Source: Pelomyxa schiedti (Eukaryota > Protista > Evosea). From it: a DNA stretch of 64,000 nt. The position numbers were made by a program, and so were the translations under genes. The notes beneath the pieces are model-generated. The model was not told the origin of the DNA, searched no databases, and worked only from the letters and a program-made list of their open reading frames with translations. Location of the stretch: contig JAHLWZ010000615.1 in assembly GCA_020536535.1 (NCBI GenBank), forward strand, positions 18,027 through 82,026. Reading direction: 5' to 3'. Every line of letters begins with the position of its first letter. Positions within the stretch are counted from its first letter, which is position 1. This document shows positions 1 through 64,000 of the stretch, piece by piece.

Positions 1-1449
1 TAACACGATCATTTATCCCCAGAATAGTGTCTTCTTTCGATGCAGTGACCAAGCTGAATGTGATGAATGGGAACAAGCTTTGAGTCAACATCTTGCTGCA
101 TACAGGTATGCAGACCAATCTATGGCTCCACCCTTATTCTTTAAGTCCTGGAGCAACTCACACTCAACTGTTCTGCGTTTCCCTTGAAGCATTAGTTCAA
201 CGCCCTGCAGAGCAAGCTGCACACAGTCACATTCCTTTACCAGTGAGTATCTTCGCCACTCCCAGTACCTAATCTCATCCCTTAGATACAAGCTATACTG
301 CATGTATTGATGGAAGAGGGGCCAAAGGAAGAAGGCATCTTTCGAGTTCCAGGTTTGAAGAATCTCCTTTTTTTTTCATTCTAATGGCGCATAAGGTTTA
401 AAAGACGAAATCGACAAATGTGTGAAGCTGCTAGATAAAGGGAAACCTATTCCTAGCACTACAAGTCCGCATTCTCTCGCTGGCCTCCTGAAACTTTTCC
501 TAAGATCACTACCAGGTAGATTCCTTTCTAAAAAGTCCTCTCTTAGGCTTTACAGACCCACTTATACCAACTGCACTTTCCACGGAGATTTCAGCCATAT
601 TTTCACTTACCTGTGTCCATGAAAAGAACTCGGAGATTGCCAGAATTCTAAACAAGTTCCCATTATCACATAAAGTTCTACTACTAGAAATTTCCAAGCT
701 ATGCAGCCGGTTTGTCTCCTCAGTTTTTTTTTTTTAATTTTTGGAACCAAATTCTAGAATCGCGCAGAGCCCCAGGACACAGATGACGTCACAAAATCTT
801 GCAGTTGTAATAGGGCCTAACCTATCACGTGACAGCACTGACCACTCTGCAACAAGTGTTTTGAGCATGCTAAGAGGTGTAAGAACAAGCAGTTTATTAT
901 TCGAGTCGCTAGTTCAAAACTACGATGTTTGTAATCCAACACCTTTTCACACAAGTTCATATTCGCGTTTTCATTTACATTCCATTATAGGACATTGTAC
1001 ACCCCCGTCCTCTTCAACCAGTATCCAGCTCACCCAAAAGGAACTATCGCCAAGCTAGAGTATCCCCAGATTCCAATCCACCAACCACCCTCTCTGATGA
1101 AAACTCGCCACAAACAACTCACACCAGTCCTTCCTCACAATCATCTGCACATGATGACAGTGCTGCCAGTGACCTTTGTGCTCTCTTCATGTATCACTCT
1201 CTTTTTGTTTCTGCTGTGTTCTCTAATTCTTACCTACTGACTCGGCACAGGTCACAAGCCAACGAAACTGGGCAAATGACTACAGCTCAATTTGCGGAAT
1301 TCTTTGATCGTTTGTATGAAGTATCCACCACATTGGGAATGGACTACAAAGATAGGCGGAGTATAATAAAACTTGCTGTGGATTCATCAACCGGCACTGT
1401 TACAAAGGAAACTTTCATGCAACTTTGTATGAGCTTACTGATGGAATGA
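1..1449 (+). CDS. RhoGAP-domain protein, 5'-partial, multi-exon, with EF-hand-like C-terminus
   Basis: Spliced exons give EEGIFRVPG (Arg finger), HSLAGLLKLFLRSLP, and TQMTSQNLAVVIGPNL. The last exon (MTTAQFAEFF...VDSSTGTVTKETFMQL) ends at TGA 1447-1449. Confidence 0.85.
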
Positions 1450-1512
1450 ACTCCATTAAAAAAAAAATAAGTTATGTTTTGGAATGCTTTCCTATTCTTT
1501 TGTCACTTGTTT

Positions 1513-3651
1513 TTATGGTTGGGATGCGTCTGAGTGTGACGTTGACGTGGTAGTGGTTTGTGTTTGGTGTTCTTGATCACTTCCCTCGTTGTCGTCTTCA
1601 TCACTGGAAGGTGCTTGGAAGGAGCAGCTTGTATTCTCCACAAGGTCAGGCTGTAGGAAGGCGTCTTGTTGGTGCTGGCTCTTTGAAGTGGATAGTGTGG
1701 AAATGGATGCTGAGTTGTGTGTGTGTTTTGGAAGCGGCCGCGTGTGCAACTTGAGTTGGGAAGGGCCATCAGAAAGTAAATCAGTCGGGTCAATTCGGAG
1801 ACTATACAGCGGGAAGGTGCAGCCAGCAATAAAGTATAACAATTCTGGTTGTAAAAGAGTGTTTTCGAGTTCCTGAGGCAATATTCCCTGGGCTTCCCAT
1901 TTTCTGAAGTGGCGACCAGTTAGAAAGATCGACAATGGGTACAAAATACCTGCATATGGCAATTAGACTTGACAGGGATACTTGATGTTCCATTTTGCTC
2001 TTGGTGCCCAGAGAAAAGAACCGCTGCTGAACTCCGGTTTCATTCACTGTTTCCTCCACGTCAACTTTTTCAGGGAATTGAATGCCCACAGAGGAATCAA
2101 ACGTGCTTATTACGGTGTACATGGTAGTTGACTCAACTTCAAGGGAAAGGGTAACCCTCTTGCCAGTTGGATCAATTGAGGCGGACTTAGCGCGTAGTTG
2201 GCCTGAGGGAAGCTTAAACGGCACAAATGTTACGTGTGGCTCCTTCTCATAATTCAAGAATGCCTTCTCCCCATGCCTGGATTGGGTATTATGTGATGTT
2301 CGAGGGAGGACTAAATATGTACTTCAAAACTCTAAGGGAAGATTCCCCTAGAAGCTCAATCCCGGAGTTGTCCTCTTTGTAAATTGTGACTCTCCCTTCT
2401 GGTAACACATTGTTCGTGACATTTTTGATACGAATGGCGTGGTATGGGTGCGCCTTATCGACGGCCTTCATTGATTAGATGTTAGACCCGAAGGAAAAAA
2501 ATGAGCAAGGGCCACACAGGGTTGAAGTATAGAGTGGCAGTAGCAAATAAAACGAGGCTCTTAACAATGACACCAACGGATGAGTGAGGGGGAACAGTGA
2601 GTGTCAGAATTGCATTGCCACGCGCATCATCCAGAGATTCACGGGGAGGCATGAGAGTTACAGGTACACTATCCCAGTTTTCAGCAGAAGAGTTTGGAAT
2701 CCACACCCATTCTATTGTACTTGATTATGAAGTTTGACTACCCATAACTGAATACGTTGAAGGGTAGCCTTGTCTCCCCCAGTGAGAATCAACTTGAAAG
2801 CAACTTTGAAGCCCTCGTCAACAATCGCATAATTGACAGCTAATTCACTAAAGTAAGAGTAAGAAAGCCGCTCTAAAAACACAGCCACCAGCACAACAGC
2901 CAGCCATACACAGAACCGAACAACACACATACACACACCAATACAGATACACATATGCATACATAGGCTTATTTGCCAGAGACACTATGCGTAACTCCCT
3001 AGCAGAGTGCTGGGCCACAACAGACACATCGTCGGGGCTCGGAGTAGACACAGATATGGTCTCAACGCACTTGTCGAACTGTGATTCCAGCGTGAACGGG
3101 ATGCAGACCTCGGCCCCAGGGGCGAGGCTGCCGAGCCTGCGGATCACCAGCGTGCCGTCGTGATACGCCCGCACCCCGACGATGGGCAGCGCCTCCGTGG
3201 CCCCGCCCGCCCCCAGGGCCCCGCCCCCCCCGTTCGGCTGGGTCACCCCTGGCGTGCGCTCCATCTTGCGCCGCTTCCCCAGCCCCGCTGCCAGTCCCTG
3301 CTGCTGTGCCTGTGCCTGTGGCTGGGGAGAAGCTGCGGCCGCGGTTGGGGCTTGCGGTTGGGCTGCTGCGAGTGCCGCGGCAGTGGTGGGTGGGGCTGTG
3401 GGCGTGGGCTTGGTGGCGCTTGTGGTGGTGCTGGTGGGGGTGGGCGCGGACTTGGGGAGGGACGAGGGCGCGGCTACAGATGTGGAAGGAGGGCTGGCGG
3501 GCTTGGAGTCTGGCTGGGGAGGTTGGGCTGTCGTGCTTGGGGGGGAAGTCGCAGGGGGATCTCGTTTCCCTGCGGCAGTAAGCGGCGGGCGCGAGGCCGG
3601 AGTCGACGCCACAGTCTCCTTCTTGCTGTCTGCACCCTGCTCCTGCGACAT
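1513..3651 (-). CDS. DUF4139-like protein with P/T/A-rich N-terminus, multi-exon
   Basis: ATG at 3651 (MSQEQ...). Exons include IVGVRAYHDGTLVIRR, QLWVWIPNSSAENWDSVPVTL and PYHAIRIKNVTNNVLPEGRVTIY...LLGES, resembling DUF4140/DUF4139 proteins from memory. Confidence 0.55.
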
Positions 3652-3821
3652 CACTTTCTTTTGTGTCTGTTTTTTAGTGTTTTCCTGGGAATCCTTCTTG
3701 CTGCAGAAGTCAAGCCGCCTGTATAGGCGCAACCTTTTTCTACTGCGTACCCACAAGGAGAGTCAACAACGTCCAAGAATCCTCCTGAGAAACATCGAAT
3801 TTTATTGGTGGTAGTGCGCCG

Positions 3822-6282
3822 ATGTCGTCGACGGGTTCCAACCGACTCAGTGGCAGCAACAAGGGTCTTGGGCTGCCCATGGCTACCACGACCACGCCCA
3901 GGGGCCACTCCACATCCAACCCCCCGTTCCCAGACGGCACGGCCGCCACCGCCACCGCAGCCGCAGCGTCGACGACGGCCTGCTGTCCCACGCCCCCCGC
4001 CACCACCTCGCCCTTCGCCAACGTCGTCAACACCGCCATCCTCGGACCCCCGGTGCACGCCACCCCTCCGCCGCCTCCTCCGCCCCAGCAGCCCCCGCCG
4101 CAGCCGCAGCCCCCTCCACCGCTGCCCCCCGCCATCCCCCCCACCACCAGCAGCAGCAGCACCAGCTCCTTCTCTCCACTGCAGGGCCCCAGCGTGGGGT
4201 GTGAGCCGTCTCCCTCGCTGCTCTCCATGTCTCTTCCCCCGGCGTTGCCGCCCCCAGGGGTGCCTCCTTGCTCGTCGCCCCCGCTATCGGCGCTGTCCGA
4301 GCGCTCTGGGAGGATATCCAGGCACCCCAAGTCCGCTTCGGCTGTAAATTTAATGAACATCCTCAAACAAGGTGTGCCGATTACATTACGCACACATTCC
4401 AAACAATGTGTTGTCTGTATTATGTGCCCAACTTATTGATATAGGGGATGCAAATGTAACCAACGCCTTGGGTGCGGCTTATGCCGCTGCTTTGGCTGGT
4501 GTTAGCACCAAGGACCAATCAACATCTTCTGCCATTCATACTCAGTCCACTCCTGTTATACCATCTTCCTTATCTTGCTCCCCCTCCCAGCCATCATCAC
4601 TGTCCATTGCCACCACTCCCGTCGTCCTGCCCCTTCCACCTGACGTGAGCGAAGCGGATATTGTGGCAGCAATTAACTCGGCAAGAGAAAGCCCTAATTC
4701 CTTCTCTGGCAAACTACTTGAGGCTGTCAAATCCCAGACCGCTGGTAACTGGGAAAAAAACCTGCACTTTACAACTGAATATGACTTGCAGATAAGCTAC
4801 AACCCTTGAGTTTTCTGGGTATTTTCAAACCATTGCCTGAGGGCGTACCCCATGTTCGGGTCGCCCTTGAATTTTTGAGGGGTACTCCTCCAGTGCCCCC
4901 AGTCAAGCTATCTCAGCAGCTTTCCGATTTAGCAAAAGCCCGTGCAGCTGAATTTTTATCTCCGTCATCAGGTTTTTCCCATAGATAACCACTGAATCCC
5001 TAACAGCATTTTGAAGAATATTTATCCCCTAAAGAAGTTCAGTCTGTTGGTATTGTAAGAGTCCTACTTTAGTTTCGCTTGTCAAATTTCATGAGCTGAC
5101 AGGGAGTGATGCTCACGCGATTATCGGTTGTCTCAGCTGTCAACCTTGTAATGCAGTGGGCTGTAGATGCTTCAAGCCCCAATTTTGAATCGCGTTCTGT
5201 ACTATTCAATCCTTCCTATCAATATGTATTCGAATTGAAGTGTTATGATAAGTAACAATAACTGTATCTAGATCGGGTTTCACACTGGAAGATTCGGAAA
5301 AAACAATAACAATTTCATTGTTGTTTTATTTTCGAGTATTCCTCATGAAGTTTTCAAGTCGGTACTTATGGATTCTGCAGTTTTATCTGGTCGTCCCTTT
5401 CTCCTTCTCGTATTAAATCTCACTAAAGTGCAGACACGGACGCGGAATATAAATTGGATTTTGGTCAGGTGATGCCTCCAGGAGGAACAGTCTGTGCCGC
5501 CAAAATTGGAGACTCCAGAGTAGAACTGAGGTTTGAGTCTACTGTTAGCTTTAGCTTCCATTAATTCAGGAGCCAGATTTGACTGGCAGGAACTGTCTGC
5601 ATTTCGTATTTTAGTGCTTCCTTTCCAAATTGATGCAAAAGGCATCCGTATTAAGTATGGAACATGCAATCCAACTCAGAGTACTTACTCTCTAGATATT
5701 CAACTGAGGGTCGAGTCATTCTTTGGTGTGAAAAAGGCTCCATTACGGCTTCTTCAACTGAGGTAATGCAGTGACCTTATTTCCTCGGGGCTGAGATAAC
5801 ATGGAGAAAAGGCACCCGTTACCAAATTATGGCAAGACACATTAGGACCTAACGTAGCACCAGCGGCACCAGAACGCGTTCTTGTGACCACAGTTCAGAG
5901 CGGGAACCTTGAGGCTGTAGCAGTTCAAGTTTCTCCCTCAAGATACAAGACTTTAGTAATCGCCCAGTCCATTCAGCGGAACGGCCAGCCGGAGATTCTG
6001 TTCACGTTCAAGGTTCCTTCATCCTCCTAAATTCCCCCTAAAGTCACATTTTTTTCTCTGCAGCACGAAGCACCAGGCAGAGATGAAGACGGCGAATACA
6101 TAGACACTGTAGAGTACAATGTAATCGTGAAACTTCCGTTTCCCATTCACCCGGACTGCACCAAAGTATCCGTGGTCAACGGCCAACTTGTGATCGGTGC
6201 GCAGATGAAGAAATCTCTCAGTTCAAGTGCCGTCAATGTTGGTTCCCTGAGAGAACCCATCCTTGGCGTATCTGTATTGTAA
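3822..6282 (+). CDS. CAP/SCP-like domain protein with proline-rich N-terminus and possible HSP20-like C-terminal beta domain
   Basis: DIVAAINSARESP, ALEFLRGTPPVPPVKLSQQLSDLAK and QWAVDASSPNFESRSVLFNPSYQY resemble the CAP fold. The terminal exon VKLPFPIHPDCTKVSVVNGQLVIG ends at TAA 6280-6282. Confidence 0.55.
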
Positions 6283-6685
6283 AAATAAAAGCACAGAAAC
6301 TTTTCAAATTTTCTTTTTCTTTTCTATTCTATTTGGAGCAAATAAAAAAGGCAGGATGGCATCGTCGCCCGGCGCTGTCAGGTACATGCCAACTACAAGC
6401 ATTTTCACAATCAAATAACCAACGTAGCCGTTGCCGTGATCTACTGACTGATTTTTGTGCAAGTGGGAAGGCGGAGAAACGGAAAGAGAAAGGCACAAAA
6501 CACGTACGTTGTCGTCGCTTTTACGTTGTCGATTATTATACAATAACCTCTAAGCTAAAAATCTCTTCAATTAACAACTATTTCGAACACAGACACAACA
6601 CCAAGAGCAGGCAACCCCTGCTGACGCTAATAGAAAACCTGATATGCAAAAAACATCGTCAATTGAAGGTGACGCCTTGTCGAAG

Positions 6686-8263
6686 ATGCTGGCGGCCGTT
6701 CATGTTCCAAGGATCAAGACTCCTGTTGCCACCGCCGTGCAGGAAGAACAGAACCAGGTGTTGATTGAGTTTTGAATCTGTTCCCGTACAAGGTGGTGCT
6801 TACTGGTTGTGCAGGCAAACGAGAACAGCAGAACCGTCAAAGGGCATGCTGTATCTACCCCCTCCACCCCGTCTGGAACTACAAGGAAAAAGACACGAGA
6901 CGACGACGAAGAACAAGAACAAGAAAATAGAACCAGTGATGCTTGGAGTAATGCGCGTACCTGTAACAGTAAAAGTGGTGGCGAAACGATCAACAGCAAT
7001 AGTTCACGGGGTGATCCCAGCAAAGCACCTCCTCATTCTTCCAGCTGGAATTCCAGTCGTCAAAGTGGGGATGGCTGTTTCACATGTGGGGCCCTTGGTC
7101 ACCTTTCAAGAGAATGCCCCTCGGGGAAAGGCTGCTTTGCCTGCGGAGCCACTGGGCATTGGTCTCGCGAGTGTCCTAACAAAGGAGGGGTTCGCCCCCA
7201 GGGTGGTTCCACAATCGCAAGCAAAGGCACAGACGAGACCAGCAGCAGGTCAGAAGGAGGTACAAAGCGTACATGCTACTGCTGTGGTGAAATGGGGCAC
7301 AATGCGGCCGAGTGCCCGAGGAGGGCGGGAGGAAGCGCCAGGAGCGGCGGCTGCTTCATATGCTCCAAAATCGGGCATATTTCGCGGGACTGCCCCTCCA
7401 GGAGCATGGGTGCCACCTCTGCCCCCCAAAGGAGTAATGAGAACCCATCGCCATCAAAGAACTCAGGCTCGCGGGGGTACAGCAGCCCGGTTGATAGTTT
7501 GACTAGCCCTGGGGTGGAAACGCGGAGCTCCCCAACGAAACCCCTTCAGCCAATTCTCAAGAACTCCTCGGTTACATTACCACAGAGCACGTGGACTGTA
7601 TCATGTAAGGCTATGGAGAGCCCTGTGCCACCACCAGCACAGCCGGTTTCAGCTCCACAAACTCCTCCCGCCACGCAGTGGAACCCCCCTCCCATTCCTT
7701 CATACAATCCAAGTTTCTCAAATGATTCCAGTACTGTGTGGGGGCCTGGCCCACAGCAAAGTAGCTCCACCATGTATATTCCACCACCAAGCAACGCGTA
7801 CATTCCTCCGGCTCAATCTACAACAAACGAGTGGCTAGGCCAAAACCAAATGGGGTTCCCGCCTGCACAGCACCCTCCCCCTGCCTATGCAGGAACAGCA
7901 ACATTTTCAAGCAGCAGAGGAGCAAGCGAACACGATTTCAGTTCCCGCACTGTTCCGGCTGTCCCTCCTACCAAAACTAGCACGTGCTTTGCTTGCAACC
8001 AGCCTGGTCACTTCGCACGCCAGTGCCCGCGGAACTCCCTCAGACCCGTGCGGTACCGCTCGCGATCGCGCTCCCGCTCCCGGTCTCCCCCTCGTCGGCA
8101 TTCTCCCTCACCCTCACGCTTCCGCCCACGTTCACCCCTACGGCGTCGCTCCAGGTCGCGGTCTCGCTCGCGTTCACCCCCACGGCCAACGATCGCTCTT
8201 CGGGAAAGGGAAAGACTGAACCCAGAGTGGGGCGTTTCCCGTCCCTACTACGAGAACACTTAA
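6686..8263 (+). CDS. CCHC zinc-knuckle (x5) protein with C-terminal RS domain
   Basis: Exon 1 6686-6757, intron 6758-6814, exon 2 6815-8263. Five CX2CX4HX4C motifs plus an RSRSRSRSRSPP tail. Confidence 0.9.
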
Positions 8264-8328
8264 ATGGCAGGATGTGGTGATGACACCCCAAATGTTTTTG
8301 TAATTGAAAGATAAATGTTTTTGTTTGT

Positions 8329-9633
8329 CTAAAGTGAGTGTATTTCCAGAGAAGTTGCACGCCAAAGGGGTCTATCTGGGCTCTTCTCCAGGGTTACCAG
8401 CGCAAATGTCTCGAGCCTGTTGAAGTATGAGTGGGGTATGGGGTTTGTGTTAACTCACTGTAAGGCTCCACCATTCAGTACAGGTATTTTCCCGACATAG
8501 CATGCTCCGGGTGCTTTGTGAGTGTGTCCATGAACGTTGAGAATGGTTTGTTGTGCCTTTGTGGTTTAGAAATCAGAAGAAGAGTGAAAAACGTACCCAT
8601 TTCGATTCTGACAAGAGGCCTGCCAAAGAATTACTTCCGGCGTAAACGCATGGGACACTAACGTTGTCTACTGTAGTAGCTATTGACGGTTAAAATGGAA
8701 AGGAAGAGTCTTAAGACACACAAGAATTGGAGGGCCCAACGTGGGTCATAAGAATGATTGAATCGGTTGGACAAATCGAAGTACTTATAGGAATAGAGGG
8801 TGTTTCTGTGCTGGAAAGGGCTTGTACAACTCCCTCACTGATCTGGTCATCTCGGCGAAAAGGGAAGGCTGCGGGGCGTTAGTAACTACTCCGGAATGTG
8901 ATGAATACCTCCATACTCGTACTCAACTCCACCTCTTAGGGAAAATGAGTACAAGATGAAGTACAAGTGCAGCTGCATACTTTTGGGCAGGCATTGACCC
9001 TCCAAAGCCTGCAATCACCAAATTGGGTGCAATCCGAATACTTCTCAAGAGTCAGAAAACAAAAGATTACATTTGGCTCAAGATACCAGAGGCCGTGAAT
9101 GTTAACGGAATTCGTTGTCAATCTTGGAGTTGGTAGTGTATATGTTGATGGGGCGTCATGCTATCTATTATGTAAAAAAAAAAAGGCGTTGCTTTGGGGG
9201 GCCTACATTTCCGGGGATGTAAACAACTCGCGTGCACAGGTTCTCAAGATAGCCTATAACACTACTCATCTCGCCTTCACATTCACAGCACTAGGAACAA
9301 TTTTTCTAGGTGACCACTACAGCAATGTTATACACGTGACAATACACACTTTTTCAGGAATGGATACATCCGTTGACTTGAAAGAGCCCAGATCTCCAGG
9401 CAAAAGAATGAGGTCAATCCTGGCAGAACAGGTTAACCAACACAGCCGTGTTCAAAAAATGCTGGAGAGAACAACTCTTCGTGACTGCGAGTGGCCCATT
9501 TTGCGAGAGCGTGCAAACACTCCATCTTTGCGTGCATGTCACTGACCACCAAGATCCTCAATCTGGTCTTACTCTCGTCAAACCACCACGTCCTCTTTTC
9601 TGTCGAAGACACCGGAGCTGTGCTCGTGGTCAT
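8329..9633 (-). CDS. Calcineurin-like metallophosphoesterase, multi-exon
   Basis: All metal-binding motifs appear after splicing: VSDMH, LPGDLG, YIPGN|HD, MTHVGP and NVHGHTH. Confidence 0.9.
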
Positions 9634-9784
9634 TGGCTTCGCCTTTGTTTTCTTTTTCTTTTCGTTCTCTCGATTTGTGACGCCGAGTTTTCGTCCGCCT
9701 TGCTTTGTGGCATTCGTCCCCGGCTCACCTGTCAACGGGTTGCCTCTTGAGACATCAGATCTCCACAAACCAAAAAAAAAAAAA

Positions 9785-12700
9785 ATGACCGAGGGAGCCA
9801 CCGTCACATGTCCTACGGGTGGGAGTATAACCGCCAGCCCAATGACGACAGTTACTACGTACTACGATGGCGGAGGTGGCATCGAACTCGCCACCACACT
9901 CACCCCACAACAGCAACAGCAACAACAAGGTCGCACTGTGCAGCCACAGTGCATGGACCTTACAATGGGATCTTCGCCGTGCTGCACTGGTGGCACGGAT
10001 TCGGTGTATGCCGCGATGGGTGGGTGCTGCCAGGGAAAACCGCAGCTCGTTGCGGCCAACTACACCACAGATCGTATGATGCAAAGTGGACCAGGGGGAA
10101 ACATCACTGTCGACCCCTCTGCTTATTCTGCAACAACGTCCGTGGGGTTGAGCCCTCTCCCAGGGGCGGTGCGGTATTTTATGCCACCTACACCCTCCCT
10201 GGGGATCCCTGGGGGGAATATGTGCCTGCCAACGGGTATGGTTTTGCCCGTTTCCATGATGGGCCAAAACAATCCCCTAATGCAGCCCTCAACAACTAAT
10301 GGTCCAGCTGGGATCATTAACTGCAGCTCGGGGTGCCTTACCCCGTCTCCATCCACATCGTCGTCGCCATCGCCTTCCTCTGGGACGAGTCCAGGCATGC
10401 ACGGCACTAACAACACAAGTACTGTCAACAACTTAACAGCCATTCCGAGCAACGCTAGTACAACTGGCAATATCCCACAGTCACAGTTGGCACAATATCA
10501 GATACAACTTGCTGCAAGTAACACCAGCCATCCACCTGCGTCCTCTGCCCCGGCACCTCGTCGCGGCCGACGGCCCAGGGCATCAAACGGTACCGGTGCA
10601 AGCCAAACAAGTACGGTTTCAATAAATTGAGTGAGTCTGACACTATTTCAGAAAAAAAAGATAACAAGACAAAACTACAACAACATCCCGCTGCCCCTGG
10701 CCCTACCACTCGCACAAAACGTGGCAGGAAGGCAAAAGCTCCTCCACAAGCCATAACTACAATAAATTCCACCCAGATAACACACCCAGATCCAATGGCA
10801 GTACCACTCGATTTCTCTGGCAACTCAACCTCTACCATTTCTGGTACACAACAACTGCCTTACTCGATTTTACATTCATCGGGTAATATCATTCAATCAC
10901 TCCTGGGCAATAATTGTGGTACTCTTTGTAATACTAACGGTGATAATGAATCACCCAAAAGTAACGGCCTTCCTATTAATAGCCTCTCTTCAGCACCTCT
11001 ACCGCCACCACTGCCGTTACCACTTCCATTGCTTCCAACGCATCTCCCCATTCAAAGAGTGCCCCCGAACGTGACACCAACTCCTGCACCGAACTCTGTA
11101 CCCTTAAGCCCTATTTCCACCGCAAATGCTTCTGTCAGTACTCCCCTTGGCACTCCTTCCCTGAGTTATGATCCTTCAAGTGAAAACCGTATTCCTTGCA
11201 TGGTACCTAATGAGACAAATGAAGACGAAAGCGACGAAATCAGTGAGGACCCACAATCTAAACGTGCAAGACATCAGCTTCCACAATATGGTGTCTTGAT
11301 GTGCAAAATTGGTGGCCGATGGCATTTGTTATCCTGTGGAACTGGAGCCACTATGAATTTTAGTTCCACCAATGTGCCATACTTCAACAACCCAAGTATG
11401 CCCAGCAGTATGGACAACGAAAAATCTACTATGCAAGGCCTCTCTCCGTTTGTGAGTTCTGTTACCTTCGGGGTGAATGGATATAGCTTGCCAAGCCCAC
11501 ACAATACACCCGGTACATGTGGTCAGTTTGAGTGTGAAGGTGCAACTATGGGGGGTGTTTGCAGAATCAGTGGCATCCCCAGCATTCCACACTACAGTGA
11601 GATTGTTGATTCTCTGCGGCAGTACCTGCTTCAAAACTCAAACAGTGCTGTTTCCCAAACACAGCAAAAATATATGAAAAACGCCGTTACATACCACGGC
11701 ATTATGATCCCACAGCTCAAGCAACTATTTAGTACATTCTACACAGAAAAAATAGAGCAGTTTCCCCCTCATGTACAAATATTCATAGCCTACAAGCTCT
11801 TTCAAAATGACTTCCGGGAGGAAAAGGAGGTTTGGGTTGGATAGTCTTCTAATTTTACCTCTCCAAGGTTGGAATTTTGATTCTTCTGAAAAATATCAAG
11901 AACCTCTCTGGTTCTCACCTGCCTGATCTTGCTCTTCTCCTTGATAAGTACGTCAATGATTGGAGTACGTGCGATTCTCTTGCCTCCAAGGTAAATTGTC
12001 TGATTGATTATATTCAACAAATGTCTTATCTCCAGATTTTGAGTGCACTTATCAAAGAAGAGGAAGCTCTCCAAAAACCAGTTGCCGAATGGGCTGACAG
12101 TCCAAGCATGTGGAGGCAACGAGCATGCTGCGTTGCCTTCGTTAAAATTGGAAGATTTAGGGACAACAGTATTGAGCTAGTGTTGGGAATCTGCTGCAGT
12201 TGTCTGAGGTTGGCATTCCATCCCCCCCTTTTTTTCTGAGTGTACAACAGAAATAATGAACGATTTGTTCAACTTGGGGTTGGATGGTTGTTGAGAGAAT
12301 TAAGTGTATCCCACAAAGAAACAGTTATAAACTTTATAAGAGGTTTCATGAGGGCCTTAGAATTCTTCACTTACGATCCAACAGAAAATTGCACCAGTAT
12401 GTCAGCAGAGAGTGTGAGGTACGCCGTAGAGAAACTGGAACAACCCCTCAGAAAGGAGGTTATTGGCTATGTGAAGGCAGGAAAACTCACATCTCCTACG
12501 GTCTCTACAACGAATATGAATTCGAGTATGATGTTACCGAGTTTCAAACCCTATTGTAATCTCTGTCACCACAACAGACCCCCCTGAATCGTCACAGATA
12601 CCATATGAGACACAAAAACCATCTCTCAATACCAATCCACAATCCCAACCATTATCCCAGAATGAAGATACTCTTCTATCAAGTTCAATGACAACTTCAC

Positions 12701-14064
12701 AAGCACAAAATGCCTTACAAGTTTTCACAAACTCCAATGATGGCTCTGATTTGGTTCGAAATCTTGACTCGATCATAAATCGGTTGTCATCACCTCCAGG
12801 TCTCGATTTTTTAGACCCGAGTTTACCCCAAAATCCCCCATCTGGCACTCAGTCCGATTTTGCATCGGATAACTTTCAAGTGCCTGCAGTCATTGCAGAG
12901 GGGGAGCAAAAAGGGGGAGCTTCTGAAAAGCCTTCTCTCTCAAATCAACAAAAAAAGAATAAACCAGTTGTACCTCATCCTACCCCAGTAATGCAATCAA
13001 ATCACATGAACACTCAGATACCACCAACACAACTTCAGACTTTAGTTCAGCCGTCCATTCCAACCGTTACACAAATACAACCGCATCAATTTCAGACACA
13101 GCAAGCAGTACATCAATTCCCTGTACAATTAGCACAATCCAACCAAATACATAGCATAGCAGAGTTGCCTCATACACTCTTTCCTGGGTTATATACCCAA
13201 TCAAGTCCCATGCAAATTCTCACCATGCCTCAGTATTACATGATGCAACAGCAACTTATACAACCCCAAACAGCACCAATACTTCCATCGCAACAAATAC
13301 AATCTCCCCCTGTCGGAACCCAGTCCCAGCTGCAACAAGAAACAACTCTACACCAGTACGCTTCCACTCCACAACTTCAACTTCAGTTGCAGGCACACCA
13401 ACAGCTACTACAAGCACAACAGGCTCAAGTGCACTTGAGTCTTCCTCTTGCTACTACATTACTTCACCCAGGGACTTCTCCTTCCAATCTTTTACATACG
13501 CAAATACACCAAGGAGAACTGGCGCAAACGCATGGCGTACCATCTCAGCTCATTACACTACCGATGCAAAAGTCACCAATGGTAGCAGGAAGAGGACCCA
13601 GAGGGCCAACGCAATTAATCAAAACACCTCAAACCAGCCATTTCCTTCACCCACAACATCCACCAGTAAATTTCCCTAAAACCGGCCAACCGGCTGTCCA
13701 ACACCACCCGCTCTCAAGCATTCACATCAATCCACCACAAGAAATCAACCGCACCAATCTGCAACCACCCACTCCGCAATTGCACCCACAATTACCAACG
13801 CAAGTTCAAGCCCAGAGCCAAGCAACACAACCCCCGGAACTTACTGCACAACCGCAATCACAGCCACAACTGCTGACTCAGCCACAACTGCATCAGCAAC
13901 AGACTGGCAATAACCTTCAACCACAAACACACCCACAGACACTTCTCTCAATTCCAACTCAACACTTGAGCTCACCACAGACACCCTCACAACAAATACA
14001 ACTCCCAACCCAATTGAAACCCCCAGAACCAGCACCCACCACAGAAGCAACCACAGTAGAGTGA
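9785..14064 (+). CDS. Large low-complexity protein containing an AlkD-type (HEAT-like) DNA alkylation repair glycosylase domain
   Basis: A 41-nt intron at 10611-10651 joins the first two ORFs in frame. The domain at about 11600-12480 contains QKYMKN...GIMIPQLK, VNDWSTCDSL, MWRQRACC and FVQLGVGWLLRE. A Q/P-rich C-terminus follows. Confidence 0.8.
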
Positions 14065-14180
14065 TAAAATAGATAGGCTTTTACCTGTACCATTACCCTT
14101 TTGAAAACGAGTCAGCAAAAAAAAAAAAGACAAACCAATCAGGAAACCGGGCAAAGGGAAAAAAAACACCGAAATAAAGA

Positions 14181-17100
14181 ATGAAGCGGAGGTGGCGATG
14201 TGGCCTCGTACTTTTTGTGGTGTATATATGCATTATGGGAGAGACTGGAACGTGTCAGGAAACGGGTGGGGCCTCATCAGTTGTGTTGTCAGGCACAATT
14301 GGCAACCAGGGAGTGGAACCCACAATTTTGTTGTGCTCAATGGACGGTCGCATGCAAGCACTGGGAGCTGTATCGGGAACCCCAAAGTTGACTTTTTTTT
14401 TGTTTTCTGTTGTTATTGTTTTGCTCATTTTGGCTTAATAGGTGGGGCCTTGATATTCCAGGAGAAGAAAAAAGTTCATCAGACTTTTCTGGTGAGGCCA
14501 CACCACATTTTATTCCTAGTGCAGATGGGTCTGGGTCACTGTATGCATTCAGCAAACACGCAGGAGGTTCCTCTCAGCTTGTTAGGCTTCCTGTCACTAT
14601 GTCTGACATTGTATGTTGAAATTGAACCATGTAACTTACTATTTATAAAGACCACACATTAATATGTTTCAAGGTTTCTAATTCTCCTTTTATGAGCCCA
14701 GACGGAGTACTTTATGTGGGATCAAGAACTTCTAGTGTGTTCTTTGTAGATATAGAAAGGGGAACACTCTCACAGTAATACTCATACTTCCATTCATTTC
14801 TGAGGTCTTCTCAGGCTCAACTCACCAACTGAGAGTGTTCCTGAACACATTGACCCTTTGGATTTGGAAAGCTCTGGTGCTCACATTGGGCGCATTGATT
14901 ACACCGTTACTGCTGTGGATTCCATCACCAACCGAGAGCTATGGAATGCAACCAGCAGCCAGTAAAGCTTCCCTTCGTTGTCTTTGTCTAACGTTCTAGG
15001 TATGTGGCTATTTCATCTGGGATGCCTGGGGTGCCAGGCACTGTACCTCAGGCCCAAAGATTTGCGGTTTCAGTTGGTGTAACTGGTGAAGTGAGGTGTG
15101 TTGATACACTTGTTGGTACACTACTATGGACATTCAAGTTAAAGACTCCTGCCATTGCTGCCTACCTCGTTTCTACTGCCGTTGAAGTTCCAAACCTCTT
15201 ACAGACAGTGAAACTGCCACTCTATTATTATGCGACTGACTCTTCCGTTGGAGGACTGCATAACGGCATTTTTGTGGGTGAGAGTGGAGGAAAGAGCTTT
15301 GCTTTACCTACTATTCAAACTGCTCTCCCCAGTAATATGGTTGCTTCTGGGCCAACCTTTACTCTCCTTCAACCAAATGTGCCCAAGTATTGGGATGCAC
15401 AGAGAGATGATTATCCGTTAGCACTGCTTCCGGACTATTCAACAGTTTTTACTCTACTTGAAGGTCCTACATGCGCGGAAGATGAAGAACCAGAAGATAC
15501 CATCCACTTTGTTACTGTAGTGGACAATTCGATAGCAAATGTTCCAACCGACCCCAAGCCTACAGAGTATCGCTTTTTCATTCTTGTGCCGTTCTCTATT
15601 TTGACAGGAACACTTGGTGCTCTCTTAACCATTCGCGCAATTTATAAGGTGAGGCAGTCCAGGGCACAACAACGACCCAAGCAGAAGCAAGTACCTAAAG
15701 AGCATGGAAAGTGCACACTGAAGCAGGAAAATGCGGGTGAACCACAAACAACTCCGAATCAGGAGATTCCTGTTATTCAGAGTTCAGCACAAACTACGGC
15801 TGCTACACCATCCCAACCCATAACACAAACAGTGACGAAAGTAGAGACGTTACCGACACCAAGCGCTGCAGCGATAGTAACCCATACGTCCGCAGCCACA
15901 ACAGAAACAACAGTGCCAGCGCCTACAGTACCACAGATTACACCAAAAGTTCCCACTCAAACAGAGCCCGCAGCTCTTAAACAAAAATCTGATGTGTCCC
16001 AAGAAGCTACCCAAAACGTACCCCAGAAACTTCCAAATGAGCAAACAACAAAAGAGGCTGTCCCTGTCCGCCCCATAGAACCCTCACCATCGGAGATGAA
16101 ACCTCGCCAAAAATCTGGAAAATCTAAACCCTCAAAAAGTCCTCAAAAACCAAATGCAAAGACAACCTCAAAGCAATCTTCTGCGTCTGCCGAGCCTCCA
16201 GAACAATTATCCACTAACGCCACATCTTCTGCAACTGCATCATCACTGAAACCTACAAGTTCTTTACCCGTAAGTTCGTTGAACCAAGCTACCACAACCG
16301 CATCGTCTTCAACAGTACCTACTACTATAGCTTCTTCTCGTATCACAACAACTTCTGACCCAAACTCTCCCGCAATTCAGTGGAAAACCCATCTACATGT
16401 CGGCAAGGTAGTTGTTGATCTCACTCGCGTTCTTGGATATGGTAGTTGTGGTACCATTGTATATGAAGGCTGTCTAGAGGATGGCAGACGTGTAGCTGTT
16501 AAGAGAATGCTAAAGCAATTCTACGTCGTGGCACAACGAGAAGTTACTTTGCTATTGGAAAGTGACGAGCACCCAAATGTTGTGAGATACTACGTCCGTG
16601 AAGAAGATGAAAACTTCATGTTAGCACCGCCTTTCCCTCCAATAAATGACCCTATTCCACAGCTATCTTGCTCTCACGTACTGTGAAAAGACACTGACCA
16701 AATATGTTGAAGATAATGTACTCTTCACTTCACTTTCCACAGCACTTTCTCAAACAAGATTATAAAATCCTCCTCATTATCACTTGCCAACTTGACAAAG
16801 AATAGAAAGATGTTGGCTCTCTTTTGACTGAAGAGCTTAAGCAAATTATGGTTGACGTTGTGTCTGGAATAAGGTTGTTTACCAATCTCCATGAGATTTT
16901 AATTTCTCATAGCCATATTCACTCCTTGAATATCTGCCATCGTGATCTTAAGCCTGGTAATATGCAGTCAAACGGGGCTCCACTCATGTCATACAGATAA
17001 CATCTTAATTGATACTAAGGGGCACGCACGTATTTCTGATATGGGTCTGGCCAAAAAAATGAAAGATAGCCAGTTTTCGTGCAGCGGTTCCAATACAGGT

Positions 17101-18031
17101 AGCTTTAGAAATGAATTTAATCTCAGATGTTATTCATGTGTGAAGGCAGTATTGGCTGGCAAGCTCCAGAGTTAATTGATCCTCGTATTGGGAAGACAGG
17201 GGCTGCTGTTGACTCATTTGCACTTGGGTGTATCCTGTTTTACATTGTAGCCGATCGTTTCACCGTACTGAATTAAACACTACACAGGTTACTAATCGAC
17301 ACCCTTTTGGAGATAGACATAAGAGAGAGCAAAACATACTTGCAGGCAACTGTGACCTCTCCCCAATTGCGCATTCAGTAGAGCTCCTGGACCTTGTGTC
17401 AAGATTACTTCTTCAAAATCCAGCAGATAGACTTCCAGTTTCACAAACACTCTATCACCCTTTTTTCTGGACTCCACAGGTACTGTGACCATAGTTTTTA
17501 CGACTGACTTTAGTAAAAGAGGACTTTGAATTTCCTTGTCGTTGCTTCAGATAAATTGGAAAACGAAAAAGCCTCGTATGCACTTTCCAAATGACTGTTC
17601 TATGAGATGTAACATCCTGAGCAGATCGAGTATCGTTCAGGCTTTCGAGAGAATAGAGCCGAGTTGGGCAGCTGGTGCGGACCTATGCATCCGGTACTGG
17701 GTAAACAGGCTTGACCCAATGCTCGTAGCAGACTTGTCACATCACCGCTGGTATTCCTATGACTCTTGCCGAGACTTACTCCGTGTCTTCCGCAACAAGG
17801 TCCATTCCATGCCCAACTTACCCAAAAATTGATTGATGCACCGTGAAGGTGAGCCATTACTATGAACTGGATGAGCAACTTAAGATCAGACTCGGCCGAC
17901 TTCCGGATGGATTCCTTAGGTACTTCACCCAACGGTTCCCGACATTGGTGATGAGAACCTACAACATCATTGCACTACACTGCCCAAATGACCCTGCTTT
18001 CACAGACTACTTGTACACCCACAAAATGTAA
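14181..18031 (+). CDS. IRE1: IRE1 transmembrane kinase/endoribonuclease
   Basis: Signal peptide; luminal motifs (CSMDGRM, FIPSADGSGSLY, DGVLYVGSR, IGRIDYTV); TM helix; kinase (LGYGSCGTIVYEG, VAVKRML, HRDLKPDNIL, ISDMGLAKK, GWQAPE); KEN RNase (DLLRVFRNK..HYYEL, YFTQRFP). Confidence 0.95.
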
Positions 18032-18071
18032 ATAAGAGAAGAAAGAGGCCATAAGCCAATAAAACATTTCT

Positions 18072-19376
18072 TTAGTTCTTCTCTGGTTCTTCACCACCCT
18101 GGATGTCAAGCTTCTTTTCTGGTGCTGGGTAGGGAATTCCTGGTATCTTGAGTATTCCGTTGTAGACAAAGCTGCTGGAAATAAGTACTACGAATCCACC
18201 AAGCTCCAGCCATGACCACACAGACCACATTTCACCAAAACCACTTGTTGGCCAGATAGTGTAGATAACCAGGTCAGTAACCCAAATGCAAGTAGTACGG
18301 ACGGCCTCGAAAATTGTGCGGTTAACGGCGTTGAACAGGTCAGTGACGAACATGCCGTACACGTTGTAGAGTAGCACAGCGACGAAGAATACAACTATGC
18401 AGCCAATAAGATCGGCACTGGTCACCATGCACATGAACGAGTCAATGGTGTTTTCGAGGCTGTTGTGGGGCATGGTGCTGTAGTCGGTACCGGGAATTAC
18501 GTAGGCAAGAGGGCAAGCAATGAACACCATCAGAAGAGTGCCCCATAGTCCCTCATAGCCCACCACACGGAGTGGGTCAAGGGAGAGATTCTTCAGCAAG
18601 AACTCCTCAGTGACGATTTGTCCAGCTTGAATGAGTTGGGAGAAAATGACGAGGCAGCACCCAACCATAGTCTCGGCCGCAGTAGACGGTATTCCAGGCT
18701 GTGGCATCAGCATACCAGCTGTACCAACCATCACCAACGCAACACAGCAAATACCGAGTCCAACCATTTGGTGGTAGTGAATTGGGCGCCCCAGGAAAAT
18801 TCGTGAGAGAATAGAACTGAAGATAACCATTGAGCCACGAAGCATTTGGAAAACACTGACGGAAATATAGATCAGCCCAAAGGTCATCAGTGTGCTTGCA
18901 AGAAGGTCGAAAGTACACGGGACCATCATGATGATAGGGTTAGTCTTTTGCTTGGGCTCCTCTTTTTTCGGGACCAGTCTAGCAGCCTCCCCAAATTCAC
19001 GGCTTTCCGCAAGCTTCTTGGCGCGGAAATATGTAATAGCATCGGCAATCCAAGCAAGAGGCAGGGCCAAAGCCATAGCACCAAACATGAGTATACTTTG
19101 GAAAAACGGTTTTTCGAACGGATGTTCTATGTCACCCCATCCCATGCAGAACATAGCCAAAGAAATCTAACCAATTTTACCACAATAGTTTTTCTTTACA
19201 AGCGCATATTTAATTAACTGTTATCGTATTGTTTGTAGTATTGCCGTAACGTCGAGATCTGAAACTACCTTAGACGAGATGGACGTGCAAGTGCCCATCA
19301 CCAACATGCCCGTCAAAATATGAATACCCTTCGCGAGCTTCGCATTCTCGATGTTTCTGCCGAAAAGAACAACCAT
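18072..19376 (-). CDS. SLC35F6-like nucleotide-sugar/DMT transporter
   Basis: ATG at 19376 and one intron. FEKPFFQSILMF, SVFQMLRGSMVIF, VVGYEGLWG and RTIFEAVRT motifs; about 10 TM helices. Confidence 0.9.
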
Positions 19377-19659
19377 AGACTACGGCGATAACGCGTCTTC
19401 AATCAGAGATCTATGTACCCAAATCTACGGTATTCCCTCAACGGGCGCTGTGGCGCGGCACCAAAGGTTGTTTTTCTTTTTGAGTTTCGCGTTCGCCCCA
19501 GATCTGGGTGAATCAAAGTGCAAAAATAGCCCAAGATGGGGGAACTCGATCACTCCCCGAAAAAAATCGCTCTGCAGTTGCAGCGTCCAATATCGGCACG
19601 ACGCCCGAACGAACGACATTTAGCTACGCTACCAGGGACAATAGCAAAACGAGGACACA

Positions 19660-20670
19660 ATGACGAGGGTGCCATTTAAGTTACGCAAGTACCGCGAAAG
19701 ATCTCAGCCAAAAGCACGTGCCCACTTGGGGTTTTTGCAAAAACATGCCGACTACAAAAAACGTGCTGAATATACTCACAAGTGTGCATTTGGACCGCCT
19801 CCTTTTTTTTTTTGACTTTGGGTCTCTAAGGAAGAAGGAACTCCTTACGTCTTTGAAAGAGCAAGCACTAAATAGAAATCCGGATGAATATCACCCAACC
19901 ATGAAAAATAGAAGAATGCGGGTTTTTTCCGATACTTTTCCCTCACTTCGTTCATAGCCGACAGGATGGCAAACAATATAAAAGTAGAATGGAAACGGAC
20001 TTGACCCCTGAAGAGCTGGCACTCATTCAGACCCAAGATACTGGGTACCTGCAATACGCCAAATCCATTGATGTCAAGGTTTTTCTTTGTCTTGTTCGCG
20101 GGATAAATTTGGCTCAACTTTACAAACCTAGAAAGTCCAAAGACTGGAAGCCAATCTTCATAGAATTGGTGCAAAGCCAGAAAATACAAGAATATTATTT
20201 GCCTCTTCTCCTGAAGAACAGGAGGCGCTTCAGAAACGAGTTATTGCTGAAAGTAGATCCACATTACCCGTCAAGTAAGATGACATTTCTTACCGTGCCT
20301 TTCATTTCAATATCCTCGTTATGTTTAGAATATTTTGATACCTCTCTAGATTACGTCCGGAGCAACTTTCTGCAGCATCTGTTGTTGTCGGGTCTATCGG
20401 CAAAGTAACTACCAAGGCGAGTTGTTTGTACCATTTCTTTCTTTAATTGCAGTGAAGGGCTTGGCAAAACTAGAAAAGCAGAAAAGAGATACCTACGCTG
20501 AACTTCACCAGCGCAAGCAACGCATAAAGAAATTCAATAAAATGCTGCGCACAGTAGACATTCAGCACTCACTCAGAAAAGTCAAAGACAAGAGAACGGA
20601 AATACAGAAAATTGTAGACCCGGAAACCGAAAAAGTTACTATCAAATTCACCTCAATCCGGCGTAAATAG
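19660..20670 (+). CDS. UTP11: U3 snoRNP/SSU processome protein Utp11
   Basis: YRERSQPKARAHLGFLQKHADYKKRA, LKEQALNRNPDEYHPTM, LIQTQDTGYL and C-terminal KFTSIRRK. Confidence 0.92.
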
Positions 20671-20740
20671 ACCAACAAACACTAAACAAACAAAGTATTG
20701 TACCCAAGCAAAAATAAAAAAAATTTTATATACAATTCTC

Positions 20741-22991
20741 TTATACTTTGTTTGGCCTTGACACAAACGGCAAGTTAACAGTTGTGGGGACCCAACAAGT
20801 CAAAAGTGCAGTGACGGCAGACAAACAAGCTAGTAGAACAAATGGGAAGTGGTAGTCAATAGGGAACACTACAACAAAATACGTTTCGTTAGAACAGGAA
20901 AGAAGCAAGAGGATGAGAGACCTGTGTTGGAAAAAGACCAAGCCAGAAGAGGAGGAAAGATAGCAGGACTGAAGCCCCGGGTTAGAGCCACTAAGCTTTG
21001 TCCTATGCCGTTGGCTGTGCCCATATCCTATGCAGCTGGTATTAGGAAAAAGAGGGTGGAATAAGGGAAATAACCTTATCACCAACACTGTTGGTTAGTA
21101 ATGTTACAACGGCGGATATCACACATTGCCGGAAAAACTGGTAAATCAAGAGATACGATATAATGGCTGTCCAAACTGCAGCAGTGTTGATAGGGACTAG
21201 TAATGAACAGAAAGGCAGGGCAAAAACCACAGGAGCGATTCCCAAGCTACCAAAGCGGTTCGTCCACAACAACCTTGCAGGTATGATATGAGTGTGTGTT
21301 GTGGGTCTGAGGAACAACTAGCACACTTCAGTCTATTGGCTATCCTCTTGTAAAAGAATAGCTGAGTTATAACCATAGACAACCCACCCACGGAAATAGC
21401 AATTCCAATTTCGGTAGAATCAAAACCAAGACCACCACTTTCCGGTGTTGCAGATGCCCACACTGGAAAAAGTGTATCCATACCCGATTGCACAAAGCCC
21501 ACATATGCATATCTAGGTGAAGCTAAGATATTGAAATTGCTCAAGAGTACCTACAGGAAACATATGAACAAAGGCAGTGCCCATTTCTTCCATAACGAGG
21601 TGAAATCACGCTTTACAGCAGGATCATTGACTTTCCCCACAAGTGCACCTTCACTTTTCTCAACTGGGAGCATTTCAACTTCACTTTGAAGGTTATTGAT
21701 AACAGCTTCACCACATGAAGTAGTTGCAGTTGTATCATTCACAATAGACTCAGGTTCACAGGATTGTTTGAAGCCATTGGCTTCTATATCCAGTGCAAGG
21801 GATCCCTCATCTTTACCACTTGAGGTAAGAGGAGTTTCATCCTGGATCTGGAAAGTTGTTAGACTTGGTTGTAAATTAATGTCAATCGCTGTTACATTTA
21901 ATTGTTGTCTTGGGGGGTTCTCCTTAATGAATAGAACTGCCAAAACGAAACTGGCTATAATAAATACAGAGACTATGAGGTTCGGCAGCAAGTAAGGAAA
22001 CTTTCCAAAGAGACCTTTTGATTTGTAAGGACACTTGTGCAATTTTATGCGCACAGACAGCAGACCATCAGGAGAAAACACGGACGGAAGTTTTGTTGCC
22101 GGTCGCGCAGTGAGACCTCCCAATGTTGAACCTCCAATGGCCCCAAGGCCATACATCAACCCCAATAATGCAAAAGTTTGAATCCGATTCGTAGCATCGG
22201 TCAGCTCACCTGGGGAGGTCAGACTGGAAAAGAAGAAATGAATGTACATTGTACTACCTAAATAAGTTTTAGAAACTCCAATATTGCCATTGAGGAGGCC
22301 ATTGAGAGACCGTGCAGCAAGTGCGGCAGGGTAAGACCAGCTGATAGATTTGGGTGAAAAAAAATCATATGAGGTACTGTTTAACCTAAAGCCAAACATA
22401 ATGGTAGACAAGAAGGACCCAAATGCACCAATGAGCATCACCGGCCTTCGACCTGAAGTGCCCATGAGATAAGAAGAAAGGGAAGTACTGAAGTACTAAC
22501 CCACCCTTTCGATCAGAAATCCACCCAAGAGGAAATGAGCTCAAAAACTGACATAGGAAAAACGAACTGGTTATAAAGCCAGCATAGTAGCCAACTTTGT
22601 CAGGATCATCAGTTACCCCCAGGTCTAAACCGAGAGGATTAAGTTGTAAAAAAAATCGGAATGCATGAGCAAGTTTCATACCAAGAACCATTTCTGGGAT
22701 ATACGCGGCAATTGATGTTCCCACCAGTCCTTCATTGATCATGAACATCTACACACAGCTCCCTCAATACTGTATCACTCCCAAAAAAAAAAAAAAAAAT
22801 TCACAAGGTACCAATACAGTCAGGAGCTTTGCACGTGGTACTCCAGGAGGCAGGATGGAATCCACCACACCACGAAACACTGAACCCATAATCCCTTTGC
22901 AGCTGCACGACGGCGTTGGATTTCCTCCCACCACTACCTCGTGTGACGACACAGACCCCATCTCGGGGTCCTCTGAAGACGTCGCTGGCAT
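20741..22991 (-). CDS. MFS transporter (ZIFL/TetA-like), multi-exon
   Basis: VGYYAGFITSSF, GWISDR|SGRRPVML, RSLNGLLNGNIGVSKTYLGELTD, FPYLLPNL and SGGLGFDSTEIG. Confidence 0.9.
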
Positions 22992-24710
22992 CCCTAACAC
23001 AGTTGCAGCAAATGAATTCAACAAAGTTCAGGGTTTCTTTTTGAAGCCAATCTATCTGCTAAGAGTTACAGGGGAATGCACCATGTTCCTGGAAGTTGGA
23101 AGTCAACATCTGTCTCATCTGCCTCATCAATCTCTCCTGGGAGTCCCACGTCAGAGGGGGTTCCTTCGATGCAACCACTGGAGCCCTTGAGGAGTTTCTG
23201 TGAAAAGCTTGATTGCAAAGACAACGCTCAAACCAGTATCCATCCAATGGTGGAAAATCCTCACTTTCGTGAAGTTGCACTTTGCCGTTAAGAATCCCAC
23301 AATAGACCCACCAGTTCCACTTCGTGTGCTGGGCTATTTTGTAGCAGTACATTGGTGTCAATTTTTTTTAGTCAACGAATCCCCGAACACAACAAAATGA
23401 ATGCAGAACTTCCAGACTCTGTACTTCAAAAGTATACACTGATGTACTGTGTTGAATAACCCACAATGAACGGTTCTCTAGGATTCAAGCTGGTGATGCT
23501 GTTTGACTTGCTTGTGGAATTTGCTAAGAAGTCAAAGTGCACAATTCAGTGTAAGACCATTCCTATTTTCACCAGACCTCTGAATCAAGAATCCATGAAG
23601 TGAGGGACTTCTTGCACACACTCTTGCTGACCCGTATTTACCTGCCTTCAGACTCTCATAGAGCCTTCTTCTCGAACTAGCTCCTGGAATCGGCTGACTG
23701 CTGTACCCTACTACTTCAGTTGAAGAAAGTATTCCAACGTGAGGGCAGTTTTAGGGTCAGTTTTTCTCACGATCGATAATTCTCACCTCACAATCGAGAT
23801 TGTAACCATTTGATAGATTTGAAGCGACATTAGTAGTACCCACGACAGCCACACTTGGTTTTTTTCCTCGTAAATCCAAACACGTGGTGTAGTTTACAAG
23901 AGCCAAGATGTCCGCCCATAATGGAGAAGTGTAATCGACATTTCCCCCACGCATGTGATTTGACGTCTTCCTGACGACTTTCCAGAAACTGCCAACCGAA
24001 TGAGACAACAACAGCCAGCCAACCGCCGCCACCAGAGATCAGCGCGGGCCCTTATCCTCGTACTGTCTGCTCTGTAAGCTATCCCGCTGTACTCATTTCC
24101 CTCTCTTCCGAGATGCTCAACCACAATCCACGTGGTACTCATACAACAACGTCACGAGAAAAGGGAGCAGGGGTGGAAAGAGGTAGTATTGAGAGTGGGA
24201 ACAGTCACTGATTGCCAAAGCAAGTTTACTGGATAGATCATGGGAGGGGTTACAAGGTGTGGGCTCTGTGACAAAAGAAGAATTATTTGGCCTGTGAGCG
24301 GACCCACAATGACTGGATGAGAGATGGAGACCACACCTGCAGTATGAATGATACCCGAGAAAATGGAGAATAACAGATACTTTATTCTTCGATTACTACA
24401 GGCCTCAGCTAGAGCTTCCCCATAATCCTATTTGGTTGGTAAACCTTCGCGGCTTCAGGACCACAGGCCACATTGTTTTTGTGTTTCCGAATCGACAGTT
24501 GCAATCATCAAACCAAATCCAATCCAGTCATCGACCATTTAGTAAAGCGAAGAAGATCTAAAAAATAAATAAAAACGAGACAATGAGATGCCGGCAGTGG
24601 CAGGTGACAGTTCGGTCTCTTTTTTACAAAACACCAACAAACACAAACAAATAAAAAAAACAGTGTGTGCACTGTGGTTACTACGGTCAATTGAAGGGGA
24701 CCATGCGCTA

Positions 24711-24945
24711 CACAATCATCATCAGCGGCATCAGAATTACCTTACCCCACGTTTAATTGCTAATTACATTACAGAGGCTACCCTCTGAGAACCACCTGGA
24801 TGCGAAGGAGCCCCAAAAAGGGACTCTGGTGCAGGTTTCGGTCTCCCGTGCTGAGAGGGAGGCTCTGCGCCATCTACTACCTGCTTCGCGGAGTGGAGCG
24901 GACCACAATCATCATCAGCGGCATCAGAATTACCTTACCCCACGT
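24711..24945. repeat. Exact 42-bp direct repeat (24711-24752 and 24904-24945) flanking a 151-bp hairpin-rich spacer
   Basis: CACAATCATCATCAGCGGCATCAGAATTACCTTACCCCACGT occurs twice. Confidence 0.95.
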
Positions 24946-25696
24946 GCGACAACGGTGAAGTCATTTGCACTGCAGTTGTTATGATGAAGAATACAAGACA
25001 GGTTTGACTTACAAAACTAACGCTGTGCCTCACTGAACTATAGTAACGAACCAAGATTAGCTACTTAAGGGACACAAACAAACTGCGCATGCACCAAATA
25101 CAGTGCGGCTCCCTAGCTCTTCTTTTGCTTGCCTTTTCACACTCCCGCCTCCACCTCGCAAAATTGAGGTCCTGTTGCCCAAATTTCCTTTCAGCGGTTT
25201 GAGTGAAAAAATTTTTTCCACAAAAATGCCTGTTCAGAGGAGGCCGCAGAAAGGACTTTAATTACGCATAGGGTTGCGGGTGTAACTACGATGGTGAAGA
25301 GAGACTGCAGTTACGATGCACTGCTCCGTGGAACGGTCACAGTGTAACTGGTACACGAGCGGTGCAGGTGGCACCGCCTCGCTTTGGCCCAATGTAGGCA
25401 ACAACCCCCCCACAAAGGCACCCCAACACCCGCATGATAGACTGCCACACCGACACACGTAACACTGCACAGTAAGTAAGTATCGGGGCCGTTGGCAACA
25501 GAAAAACAATTTGTGTGATTGTTCCCACACGGAACACCCCAGGTGTGCTGTGCACACAATAGAATGCGCAGCAGGACAAAACGACGGGATGGGGTTTCCT
25601 TGTTTGGACTCCAACACCTGTCTTTTCCCCGGCCTTCCTCTGTCCTGCAAAATTTGTTTCACGACTGTAAATGACATTCTTTTGATTTCTGTACTT

Positions 25697-26865
25697 TTAA
25701 TTTACTTCTATCCAGAACCACACGTAATGCCTTGTGTAGTAGGTGTTGGACTTGGGTTTCTTTAGTGGTGAGAAAACGGACTGGTAGGTGTCCAGCAGCA
25801 AGTCTTTGCGCTCTTCAGTTTTGTTTCCACTCAGTGATGAGCTTATCTTGGTTGTATTTTTAGACTGGGATGAAAATACTGCTGGGTACCTTTAGTGCTA
25901 TCTGTGCCTTGAGGCCAGGAATTTTCACATATAATTCAACAACGGGAGAAATGGAGAAACGGAGGAGAGCCATAAAGTTACCAAGGCCAGGTATTCCAAT
26001 GGATCCTTGTAAAGCGTGTTCACAAGGCCAGCTGTAACCATAGAAAGCAACAAAGATTCGAAAGTGTTGTCTGCCCAAAGCTTCACATTGGCCAAAAAAG
26101 TGAGGTGCACGAGCAGCTGTGGGAAATTAGTAAGAGAAAACAAATGGGGTTAGCTCACTATTTATCGAGGTGGAAGGGGAAAGAGCGGATTGTATCTTTT
26201 CAAGGAATGGCTGTGCATAAGTGACCAAGTTAACAATTAACAATCTCAAAATTCCAACAAACCACGCCAGTCAAATGAGTCCAGGAAATGAACTAGATGT
26301 AGTTAGTCACATAAAGACACAGTGAAAGAAAACATGAACAAAAACACTGAGAAAGTAAGCATACAGGTTGATCCACCGGGCGCTCGTGTGTCTTTGGCTT
26401 GGCAACCCCACGGGCCACAGCGATAAGACAATCCTCGTACACGCCACGCTGTTTCTTCATTGCGGCTCCGATCAACTGCATGATGTACGCCACCTCCTTC
26501 TGTACCTTGGGCAACGCGCCCTCAATAAGGCTGATGGCAGATGCCCTACGGCTTCGCTTGTCTGTTTCTGCCCGGCATTGCTCCCTGAGACTCGCTGCTA
26601 GTTGTCTGGCTTGCTCTCCCTCCTCTGTCACTCGGCGGATCTCCTCGTCGGTTGCTTGGAGATCGAGTCGGGTCTCTCTACGCGCCGCAAGTGCACGAAT
26701 GTCACCTTCCACTTCATTTTGGAGTTGCCGAAGTTGAACGGCACTCAGTGATGCAAGGTGGTCTAGCTCAGCGCGGCTGGCTCCAGGAGGCAGGGGGCCA
26801 ATGTATCGTCTCGCGGGGGTACTCGTCTGAGGACCACCGGTGTTCCAGGCATTGCAATCACTCAT
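25697..26865 (-). CDS. Hypothetical protein: N-terminal coiled coil plus beta-rich C-terminal domain
   Basis: Five exons join in frame with GT-AG introns (…VDQP|FISWTHLTGV|PFLEKIQ…|ARAPHFFG…IALK|ISSS…WFWIEVN*). Confidence 0.6.
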
Positions 26866-26921
26866 CTGGGTTTTTTTTTCTCAATTACAAAAAATTTGCT
26901 TAGGACGACGAAACGATTGTT

Positions 26922-28063
26922 CTAGTTGGGTTCAAGCAGCGAGGGAGTGACGTGTAGAGTCAACTCCAAGAGAGCTTCTTCTTGTTGGAACATAGCGACT
27001 TCAGCAGCAGACAACATGTAAACAGTCGAATAGCCCACGCTCAAATCCACAATCCTTTCCGTCTTCACTGTGAGAGAGGAGGAAGTCTTGTTGTGTGAGT
27101 CAGGGAAAGCAAGGGCTGTTCTACCTTAAATCGGCGGGCACGTTTCTTTGGAGGAACCGAACGTACCATCAACTCACGACCGGCGAACTTGAAGTGAAGT
27201 CGACTATTACCATCGGGGGTTATGAACACAGTCCCAAAAGCTTCTGGTTGTGAAAACGAAGGGCACCCTGTAACTGCCAGCTGAAACACGAACCGGCTCT
27301 CCTTCCTTGGAGTAAACTTCACCGGTTTACACAGGAATGACACTCGCGGTGTCCCTGGAAGAATATGAGACAAAGTGGAATGAAGTTTACTTACATGTAG
27401 ATATAAGACCAAAAAAACTACGGCAAACAAGCTGAAGAGTCACTCGGCTTGAGTAGGTGAGAAAGGGCAAGATAAACAGCAGAAAATTTGGCAACTGAAG
27501 AACGTTTGCTTTACACAGAGTTAGAGTGGCACCACCCTGCAGAACCCATACACTTGTACAATATCCTTCTCCACTCAGCCGGCCTGTTAACTTCACGAAT
27601 TATATCTCGCACTCCCTACTAGGTGTGAGTTTTTAACGAAATTTTCAGTTGGTTTCTATACCTGCTCTGGTTTAAGGACTTCGGTCGTTTGACAATTTCC
27701 GTCACGATAGTGGTCCAAAACATCTTGCCGTATCTTTTGTCGATCAGCATCTGCTTTCTGCATAGCCACCACCAGGTTTGTAGATAAGGAGGCAAGGTTG
27801 TTGAGATTGCGCCAGAGTTCTTTGTCCTTCTCTTCTACTTTTTCACGTTCCCCAACAAGCTCTTCCAGCTCTAATTCTGCTTTCTCTGCCTCCCCCACGT
27901 ACCTGTCTCGATTTGCCTCGGCCCCACGAAGAAAGGAGGATCGCAGTGCGACGGCGTTGTCGTACTGACGCTGGTCTTCAAGTAGGGCGTTCAGTTGTGC
28001 CCTCAGTGTAAGAAGCTTGGCAATCTCAGCGCGACAATCCGGATCCATATGGCGTCGTATCAT
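26922..28063 (-). CDS. Hypothetical protein: N-terminal coiled coil plus beta-rich (MATH-like?) C-terminal domain
   Basis: Exons splice in frame (…LKPEQ|GVRDII…|…WTPRVSFL…FKFAGR|RTALAF…LELTLHVTPSLLEPN*). Confidence 0.6.
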
Positions 28064-28271
28064 CTCTCGCTGTTGGGTTTTTTTTTTTTAGATCCACACA
28101 CTTTCTATTTTAAATTTTGATGGGCGGTTCTGCCAGGCAGGGGAGTAACGACAGAAAGGTCCAAACATAAAAAAGTAACTTTTGTCGAACTTTCTCTCAT
28201 CCCTCCCCTGGCCAGGGGTGGGCAAAAACAGCACTCAGAGGCGGAATTTCGGCACTGCCAAATGAGAAACG

Positions 28272-29828
28272 TCACTCAGTTCCAAGGCGGAGCAGATACC
28301 CGGATGGTGTAGCCACCCTGTGTACTGGGTTAGAGGAAATACAATGCAGGTATGTATCAGTGGGTTGGTTACCGTTGAATGAAGTTGGAACCAATCATTT
28401 CCCACAGGTGAAACTGAACCCCAAGCCCAGACATGTGCAGCTTTTTTTTGAGGACCCTCTGTTTATGTGAGCGTAATTAGGCAAGAAGAATAAAGCTGGG
28501 TACTAACCTCCTCCAGCATTTCATGAAACCTTGTGTGGGATAGGGCATCACACAGTTCTTGGCGTCCGTTTTGTATCATAGATAGAATAGGGCCGGCATA
28601 GGGAACAGAAAATCGGTAAATGTCAACATCAAGCTGTACAATAACCCCAGCATGCATCAGGAGTCTATGTCTCAGATGAGAGGTGAAGACCATTATTTTG
28701 AAGGTGTTTTACGTGATGTCTCGGTCTTCCAGTACAAAGCCATTGTAAGACAGTGCTTCAGACAATTCCTTGAAGGATGTGTCACAAGTTTTCAATGTTT
28801 CTAAGCATCCTAGCAGCTGTTCTTCTGGTTTTAAAAACCACACCCAAGAAAGGGGATTTGCTTACCGAATACGCAGTATCTGGAGTTGCCTACAGCAGGA
28901 CTTGAGCAACAGGTTTTATCCATTGTGGTTGACGAACTAGAACTGCCCTCACTCAGAGGGTGCTCTTCTTGATCATGGGATTTAAATGATTCTACAGAGG
29001 TCTGGAGGGCTCTACGGTAATCATCCAAGAGGAGAATGGCACAATCGGGAGATGGAACAGAAATATTGAAAATTCGAATGGTGTTGTTTTCTACAAGTAC
29101 TGCCTGTTTTTTGTGTTGCCTTAGGAAAAGAAAAGTCGTTCAATTGTGGTCTGGAGAGCAGTCAATTAGGTGCTGAAATAGTCAAAAACACATGCCATAC
29201 AAGGTCCTTGTCAGCAGCCGTTCTATCTTTTGAAAGGCTATAAACTTGTGATCGAAGGCAAAACGGCGGTCTTGGAGTAGGGTCATTCTAGTAGAAGTCA
29301 TTCACATCAAAAAGAGTTTGTATGGCATGCCCGATTACCTCTGCAGGAGGTAGCTCATTTCGCAAAATATTCAAGACCACTTCGATGTCAGATGGGAAGT
29401 CCTCCTCATTCAGGTCATCCACCCTAACACATACTGCATATTCTTTTAGATTGTTTTATACGGTGTGCGTTTGCAATCCAACTTTTCTAAATGCACAGAT
29501 GCATCAAAATTTTAAAAAACATCTAGAAGTTAAAAGGAAAACACAAATAGCCAAAGTAGGTAGTTGTTAGCATCACCAGTGTGGCTATTTTCATCAGTAG
29601 CAGCACTGGGCTGCTGTTCCCTTTGTTCATGTGCAGCTACTCGAGGCCTCGCTGAACGTGGTGACTGTTGTCAATTGTTGAAAAAAAAAAGTCACTTGAC
29701 GGGCATTATCAACACACTTTGGGGGAGCAAATCGACAATAACATCTTGTCAGCCACCAATTTTTGGGGACTGGGCTTGTCGCATCTGGCCTTCTTGGGCT
29801 TGGACGGTGTCGCCTGCTCTGACGCCAT
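28272..29828 (-). CDS. STK19: STK19 homolog (winged-helix, transcription-coupled repair factor)
   Basis: FCLRSQVYSLSKDRTAADKDL, LLMHAGVIVQLDVDIYRFSVPYAGPILSMIQNGRQEL, SGLGFSFHLWEMIG and C-terminal TPSGYLLRL match remembered STK19 family motifs. Confidence 0.85.
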
Positions 29829-29948
29829 CACCGTAACGATTTTCTCTTCGCCGATAGATCGGCTGCACGTTCTCAATGCGGAAATTACGAATGAACGAGA
29901 TAACTCGATTTAAAATTTTTGATTTCGGGCTTGGGTGGGTTTTTTTAC

Positions 29949-31505
29949 TTACAAGTACGAGAGTACTTGTATTGCCTCAGAGGAAGAGGGGTTACTGCCG
30001 TGATAGATGGTGACTGTGCCTTTGATTACGTTGTAAATGAATGTGGCGAGGGTGATTGAGGTGTCTGGAGGTGTTGCCGTACGGTAAATAGGCCACTGTG
30101 AATCCTGATTATATAGAGGGCTTGTTAGATACTGGAGTGGAAGCTGTGTTTTCACTACAGACCTGTGTGTCTCCGAGGATAGCTAGTACTTGGTCATATG
30201 ACATAGGCTCTCCTATTTCCAACATGCGCTGGTATCTATGTATGGTGCTGTTTCCGGGGCTCTGCGGTACATCCAGTCTGAGGTAGTGGTTGGTGTGTTC
30301 ATAGTATCCGCCAACTTCCACATCATGAATGTCAACCTCTGGAGATGTTAGTGAGGAGTTCCTTTCCGTATTCAGTCACACTTGTTGAATGTGTCTCAAT
30401 GTTCACCACGCGACTGCCATCAAGTGAGATCAAATTGGTACTGAAACCCAGTGCAATGCTGTCTGGTGTGGCCCGGTTAACAAGATCGTTCATATCCACT
30501 GAATTAAGCATGTCTCTGTAAACGTGTATTAGAATACTGGTGAACCGTTTGTAGGATACCTATTAATAAAATAGCGAGCTCTCCCACCAACTACAACATC
30601 ATTTGGAGGTAGTGCGTTGCATGAGAAGGCAATGCTATCTGTCCAGCCCGTCGCAAAACCAGGAATATGTGCTAAAAGAGGATTGGCATAGGTTTGGGGA
30701 GTTGCATGTTACCAGTGTAAGTTAAAGCAGTGAAATGCCTCGAGCACTTCACATCGTCGCACCAAAGTTGTGTGGCACTTAACACGAATAGACCTTTAAG
30801 GGTATCAAAACGCGTAGATGTTTGCTTGAATATTACCAGAGACGTAATCAGGGCCACCATCCTCATTGTGCGCTACAAGTTTCATATTGTACATATCATT
30901 GGCAAGGATATCCGAGCAGTGACCTGCAGAGGCCTGATCCTGACCCTGATCAATGAGTGTTTCAATTTCTATGCAAGTCAGGAGAAGGTAAAATTCAGTA
31001 CTGCAAAAACCAGGTTCAAGTGCCAAAAGCATTAAATCCGTAAACTGCACTTTTGCCCCGTCAGCAAGGCCTTGCAGTTCATCAATTGCATCAGGGTAAA
31101 ACATTTGATTTTTAGTGAGGAACTGTTAAAAGTTGTTACTCTGGTTAACGTTTAGGTAGGATGTTCAAACTGTGTTGTATTCATCAATATGGTCATAGTA
31201 CCAAGGGTACAACGTGTCAGGTAGGTCACGATTGCTGTTTTTTGCGTTTGGTGTGTTAAAACGCAAGTGTATGTGCATACATTGACATGAACTCAGCAAT
31301 TGAGGATGCACGACTTACTCCAACTTGGTACCCAAGCTGTAATGGCATCAATCCCCCGACAGAAAAAAAAAAAGGGCGTCGTACGTACGTCATACGGGGT
31401 GGATGCAACAACAGACAGCATCACCAGTGACTGTTGTGCCACAATCCCATAACTCATACACGTCAACACAACCCCCACAAACACGTTTCGGTTAAACCCA
31501 ACCAT
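29949..31505 (-). CDS. Peptidase C45 / acyl-CoA:6-APA acyltransferase-like Ntn hydrolase, probably secreted
   Basis: YPDAIDELQGLADGA, autocleavage GHCSDI, LVAHNEDG and EHTNHY. The N-terminus is hydrophobic. Confidence 0.85.
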
Positions 31506-31661
31506 AGATAGATAGAATCGGTGATTCTCCGAATTGATTGTTGTGGAAAACGAAATTGAATCAGAGGAAGGTGTTGGCCGCAGAAAAGTCGCAGGCAACT
31601 CGTCTGTTGGAGTCCAAACAAGGAAACCCTTTTTCCACTACTTTTGGAAACCACTGTGGGA

Positions 31662-33525
31662 ATGAGTAAGAGGGAACATCCCACAAGTACTAGTGCGAGC
31701 AGGGATACAGGGGCACACAGCGACGTGGTAGTTGCTGGGGCAGGGAGTGCGGTTCAAAACAAGAGCCGAAGGGTTGCACCCACTGGCGCCGCCAAGGTGC
31801 CACAAACGGATACTGAAAGGCACACCGTAGTTCCCTTGAAGGGTTCGTCTTGTTGTGTTTCGGCAGTGGTGCTTGGCAATTATGGGCCACCGTGTCTGTT
31901 TGTTTCATTGTTTTTTTTTTAGGCTCTCACATAGTTATTTTTTTTTTTTTGTTTTAGTATGCACTACAAATTGGCAGCATGTTTGGTACTTGGTTGCCAC
32001 ACATACCCAGGTAGACCCAAGGGACTTGATTTCATGTATTTCTTTCTCCCTTTTGCATTTGCATACCAAACAACTTACTGGAGTTCTGTGGTTACTTTTT
32101 GTTTCTCACAGTGGGAAAAACCTGCTCTGATATGAGAACCTTCATTGCTGGGCCTATGATGGCTCCGATTTGGGAGAAGCTACTTAACAGGTATTGACTT
32201 TTTTCCCTTGTTTAGTATTGTTATTAGTTACTTTCACAAATAGTGCTTTGGATTCGTCTATTCCCATAGGGAAAAAGTGTGTACAAGAAGTACTCCAAAA
32301 AGCACCTTTATACCGACAGTGTGCCCCCTTCTGGGATGGGATGGATTTTATTGCCAAGTGCAAGTGTGTAACTAGGGTAAATCAAACCCAATTGTTTTCT
32401 GAAGACGCCTATAGAAACAACGCCCTGTTACCAGCTATTGAACAGTGCCTCGACGGGTTTATTGGTAGTGAGCCCTCCAAAAACATGAGGCGTGCACGCA
32501 ATGAAGCTCTTTCGTCCCTTCTGGCTTTGATTACACCTGCTTTGTCACTCAAAGTTGTCACACCTCCTTTTTGAGACATTTTTCCAACCCCCATAAGAAA
32601 GGTACTGAAAAGGAAAATCAAAGTGTGACACAGAGTAGACTCTTGGGACGACCTGCAATGCTGCCAGTGGATAAGTGGCCCACAGAATGTCTGCTATTAC
32701 TCCCAATTGCCAATTTCTAATTGTAACTTTAGCGGAAGAAAAGTTCTACATACCCTTCCAATGCCAAATTAATTTTCAAGAGATAACAGAGGCTGTTCCC
32801 TTTGCAAGATTTCTCATACCGAGTATCCAAAAAACACCTAGCAAAGGGCTTTTGGTCTTGTTCCATGATATCGACACACAAAACAGTGCTTGCTTCTTCT
32901 ACACTCCTGAGCAGTTTCCACAGCTTGAGGTGTTTTATTCTTCATTGTCCTTCATGTTTTTTTTTCTTAAAGTTCAACAGGCCAGAGTCACACCCAGTGA
33001 CAAATTGCTGGGTCACATGAAAGAAAGTGAACAGGAACCTGGGTTCATTCAGTTCCAGATGGCTTTGTCAATTCCACCAGGTCGAAATGTGACTCCAAAT
33101 CCAGGTTGATTCCCAAGCTACTTTCATTTATTTCTAAATTTGTCTGTACTTCCTCACATCTACAGTTGAGAACATTTTTTCCAATCTGAGCGAAAAAGCT
33201 GGAGAGGAAGGAGGGGAGTGCTCCATGGATGATGTTTCTGATGCGTGGCTTAACCTTGAAAATGATCAGTTCTGCACTGGAGGTTCTTTCTCATTCCTTT
33301 GCCAAGAGCACATTCCCACACTGAACTTGTTGAAACCATATAGGGCCTGGGATGTTTTGCTACATGCATGCCCCAGCAAATGAGACCACATTTGAGACCT
33401 GTTTCATGCAACTTGACTCTAATCCACTTGGTACAGAACTTGACTTCTGTGGTGATGGGACAGCCTATTGGGATGTGTCATTTGATACAAAACCTCCGAC
33501 TGCCTCTCTGTCCTATGACTGCTAA
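31662..33525 (+). CDS. Hypothetical multi-exon protein
   Basis: Exons join in frame through GT-AG introns (MSKREHP…GPP|MHYKLAAC…YP|VGKTCSD…LLN|SALDSSIP…SLSYDC*). No family recognised. Confidence 0.55.
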
Positions 33526-33648
33526 TTCATTTAAAAAAAAAAACAAGTTGCCAGCAATATCTTTTGTACAAACACTCTACACAAACTATTTTTGTGCATG
33601 CAGTGTGCCAAAATACAAAAAGGTGGATGGGACCTCAAGGGGCATTGG

Positions 33649-34908
33649 TCACCAGTCTTTGATCTCAACCCTGAGTAGTGAAGGTTTTACATTGGTGACA
33701 GGAGTGGCTGATGAAAGTAAGCCAACTGAAGAAATTGAAGTGGTGGTTGTGTTGAGTGTTGTGACTGTTGCATTTTGAACACAGCCACATATTGCCTCGG
33801 CTACCTCCTGGCACTCAGATAGCTTTCTGAATCCCACAAGGAGTTTGTTGTTTCTTGGCCACGCAACTCTGTTGAAGAGAATACTGTAGCCCTTGTAGTA
33901 AGCTAAAATTGCAGGAGTTCCAACTGTAACACTCGGTTAGAAAAGTGGACTTTTTTTTTGGTAAGTACCTATTAGGTCTCCGCAAAAAGAAGGCTAAAAA
34001 TGTAAAAACAGGCTTATTAGTTGGGCTTTGTTGCAGGGAAAGAGGCTTACATATTTCTCGTGATTTACAAAATACACAAGTATGTGATGCGTGTCCGTGA
34101 GTTTCTTTAGATTGGTGAATCTGCGTGAATGGTCAAAGAGGGGAAAAAAAAAAGAGAGAGAGATTGAAGAATAACCCCATCACATAAAATAAACATTCCA
34201 TGATATATATACATATATACCCCACTGATTCAAATAACACAGCAGAAACATCCATAATATCTCCACACAACACACACAATTGAACGCAAGGAGGGTTCCA
34301 CTGGACCCCGACAGCCACGATTATGGGCCGGGCCTCCTCGCCCTCTCCCTCCCGGTCCCTATCGCGCTCCCCTTGCCCTTGCACCCCCACCTCGCTCTTC
34401 ACCGCAGCCAACACCGCCTCCAGCTCCGTGAACTCGGTGTCGCCCTTGAGCCCCTCGAGCAGCTCCGCGACGGCCGTCGCGGGCGGGGCCACCACCACCG
34501 GCGGCGTCGTCGAGCCCCCCGCCGCCGCAGCCCCGCCCCCTGTCTTGAGCGCGGTGATGCCCGCGAGGGCCGCGCTCGTGACGCAGCCCATGGACCGCGG
34601 GGAGATGGGGAGGTTCTGGGCCGCGGACGACGTGGAGCGGGGCCGCGACGAGGGCAGGTACATGCTGGCAGCCGTCCCCGGCGACGTAGACATGGACGCC
34701 GCCGACTGGTGCTGCAGAGCCGTGGCTATGATGTCATTGGTGTACTCGGGGAAGCTCTGTACTCTGCGTGGTTGTTGTGGTTGGTGTGGTTGGTGTGTGT
34801 GGGTATGGTTTATTGGTTTTGTAGAGTGCGTTACGGGGAGGGGAGAGTGTACCCCAGTTGTTTCTTTTTCGATACATGGGTGGGGAGGATGGCCTTGGCT
34901 TTATCCAT
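33649..34908 (-). CDS. DIM1/TXNL4-like thioredoxin-fold protein with low-complexity insertion
   Basis: Spliced RPIIVAVGVQWNPPCVQLFTNLKKLTDTHHILVYFVNHEKYPSFCGDLIVGTPAILAYYKG…RNNKLLVGFRKLSECQEVAEAI aligns by eye to Dim1 (RVVVIRFGHDWDPTCM…IYLVD…NNNKINWA). The start codon is uncertain (34908 or 34693). Confidence 0.65.
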
Positions 34909-35000
34909 AGTGATTGCTTCCTTGTGTCTCTTCGGGGAATTGACAATGAAAAGAAAAGACCATCACAAAAAAAAGCCGGCAAGACGAAGGAAATTCGAAG

Positions 35001-36678
35001 ATGCTGCGGAGGAAGACAATATCGTGGGGGATTGTTATACTTTGCTTTGTGTTTGGGGTACTAATGCAAAGCACATATGGCAGGGTCGTTACGAGTTTCA
35101 TGAAGTCTGCACCGCCATCGAGTACCCGGGCTAAATTTGGCCAAGCCCTTGACCCTAATTCTGGAGACGTGCCTCAAGTTGTGGTGGCATGTTTGAAAGC
35201 ACTTGTCAAATGTTTGCATTCCATTCACCTGTACTGAAAAACATCTGACTGGATTGTGCCAGTTATAAGAGAGCCTGGAATTTTTAGGATATCTGGTTCT
35301 GCTGTGCTTATTAATAGTATGACAGAGAAATGGAATAAAGGTTTCCATCTCCACTTGAAAATCCAACATAACCAAAAAAAAAAAAAAGGACAAGAACCAG
35401 ATTTGGATTCCATTATAGTACCACATACGATTACTGGACTTTTGAAAGCCTATTTGAGGTACACAGGCCCAAGTCAAATAGAAAATTCATTTTATCAAAG
35501 TCCTTAGGTCTTTGCCTCAACCCCTATTGACATTTGAGCTGTACGATAAATTTATTGAAGTTGCTGACGGTATCTATGTGGTGGTGAGCCCATTGACTGA
35601 TCTTCTTCTAGATACAGGCACGCCTATTCCCACAAGACTTCAGAGAATCCGAGAAATTGTGCACCAGTTACCACCAACATATTTCTATACAACGAAGTAT
35701 CTGCTTGGATTCATGAAGGATGTGACAGGACATTCTGATGAAAATCAAATGACATCTGCCAATATGTGTGTTTTCCCTTAACTTCAACACACCTGTAATT
35801 AACGTAGAGCTACGTGCATTGCTTCCAATATTCTGAGACCAAAAAGTGAAAAAATTGAATTCGTGGTGACTCACACGCCACTTGTAAATTGGGTGGTTGA
35901 AATGATGATTTCTTCCTATGATAACATATTTGAAGTACTGCAAACCACCTTTAAAGTTTTTTCCTAAGTGAATTTGGTAGGGGCAGTATCCTACTCCAGC
36001 AACCAGCTCTAACACCTCTGCTCCAATAGGCACTCCCCCAGATGCCTCAGAACAGGTTACATTTTTTATTCGCACATAGAAACCTTACACTTTATCTAGG
36101 CGGAGGAAGATTCGGCATGGGAGTTGCGTGAGTCTGCTTATACCACATTTTCTGATTTGCAGTCTGTAATTGCCCTTATTCAACCAAGGCTGCAAAATCA
36201 GTACTCAGAAGAACAAATCGCCTATGCAATGAAGGTTGTTGCCGAACTCTGTAAGGTAAGTCCTCCATAGCCGCCTGACCATAAACTTATTCCCACGCGG
36301 CAGTGCCAAACTGTACCTTTGGATCAGCCTGCGATTGCGCTACCCAACCAACCCACTCTGCCCTTTTCAGCTGCATTTTATCTCCCCGACGAAACTGTGT
36401 AATTGCCTTAAACCATTTATGAAATCATCGTAAGTGAGTCACTAACCACACCCAAACCCAAAAACAGTAAACCTATGGAATCACTGCTTGGCTACGTACT
36501 CTCATACGCCGATAGCATAACAACCTCAATATCACTACTCCTCACACCAGATGAGATCTCCCCGTACCTCAACCGCCTCGTCTGGATTCACACCGTAACT
36601 TTCTTTTTTTCTTTATGCTATCTAACAAAGCGAACAAACCAAAAGGCACTGCGTTCGTTAGAGAGTGCTTTGCGATGA
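35001..36678 (+). CDS. RhoGAP-domain protein, multi-exon
   Basis: KFGQAL…VPQVVVACL, EPGIFRISGS, HTITGLLKAYLRSLPQPLLTFELY and NQMTSAN. Confidence 0.9.
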
Positions 36679-36783
36679 CAGTACTCCCCTGCCTCAATTG
36701 AGGTGTCTAGATCTGTATTTTTGTGATAAACAATAAGAATTCGGTGATGAACAGAACAGAAAAGAAAAAAATCGCTTCGGTAG

Positions 36784-39309
36784 ATGGACACAGAGGCCCG
36801 AGCACTGTTGCGGGAGATCTTGGAACGAGAACCGGATATCAAAGAAACTACGACCAGCAGATCAGATTGCACTACTGGTTCTTGTGCTGTTGGTGCCGTA
36901 GTGACCGAACCACCACGAACTGAATCCATTGTGTCAAGCGCCGAAGTTTGTCTAGAAGCGACTCCAGAGAAAAGCGTGACAGGGGAGAAAAAGTTGAACA
37001 GAAAGCAGTTGAGACTACTCCGAAGGAAAGAGCGCGCCGAGAAGGAGAAACGTGATGATCCGTTGCGAGAGCCGTCACCAGAACCAGGAGATGCACAAAA
37101 TACAACTTCCTGGGCACAGACTGCCAAGGCTACCACTCCCACGTGCCCCCCAACTGCAATGAATACAAATGAAAGCACCTGTGTGCCGCAGAGCGGAGCC
37201 AAAAGTAACAACGGACCACAGCAACGGCGCCAACAAAAAAATACGGGTAATAAGAGAGGAGGACGGGGGAAACCTACAACTCCAAGGGGAACCACTGGTG
37301 GTAAAACATGTGCAGAACAGGCTAACAACCCAAAAGGGAAGTCAAATAAAGCACAGAAAGGACGTAAATCCAAAGGTAAACTGAAAGCCCCTGTGGGAGA
37401 ACCTACAGCAGGACAGAAGCGGGCCGGAACCCCTCAGCACCGCTCTGAAGACGGACCTACTTCCCCAAATTCAAAGAAACCTAGGAACCAACCTGAGCAA
37501 GAGTCGCCACGGTTAACTTCATCAGATTTTTCAAGGTGGTTGGAAATAGCACCCATCCCAGTACAAAATCTGAAGACATCCGATTTGGTCGATTTTCTTA
37601 TCAGTGCCGTTGTTCCAAATATTTTTCAAAGACTACCTTCTCGGCGTTCCAAGATACCCGTTCCAACACTCCCTGAAGCCTCCAAGGTTATTTTACTTGC
37701 ACTTGGGAGTATATCGGTTCAAACATTTTACGAATACCGTGCAGTACTCGGTACAATTGACCCTCCCGATTCCATTATCAGTGTCAATGCACCGGGTTCA
37801 GCATCTAGGTTCTTACCTATGCTGGATTTTGTTGTAATGCCTCCTTGCTTGGAAAAGGTCAAAATCAGAGAAGTATTATCAGACCAACTCAAAAATGCAG
37901 CTAGTACTGGCCAAGTAATCCCACCATGGCCAAGTGTGACCCTTGAAGATTTCTTAGTGTCACCCGCTTCCATGGTCCAGCACAATTTTAATTTTCCCGC
38001 TGAGTATATACCTACTCAGCCTCTCCCTCCTGGCCTTAAAGTCCCACAAGACCAGTTGATGGTGGCACTGGACTGTGAAATGTGCTGCACGGCGGACGGT
38101 TTGCAACTTGCAAGAGTAAGCATTGTTGATGAACAGTGCAAAGTCCTATTGGATACCTTGGTCAAACCAGTAAAGCCTGTCACTGACTACATTACCAATA
38201 TCACTGGCATAACAGCTGAACAGCTTGATGCGGCTCCATTTTCTTTTGAAGAAGCCCAACAAAAAGTACTATCCATTGTCCATGCTGAAACAATTCTGGT
38301 TGGACATGGTCTTGACAATGACCTCACTACCCTGAAAATAGCGCATCGTCGGGTTATTGATACCTCCCTGCTTTACAAATTCCTCAAGGACAACAGACGG
38401 GCCAAATTACAAGATTTGGCAAAGCAGTACATACACGAAATTGTACACACAGTGGGAACATCACATGACAGCATACAGGACGCCTCACTTGCAATGAGAT
38501 TAGTACAAGAAAGAATAAAGACAACACCCCACAAAGAACCAGGAAGGTCAAACACTATTTTCGAGCTTCTAGAATTAGCTTCAGTTGGAGGTCTTTATGT
38601 TGATACCCCAGATTACTGCCTCCGGTGGTTTGATTCTTTACCACTACAGCACGTACACTACACCCGAAGTATGACTGATGAACAGACAGTTTCTGAGGTA
38701 CTACAGTCCTTGGATGACAACAAGCTGCGGTTTATTATGGCACACCTCCATAATCACACCATTTCCGAAGCTGGATCAGAAGCTGATCAGAGACTAGCAC
38801 TTGCAAGCTACAATACCGCAATTACAGCAATAAAAGAGAGGATGCCCCCCAATACCATTCTGGTGGTGATGTCTACGCCAGTGAAGTGCCACGAGTTCCA
38901 AGTTATGTGCAATAAGAAGTCACACTGCAAGCGCAACAACTTGAATACATGGACAGAGGAAGATGAACGTGATTTTAAACTCCGGATTACTGAAATGAGG
39001 AACACATTTGCCCGCATATACTATAATCCTCCCACGGTCCCAATTCCTCAACCAACAACCAACGGTGCAGTATCTTCTGCGGCCGCGGTTGTAGGAGCAT
39101 TACCTATTCCTACACCTGTGGAAGCAGTAATGCCAGATGCGGCCTCAAAGCCAACCGTTCCAGAGGATAAGCCAACTGCCTTAGAGGAGAAAACAAATGC
39201 TGTAATGGACACAGATCAAAAACCAGTAACAGATATTGACATGTGCCAGCCTCCAACCACCGCTCCTAGCCCCCAAGCCTCCCCCAATATTAACAATAAC
39301 AAGAGTTGA
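36784..39309 (+). CDS. DEDDh 3'-5' RNA exonuclease (Rex1/REXO5-like), intronless, 841 aa
   Basis: ALDCEM, LVGHGLDNDL, VIDTSLLY and HDSIQDA, plus a Rex1-like C-terminal extension. Confidence 0.92.
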   Translation: MDTEARALLREILEREPDIKETTTSRSDCTTGSCAVGAVVTEPPRTESIVSSAEVCLEATPEKSVTGEKKLNRKQLRLLRRKERAEKEKRDDPLREPSPEPGDAQNTTSWAQTAKATTPTCPPTAMNTNESTCVPQSGAKSNNGPQQRRQQKNTGNKRGGRGKPTTPRGTTGGKTCAEQANNPKGKSNKAQKGRKSKGKLKAPVGEPTAGQKRAGTPQHRSEDGPTSPNSKKPRNQPEQESPRLTSSDFSRWLEIAPIPVQNLKTSDLVDFLISAVVPNIFQRLPSRRSKIPVPTLPEASKVILLALGSISVQTFYEYRAVLGTIDPPDSIISVNAPGSASRFLPMLDFVVMPPCLEKVKIREVLSDQLKNAASTGQVIPPWPSVTLEDFLVSPASMVQHNFNFPAEYIPTQPLPPGLKVPQDQLMVALDCEMCCTADGLQLARVSIVDEQCKVLLDTLVKPVKPVTDYITNITGITAEQLDAAPFSFEEAQQKVLSIVHAETILVGHGLDNDLTTLKIAHRRVIDTSLLYKFLKDNRRAKLQDLAKQYIHEIVHTVGTSHDSIQDASLAMRLVQERIKTTPHKEPGRSNTIFELLELASVGGLYVDTPDYCLRWFDSLPLQHVHYTRSMTDEQTVSEVLQSLDDNKLRFIMAHLHNHTISEAGSEADQRLALASYNTAITAIKERMPPNTILVVMSTPVKCHEFQVMCNKKSHCKRNNLNTWTEEDERDFKLRITEMRNTFARIYYNPPTVPIPQPTTNGAVSSAAAVVGALPIPTPVEAVMPDAASKPTVPEDKPTALEEKTNAVMDTDQKPVTDIDMCQPPTTAPSPQASPNINNNKS

Positions 39310-39363
39310 AAGAAAGTATTTCTGTGAGTGCAAAAAGCTGATTTTTAATGTTTACTTTATCTT

Positions 39364-41865
39364 TTACATCCTATAAACACCCACAGGTTGCCCTCTTGAC
39401 ATGGATTTTTTCCCTCCCAAGCATGCACACAATGCTAGCCCCAGTACATTCCTTGTTTCTACTGGTGTTATGATGCCGTCATCCCACACATGGGAAGTAG
39501 AGTACAATGCACTTGCCTCGTGCTTGTATCTTTTGTTATGTGGTGTTATGAGATTTTTGTTAGATTAGCCAGGCATACTTTTGTAGGATTGGTTTTTTGA
39601 ACTCCTCTTCCTCCTCTTTTGTCCATGACTTTCCGGCTTTTGTAAGTGCCTCACGTTTCACTGTGGCCAGCACCGACGCCGCTTGGTCACCTCCCATAAC
39701 GGAAATTTGTGCGTTTGGCCACATGAAGAGGAAGTTGGGGTTGTATCTGATGGCATTAGGTCGGAACAGTACAGGAGAGGAAACATACGCCCTGCCACAC
39801 ATTGCATAATTGCCGGCCCCAAAGCTACCACCACATACTACTGTAATTTTAGGTACTGTGGCACAAGAGACGGCACTGACTAGCTTGGCGCCGTCCTTGG
39901 CTATACCGGAAGCCTCATATCTTAAAAAAGTTGTCACAGTATTCATAAAGAAAGATACTACACACTTTTTCCCTACCATGAACCCAGTGATATTCTGAAG
40001 AAAAATGAGTGGGATTCTTCTTTGCTCACATAATTGGATGAAGTGCGCCCCCTTTAGAGCACTATCACTGTAAAGTATTCCATTGTTAGCTATTATGCCA
40101 ACCAGGTGACCATGAATATGTGCAAAGCCTGTGACAAGTGTTTTCCCATATCTAAAAGGCATTTGGGTACTGGAACTGAAAATTGAGGTAAGAGTACTGT
40201 GCTTTGAACTCCGTAAAACGGGAGCCATCAACAATTCGTGCAATCACGTGAGATATTTCAAAGTGCTTGTGGGTGTCCGCTGGGATCACTCCTGCATTTA
40301 AGCGGTGTAACTACAGAAATATACTTGTTGGCTGTAACCATTCAATTCTTCTGAGTCGTAAAGCGGGTCATCTACTGGGCTGCCATGTGTGCACTTTGAT
40401 GATATATTAAGGTGTGACACAACAGAACGAGCAGCTTTAAGAGCTTCGGCATCACTGGCCGCAAAGTGGTCCGTGACGCCAGATGTACTGCAATGCAGTG
40501 AAGCACCTCCAAGTTCTTCAGATGTCACTTTCTCGCCTGTTGCTGCCTCACAAATGTGTGTTAGGTAAGGTATTTTTTGAAATTGTTAAATACCAGAACT
40601 AAAGGAGGACCACCCAAAAATATTGAACCAGTTCCATTGACGATTATAGCTTCATCAGCCATGGCAGGAACGTAAGCTCCACCAGCAGTGCATGAACCCA
40701 TAACAATTGCTATCTAAATTGGATAAGGAGTGTATTTTTATTTAGCATCTCACTTGAGGTATCCCTCTTGAAGACATTTGCGCCTGATTGTAAAATATTC
40801 TACCAAAGTGGTCTCTATCAGGGAATACCTTCGCAAAACGACTTAGAAATGAATATATTTGTGCTCTAGGAAACAAAATGGCGCACTTCAGCTTGCTTTG
40901 GAAGGTATGCACCTCCAGAGTCAACCATGTATATACATGGTAAATGGTTCTGCATTGCGATTTCCTACCAACCCAGAGTTATTAAAGATACAAATTGATG
41001 CATTTTGAACGAAAAAGGTTTAATAGTAAGGGATTATCACCTGGGCCCTCAAGTGTTTCTTGATAGTTACAGGAAAGTAAGTACCACCCTTCACAGTAGC
41101 GTCGTTGGCCACGACCATGCACCTTGTACCACTCACCATTCCCACACCAGTCACAATCCCTCCAGAAGGAACCACATTATCTTCCTCCTTTCCATTTCCA
41201 TTCCCATTTCCATTTCCACCTAGACCCTTACTTTGTTTTCCATGACCATTCCCACTTCCATTCCCATTCCCATTCCCACCACTGCCACTTGTTTTTCCCC
41301 TTCCACTTGCACTTTCATTCTGCGGTGCCTTTTCCTTCCCCCCACCGACTCCCTCCGCATCAGTAGTAGTACCAGAGGGGCCGCCATAGTCACCGCCGCC
41401 GCAGCCGTCGTCCGCTGCCCCCTCGCTCGTGGGGCACCCAGCTAGCATGGACAGCTCCAGGAAGGGCGACCCGCGGTCCAGCAGGCTCCGTACCCGCTCC
41501 CTCACCATCATCTTGCCCCGCGCCTCGTGCCTGCGCCTCTCCGCCTCGCCCCCGCCCCCCCGCGCCCGCCTCGCCTCGCGCCCGACCGCCTCGCACTCGC
41601 GGCGCATCCTGGCCGCGTTGGCCGCGTACTCCCGCGACTTCCTCAGGGCCTCCCCCGACGCCACCCTCATCACGTCCCCTCCTTCCGCAGTGGCGCTTGC
41701 AGCTGCGGTAGTGGTGGCCCTGCGGATTCCCCCGTGGTTGGTGCCCTTGGTGCTTGCAGTCGATGTTGGCCTCCCCCTGAGACTTGTACTTGTCACAGCA
41801 GCATGGGTACAAACCCATTTGGACAGGCACGAAACAACTGAATTCTGTGTCACCACCCCCAGCAT
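39364..41865 (-). CDS. MCCC2: 3-methylcrotonyl-CoA carboxylase beta (carboxyltransferase) subunit
   Basis: [89 protein letters not shown] and terminal GVYRM. Confidence 0.96.
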
Positions 41866-41976
41866 TTTTTTTGTTCTTTTCTGCGGGTTACAGATAAAAT
41901 GAAAGATAGAAAAACAAAAACTTTTATGGGAATAAAACAATGAGACTATCACTACAAAAAAGAAATGAGCTTAGCT

Positions 41977-44900
41977 TCACTCGTCTCCAAATTCGTCCTC
42001 CCCAGAAACATAGTACTGTTTCATTCCTTGTAGAAGTTGCTCCAGTAGGGACTTGGTGTTTTTACATATTATCTTGCGCCATGATGTTTCAGCCTTTGGT
42101 TTGTTTCGTTGTGAGAATGAAGCTCAAAAGATTGGATGCCGCTCACCCGTAATTTTAGCAATAATGTATCTGGAGAAGACGCATCCAGAATTACGTTCTC
42201 TATTCCTGCGAAGCTCAACTCAGTCTTTATCTGCTGCTCCGCAACATTCATTAGTGAATCCACTGTTATCTATTTTGATCAGGAATGTTGGAAAAGAGTG
42301 TTTGCTAGACAAGTACTTTGAAAGTTCGGTCCTGATGCTTGCCAGCTTTGTTTACTTTTACAACATCATACTCCTGAGGTTGAGGAAGCTGGTGCGGGTG
42401 CTGCTCGAACCACTTCATGCTGCACACGAAAATGTCCTGGAGTATTGCATCTCTCTCCTGAACACTACTGCACACATACCGGCGCTGTACCAAGTCAAGA
42501 TCTCTGTCAAGGAGCTTGCTTGTAACACTGAATCGACGGCCGGTGGGCTTCGGAGGTTCATTATTGGAGGAAGGAGTTGTGCTGGTGGCTGGGGATGCAG
42601 TAGGAGGGGTTATTGGTGGAGGAGTTGTGGGAGGCTGTGGAGTTTCTGTGACGAATTTCATTAGCAAGGTAGTTGAATTTTGCTCAGCAATGATTTCCGA
42701 AATTTGGGATAGTAATTTCTCGTCTCTGATGGTCTTTGTCTTGGGTTCTATGTTGAGGAAGGATGTTGGGGTAAATTTAATTATCCTGAAATTGAATTAG
42801 AGTTTCAGTGAGCCTCAACGTGTTTTACCTCTCCTGCCGTCTTCCTTTGGAGTTAACCTTGGAAGAATATTAGTTAGGACTGCAGAAGCCGGTAAAATAA
42901 ACCTTTATAACCAAATAGCTCTTTGTGATATAGTCCTTTGATGAATCGGGAAGCATTATATTCTCCAATTTAATAATTGAAGTGAGTTCTTTCCAGTTGA
43001 AGAGCTCTTGCACTTTTGACCAGGTCTTGCGACTGGTGAACGTTTTGCTTAGGAAGAAAAGAGAACGAGTGAATTGACTTGGATGGATAATATAAATCTT
43101 GTCAATGTTCTTTTTGTAGCTAGAAAGTAAAAGTTAAATTCTAGGCATCAAATTAAAAGAAATACTTTCTGGAAAACAGATGCCACATAGCTTTTATCTG
43201 CTGGAAGAGGAGTTTCTTTACCCGCAGGGAGATACTTGCCCAGGACATATCGACAATAATAGAATATTTTCCCTCATTGACTGCAGTATCCATCACCTTA
43301 AATACGTGCTGGAGGAGAGGGTTGATATTTTCCAGAAACTCTTCACGCACTCTGTCAATGACCTTAAGCTGTTGTACATGGGGAGGAAGGAATACCGATT
43401 AAAGATTATATAGAAAACGGCTGTTCCTTTTAGAGTGTGAGGTCCTTGATACAAAAATCTGGCTCTCTCTAGTACTCCCACATCTACATCGGAGGAATTA
43501 CCAGAAAGATGTAGTTCTCTTTCAACAGTTTCATCTGCGAAAGGTAAGTTAAAACGTAATGGCACAGGGGCGTGCCTTTCGGCAACTGAGTTGCAGTTGT
43601 TTTTGGAGTTGGACCCAAATCCTCTAACAGGGCAAGGAACTGTTTTCTCTGCCGTGTTTGTGATGGAATCCACCCACGAGAAGATGAGAGCATAGCGGGA
43701 GTGATGGGGGTATTAGCTGGAGGAGCAGCAATAGTGCTGAAATGATCAATGAGCTTTCGTGAGCATGAATCAAGGATACGATGAAGGTCAAACAGATCCT
43801 GAATGGTACCATTTAACTTTTTACATGGAGCAAAAAGGAAAGTCACTGTGTAGGAGATCAAGGAAGAAAGCCTGAAGTTGAATTCGCGTACAGTTTCAGT
43901 GTCAAGGTCAGCCCACTGCCGGGCGCCTGGAGAGTAGTGGGTGTGAACAGAATTGTGGGAGCTGGGTTGATACTTGGATTTAATTTTACAAGAGGATCTG
44001 TGCAGACAGTTGTGAGATATTCCTTCATCCGTGGAGCTGTTTTACTAATAAAATCGCTCATAGGAGCCATGTATTCCTCTTTGTTTGAAACAACTCCTCC
44101 ATTTGAGATACACTAAACATGTTAAGAGATCTATGCACACTAATATGGTTACCTGCAAGACTTTGGCAAGTAGCACGAGGTTCCTTCTGGATTTGGGTGT
44201 GAGGACTGTATCAGGGGGCATTACTCCAAGAACTTCAGGTGAAACAATGGCTGGAGAGAAGATCCTTTCGTTATGGTGTTGATAATCATAAACAGTTGAG
44301 AGCTTGAAACCTGAGCATTACAAATCCACCAACAAGTGGAACCCAGTCAGATGGAAGTCTCCCCTGTGCAATATCAGCAATATAACCCGCAATGGCTCTT
44401 TTTTTTGTTAAAAAACAAAGTAAAAGATGAACAAGGAACCTCAAGGGCCGTGGCATCTGACATATCATATCTTTGTCAGTGATTCGATAAAGAAAAGTCA
44501 TTGTCAAAGTTTCAAGCATTTGCCGATGTCTATTTGTGTGAGAAGAAAAAAACATAGACCAGAAGCCTACCTTATAATTGCTTCATCTATGGTTGCATCA
44601 TCCCAAAGCTGTGATTCGCCTACATCTGGGTTCTGAAGAAGTTTTCTAATTATGTTAGTTGAGAACTGCCTTCTATCTTTAGGCAGACCTTTTATCAATC
44701 TCTAGGTTCAGTGTACTCTCATTGACAATGCTGGAAACAAGTTCACCAAGGACCAGCTTAATGTACTCCCGCCCAATTATTTCTGCATGTTGCTGAGAAT
44801 TTTATAGCTCAATATTCAGCTACACACTGACGTAGGCAGCCTCTACTTTAGTGCTAACAGAATTTCCTCTTAGAGCACTCCCTTCAGAAGTTTTGGTTAC

Positions 44901-46741
44901 AGCATCAAGCTCAGATAATACTAGTGCACGAACAAAAGGCAGCACTTTCTTTGCTTGATTGAGAATTTTCACCATTATTCGAGAGAAACAGTCGAGGTCA
45001 CATTGTTCAACAAATTCAGCAAAGGTGCGAGAGAATCTAATATCTAATAAGAATAGTTTGGTTGAGTACTAATACGTTATATCTGAGATCAACAGGGAAA
45101 TGAGTTGCTTGTATATTTCAGTTGCCTTAAGCCAACTGTTTTGCTTCCAGACATATTGTTTTACACTAGTTTTACTTGTAGTAGGTTTAGCTGCTGAGCT
45201 TGACGTGGTTGTTGACGACTGTGGGATAGTAGGGGATGAAGATGGGGATGCAGGTGAAGATGCTGGTGGGGGAGATGTGGATGGGGGTGCTGGGGTTGGT
45301 GTTAGTACCGGTGACGATAAAGGCGGTGATGATGAAGGTGCCGTGCATTGAAGTGTTACTGGAGGAGGAGGAGGGGTTGATGGAGGGGTTGCTTGATTGT
45401 CTGTCTCAGAAACAAAATGTTAGTAGGGTAAAAGGGATTAGATAGGTATTACTCACTCTGCTGAGTTTCGGTGCCTGTTGTGCTTGTGTGTGTCTCAGTT
45501 GAAGTGCTTGAAGGTGTACTTGCCGTTAAGGTGGAAGCTGTGTATAGGAGAGATGAGGAAGAGGTGAGATTGTCACGGGAAGCTGTTCTCGTTGCCAGAA
45601 AAGGTGAGTGGAGGGAAGTGCCCGAACCAGTGCGATTTATACGACCAACCACTGTTGGGGACTGTGCTGTGGTGCTGTTATTTGTTGTTGGTGTTGCTGT
45701 TCTGGCAGGGTGAGCAGGGGAAAATCGGGTGTTTGAGGGTGTTGTATCGTTGGGTAATGTAGGAGAGCTAGAGGGAGCAGGTAATTCCGTAGGTTTTTGT
45801 TGTTCCACAAGGGAGCTTGAAGCCGAAGCCTCTCTACTCTCTGTGGAAAGAGTAGAGGGGACTGCTGATTCCAGTATGGAATTGGATTGGGCAGGAGGTG
45901 TAGAGAGTGATAAGGAATCAGGAGATGGTGAATGTGAGCATGCAACATTGGCATTAGCCTCAGAATTTGAGCTCAGCCTACTCTGCACAGGTGAGCTTGG
46001 GCACTCACATTTTGCCTGTGCCTGATTCTGATTCTGATTAGCAGTCCCACAATCTCCAATGCCGCTGCTATTACTTGCGCCAGTACTAGCGCTAGCAGCA
46101 GCAGAACCAGAACCAATCTCCAACTGCTGGTCCTGGTTCACACCACCACTAGCACACACAGCAGGAGTGGGAGCGGGCTTGGCCGGGAGGGTAAGGGGCG
46201 TGACTGGGTCCAGCAGAGGGGGGAGCTCCGGGGGCGGCGAGAAAAACGGCACGGGGGGCGAGGGCGGCGGCGACGGCGGGAGGGGCCCCGCCTGCAGCGC
46301 CCCCATCTCCTCCGGCTGCGGCTGCTGCTGGTTCTGCTGCTGCGACCCCCCCTGCGGCACCAGCAGCAGCGGCGGGGTCAGCGTCGGCGTCGGCGGCGTA
46401 GGCGGCGGCGTAGGCGGCGGCGACCGCGGCTCCGACAGGCAGTAAATCGACGAAGGCAGCACGCAGCCCCCCGAGGATGCTGCGGAGGAAGAGGAGGGTG
46501 TATTGGTGGGGGTGGAGGAGGAGGGGGGGCAGGGGGAGGGGGAAGAGAGGTCGGGGGAGGAAGTGGGCGGGGGAGGGGCATCGTAGGCGGGGGACGAGGG
46601 GGGAGCTGCGACGTAGGCGTGGAGGGTGATGCTGTTGGAGTGGTGCCTGCGGAGCTGCGGCCGAGGGACCCAGCTCGTGGGCTGTGGTGAGTGCGTCTGC
46701 GCCTGTGCCGGGGGCCCCGTGGTCTCTGCTTGATACGCCAT
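41977..46741 (-). CDS. Neurofibromin-like RasGAP with CRAL-TRIO/Sec14 and PH-like domains
   Basis: Arg finger SALRGNS, GGFVMLRIFSPAIVSP, RNLVLLAKVLQ and EYMAPMSDFI; Sec14-like FLYQGP…VFYIIFNR and NIDKIYIIHP; PH-like VNSKGRRQER and VVKVNKAGKHQDRTFK. Confidence 0.88.
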
Positions 46742-47020
46742 TTTTTTTTTGAGGTCGTTCTGGGGGTCTCCGAGCCACTCCCCTTTCTTTTTTTGTACTC
46801 TTTTCCCTTCTTCTTGATGGATTCGGATAAGATCAAAGGGTCAATCGCCGAATCCATCACTCAGATCTTCCCTCGGTGCGAGGGAGGAACTCCAATTCCC
46901 ACCAACCGATAGGAATTGTGTGACAACACTCTTGATCCTCCTGCTCCAGCCAGACGGCTTCTCGTTCAGTCTTGAAGGGTTCAGCGAAAGGTGCATTCGT
47001 TGGTTTTTTGTGCTGATTGG

Positions 47021-49621
47021 ATGAGTTGGGTTTGTAAAGCGTGCACCCTCGAAAACTCGGAGAATGCACTGGCGTGTTCTGTATGTGGGACCGTGAAGCC
47101 ATCTCTCGATGACGGTTCAGCATGGATAGAATGGCCTTGTCCCACGTGCGTTCCTTTCTTTATGAAGTAACTTTGGTTGTTGCAATGTTTCGGTTCTCTT
47201 TATGTTGGGGTTTCGGAGGTGCCACGCGCTGGCTTGTGGGATGGCCCGTCCGTAACTTTTGACAGATGCACGTTCGTCAATACGCCGACGTCGCTGATGT
47301 GCACAGTCTGTGGGACCGAGCGACCCGTCACGGCCTACAGAGTGACGGAACCACGCCCTGCGAAGGTGTCGGCTGACTTATGGGATACCCCCACTCCACC
47401 TCCTGGGCTTGTGAAGCCAAAAAAACTGTCAAAAAAAGAGAAATTGATAGCCAAGTTGGGCCTGGTCCTTAAGTCTGGAAAACCTGAAGTTCCTCAACTA
47501 GTTCCTGTATGTAAAGATTAATACCCACATTAAATACCACAAGATGGGACACAGACCACTAACTTATGGAACCTTTAATAGGGCTTTAAATCTGTGGAGG
47601 AGTGGAATGCTTACCTTGAAACTGAAAAGCACCTTTGGGAAGTAGAGCCCCAAAAGCAACAGGTGGGCTTTCTTCTTCCTATTATTATTTTTTTTTGGAT
47701 AAAAAGGTATGCCTTCCATAACTTCAAATAGGTTATCCATCAAGTGCTAATGGATGAACATACTATGACCCCATTTTTGCTCCTTTTGAGCCTTCCTGAT
47801 TATGTAATGCAACGCAGTGGACTCTCGGATTTTTGTTCCATTGCCTTGGTGAGTGCTCTCAATGAATCATTATCTGTTACTCTGAATTTAGACCTGCCGT
47901 GCATTTGCCAACATTATGAGATCGGATGAGCTCTGGCAGTCACTATATTATCGTGACTTTCGTGACAAACCCCCATCAGAAGTAACTCCCGGTATGTCAT
48001 AGTCTTTCCTTGCTCTTACTAATATTACTCAGGATGCTGGCGAAATTCCTACAAAGAGAGACTACTTCACTCATGTGTGGCAATCTATACTATTTCGACT
48101 GCCAGCCTTCCCCCACTCTGTGGCGCATCTTGGTTTAGGGCATGCTTTGGCGTGGCAACAAAGACTGACATTTCGCTTTCTGTATACAATGGCTTGCCCC
48201 CAGTCATTCCAATGAAGATACCAGATGGGAAAGCGGCTTTCGTTTGTTCTTTACCTGAAAAAGCAATACAACTTATAACTATCAGATCTTTGAGTGCCAC
48301 ATGAAGGAGCACTGCTCTCTCAATCAGCGTGATGTCACAGATGCCTTCGAACAAATTGCACAGATTCTATTTACTCCAGAAGCAAATGTGACTGTCCGGG
48401 TATGTGTACCCCTTGATTTTCATTCCTCACTGTTGCCCTAGACCACTTTCCGAGGCACTGACGTATCTGTTGCATTTTTGTGTGATACATACGAGAAATC
48501 TCACAGGCATGGCTTTTATTATTTCTGAATAAATAATTAATTTTTATGGACAGCATCAAGAACGATCCTGTCCTCAACTTCGTTTCCCGCAAACGTACTG
48601 GGAAATGGAAGCTAGGCCTAAGTAGTGGCTGGCTTCTGTATCCAGTCTATCAACATCTAAGGAAAGTGCGGGTTGCCAGTGACAGAGCCGAGTGGACTGG
48701 TGGCCCACGACGATCGTAGGCACTCTTACTACTTCACCTTTTGGTTACTCTTCTAGATTTTTCATCAAAGCCAAAGCTTCTTGGTTTGCTCTGCTAATGG
48801 AGATAAACACTGATTGGTTGCAGGTAATTAATTTTTTAGGTTGAATTTCTAAATGTTGGGTGTAAGGCCTTTGGATTCCCTGTAGAGAATTCCTCCTTCA
48901 GTTGGCTTACCAGGCCACCTTTTGTGGCACTCGAGCAATCAATGACAGGAATGTCAAGAATTGTTATCACATCCTATACAGTGTGCACTTCTGTAAAACC
49001 ATACCCATACTCACAATTCTAGGGAAGCAGTGTATCTGTAATTTTTGATAACCCTTGTTCTCTTATGAGGGCTCTGCAAATTGGATTCATAGAAGAAAAC
49101 ATCAAAAACCTGAAATTTGATGATGGGACGAGTGATGCAGATGCCAGAAAGTTATTTGAAGACCTCGAGCATGAAAGATCAGAATGGAGGGGAGAACAAG
49201 GCCTCGAGTCCGACTATGATACTACAGTTGAAGCGGTATGCTTTTGTGTAAAATTAAATGCATCTCAAAACTGTGTATACAGGTAAAAGCTTCATGGGAA
49301 TTTGAATGTGACAAGTACGGGGACAATGATGGCTACACAAGTGAAGAGGTTCTGAAAGCCACAATCGCCAGCCGCGAAACAGAGCTACTAAAAGCAATTG
49401 AAGAGCACGAGGAGACAATAGCTCTCCTTAAACTCACAACAGAAGCTCAAACATCCTCAACACAAGCATCCACAGAAACCCCAACACCAACCCCCAGTAC
49501 TGACACATCAACCTCAGTAACAACAACACCCTCAGCCACAGAGACACCAACACCCAGCACTGACACTCCCCAACAAACACAAACTCCAGTTGATTCCAGC
49601 ACCACACAACAATCAAGTTGA
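47021..49621 (+). CDS. Protein with two RanBP2-type zinc fingers and an F-box-like motif
   Basis: WVCKACTLENSENALACSVCG and WPCPT|CTFVNTPTSLMCTVCG; spliced SDFCSIAL|TCRAFANIMRSDELWQSLYYRDF. Confidence 0.75.
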
Positions 49622-49735
49622 AAGATCCAAGCAAATACACACTGCACAACATTCTCTAGAAATGGCTTATGAGGAGCGTTTATTTGAATTTTAATCATTT
49701 TTTTTCCTGTAATACCGCCTCGAACAAGTTCGTGG

Positions 49736-51725
49736 ATGCACCGTAGCCGAGATGAAGTTCAACACGTTGTATGGGCGTCGCATGCGATGTGGACTGTAGT
49801 TCTGCCGAGCACATTCCTTGGGAGTGATGTCAGTTCAATATTTGTCATCGCTGAGGCTTTTTTCCCGGTGTGCGAGTGCACATCACGGATATTTTTACCC
49901 ACTGAGTTGTGACGAGATGTGTGACCTTTAAAAAAAAAAAAGTTAGTTGCATTGGTGTCAGATAAGGCGATTAATTTGACGGGGAGTCATGCCAAAGCCC
50001 TTGTGGCTTGTGCTGGTTCTGGGGCACCTCGTTGCCTTCATTGGCTGCTGGTGCACAATCCTCAAAAGAAGTACATCGCCATTTTTAATGTAAAGATAGA
50101 TACTCTTCTACATTTAGATAGCTGAACTCATTCACTCTTATCTTTCTAGACCGGGCACTGCTTACAGTTATGACTCAGTCTCGGTGGGTTTTCATGCTCT
50201 GGGTGCCGCTTGCAGGAGAGGATACAAAGATGTATGCGAGATGCTAGTCACTGAGTTTTCGCTATCCATGACTTCAGAAATGGCAGGAAATGTGGGTAGA
50301 CAGGCTGAACTTGAGTGGGCTGTGGACGCAGCCTGCGGATGTGGAGATGTTGCATTTTTACAGTGGTTAATATCTAGAATCCACATGGAAGTTCACATCC
50401 GCGGGGCAGTTTTAGCAAAGGCACTGTGCACTGCATGTTTGCATGGACAACTTGCCAATGCGAAATGGCTTGTTGCCCAGTTTCCTGTTACAAGTAACGA
50501 TCTACAACAAGCACTTCTCTCACGTATGGACATGTTTACCTGTACGTGTTTCAGTGGAAACGTGCAGCTGGCACGTTGGCTAATTGAAACTTTCAGTCCT
50601 GAACTTTTCCAAAAGAAGCTGAGCACAGATGCATTTTTTGCGCTCTGTGTTAACGGACAGCTGGAATTTGCCAAGTGGGTGGTTGAAGTCTTCAATATCA
50701 CTCACAATTCCTTCCAGAATTTTTTTCCTCAATTTGAAGAAGCTATGGACGTGGCTTGTAGTCATGGGCACTTGGAGTTTGCACAGTGGTTGGACCAGTT
50801 TTACTTGCCCATTGAACCAGACAAAGTACGCAGCCCGAGTGGAGCCCTTTGTAATGCCTGCCGAGGTGGCTACCTTGAAACATCCAAATGGCTAGTTCAG
50901 AGATATAACTTCACGCTCTCCGATATGACAGGTGAGGCACTACGTCGTGCATGTGCAAATGGTCACCTGGAAGTAGTAAAATGGATGAGAGACGAGTTTG
51001 AACTATCACATAAGGATATACCGCAACAACATGAGCTCTTTCTGAGGACTTGTGAGAAGAGTTCCAATATACCGATACTAGAATATCTAAGAGACTGTAT
51101 TGGCCTTGACCCTAGTGCTGTTCGAGAATGCAACAATGAAATAATCCGTTCCGCGTGTATCAGTGGCAGACTGGATGTTGCACAGTGCCTGGTTACAAAA
51201 TATGGGCTCTGCGCTGATGACATCAGGTCAAATGGCAACGAAGTTCTGCGCAATGCCTGTGAGAAAGGTGACATTAGACTTGCCAAGTGGGTGACCAGAA
51301 CCTTTGGACTTTGCATTTCAGATGCAAGGGCCTGCAACAACGACCCACTGCGAAAAGCTTGTGCAAATGGGCACCTTGATGTTGCAGTTTGGCTCAAGGA
51401 AACATTCTGCCTGACACCTGCCGATGCGAGGGAATTCTCAAATGATGCACTCCGCACTGTTTGTAAGGCTGGACGCTTGGATGTGGCCAAATGGCTGGCT
51501 CACACATTTGGACTCACTGCAGCTGATGCACGGGCTGTGAGGTGTGAAGCTCTGTGCAATGCGTGCATGGCTGGGCATTTGGATGTGGCTCAGTGGCTGG
51601 TTCATGCGTTTGGGCTTGTGAAGGAGGATATTGTTGATAGTGATGCTATCATATTCACACAACAAACGCACAGAGCCAACACACAGGACATACTCCAGTG
51701 GCTTGAGAGCCTCACACTCCCTTAA
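49736..51725 (+). CDS. Ankyrin-repeat protein
   Basis: More than 10 repeats of the type (AL)RxACxNGHLDVAxWL..xFGL, in a long terminal exon with short upstream exons. Confidence 0.88.
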
Positions 51726-52158
51726 TACTGTAAAATCTTTTCTTTATGCACTGTTACCTTGGTGAAAAAGAACTTTTGTGCCTCAGTCGCCCTGAAGGAA
51801 TGTCAGGCCAAGACGATTGAGCCGTGCCAAGTCCGGAGAACTGTTGGAACATTAGTTTCAGTTGGTGTCACCATGGTAGCCTAGGTTCCTCGGCCAAACC
51901 ACAACGCCAAACGACACCGTTATTCCGATGAGTATTACGAACAAACGCCACTCCATCACCCTCCACAGAATAACAAGTTTTCTTTCTAGAAACATTGAGA
52001 AGCCAGTCACACCAACACAATTCTGTGCGGTTACGCACTACGTGCGTGGAACAAAGCCACAGGGGTTGAAAAAAAAAAAAAACGACAGTCAACTTTTCTG
52101 GACTGGAATGGCGGGGTTTCGAACCGGGGTCATCCAGGTCAACCAGGTCGGAGCACGG

Positions 52159-52353
52159 CCTGTCTTGCCCTTGAGCAAGATGTCCACAGAGAGTTACCAC
52201 TTCTAGGAACACGGTAAGTCTGGGTCATCTACCCAAGAACACGGAACTGTAAGACTACCGGTCAACAGGACACCCCTTGTAGTCGTACTAAACTACAAGT
52301 CGTGAGTCTTGGATGAGACCATCGAAAGACATCTTGCTCAAGGGCAAGACAGG
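52159..52353. repeat. Perfect 26-bp inverted repeat (52159-52184 / 52328-52353) with a 143-bp spacer
   Basis: CCTGTCTTGCCCTTGAGCAAGATGTC and its exact reverse complement GACATCTTGCTCAAGGGCAAGACAGG. Confidence 0.95.
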
Positions 52354-52402
52354 TCCCCATCACTAGTGAAGTGTTTCATCACAACTCATCAAGAAAGAAC
52401 TG

Positions 52403-53820
52403 ATGAAATCGTTCTTACAACAACTGAATCCAATAACCGCCACGTCGTCACCCCCGACGTCAGCCACACGCCAACAGCCACAACCAACACAGCAGCAACA
52501 AAACCGCGTCCCACAATCGCCCCATCCCTCACCACAACAACAACCCCAGTCGGCGGCGCGTCAACCCGGCGCTGTTAATGCGTCTGTTGCGAGTGGTTCC
52601 GAGGGGGAATTGTGGGCGCAAATCCGTGGGCTGAAGCAGCAATTGGTGGCGAAGCAAGAGGCCCTTCAGTTGGCAAATGTCAAAATGTCTGTGCTCCAAG
52701 TTGGTGCCACACAAAACCCAAATACTATGTTTTTTTTTTCTTTAAAATTACTTTTCCTCTGTGTTACTTTTGTGCATTCTTAAGCCAATTAACTAGGGTA
52801 CTGTGGAGACAGTGACTCGTGACTTGAATACTCTGCAATTCAACACTACACAAGAATCAGTGGTATGCCTTTCTTCGTAGTATTGATGTTTAAACTCCCT
52901 TGTTTGATTAAGCTTCTGCTGTTTGCTGTCCTTCCTTATTTTAGTATTAGGAGATCGTGAATTTGCCAACCTACCACTCAACACATAAATCAGACTTTAA
53001 AGGATACTGTGCAGCAGCTTTCTGTGCAGCTGGCAGATAAAGATGCGGAAAACACTGAACTGAAAAAGAAAGTGTATGTTACAGAAATGTAAAACCACTC
53101 TGAGAAGCCAAAAAGATTTGACTTGGCAAGTAAATTGGAAATCTCTCGCCAAGGCAGCCCCACTTCACTGGATATTTGCAATGCTCCAGAATACGTAGAG
53201 GTTGCCAAAAGTATCAAATCGTTGTCTCACATGTTTGGGGTAGTTACTTAGAAAATGCGAATCTCTGGAGAAGTCTCTCTCTGAAGCTAGGCAAGAACAA
53301 CTTCTTCAGCAACAGGGACAAGCACCATCTGATTTAGATAGCCGGTTATCTCTCCTCAAACGGGAGAATGAAAACTTAGAAAGCCGTACCCTGTCCCATT
53401 TCATTATTTTCACCAATCGGACTTATCAGACACTAAGGAATGCAAATTTTAAGCCGCGAGGTTGCCACAGCCCGAGAAATTCGGCAGAATATAAGTTCAC
53501 TTAAGCATAGTCTGGATTTGGCAACAACAGAATTGGAAACCTTGCGGAATGAGAATACCGAACTTAAGCTCAAGACAGCGACACTGTCATCAGACGTAGA
53601 CACACTTGTTAGAGAAAAATTCGATGTAGAATTCCATTCCAGCACCAAAATACTCACAAAAAATAAATCCCACAAACAAAAGCTCACCACAGCCAAAGTT
53701 GATATGATTGCTGCAATTGAAGCAATGAGTGTTCAACTAAAAGAGGTGACTGATGAAAGAGACCAACTCAAAGAGCAGCATGACTCTCTGTCCTCAGTGA
53801 TCAAAAAGTTAATGCCCTGA
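52403..53820 (+). CDS. Coiled-coil protein, multi-exon
   Basis: Heptad-rich exons (LWAQIRGLKQQLVAKQEALQ, LETLRNENTELKLK, LKEVTDERDQLKEQHDSL). Confidence 0.7.
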
Positions 53821-53935
53821 CAACCCCTAATAGATCTTCTTTTATTTGTTCTTTTTTTTTTTTCCCCTCTTCCGATACGAGATCCACGGAACCGTAATTT
53901 GCCTTGCTGTACGGCGAGTGTTGCGGCTGCGTAAA

Positions 53936-56900
53936 ATGAGTGCGACACGTAAGGCTAATAAACAAGTCAGCAAGGGAACCACCGCGGAAACGACGGCGCC
54001 CGAAAAGATCTCTCCGCGAAAAAGAGCGCCGCCAAAGCCCGCTGCCTCACAAAGCGGAAGCGCGTCGGCCACGCAAGCTTCGAACAAAAGCGATGACGTC
54101 AATGCAACTCCGGTGCCTCCAGTGACCAAAAAACAATCCACCATGTCGAAATTCTTTTGCTCTGCGTCACAGCAGTCTCCCAGTGGGTCACAATGCACAA
54201 CATCCTCATCGACTTCTTCGCAGCCAACGAATTCCACTGCAGCTGCTAAGAATGTCTCTCGGTCTCCTCCTGCCAGTGGGGAAGATGCAGCTTCTTGCTC
54301 AGTATCATCAAAGACACCACCTTCAGGCTGTCAAACGACTTCCACTACGTCGAGCACATCATGCACATCATGTAGTCGTGTGAGTAACTCTGGCACAGAT
54401 AGCAATAATGCAAACACACCTTCACAATATCTGTCGGAGGAGAGAACAGTTGGGACTTCAAATAAACCAAATGCGCCGAGTTCCGATCCTCTTTCCACTG
54501 GTTCGGTCACCTCTTCAGGTTCAGCTGGTTCTGCTCCTTTCTCAAAAACAGTGAGATCTCTACCAGCACACAAGTGCCCTCATGGTAATATAATCTCCAG
54601 CCATAAATATCAAGTTGCATCGGGCCTCATTTTGTGTCAGTTGTTGTAAAATATGGATCGGAACCTGCTCTGATTCTTCCCAAGACTGAGTGTGCTCCTG
54701 GCGCACTAGAACTTCTTCGTTCCAAATTGAAAGCATTTTTTAAATTTGACAATGATGCTCAAGTTCCTATGTTTATATTTTACTCAGTCTTACACCATTT
54801 AGGACTTTGTGCTTCTTGATTTACAAAAAAACCCAGTTGCTCTAGAGTCGCTTGCTGATTTGCCAAATGGATCTGTGGTCCTAGCCTTCAAGTCGGAGGA
54901 CTTCTTAGGCCAAAGTATAAGATTGTTTTTCTCACTATCTTTTTAAAAAAAAAACAGAGGAACATTTGACATTGCATGAAATTGAAGTTGACACAACTCC
55001 AAGTACCAACATCCTTATAAAAGGCGGAGCTACAGGTCAGTAAGTTGATGAATGTTATCAATCTCATCAAGTTAGATTATAGTATAGCTGGTGCTATTGC
55101 AGAACTTGTAGATAATGCCATCCAAGCAGTAACGAAGTCGGAAGACCCAAAAACAATTAACATTGTTATCGCCTATGGACATGCCTCTGACCCTGTTGCC
55201 AGTCCCAAAATACAGGTGATTTGAGTGAAACTTCTTCAATTGCAAATTCCACACTAACACCGTTTCAAGGCAATACGGGTGCATGACACAGGAAATGGTA
55301 TGACTTACCAGGAATTGCACAACTTTCTTACGTGTGTAGCTAAAATGTCAGTTTATATATTGACATTGTGAACAGCCTTGGAGAAACTCAAGCCGACAAA
55401 CCAGGGTCTGCTTCTGATGACCACTTTGGGCAAATATCAAGGTTTGAATCAATCCAGCCTCCCTTTTTCCTGACCTTGATTTGCAGATATGGGGAGGGTG
55501 CAAAAAAAGCGGCATTTTTTCTTGGAAAGACTCTTTGTGTCAAAACAAAGCGTATGTAATTCCTGTTTCTCTGTACTTTTAATTGGCAGCAGAGAAAGAC
55601 TTGGGTGTGCTGTTTGAAACTCGTTTATCAGTCAGACACTTGGAGACCTCTGCAAGGCAAGACTGGAGAGCACTTATCTCCATCAAAGAAACTGAACACC
55701 CTGATCCACTGGGCCCGCACTACACATTGATTACAGTACGAGCCCTCGTTGGCAGCAGTTTTTGTGATTATAAGGCAGGTGAAACATGTTTCGATATCTT
55801 TGAAACGAGAAGAACTCAGTAATGTGGCATCCACCTTGGTCCAGATCTATTTTTTTTACCTTCATCCAGAGCATTTGTATTCATTTGTTCTTCACTTCAA
55901 ATAAATAAACAAATAAACCACAGGCCTTGTCAAACGAATCACTCTGCTTGTGACATACTTTTCAACAAAATCTGGTAGAAAATGTATCTTTTTACTCATT
56001 TTCCTTACTCTCGGTAGTCTAAGGGACACATCATCTGATCTAATCAGTCATCTCTTCACCCAAGCAGCTGAAAAGGAACCAAAACGATTTCAACTTCCGT
56101 TTCCACCCGGGCCCCCAGTTGAAATGTACTTGTTCTATTTCCCATATAAAGATGGGAGTGAAACGTCGTACTTGATGGGATCCACCTCAGAGCCTGGTGA
56201 CAAAAGGAAAAAGATCCAGCAAGACTCGGGGTTAATGGTATATTTCAACTACCGCGGTATTCCAGAGGCCACAATTCCCAGGTATTGGGTTTTTTCCTCT
56301 TGAGAACTTACAAGAGGTTTTAGACTGGGGTTCATGTCACCAGGCCGATACAAAAAAGTGAAAATTGAAGAAGTCTGGCTAAATCGAGTAAGAGGAATAA
56401 TTTTCCTGGACAGCAGGTTTCCTGTGACTCACAACAGTACTAATTACTTCCAATCTTCTTGCTTACCCATTAAACATCTAGAAATGCACATTTGTGTCAA
56501 TTCTGATCCCTTTCCAGAGTTCATTCAACTTAATCCAAGGGCAGTGGAAAAGGATTTCAGAGAGTGGCTAATATCCAGCCATGTAAGGTTGTTGTACTTC
56601 ACAGATTATTCCCGTTTCTAAAAAAAAAAAAATAGATATGATCAAGAGGTTGGTTCTATTTTCCAAGATTCGAAGTAACAAATATATGGGAAAAAAAATA
56701 TAGATAATCCCTATTGAGCCACTATATCACCCACAGCAGAACCGTACCACATGCAAAGGGTTTTCCAAAAATCAAGTCCAATACAATATTGGCACCCCTG
56801 TTGTGACTATTGCCAAAAACAGCAAAGTGCCACCCACAACAGGAAAAATCACTGAAATATTTTTCCTTGGCTCTCCTGATCACTCACAGAGTGAAATTCA

Positions 56901-59900
56901 AGTTAAGCTGGCAGTGTTAACTTGGAGGGATGAAGGGGAACAGGTTCGTTTTCTCTAAGTGACTTGCAAATACTAACGAAATGAACAAGGTTTTTGAAGC
57001 AAAGAAAATATCTCAAGCAATTGAGGATGCCAAGTATCAGCAATACCTTGAAAATCAGAAGAGGAGACTTCCAAGCCAAATAAAGGTACTCCTTCTTCTC
57101 TAAAAATGATATCCCTGACAAAGAGTTGTTAGCTTTACATGGGGGGTACCATGGATCTTCCCGACGAAGTTATTGAAGCCTCTCCAACAGCCTGCTTCTC
57201 CAGTATTGCTGTAGGTTTATGTAACGGCTTGCATAAAAACGGTAAGAGGTACTCATTGCCTTACACTTCTAAGAATGCACAGTGGAGCCTCCGATCATGG
57301 CGGCACATGAAGTGTCTGTGTGTGTCAAAACGTTCCCCTCCTTCTTCACTTACGAGCTATAGATTCATTATACTGTCTTTTTCAAAGATAAAGAAGTTGA
57401 GTCAAATGAGGCCCAGCATGAATCCTACTCTGCAGGAAGAATAACTTTCAAGAAAGTTGGTCTTTCAGCTCCACTTGTGAAAGCAGGCGATTATAGGATA
57501 GAATTTAGCTGTTCTTATAGCAATGTTCCTCCAGTTATTCACAAGTTTCGGGTCATCCCAGGTACATATAATAAATATATTATCCAATTTGAATATATAT
57601 GTGTGCATGCAGGTCCACTTGCACGTACTGTGCTATCTTTTTGCCACGATGGTGTACCTTCTGAGTTTTCTCTCCAGACTCCACTTCCTCCTTTGGAAAT
57701 CAGCTTGTGTGACGACTTTGACAATTCCATCACTGTTGAAGAGTCACATCTGGCAACTCTTACTATCAAGGTATTCGTTCCTTCATTTTTAGATTGTCTC
57801 TTTATATAATATCCACTGCCAGTGTGTTGGCACTTCTGAAAAAGAGGAAATTCCTGTTACTGTGCAAAGCTCTGAACTGCAGGTTTATATATTTTCCTGA
57901 AGAAAAAGGGTTTTACAAGACCAAGGATGATGGTTCAGCACATCTTGTCGTGGAACTTGGGCGCAGTAAATTAGCCAGTAATGAACACCAGTTAGAATTG
58001 TATCTTGGAGAAACAACTCCTGCAGTGATTCCCATTCACGTCGTTCCTGGTGAGGTGATAACTACTTTGTGAACCTAGCTCACCTGAACTCAGGCCCAAT
58101 TCACTCTTTGCAGTTCCAAGAGAGCAATATTTTTGAAAAACCATTTCCTGAAGAGAGTGTAATTCCAGGGTTGGTGCACTGTGAACTCGAATGGGTCAAT
58201 TAATTAGAAAAAGATTTTCAATTCGATTTGCTGATGAAGATGGGAACACCTTCAAACCTGCACCGACCCGAGTCAGCTCTAAACATAAAAAACACCATGT
58301 AGCTTCCATCCCCCATTCCGCCTCACTCTCATTTCTTGTAGACAAAGGGCAAGTCAAAAAGCAAATCCAGAAGTGAGGGTATAAGATTTACTCATTGTTC
58401 ACCGTTTTGACTGAAGGGAAGGTACAAGTGAAGATGAAAACAGGTCACAGGGGGACGAGACCGGGGATATGACTGTTACTGCTTCATCTCAGTTGATTGA
58501 AGGACAATCAGTGAGGTTGGTTGTTGGTTGTCAGTTGTTCCTCTTTTTGCTCATGCCACACCAAGTGTTTTGTTGAGTTCATCTGGAGTTTGCATGTTTG
58601 GGGACAAAAACTCTGGACTGCTCAGGACTAAGCATGTGGAACGGTCAATGTCTGCAGACCTTACTTTTTCTCTATCCAAAAATAAAGATGAAATGTTTTC
58701 TGCCACATTCACTCTGAAAGTGCACAGCCTCTGTGGCGCCTCTGGTATAGCACTATTAAATGAGGATGGCAACGAAATAGCCCATGGAAAAGGGTAAAAG
58801 CTTTTTCTTCTTCATCTCAACTTTCTCACATTTACATTTGCTTAGAGGCGATGTGCCGGTGCTCGTTCGTGTGTCTGCAATAAAGTGTGAACACCACTGG
58901 CGTGCTTCTGTTGATGCAGACGTGCCAAAGAGCTCGCAAAAAAAGGTTTTGCTGGGTGGAACTATTGAGACCAGCTGGAGTCATGATATTGTCAATTACG
59001 CCTATCCATCCCTTTCGGATTTGCCTCTGTTTGTTTCAGAAAAAGTAGGGAGGGGAGTCTTTATGTTGCATTTAACTAATTGGGTTTTCTAGGTCTGCAA
59101 GAGATACATGCACAAAGTTATCTTCGAAAATGAAAAAAACAAGAAACGCTTTCCTTTGTTGTTGGAAGTTGAAGTTCTGCCCGGACCACCAGTTTCTTTT
59201 CATCTCAAGCCTGAATGTCAAGAAGTACAGATAGCTCCCATTTTTCTTTTTTTTATTATGCATCTTCATAATATGTGCACTCATAGTTTCACTGTGGCTC
59301 AGAGTTTAAGTTGTCCATATTCCTTCATGATGAGGCCAGCAACGTTGTTGTAGCTCATGATTCTCTGGATTGCAACCTCGAGGAGATAACTCCAAACATT
59401 GAGGTGCAATCAAGTTTCTCTTCCTCTAATACCCACAAAACTATTCAGGTCCTCTCCTCCTCCCCAGATAGAGTAATAAAACTCTCCGGACTCAGCATTG
59501 AGCCGTTTGAGGGTGATCACTTCTGTGCAAAGCTGTCTATCATTGGTCTTGATGATGTTTGTATTATCGTGAGGGATCCGAAAGGTTCTAACTCCTCTCC
59601 CTTCAGCCTGATTTACATTGTTTCAGGGTCTCTGCACGAGGCTAGAAAAGAAATAAAACTTCTACCAGGTTAATTTACACATACGATTCTCTTTCTTCCT
59701 AACATCAGGCATTCCACTCGGCACAATCAGGCTCGTTTCGCTGCTTGAAAGTGAATGGAAGTAAACATCTCTCACTCAAAAAGAGTACAAGTGACTACAT
59801 TGATTCCCTGGAAATCACTTCTTGTGATGCTTTTGACAATATTGTTCCGGTTATCGATCATTTGGAAACATCTCGTTCCACTGATGTCTAAGTACAGCTT

Positions 59901-62627
59901 CAGGGTACTGTGATCGATTCTACTTGGGCAGATCCCGAGACTCCACCCTTCAAGTTTCCACATGGGTGGGTACCACTCTCTTTCGAATCTCACCAAATGA
60001 CAGGAAACAAATGATTGATGGAAAACTAAAACTTACCAACTTACAAGTTAACGGAAAGCCAGGAGAATACAAGTTAACATTGACTCCTCGAAATGTCAAT
60101 GCAGAGGTTTCCCTTTCTATCAGTGAATGCTATTTTCCTTAAAACAATTTAGGAGGCAGTTATTAAACTATTTCTGGAAGCGGGGAACTTCCCTACAGAG
60201 ATTAAAATTTTAGAAGCCCCAGATCATGGAAAAGTTGGTCAAATTCTCGATGTGCTCGTTGTCCAAGTTCTTTCAACTACGGGGTATTACAAGTGATTCC
60301 TTCTGTCGCTGCCAGCTAATTTGCATTATTACCCTCAGGATGGCATTGGAAGTACCAACGAAAGAGTTAACAGCAAGGTTTTCTGCTAATAATGAGTTTC
60401 CTTGTTCAGCCTTCGAAACTGGAGTTTGCTCCTACCATTTTACTGGTGAGTTTGGCCTTCCTTCACCCATTGAATTTACCCAGAAAAAAAAAAAATGAAA
60501 AGATCTTATTTGCCCTCCCACTGCCGACACATATCCACTGGAAATCGTTTACAAAAGTCCATCAGTAACCCTCACAAAAACTATTACATTGATTGCTGAA
60601 TCTGGTAGGAGACTTGACTTTTTTCTTCTTCTTACGACATACCATAGGAACCCCACAGCACATGGTATTGGTACCACAAGCAGCCGTGAAGTCATCTGTT
60701 TCTCTCAGTGGCTCGTCTGAAGATCGCCAATTAGTTTCCGATCTCGTTGTCGAGTTACATGATAAACATGGCAATATATGCTCCCTCGTAGGTGGTGCAT
60801 TAGATGTGTCTGTCACTGGGCTACATGCTCCAAAATTCCAGGTTTATCTCACACAAATCCACTTCGAGTATTTGACAAGTTCGAACACAGGAAAATACCC
60901 AATTCCCTATTGACAGTGGACGTGCCTCAATTCCCTCCCTGACAGTTGATTCATCCAGAGCTGTTCCCAATGGGACTTACGTGATGAAACTACAAGCTAC
61001 TTGCAACGGCAATGCTTTAGTTCAGGAGATACAATTCCTTCTAAGCAACGGTACCTTTCTTTTCAGAGCATATCTTCACCAACATTTTGTTAAGATATTG
61101 CCTGCACCCCTGCCCAAAGTCAACAAGCTGAAAAGATGAAATTACGACAGCAATTGGATGCAATCAATCTGAGAATATCAGAGTATGCCAGTGGTTTTTA
61201 CCCCCCAGTTGTGAACTGAAAATATTTTCTCAGGTTGAAAGCACAAATATCACCGATTGACACAGGGGTGACCTCAACAGTGCAAAACACCCTGGCCACA
61301 ATCAAGCAAGGAGCGCCCAGGGATATGGATATTGTTGTTGAGGCAGGTGACTTGGTTATGTGGCTTTTATTTAATATTTGTAGAATGTTGACGCCTCTGG
61401 TCTCCCTGAAATTCATCATAAACTACAACAAAGACTACAGGAAGTTACTTCATCAGTAAGTTTTTTCCCCCCAATGTTGAAGTATAACACCATTTTTATA
61501 GGCTCGGAGACTTCCAATTTTACATCAGACACAGATCATAAGCGAACTTGCCAGCGACCTTGCACAAAAGTGTGTTGGACCTTGCATGAAATTATCTCTT
61601 ATTTTTAACAAAACAGAGGAGAAAATTCCGGCATTATTGGCGCTTTGAGGGAGCTCATTTTTGTTGAAAGTGAAAAGGAATCGCGGGCCATAACGAAATT
61701 TCTGGGCCCGCTTGTGGATTCCGTTATCATCTGTGACAATGACGTGGCCATGTCATACTATGAAAAGTGTGATATGAACTTTCCTAGTTGTAAGCCACCA
61801 ACCTTCATTCAACCAGGTACAAAAACTTGGAGGAGGGAGGTAATTTGATAGTGCTCCCACCAGTTGCAATGCACAGGTTTTCTTCCATAATTGTCTCCCC
61901 ACCTTTTTTTAATCATGCAGTTCAAAGTCCCTGAAACTTCCTCCTGGCTGCCCAACCACTGGGTTTATTGATTTCGCAGTAAATAGGTTGGGACGTAAAA
62001 TCTGAGGTGGTTCTTAGTATTATTAAGATGCCAACTCCGGAAGAAGCAAGAGCACTTACGGGATTCCTTGCTGATGACTTTGTTTCAAACGGCTGCCATA
62101 GTTGACACAATGACCAACGCACTCGCTATGAGATCAGTACTACAGAAGAAATTTAAGAAGGATTTGTCTGCCTACATTGTTGTAGACCAGTGTGAAGTAC
62201 TTATGAAAGGTACCCTCCATTTCAGTCTCTTTTACTTTACTTACGACGTGGTCTTTCCTTAGGAATGGTTCCTCTAGGTGCTGCAAGGCAAGAAGCACCA
62301 TCAGTCTTTGGTCAGCTTCCATTGTCTGAATTACCGCTCTTTCAGTGGCTGAGCTCCTCTATTGTACGTTTCTGCAAATCTTTACAAAAAAAACATTCAC
62401 CCCAACACCAGGAACAATTGGAAGCGCTACAAAATAAGGTCAATGAAGATGCTTCTAAATCCCACAGCCAAGAACAAATTGCCGACTTGGAGGCCGAAGC
62501 CAAACTGATTCAGAGCAAACTAGACGACGCAACAGATGCGGACATGGCAGACATCCCTCCAAAAAAACCTAACACCCCACCAAAAAAAACGAAACGCGGA
62601 GGCAAGGGGCACTCCAGAAAAACATGA
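53936..62627 (+). CDS. SMCHD1: SMCHD1-like chromatin protein (UBL, GHKL ATPase, transducer, BAH/Ig-like repeats, coiled coil, SMC hinge), dozens of short introns
   Basis: AIAELVDNA (N box), VHDTGNGM (G1), ISRYGEGAKKAAFFLG (G2), IYFFYLHP, YFPYKDGSET, YFNYRGIP, NRVRGIIFLDSRFPVTHNK and FREWLISSHVRYDQE. Repeated LxDxxxN Ig-like units follow. The hinge is GIIGALRELIFVESEKESRAITKFLGPLVDSVII…FAVNRL…LFQTAAIVDT…VFGQLP. Confidence 0.88.
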
Positions 62628-62668
62628 TGTTTGAACACATGCAAAATAAGAGAATACATTTTCACATT

Positions 62669-63459
62669 TTAATCAACAATGAAACGAATAGTAAGGGCAT
62701 CCTGCACTGCTCTTGCGTCTGTAAATCCCTTTGTAAAGGTGAGGATGTTCATGTAGATCATAGAAAGGTAGAGAAAGTGTGCCATACATCCTTAAACTGA
62801 TCGAATGACATTTTTTCACAGCCGCGCAAATACTCATCGGCAATTGAGTTTAGTCTCTCTGTTCCAAGGTGTTTTCCAGTTACCCTATCCAAAGTGTAAA
62901 GGTTACCAGTGAGATTAATGTCACGCCATACATTAGAAGAACGGTTATGAGGTCCTTTCTAGATATGAATCCATCGCCATCTTCGTCGTAAATAGTAAAC
63001 ATCACTGGTGGGTTCAGGTTCACATCACAGTCAGCAAATAAAAAAGTGGTCCTTAGCCCCCCAGAAGAATGCAACACACACATTTGAGTTTTTCTTCAGC
63101 TCTGGTGTTTGGGTGAAAAACAGCCAGAGTCTCAGCGAATTGCTTGAAGTTCACAAAACCGTCCTTGGCGGGGAACAAAGCGACCAATCTGCTGCACAGA
63201 GGGTTCATCGCGAACTCGGGAATGTGCATCAGATCTGATGGATTCACGGTCCCTCGGTGCTCTCTGTCGATGCGACAAAACCGCTTGTACAGCCGTCGTA
63301 TTTCCTTTGTCGAATCTGTGCAGGACGGAGGTACCCAAACACAGGCAGTGAGGTGACGGTATTGTGGTGTGCAGGTGGCGATGATACCCTACATTGTGGA
63401 CATGACGACAAGATCTCCTCCACTTCCTCTGCCTGCAACGCCGACTCCTCCAACCCCAT
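62669..63459 (-). CDS. Calcineurin B / CHP-like EF-hand protein
   Basis: MG start (possible myristoylation), EIRRLYKRFCRID, IPEFAMNPLCSRLV, EEKLK and EF-hand IYDEDGDGFISRKDL. Confidence 0.92.
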
Positions 63460-64000
63460 GTGCGCAATTTGCCAAATTTAAAGGAAAAATTATCGCTTCC
63501 ACGAAGAGATGTGATTAAGAAAATTTGAAATCCACTCCCCTGGATCTCAGGGAGATTGGAGTACACAGTGGTGAGTAGGGTTTCCCCCAGTTCTGAGTGA
63601 AAAAGGAGGTAGGGGGATTGAGAAAACCCAAAAAGTGGAGGTAACCAGTGGCATGCCATAAAAAAAGATTGGAGGCCAACAACCAATGCATAAAGGGTGA
63701 AAAATTTTCTTCAGGAAAAGCCTCTATGTTTTAAAAAAACTTCCACCCAGGGAGAAACAATTGTTTTTGTCTGTATTGTATTGTGTTTGAATTTTGCCCA
63801 GGGGGAAAACAACAAGAGTGTCAAACAACATTGTTGTCCCAGGGTGCACAGTGCATTTGAGGTGGATGAGCAGATTGCCTGAACAAAAAAAACTGGATTG
63901 AGAAAGGATTCTATCCAACAAAGCACCAATGATATATTATTATATATGTCCATTATTTCCTCCCCTCAGAATGGTTGTGTGTCCTGGTCCACACAAAAAC

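What the first reader, a model, noticed from the sequence alone, without database searches (positions are those of the whole stretch)
53936..62627. Full-length SMCHD1-type epigenetic silencer hidden in a protist genome
Seen: after stitching many short exons, one reading frame runs through an N-terminal ubiquitin-like segment (about 54640-54910), a complete GHKL ATPase (ELVDNA near 55100, DTGNGM near 55290, YGEGAK near 55490), SMCHD1-style transducer motifs, a BAH-like exon (56704-56943), a long run of Ig-like units, a coiled coil and a C-terminal SMC hinge (about 61620-62330). Established: this GHKL+hinge architecture defines SMCHD1, studied mainly in mammals (X inactivation, D4Z4/FSHD2, repeat silencing), with plant GMI1 as a relative. 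Inference: a colinear full-length orthologue in an apparent amoebozoan implies an ancient SMCHD1 silencing or repair system in unicellular eukaryotes, acting without X inactivation or imprinting. I cannot tell whether protist orthologues are already reported.
Basis: partly seen in the sequence, partly recalled or inferred. Interest (0 to 1): 0.85.

Follow-up and report, generated by a model that had tools for sequence, protein, structure and literature searches.

The report
SMCHD1 chromatin ATPase gene in amoeba
The anaerobic amoeba Pelomyxa schiedti has a complete counterpart of SMCHD1, the DNA-clamping protein that silences the inactive X chromosome in mammals; the gene is real but already carries that name in GenBank and has counterparts in many amoebae and algae, so its main value is that Dictyostelium could be used to test what the protein did before animals existed.

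Summary
Observation confirmed. The genome matches the Pelomyxa schiedti assembly (52.4 Mb, 5337 scaffolds). Window 53936-62627 is one gene of about 50 exons with short introns; all 10 RNA-seen junctions match the model. The deposited protein KAH3760375.1 (2028 aa) is already named SMCHD1. Its GHKL+S5 module is SMCHD1-type: a family profile hits human SMCHD1 at E 2e-72 against 1e-6 for the best MORC, and the model aligns at Z 33 against 22. Catalytic E261, N265 and switch K586 are kept. BAH, an Ig-like array, coiled coils and an SMC hinge follow in the human order; the ubiquitin-like domain is unproven. It is single copy and separate from four MORC loci. It is not a hidden one-off: colinear homologues occur in seven dictyostelid genera or species groups, Physarum, Planoprotostelium, a chrysophyte and probable green algae, and Iyer 2008 already called this fusion an ancient eukaryotic lineage. 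I found no paper on the amoebozoan copies. 'Silencer' is inferred only; a repair role like plant GMI1 is a close rival. No single transcript joins ATPase to hinge, and no animal or plant sequence was available for the tree. The scan had no earlier SMCHD1 note.

The parts
53936..62627 (+). SMCHD1-family gene; 50 exons in the deposited model (start 54143), 51 in my revised reading (start 53936, about 2.1 k aa)
   Evidence: protein P0001 = KAH3760375.1
53936..54584 (+). Exon 1: basic then Ser/Thr-rich low-complexity N-terminal tail; in-frame ATG at 53936 adds 69 residues to the deposited model
   Evidence: start choice is inference
54641..54977 (+). Candidate ubiquitin-like domain (P0001 148-232)
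   Evidence: strand-strand-helix-strand-strand pattern at pLDDT 50-60; alignable in dictyostelids and Planoprotostelium; partial profile overlap with the human UBL; no stand-alone hit
54978..55930 (+). GHKL ATPase (233-445): E261, N265, D304-x-G-x-G, G343-x-G-x-K347
   Evidence: HATPase_c_3 E 4e-15
55931..56648 (+). SMCHD1-type S5/transducer domain with switch lysine K586
   Evidence: SMCHD1_S5 E 5e-18; single genome match; equivalence to human K525 from alignments and paper
56636..56648 (+). 13-nt micro-exon missing from the deposited model; restores the conserved H-x(1-3)-D-Q motif
   Evidence: not covered by RNA
56704..57061 (+). BAH domain; near-invariant K694 (57005-57007) is the likely counterpart of DNA-binding human K668
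   Evidence: Z 9-11 to AIPP3, EBS, Rsc2, DNMT1, ORC1 BAH domains; K694; counterpart by residue offset only
57062..57617 (+). First Ig-like domain (IGL-1 position)
   Evidence: Z about 9 to Ig-like sandwiches, model 570-690
57618..61099 (+). Array of Ig-like domains (at least five well modelled; residues about 940-1215 poorly modelled)
   Evidence: 10 RNA-confirmed introns lie in IGL-1 and this array
61109..61449 (+). Short coiled-coil helices before the hinge
61529..62312 (+). SMC hinge domain (about 1758-1940)
   Evidence: family profile hits mouse SMCHD1 hinge E 2e-11, DMS3 E 1e-9; model Z 15.2 DMS3, 13-15 canonical hinges, 10.3 SMCHD1 hinge; SMC_hinge on the single exon only E 0.05
62334..62627 (+). 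C-terminal coiled coil and basic tail (possible nuclear localisation signal), stop TGA 62625-62627
   Evidence: signal is inference

Best explanation
A vertically inherited, single-copy SMCHD1-family gene of Pelomyxa schiedti. Shown here: one spliced, transcribed gene with GHKL ATPase, SMCHD1-type transducer, BAH, Ig-like array, short coiled coils and SMC hinge, with intact catalytic residues. Inferred from the mammalian protein: it homodimerises through the hinge, binds DNA at the hinge and at BAH plus IGL-1, and its two ATPase heads close on ATP and open on hydrolysis, so the dimer bridges and compacts chromatin. The most likely cellular job (about 50%) is compaction of repeat or transposon heterochromatin marked by HP1, reached without an LRIF1 adaptor; a role in double-strand-break repair (about 35%) may be the main job or may coexist. 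The confidence given is for family identity plus clamp mechanism, not for the cellular job.
For: Profile of protist homologues: human SMCHD1 ATPase E 2e-72 over 438 positions, next MORC4 1e-6. Model to 6MW7 Z 33.0, rmsd 3.1 over 350 residues; best MORC Z 22.5. Hinge, BAH and Ig matches. Intronless single-frame homologues carry both ATPase and hinge (P0003, L002). Tree: eukaryotic SMCHD1-like rows form one clade (SH-aLRT 99) apart from metagenomic GHKL outgroups; Pelomyxa falls with the amoebozoan rows (86). Genome has an HP1-like chromo plus chromo-shadow gene, four MORC loci and an intron-bearing cytosine methyltransferase. Mechanism papers: PMC7458401, PMC4628070, 10.1101/2025.07.08.663435, 10.64898/2026.02.05.704097.
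Against: No functional data. No transcript spans the gene, and some RNA contigs over 59753-60434 are unspliced. No LRIF1 or Pre-SET match in the genome (both weak negatives). The Pelomyxa protein is a long branch (2.68) at 22-27% identity to its relatives, and keeps only part of the hinge glycine motif (G1924, G1929). The hinge model scores higher to DMS3 and canonical hinges than to mouse SMCHD1. No animal or plant sequences were in the tree, which is the quick search only.
Confidence: 0.9

Rival explanations
1. Same protein, but its main job is double-strand-break repair, as for Arabidopsis GMI1; silencing is an animal specialisation that came with LRIF1 and Polycomb recruitment.
For: GMI1 acts in somatic recombination and mammalian SMCHD1 also goes to breaks (PMC4628070, PMC4004971, PMC5651269); no LRIF1 match here; repair is the one role reported in both plants and animals.
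Against: HP1-like, MORC and methyltransferase genes are present; purified SMCHD1 compacts DNA without partners; the domain string is as long as the animal protein.
Confidence: 0.35
2. A MORC, sacsin or Hsp90-like GHKL gene lying next to an unrelated hinge gene, joined only by gene prediction.
For: No RNA contig joins the two ends; the hinge alone is below the Pfam cut-off in this protein.
Against: Uniform short introns with no intergenic gap; colinear exon matches to full-length homologues; single-frame homologues with both ends; a transcript-derived Physarum protein runs from transducer to hinge; SMCHD1 far outscores MORC.
Confidence: 0.03
3. Contamination or recent transfer from an animal, plant or food organism.
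For: Single-cell assembly from sediment; long branch in the tree.
Against: Intron size and density fit the host (PMC8887013); the contig carries host-like neighbours; closest full-length matches are dictyostelid and myxogastrid proteins; groups with amoebozoan rows.
Confidence: 0.02

Closest known systems
Mammalian SMCHD1 (PDB 6MW7 ATPase, 6N64 hinge)
   Same: Domain order, length near 2000-2100 aa, catalytic E/N, switch lysine, SMCHD1_S5 domain, BAH then Ig-like array, short coils around a C-terminal hinge.
   Different: About 20% identity; extra 150-220 residue low-complexity N-tail; amoebozoan signature THNKMH in place of STNKLT; hinge glycines only partly kept; no LRIF1 partner detected; no X inactivation or imprinting context known.
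Amoebozoan orthologues already in databases (Cavenderia DFA_03409, Heterostelium PPL_00513, Tieghemostelium DLAC_09445, Polysphondylium CYY_000829, three Dictyostelium species, Synstelium, Physarum, Planoprotostelium PRP81795.1)
   Same: Colinear over the whole length, 22-27% identity, E down to 1e-122; same signature motifs.
   Different: Pelomyxa copy is the most diverged; most others are deposited as hypothetical proteins or inside fused gene models.
Arabidopsis GMI1 and DMS3
   Same: GMI1 has GHKL plus SMC hinge (PMC5651269); DMS3 hinge is the top structural match of the hinge region (Z 15.2).
MORC1-4 / plant MORCs
   Same: GHKL+S5 clamp fold (Z 20-22).
   Different: Different S5 family (Morc6_S5 matches four other loci, not this one); no CW finger found; MORCs lack the Ig array and hinge.

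Membership tests
SMCHD1/GMI1 family | N-terminal GHKL ATPase with catalytic Glu, Mg-binding Asn and G-boxes | tested here: met
   E261, N265, D304/G306/G308, G343/G345/K347
SMCHD1/GMI1 family | SMCHD1-type S5 transducer with switch lysine | tested here: met
   PF22899 65.8 bits against cut-off 27; K586 aligns with the human STNK lysine
SMCHD1/GMI1 family | C-terminal SMC hinge between short coiled coils | tested here: met
   below the Pfam cut-off in this protein itself, above it in homologue P0003
SMCHD1/GMI1 family | ATPase and hinge in one polypeptide | tested here: met
   continuous model with uniform introns, colinear exon matches, single-frame homologues; direct transcript proof is lacking
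SMCHD1 (animal type) | BAH domain followed by Ig-like linker | tested here: met
SMCHD1 (animal type) | N-terminal ubiquitin-like domain | tested here: inconclusive
   right place, size and secondary-structure pattern, low confidence model; no independent hit
SMCHD1 (animal type) | Orthology by tree with animal SMCHD1 and plant GMI1 | not testable with these tools
   three homology searches and one library search returned no animal or land-plant sequence
SMCHD1 (animal type) | Hinge homodimer, ATP hydrolysis, DNA compaction, silencing | not testable with these tools
   needs experiments
SMCHD1 (animal type) | LRIF1-HP1 loading route | tested here: inconclusive
   HP1-like gene present; LRIF1 no match, with no positive control
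MORC family proper | Morc6_S5-type transducer and MORC-closest ATPase | tested here: not met
   PF17942 matches contigs C1148, C873, C240, C498 only; SMCHD1 outscores MORC by 66 orders of magnitude in E
Canonical SMC1-6 | Split ABC ATPase with central hinge and long coiled coils | tested here: not met
   ATPase is GHKL, hinge is terminal, coils are about 50-80 residues

The most novel reading that the evidence does not exclude
SMCHD1-mediated heterochromatin compaction is older than animals: amoebozoan SMCHD1 silences repeats together with HP1, without LRIF1, Xist or imprinting, and the uncharacterised Dictyostelium orthologue offers a haploid knockout system for the ancestral mechanism.
Probability: 0.4. 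Interest if true: 0.6.

Novelty: already known. Interest (0 to 1): 0.27.

Why it matters
The gene itself is ordinary database content. What is under-used is its spread: full-length copies in four amoebozoan lineages, a stramenopile and probable green algae, with the catalytic residues and probably the BAH DNA-binding lysine kept. The SMCHD1 papers I could search treat it as a mammalian silencer with one plant relative. A Dictyostelium orthologue makes the question 'silencing or repair first?' testable, and the alignment marks which residues, including positions of human disease variants, have been fixed for over a billion years.

Tried and rejected
Operator rule on spliced models: external searches were run exon by exon by reference and then with the deposited protein id P0001; my revised joined model (upstream start plus micro-exon) was not sent to any search or fold tool, so that joined step is left out. 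Splice paths were only computed in scripts for coordinates. The unguided splice search was wrong at several exons and was replaced by the RNA-consistent deposited model. P0002 and P0016 are spurious or generic Ig matches and were dropped. The metagenome scan returned mostly prokaryote-like GHKL proteins; only L011, L013, L014, L022, L023 belong to the family. Atlas searches gave generic MORC/GHKL and hinge clusters. Profile searches for the UBL and BAH segments found nothing significant. Foldseek on the 1160-residue model gave only generic Ig-repeat proteins. Bohmdorfer 2011 and Iyer 2008 (Int J Parasitol) are not held, so their taxon lists could not be read and may already include Dictyostelium. 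Ten literature searches found no paper on amoebozoan SMCHD1.
Full report
Source. The window lies on contig C615 of a 52,367,397-base, 5337-contig assembly. These figures match the Pelomyxa schiedti single-cell genome (52.4 Mb, 5337 scaffolds, 7.4 introns per gene; PMC8887013), and the encoded protein is deposited as KAH3760375.1 of that species.

The observation. Exon-by-exon Pfam scans gave HATPase_c_3 on two exons, SMCHD1_S5 on two, and a weak SMC_hinge match on 61621-61758. A library search with one transducer exon returned the deposited 2028-residue protein P0001. It maps to 50 exons from 54143 to the stop at 62625-62627, with 49 introns, 48 of them 38-62 nt. RNA contigs from three runs of one sample show ten spliced junctions between 57086 and 59448, all identical to model introns. 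No contig covers the hinge, and the ATPase was outside the 6 kb that could be laid, so one transcript from end to end is not shown. As a control that does not depend on the model's own sequence, a profile made only from homologues matched 20 single exons at E<0.05, from ATPase to hinge, in colinear order (rho 0.99).

Two likely corrections to the deposited model. Its only long intron (56583-56736, 154 nt) removes a motif present in every homologue. A 13-nt micro-exon (56636-56648) and an acceptor at 56703 give two normal introns of 48 and 55 nt and restore the motif at the right spacing. An in-frame ATG at 53936 adds 69 basic residues. Neither is confirmed by RNA.

What it is. P0001 scores 65.8 bits on SMCHD1_S5 and 56.4 on HATPase_c_3. 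A profile of eight protist homologues matches human SMCHD1 (6MW7) at E 2e-72 and the best MORC at 1e-6. The AlphaFold model of residues 145-845 (mean pLDDT 74) aligns to 6MW7 at Z 33.0, rmsd 3.1 over 350 residues, against 22.5 for MORC3. Residues 620-715 match BAH domains at Z 9-11 and 714-835 match Ig-like sandwiches. The model of 836-1995 (mean pLDDT 66) is a string of beta-sandwiches, then helices, then an SMC hinge (Z 15.2 to DMS3, 13-15 to condensin, cohesin and bacterial hinges, 10.3 to mouse SMCHD1). The hinge profile hits the mouse SMCHD1 hinge at E 2e-11. E261, N265 and K586 correspond to human E147, N151 and K525, the catalytic base, Mg ligand and switch lysine. K694 is nearly invariant and sits 22 residues before an invariant proline at the BAH/Ig boundary, the same offset as human K668 to P690; K668 is the main BAH DNA contact. 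That equivalence rests on offset, not on an alignment. The ubiquitin-like domain is plausible but unproven. The gene is single copy. Four MORC loci lie elsewhere.

How widespread. Homologues with the same architecture were recovered from Synstelium, Cavenderia, Heterostelium, Tieghemostelium, Polysphondylium, three Dictyostelium species, one unnamed EukProt entry, Physarum and Planoprotostelium; from the chrysophyte Chromulina; and from GC-rich intronless metagenomic contigs that I take for green algae by context, without proof. Full-length BLAST to dictyostelid proteins runs across about 1800 residues at 25% identity. A quick tree puts all these in one clade (SH-aLRT 99), with the amoebozoan rows and two unassigned metagenomic proteins together (86) and Pelomyxa on a long branch among them. 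Animal and land-plant sequences were not returned by any search, so orthology to SMCHD1 rather than GMI1 rests on profile and structure scores. All rows were kept; the careful tree did not finish.

How it likely works. By inference from mammalian work: a hinge-linked homodimer with flexible Ig arms, two DNA-binding sites per subunit, and ATP-gated heads, which bridges and compacts DNA. The genome has an HP1-like gene, MORCs and an intron-bearing cytosine methyltransferase, so a heterochromatin setting exists; LRIF1 was not detected (weak negative). I put repeat silencing at about 50%, break repair as main job at about 35%, and other structural roles at the rest. Nothing in the sequence decides this.

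Comparison with what is known. It works like SMCHD1 and passes every sequence and fold test of family membership that could be run, except the inconclusive ubiquitin-like domain. GenBank already names it so, and UniRef labels several dictyostelid copies by their SMCHD1 domain. [quoted passage not shown] Ten literature searches found no study of the amoebozoan genes, and two likely sources could not be read.

Verdict. Real, correctly identified, already catalogued. Interest 0.27, carried by the untested Dictyostelium orthologue rather than by this locus.

Noticed in passing
window 56583-56736: Deposited model KAH3760375.1 probably misses a 13-nt micro-exon and 33 nt of the next exon.
   Followed up: partly
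window 59753-60434: RNA contigs here are unspliced across several introns and end near genomic A-runs; may be pre-mRNA, intron retention or DNA primed by oligo-dT.
   Followed up: no
L005 (G000:C253 about 110200-111500): Intron-bearing HP1-like gene with chromodomain and chromo-shadow domain.
   Followed up: partly
G000 contigs C1148, C873, C240, C498: Four MORC-type loci (HATPase_c_3 plus Morc6_S5), a large set for an amoeba.
   Followed up: no
G000:C1048:11181-12555: Intron-bearing cytosine methyltransferase; three more intronless matches on C902, C151, C829.
   Followed up: no
P0013 (PRP81795.1) and P0005: Planoprotostelium SMCHD1 is hidden in a 3633-aa model named acyl-CoA ligase (SET and ligase domains in front); the Synstelium model has a GNAT prefix. 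Both look like fused gene predictions.
   Followed up: partly
L002, L003 (P0003, P0004): Intronless full-length SMCHD1-like genes from an unidentified eukaryote in metagenomes; they group with Planoprotostelium.
   Followed up: partly
window 50184-51725 +: Intronless 513-aa ankyrin-repeat ORF.
   Followed up: partly
window about 52300-53820 +: Spliced coiled-coil gene ending only 115 nt before the SMCHD1 start codon.
   Followed up: no
window about 62700-63400 -: Convergent EF-hand gene, calcineurin-B-like by eye; EF-hand Pfam match on 62880-63083.
   Followed up: partly
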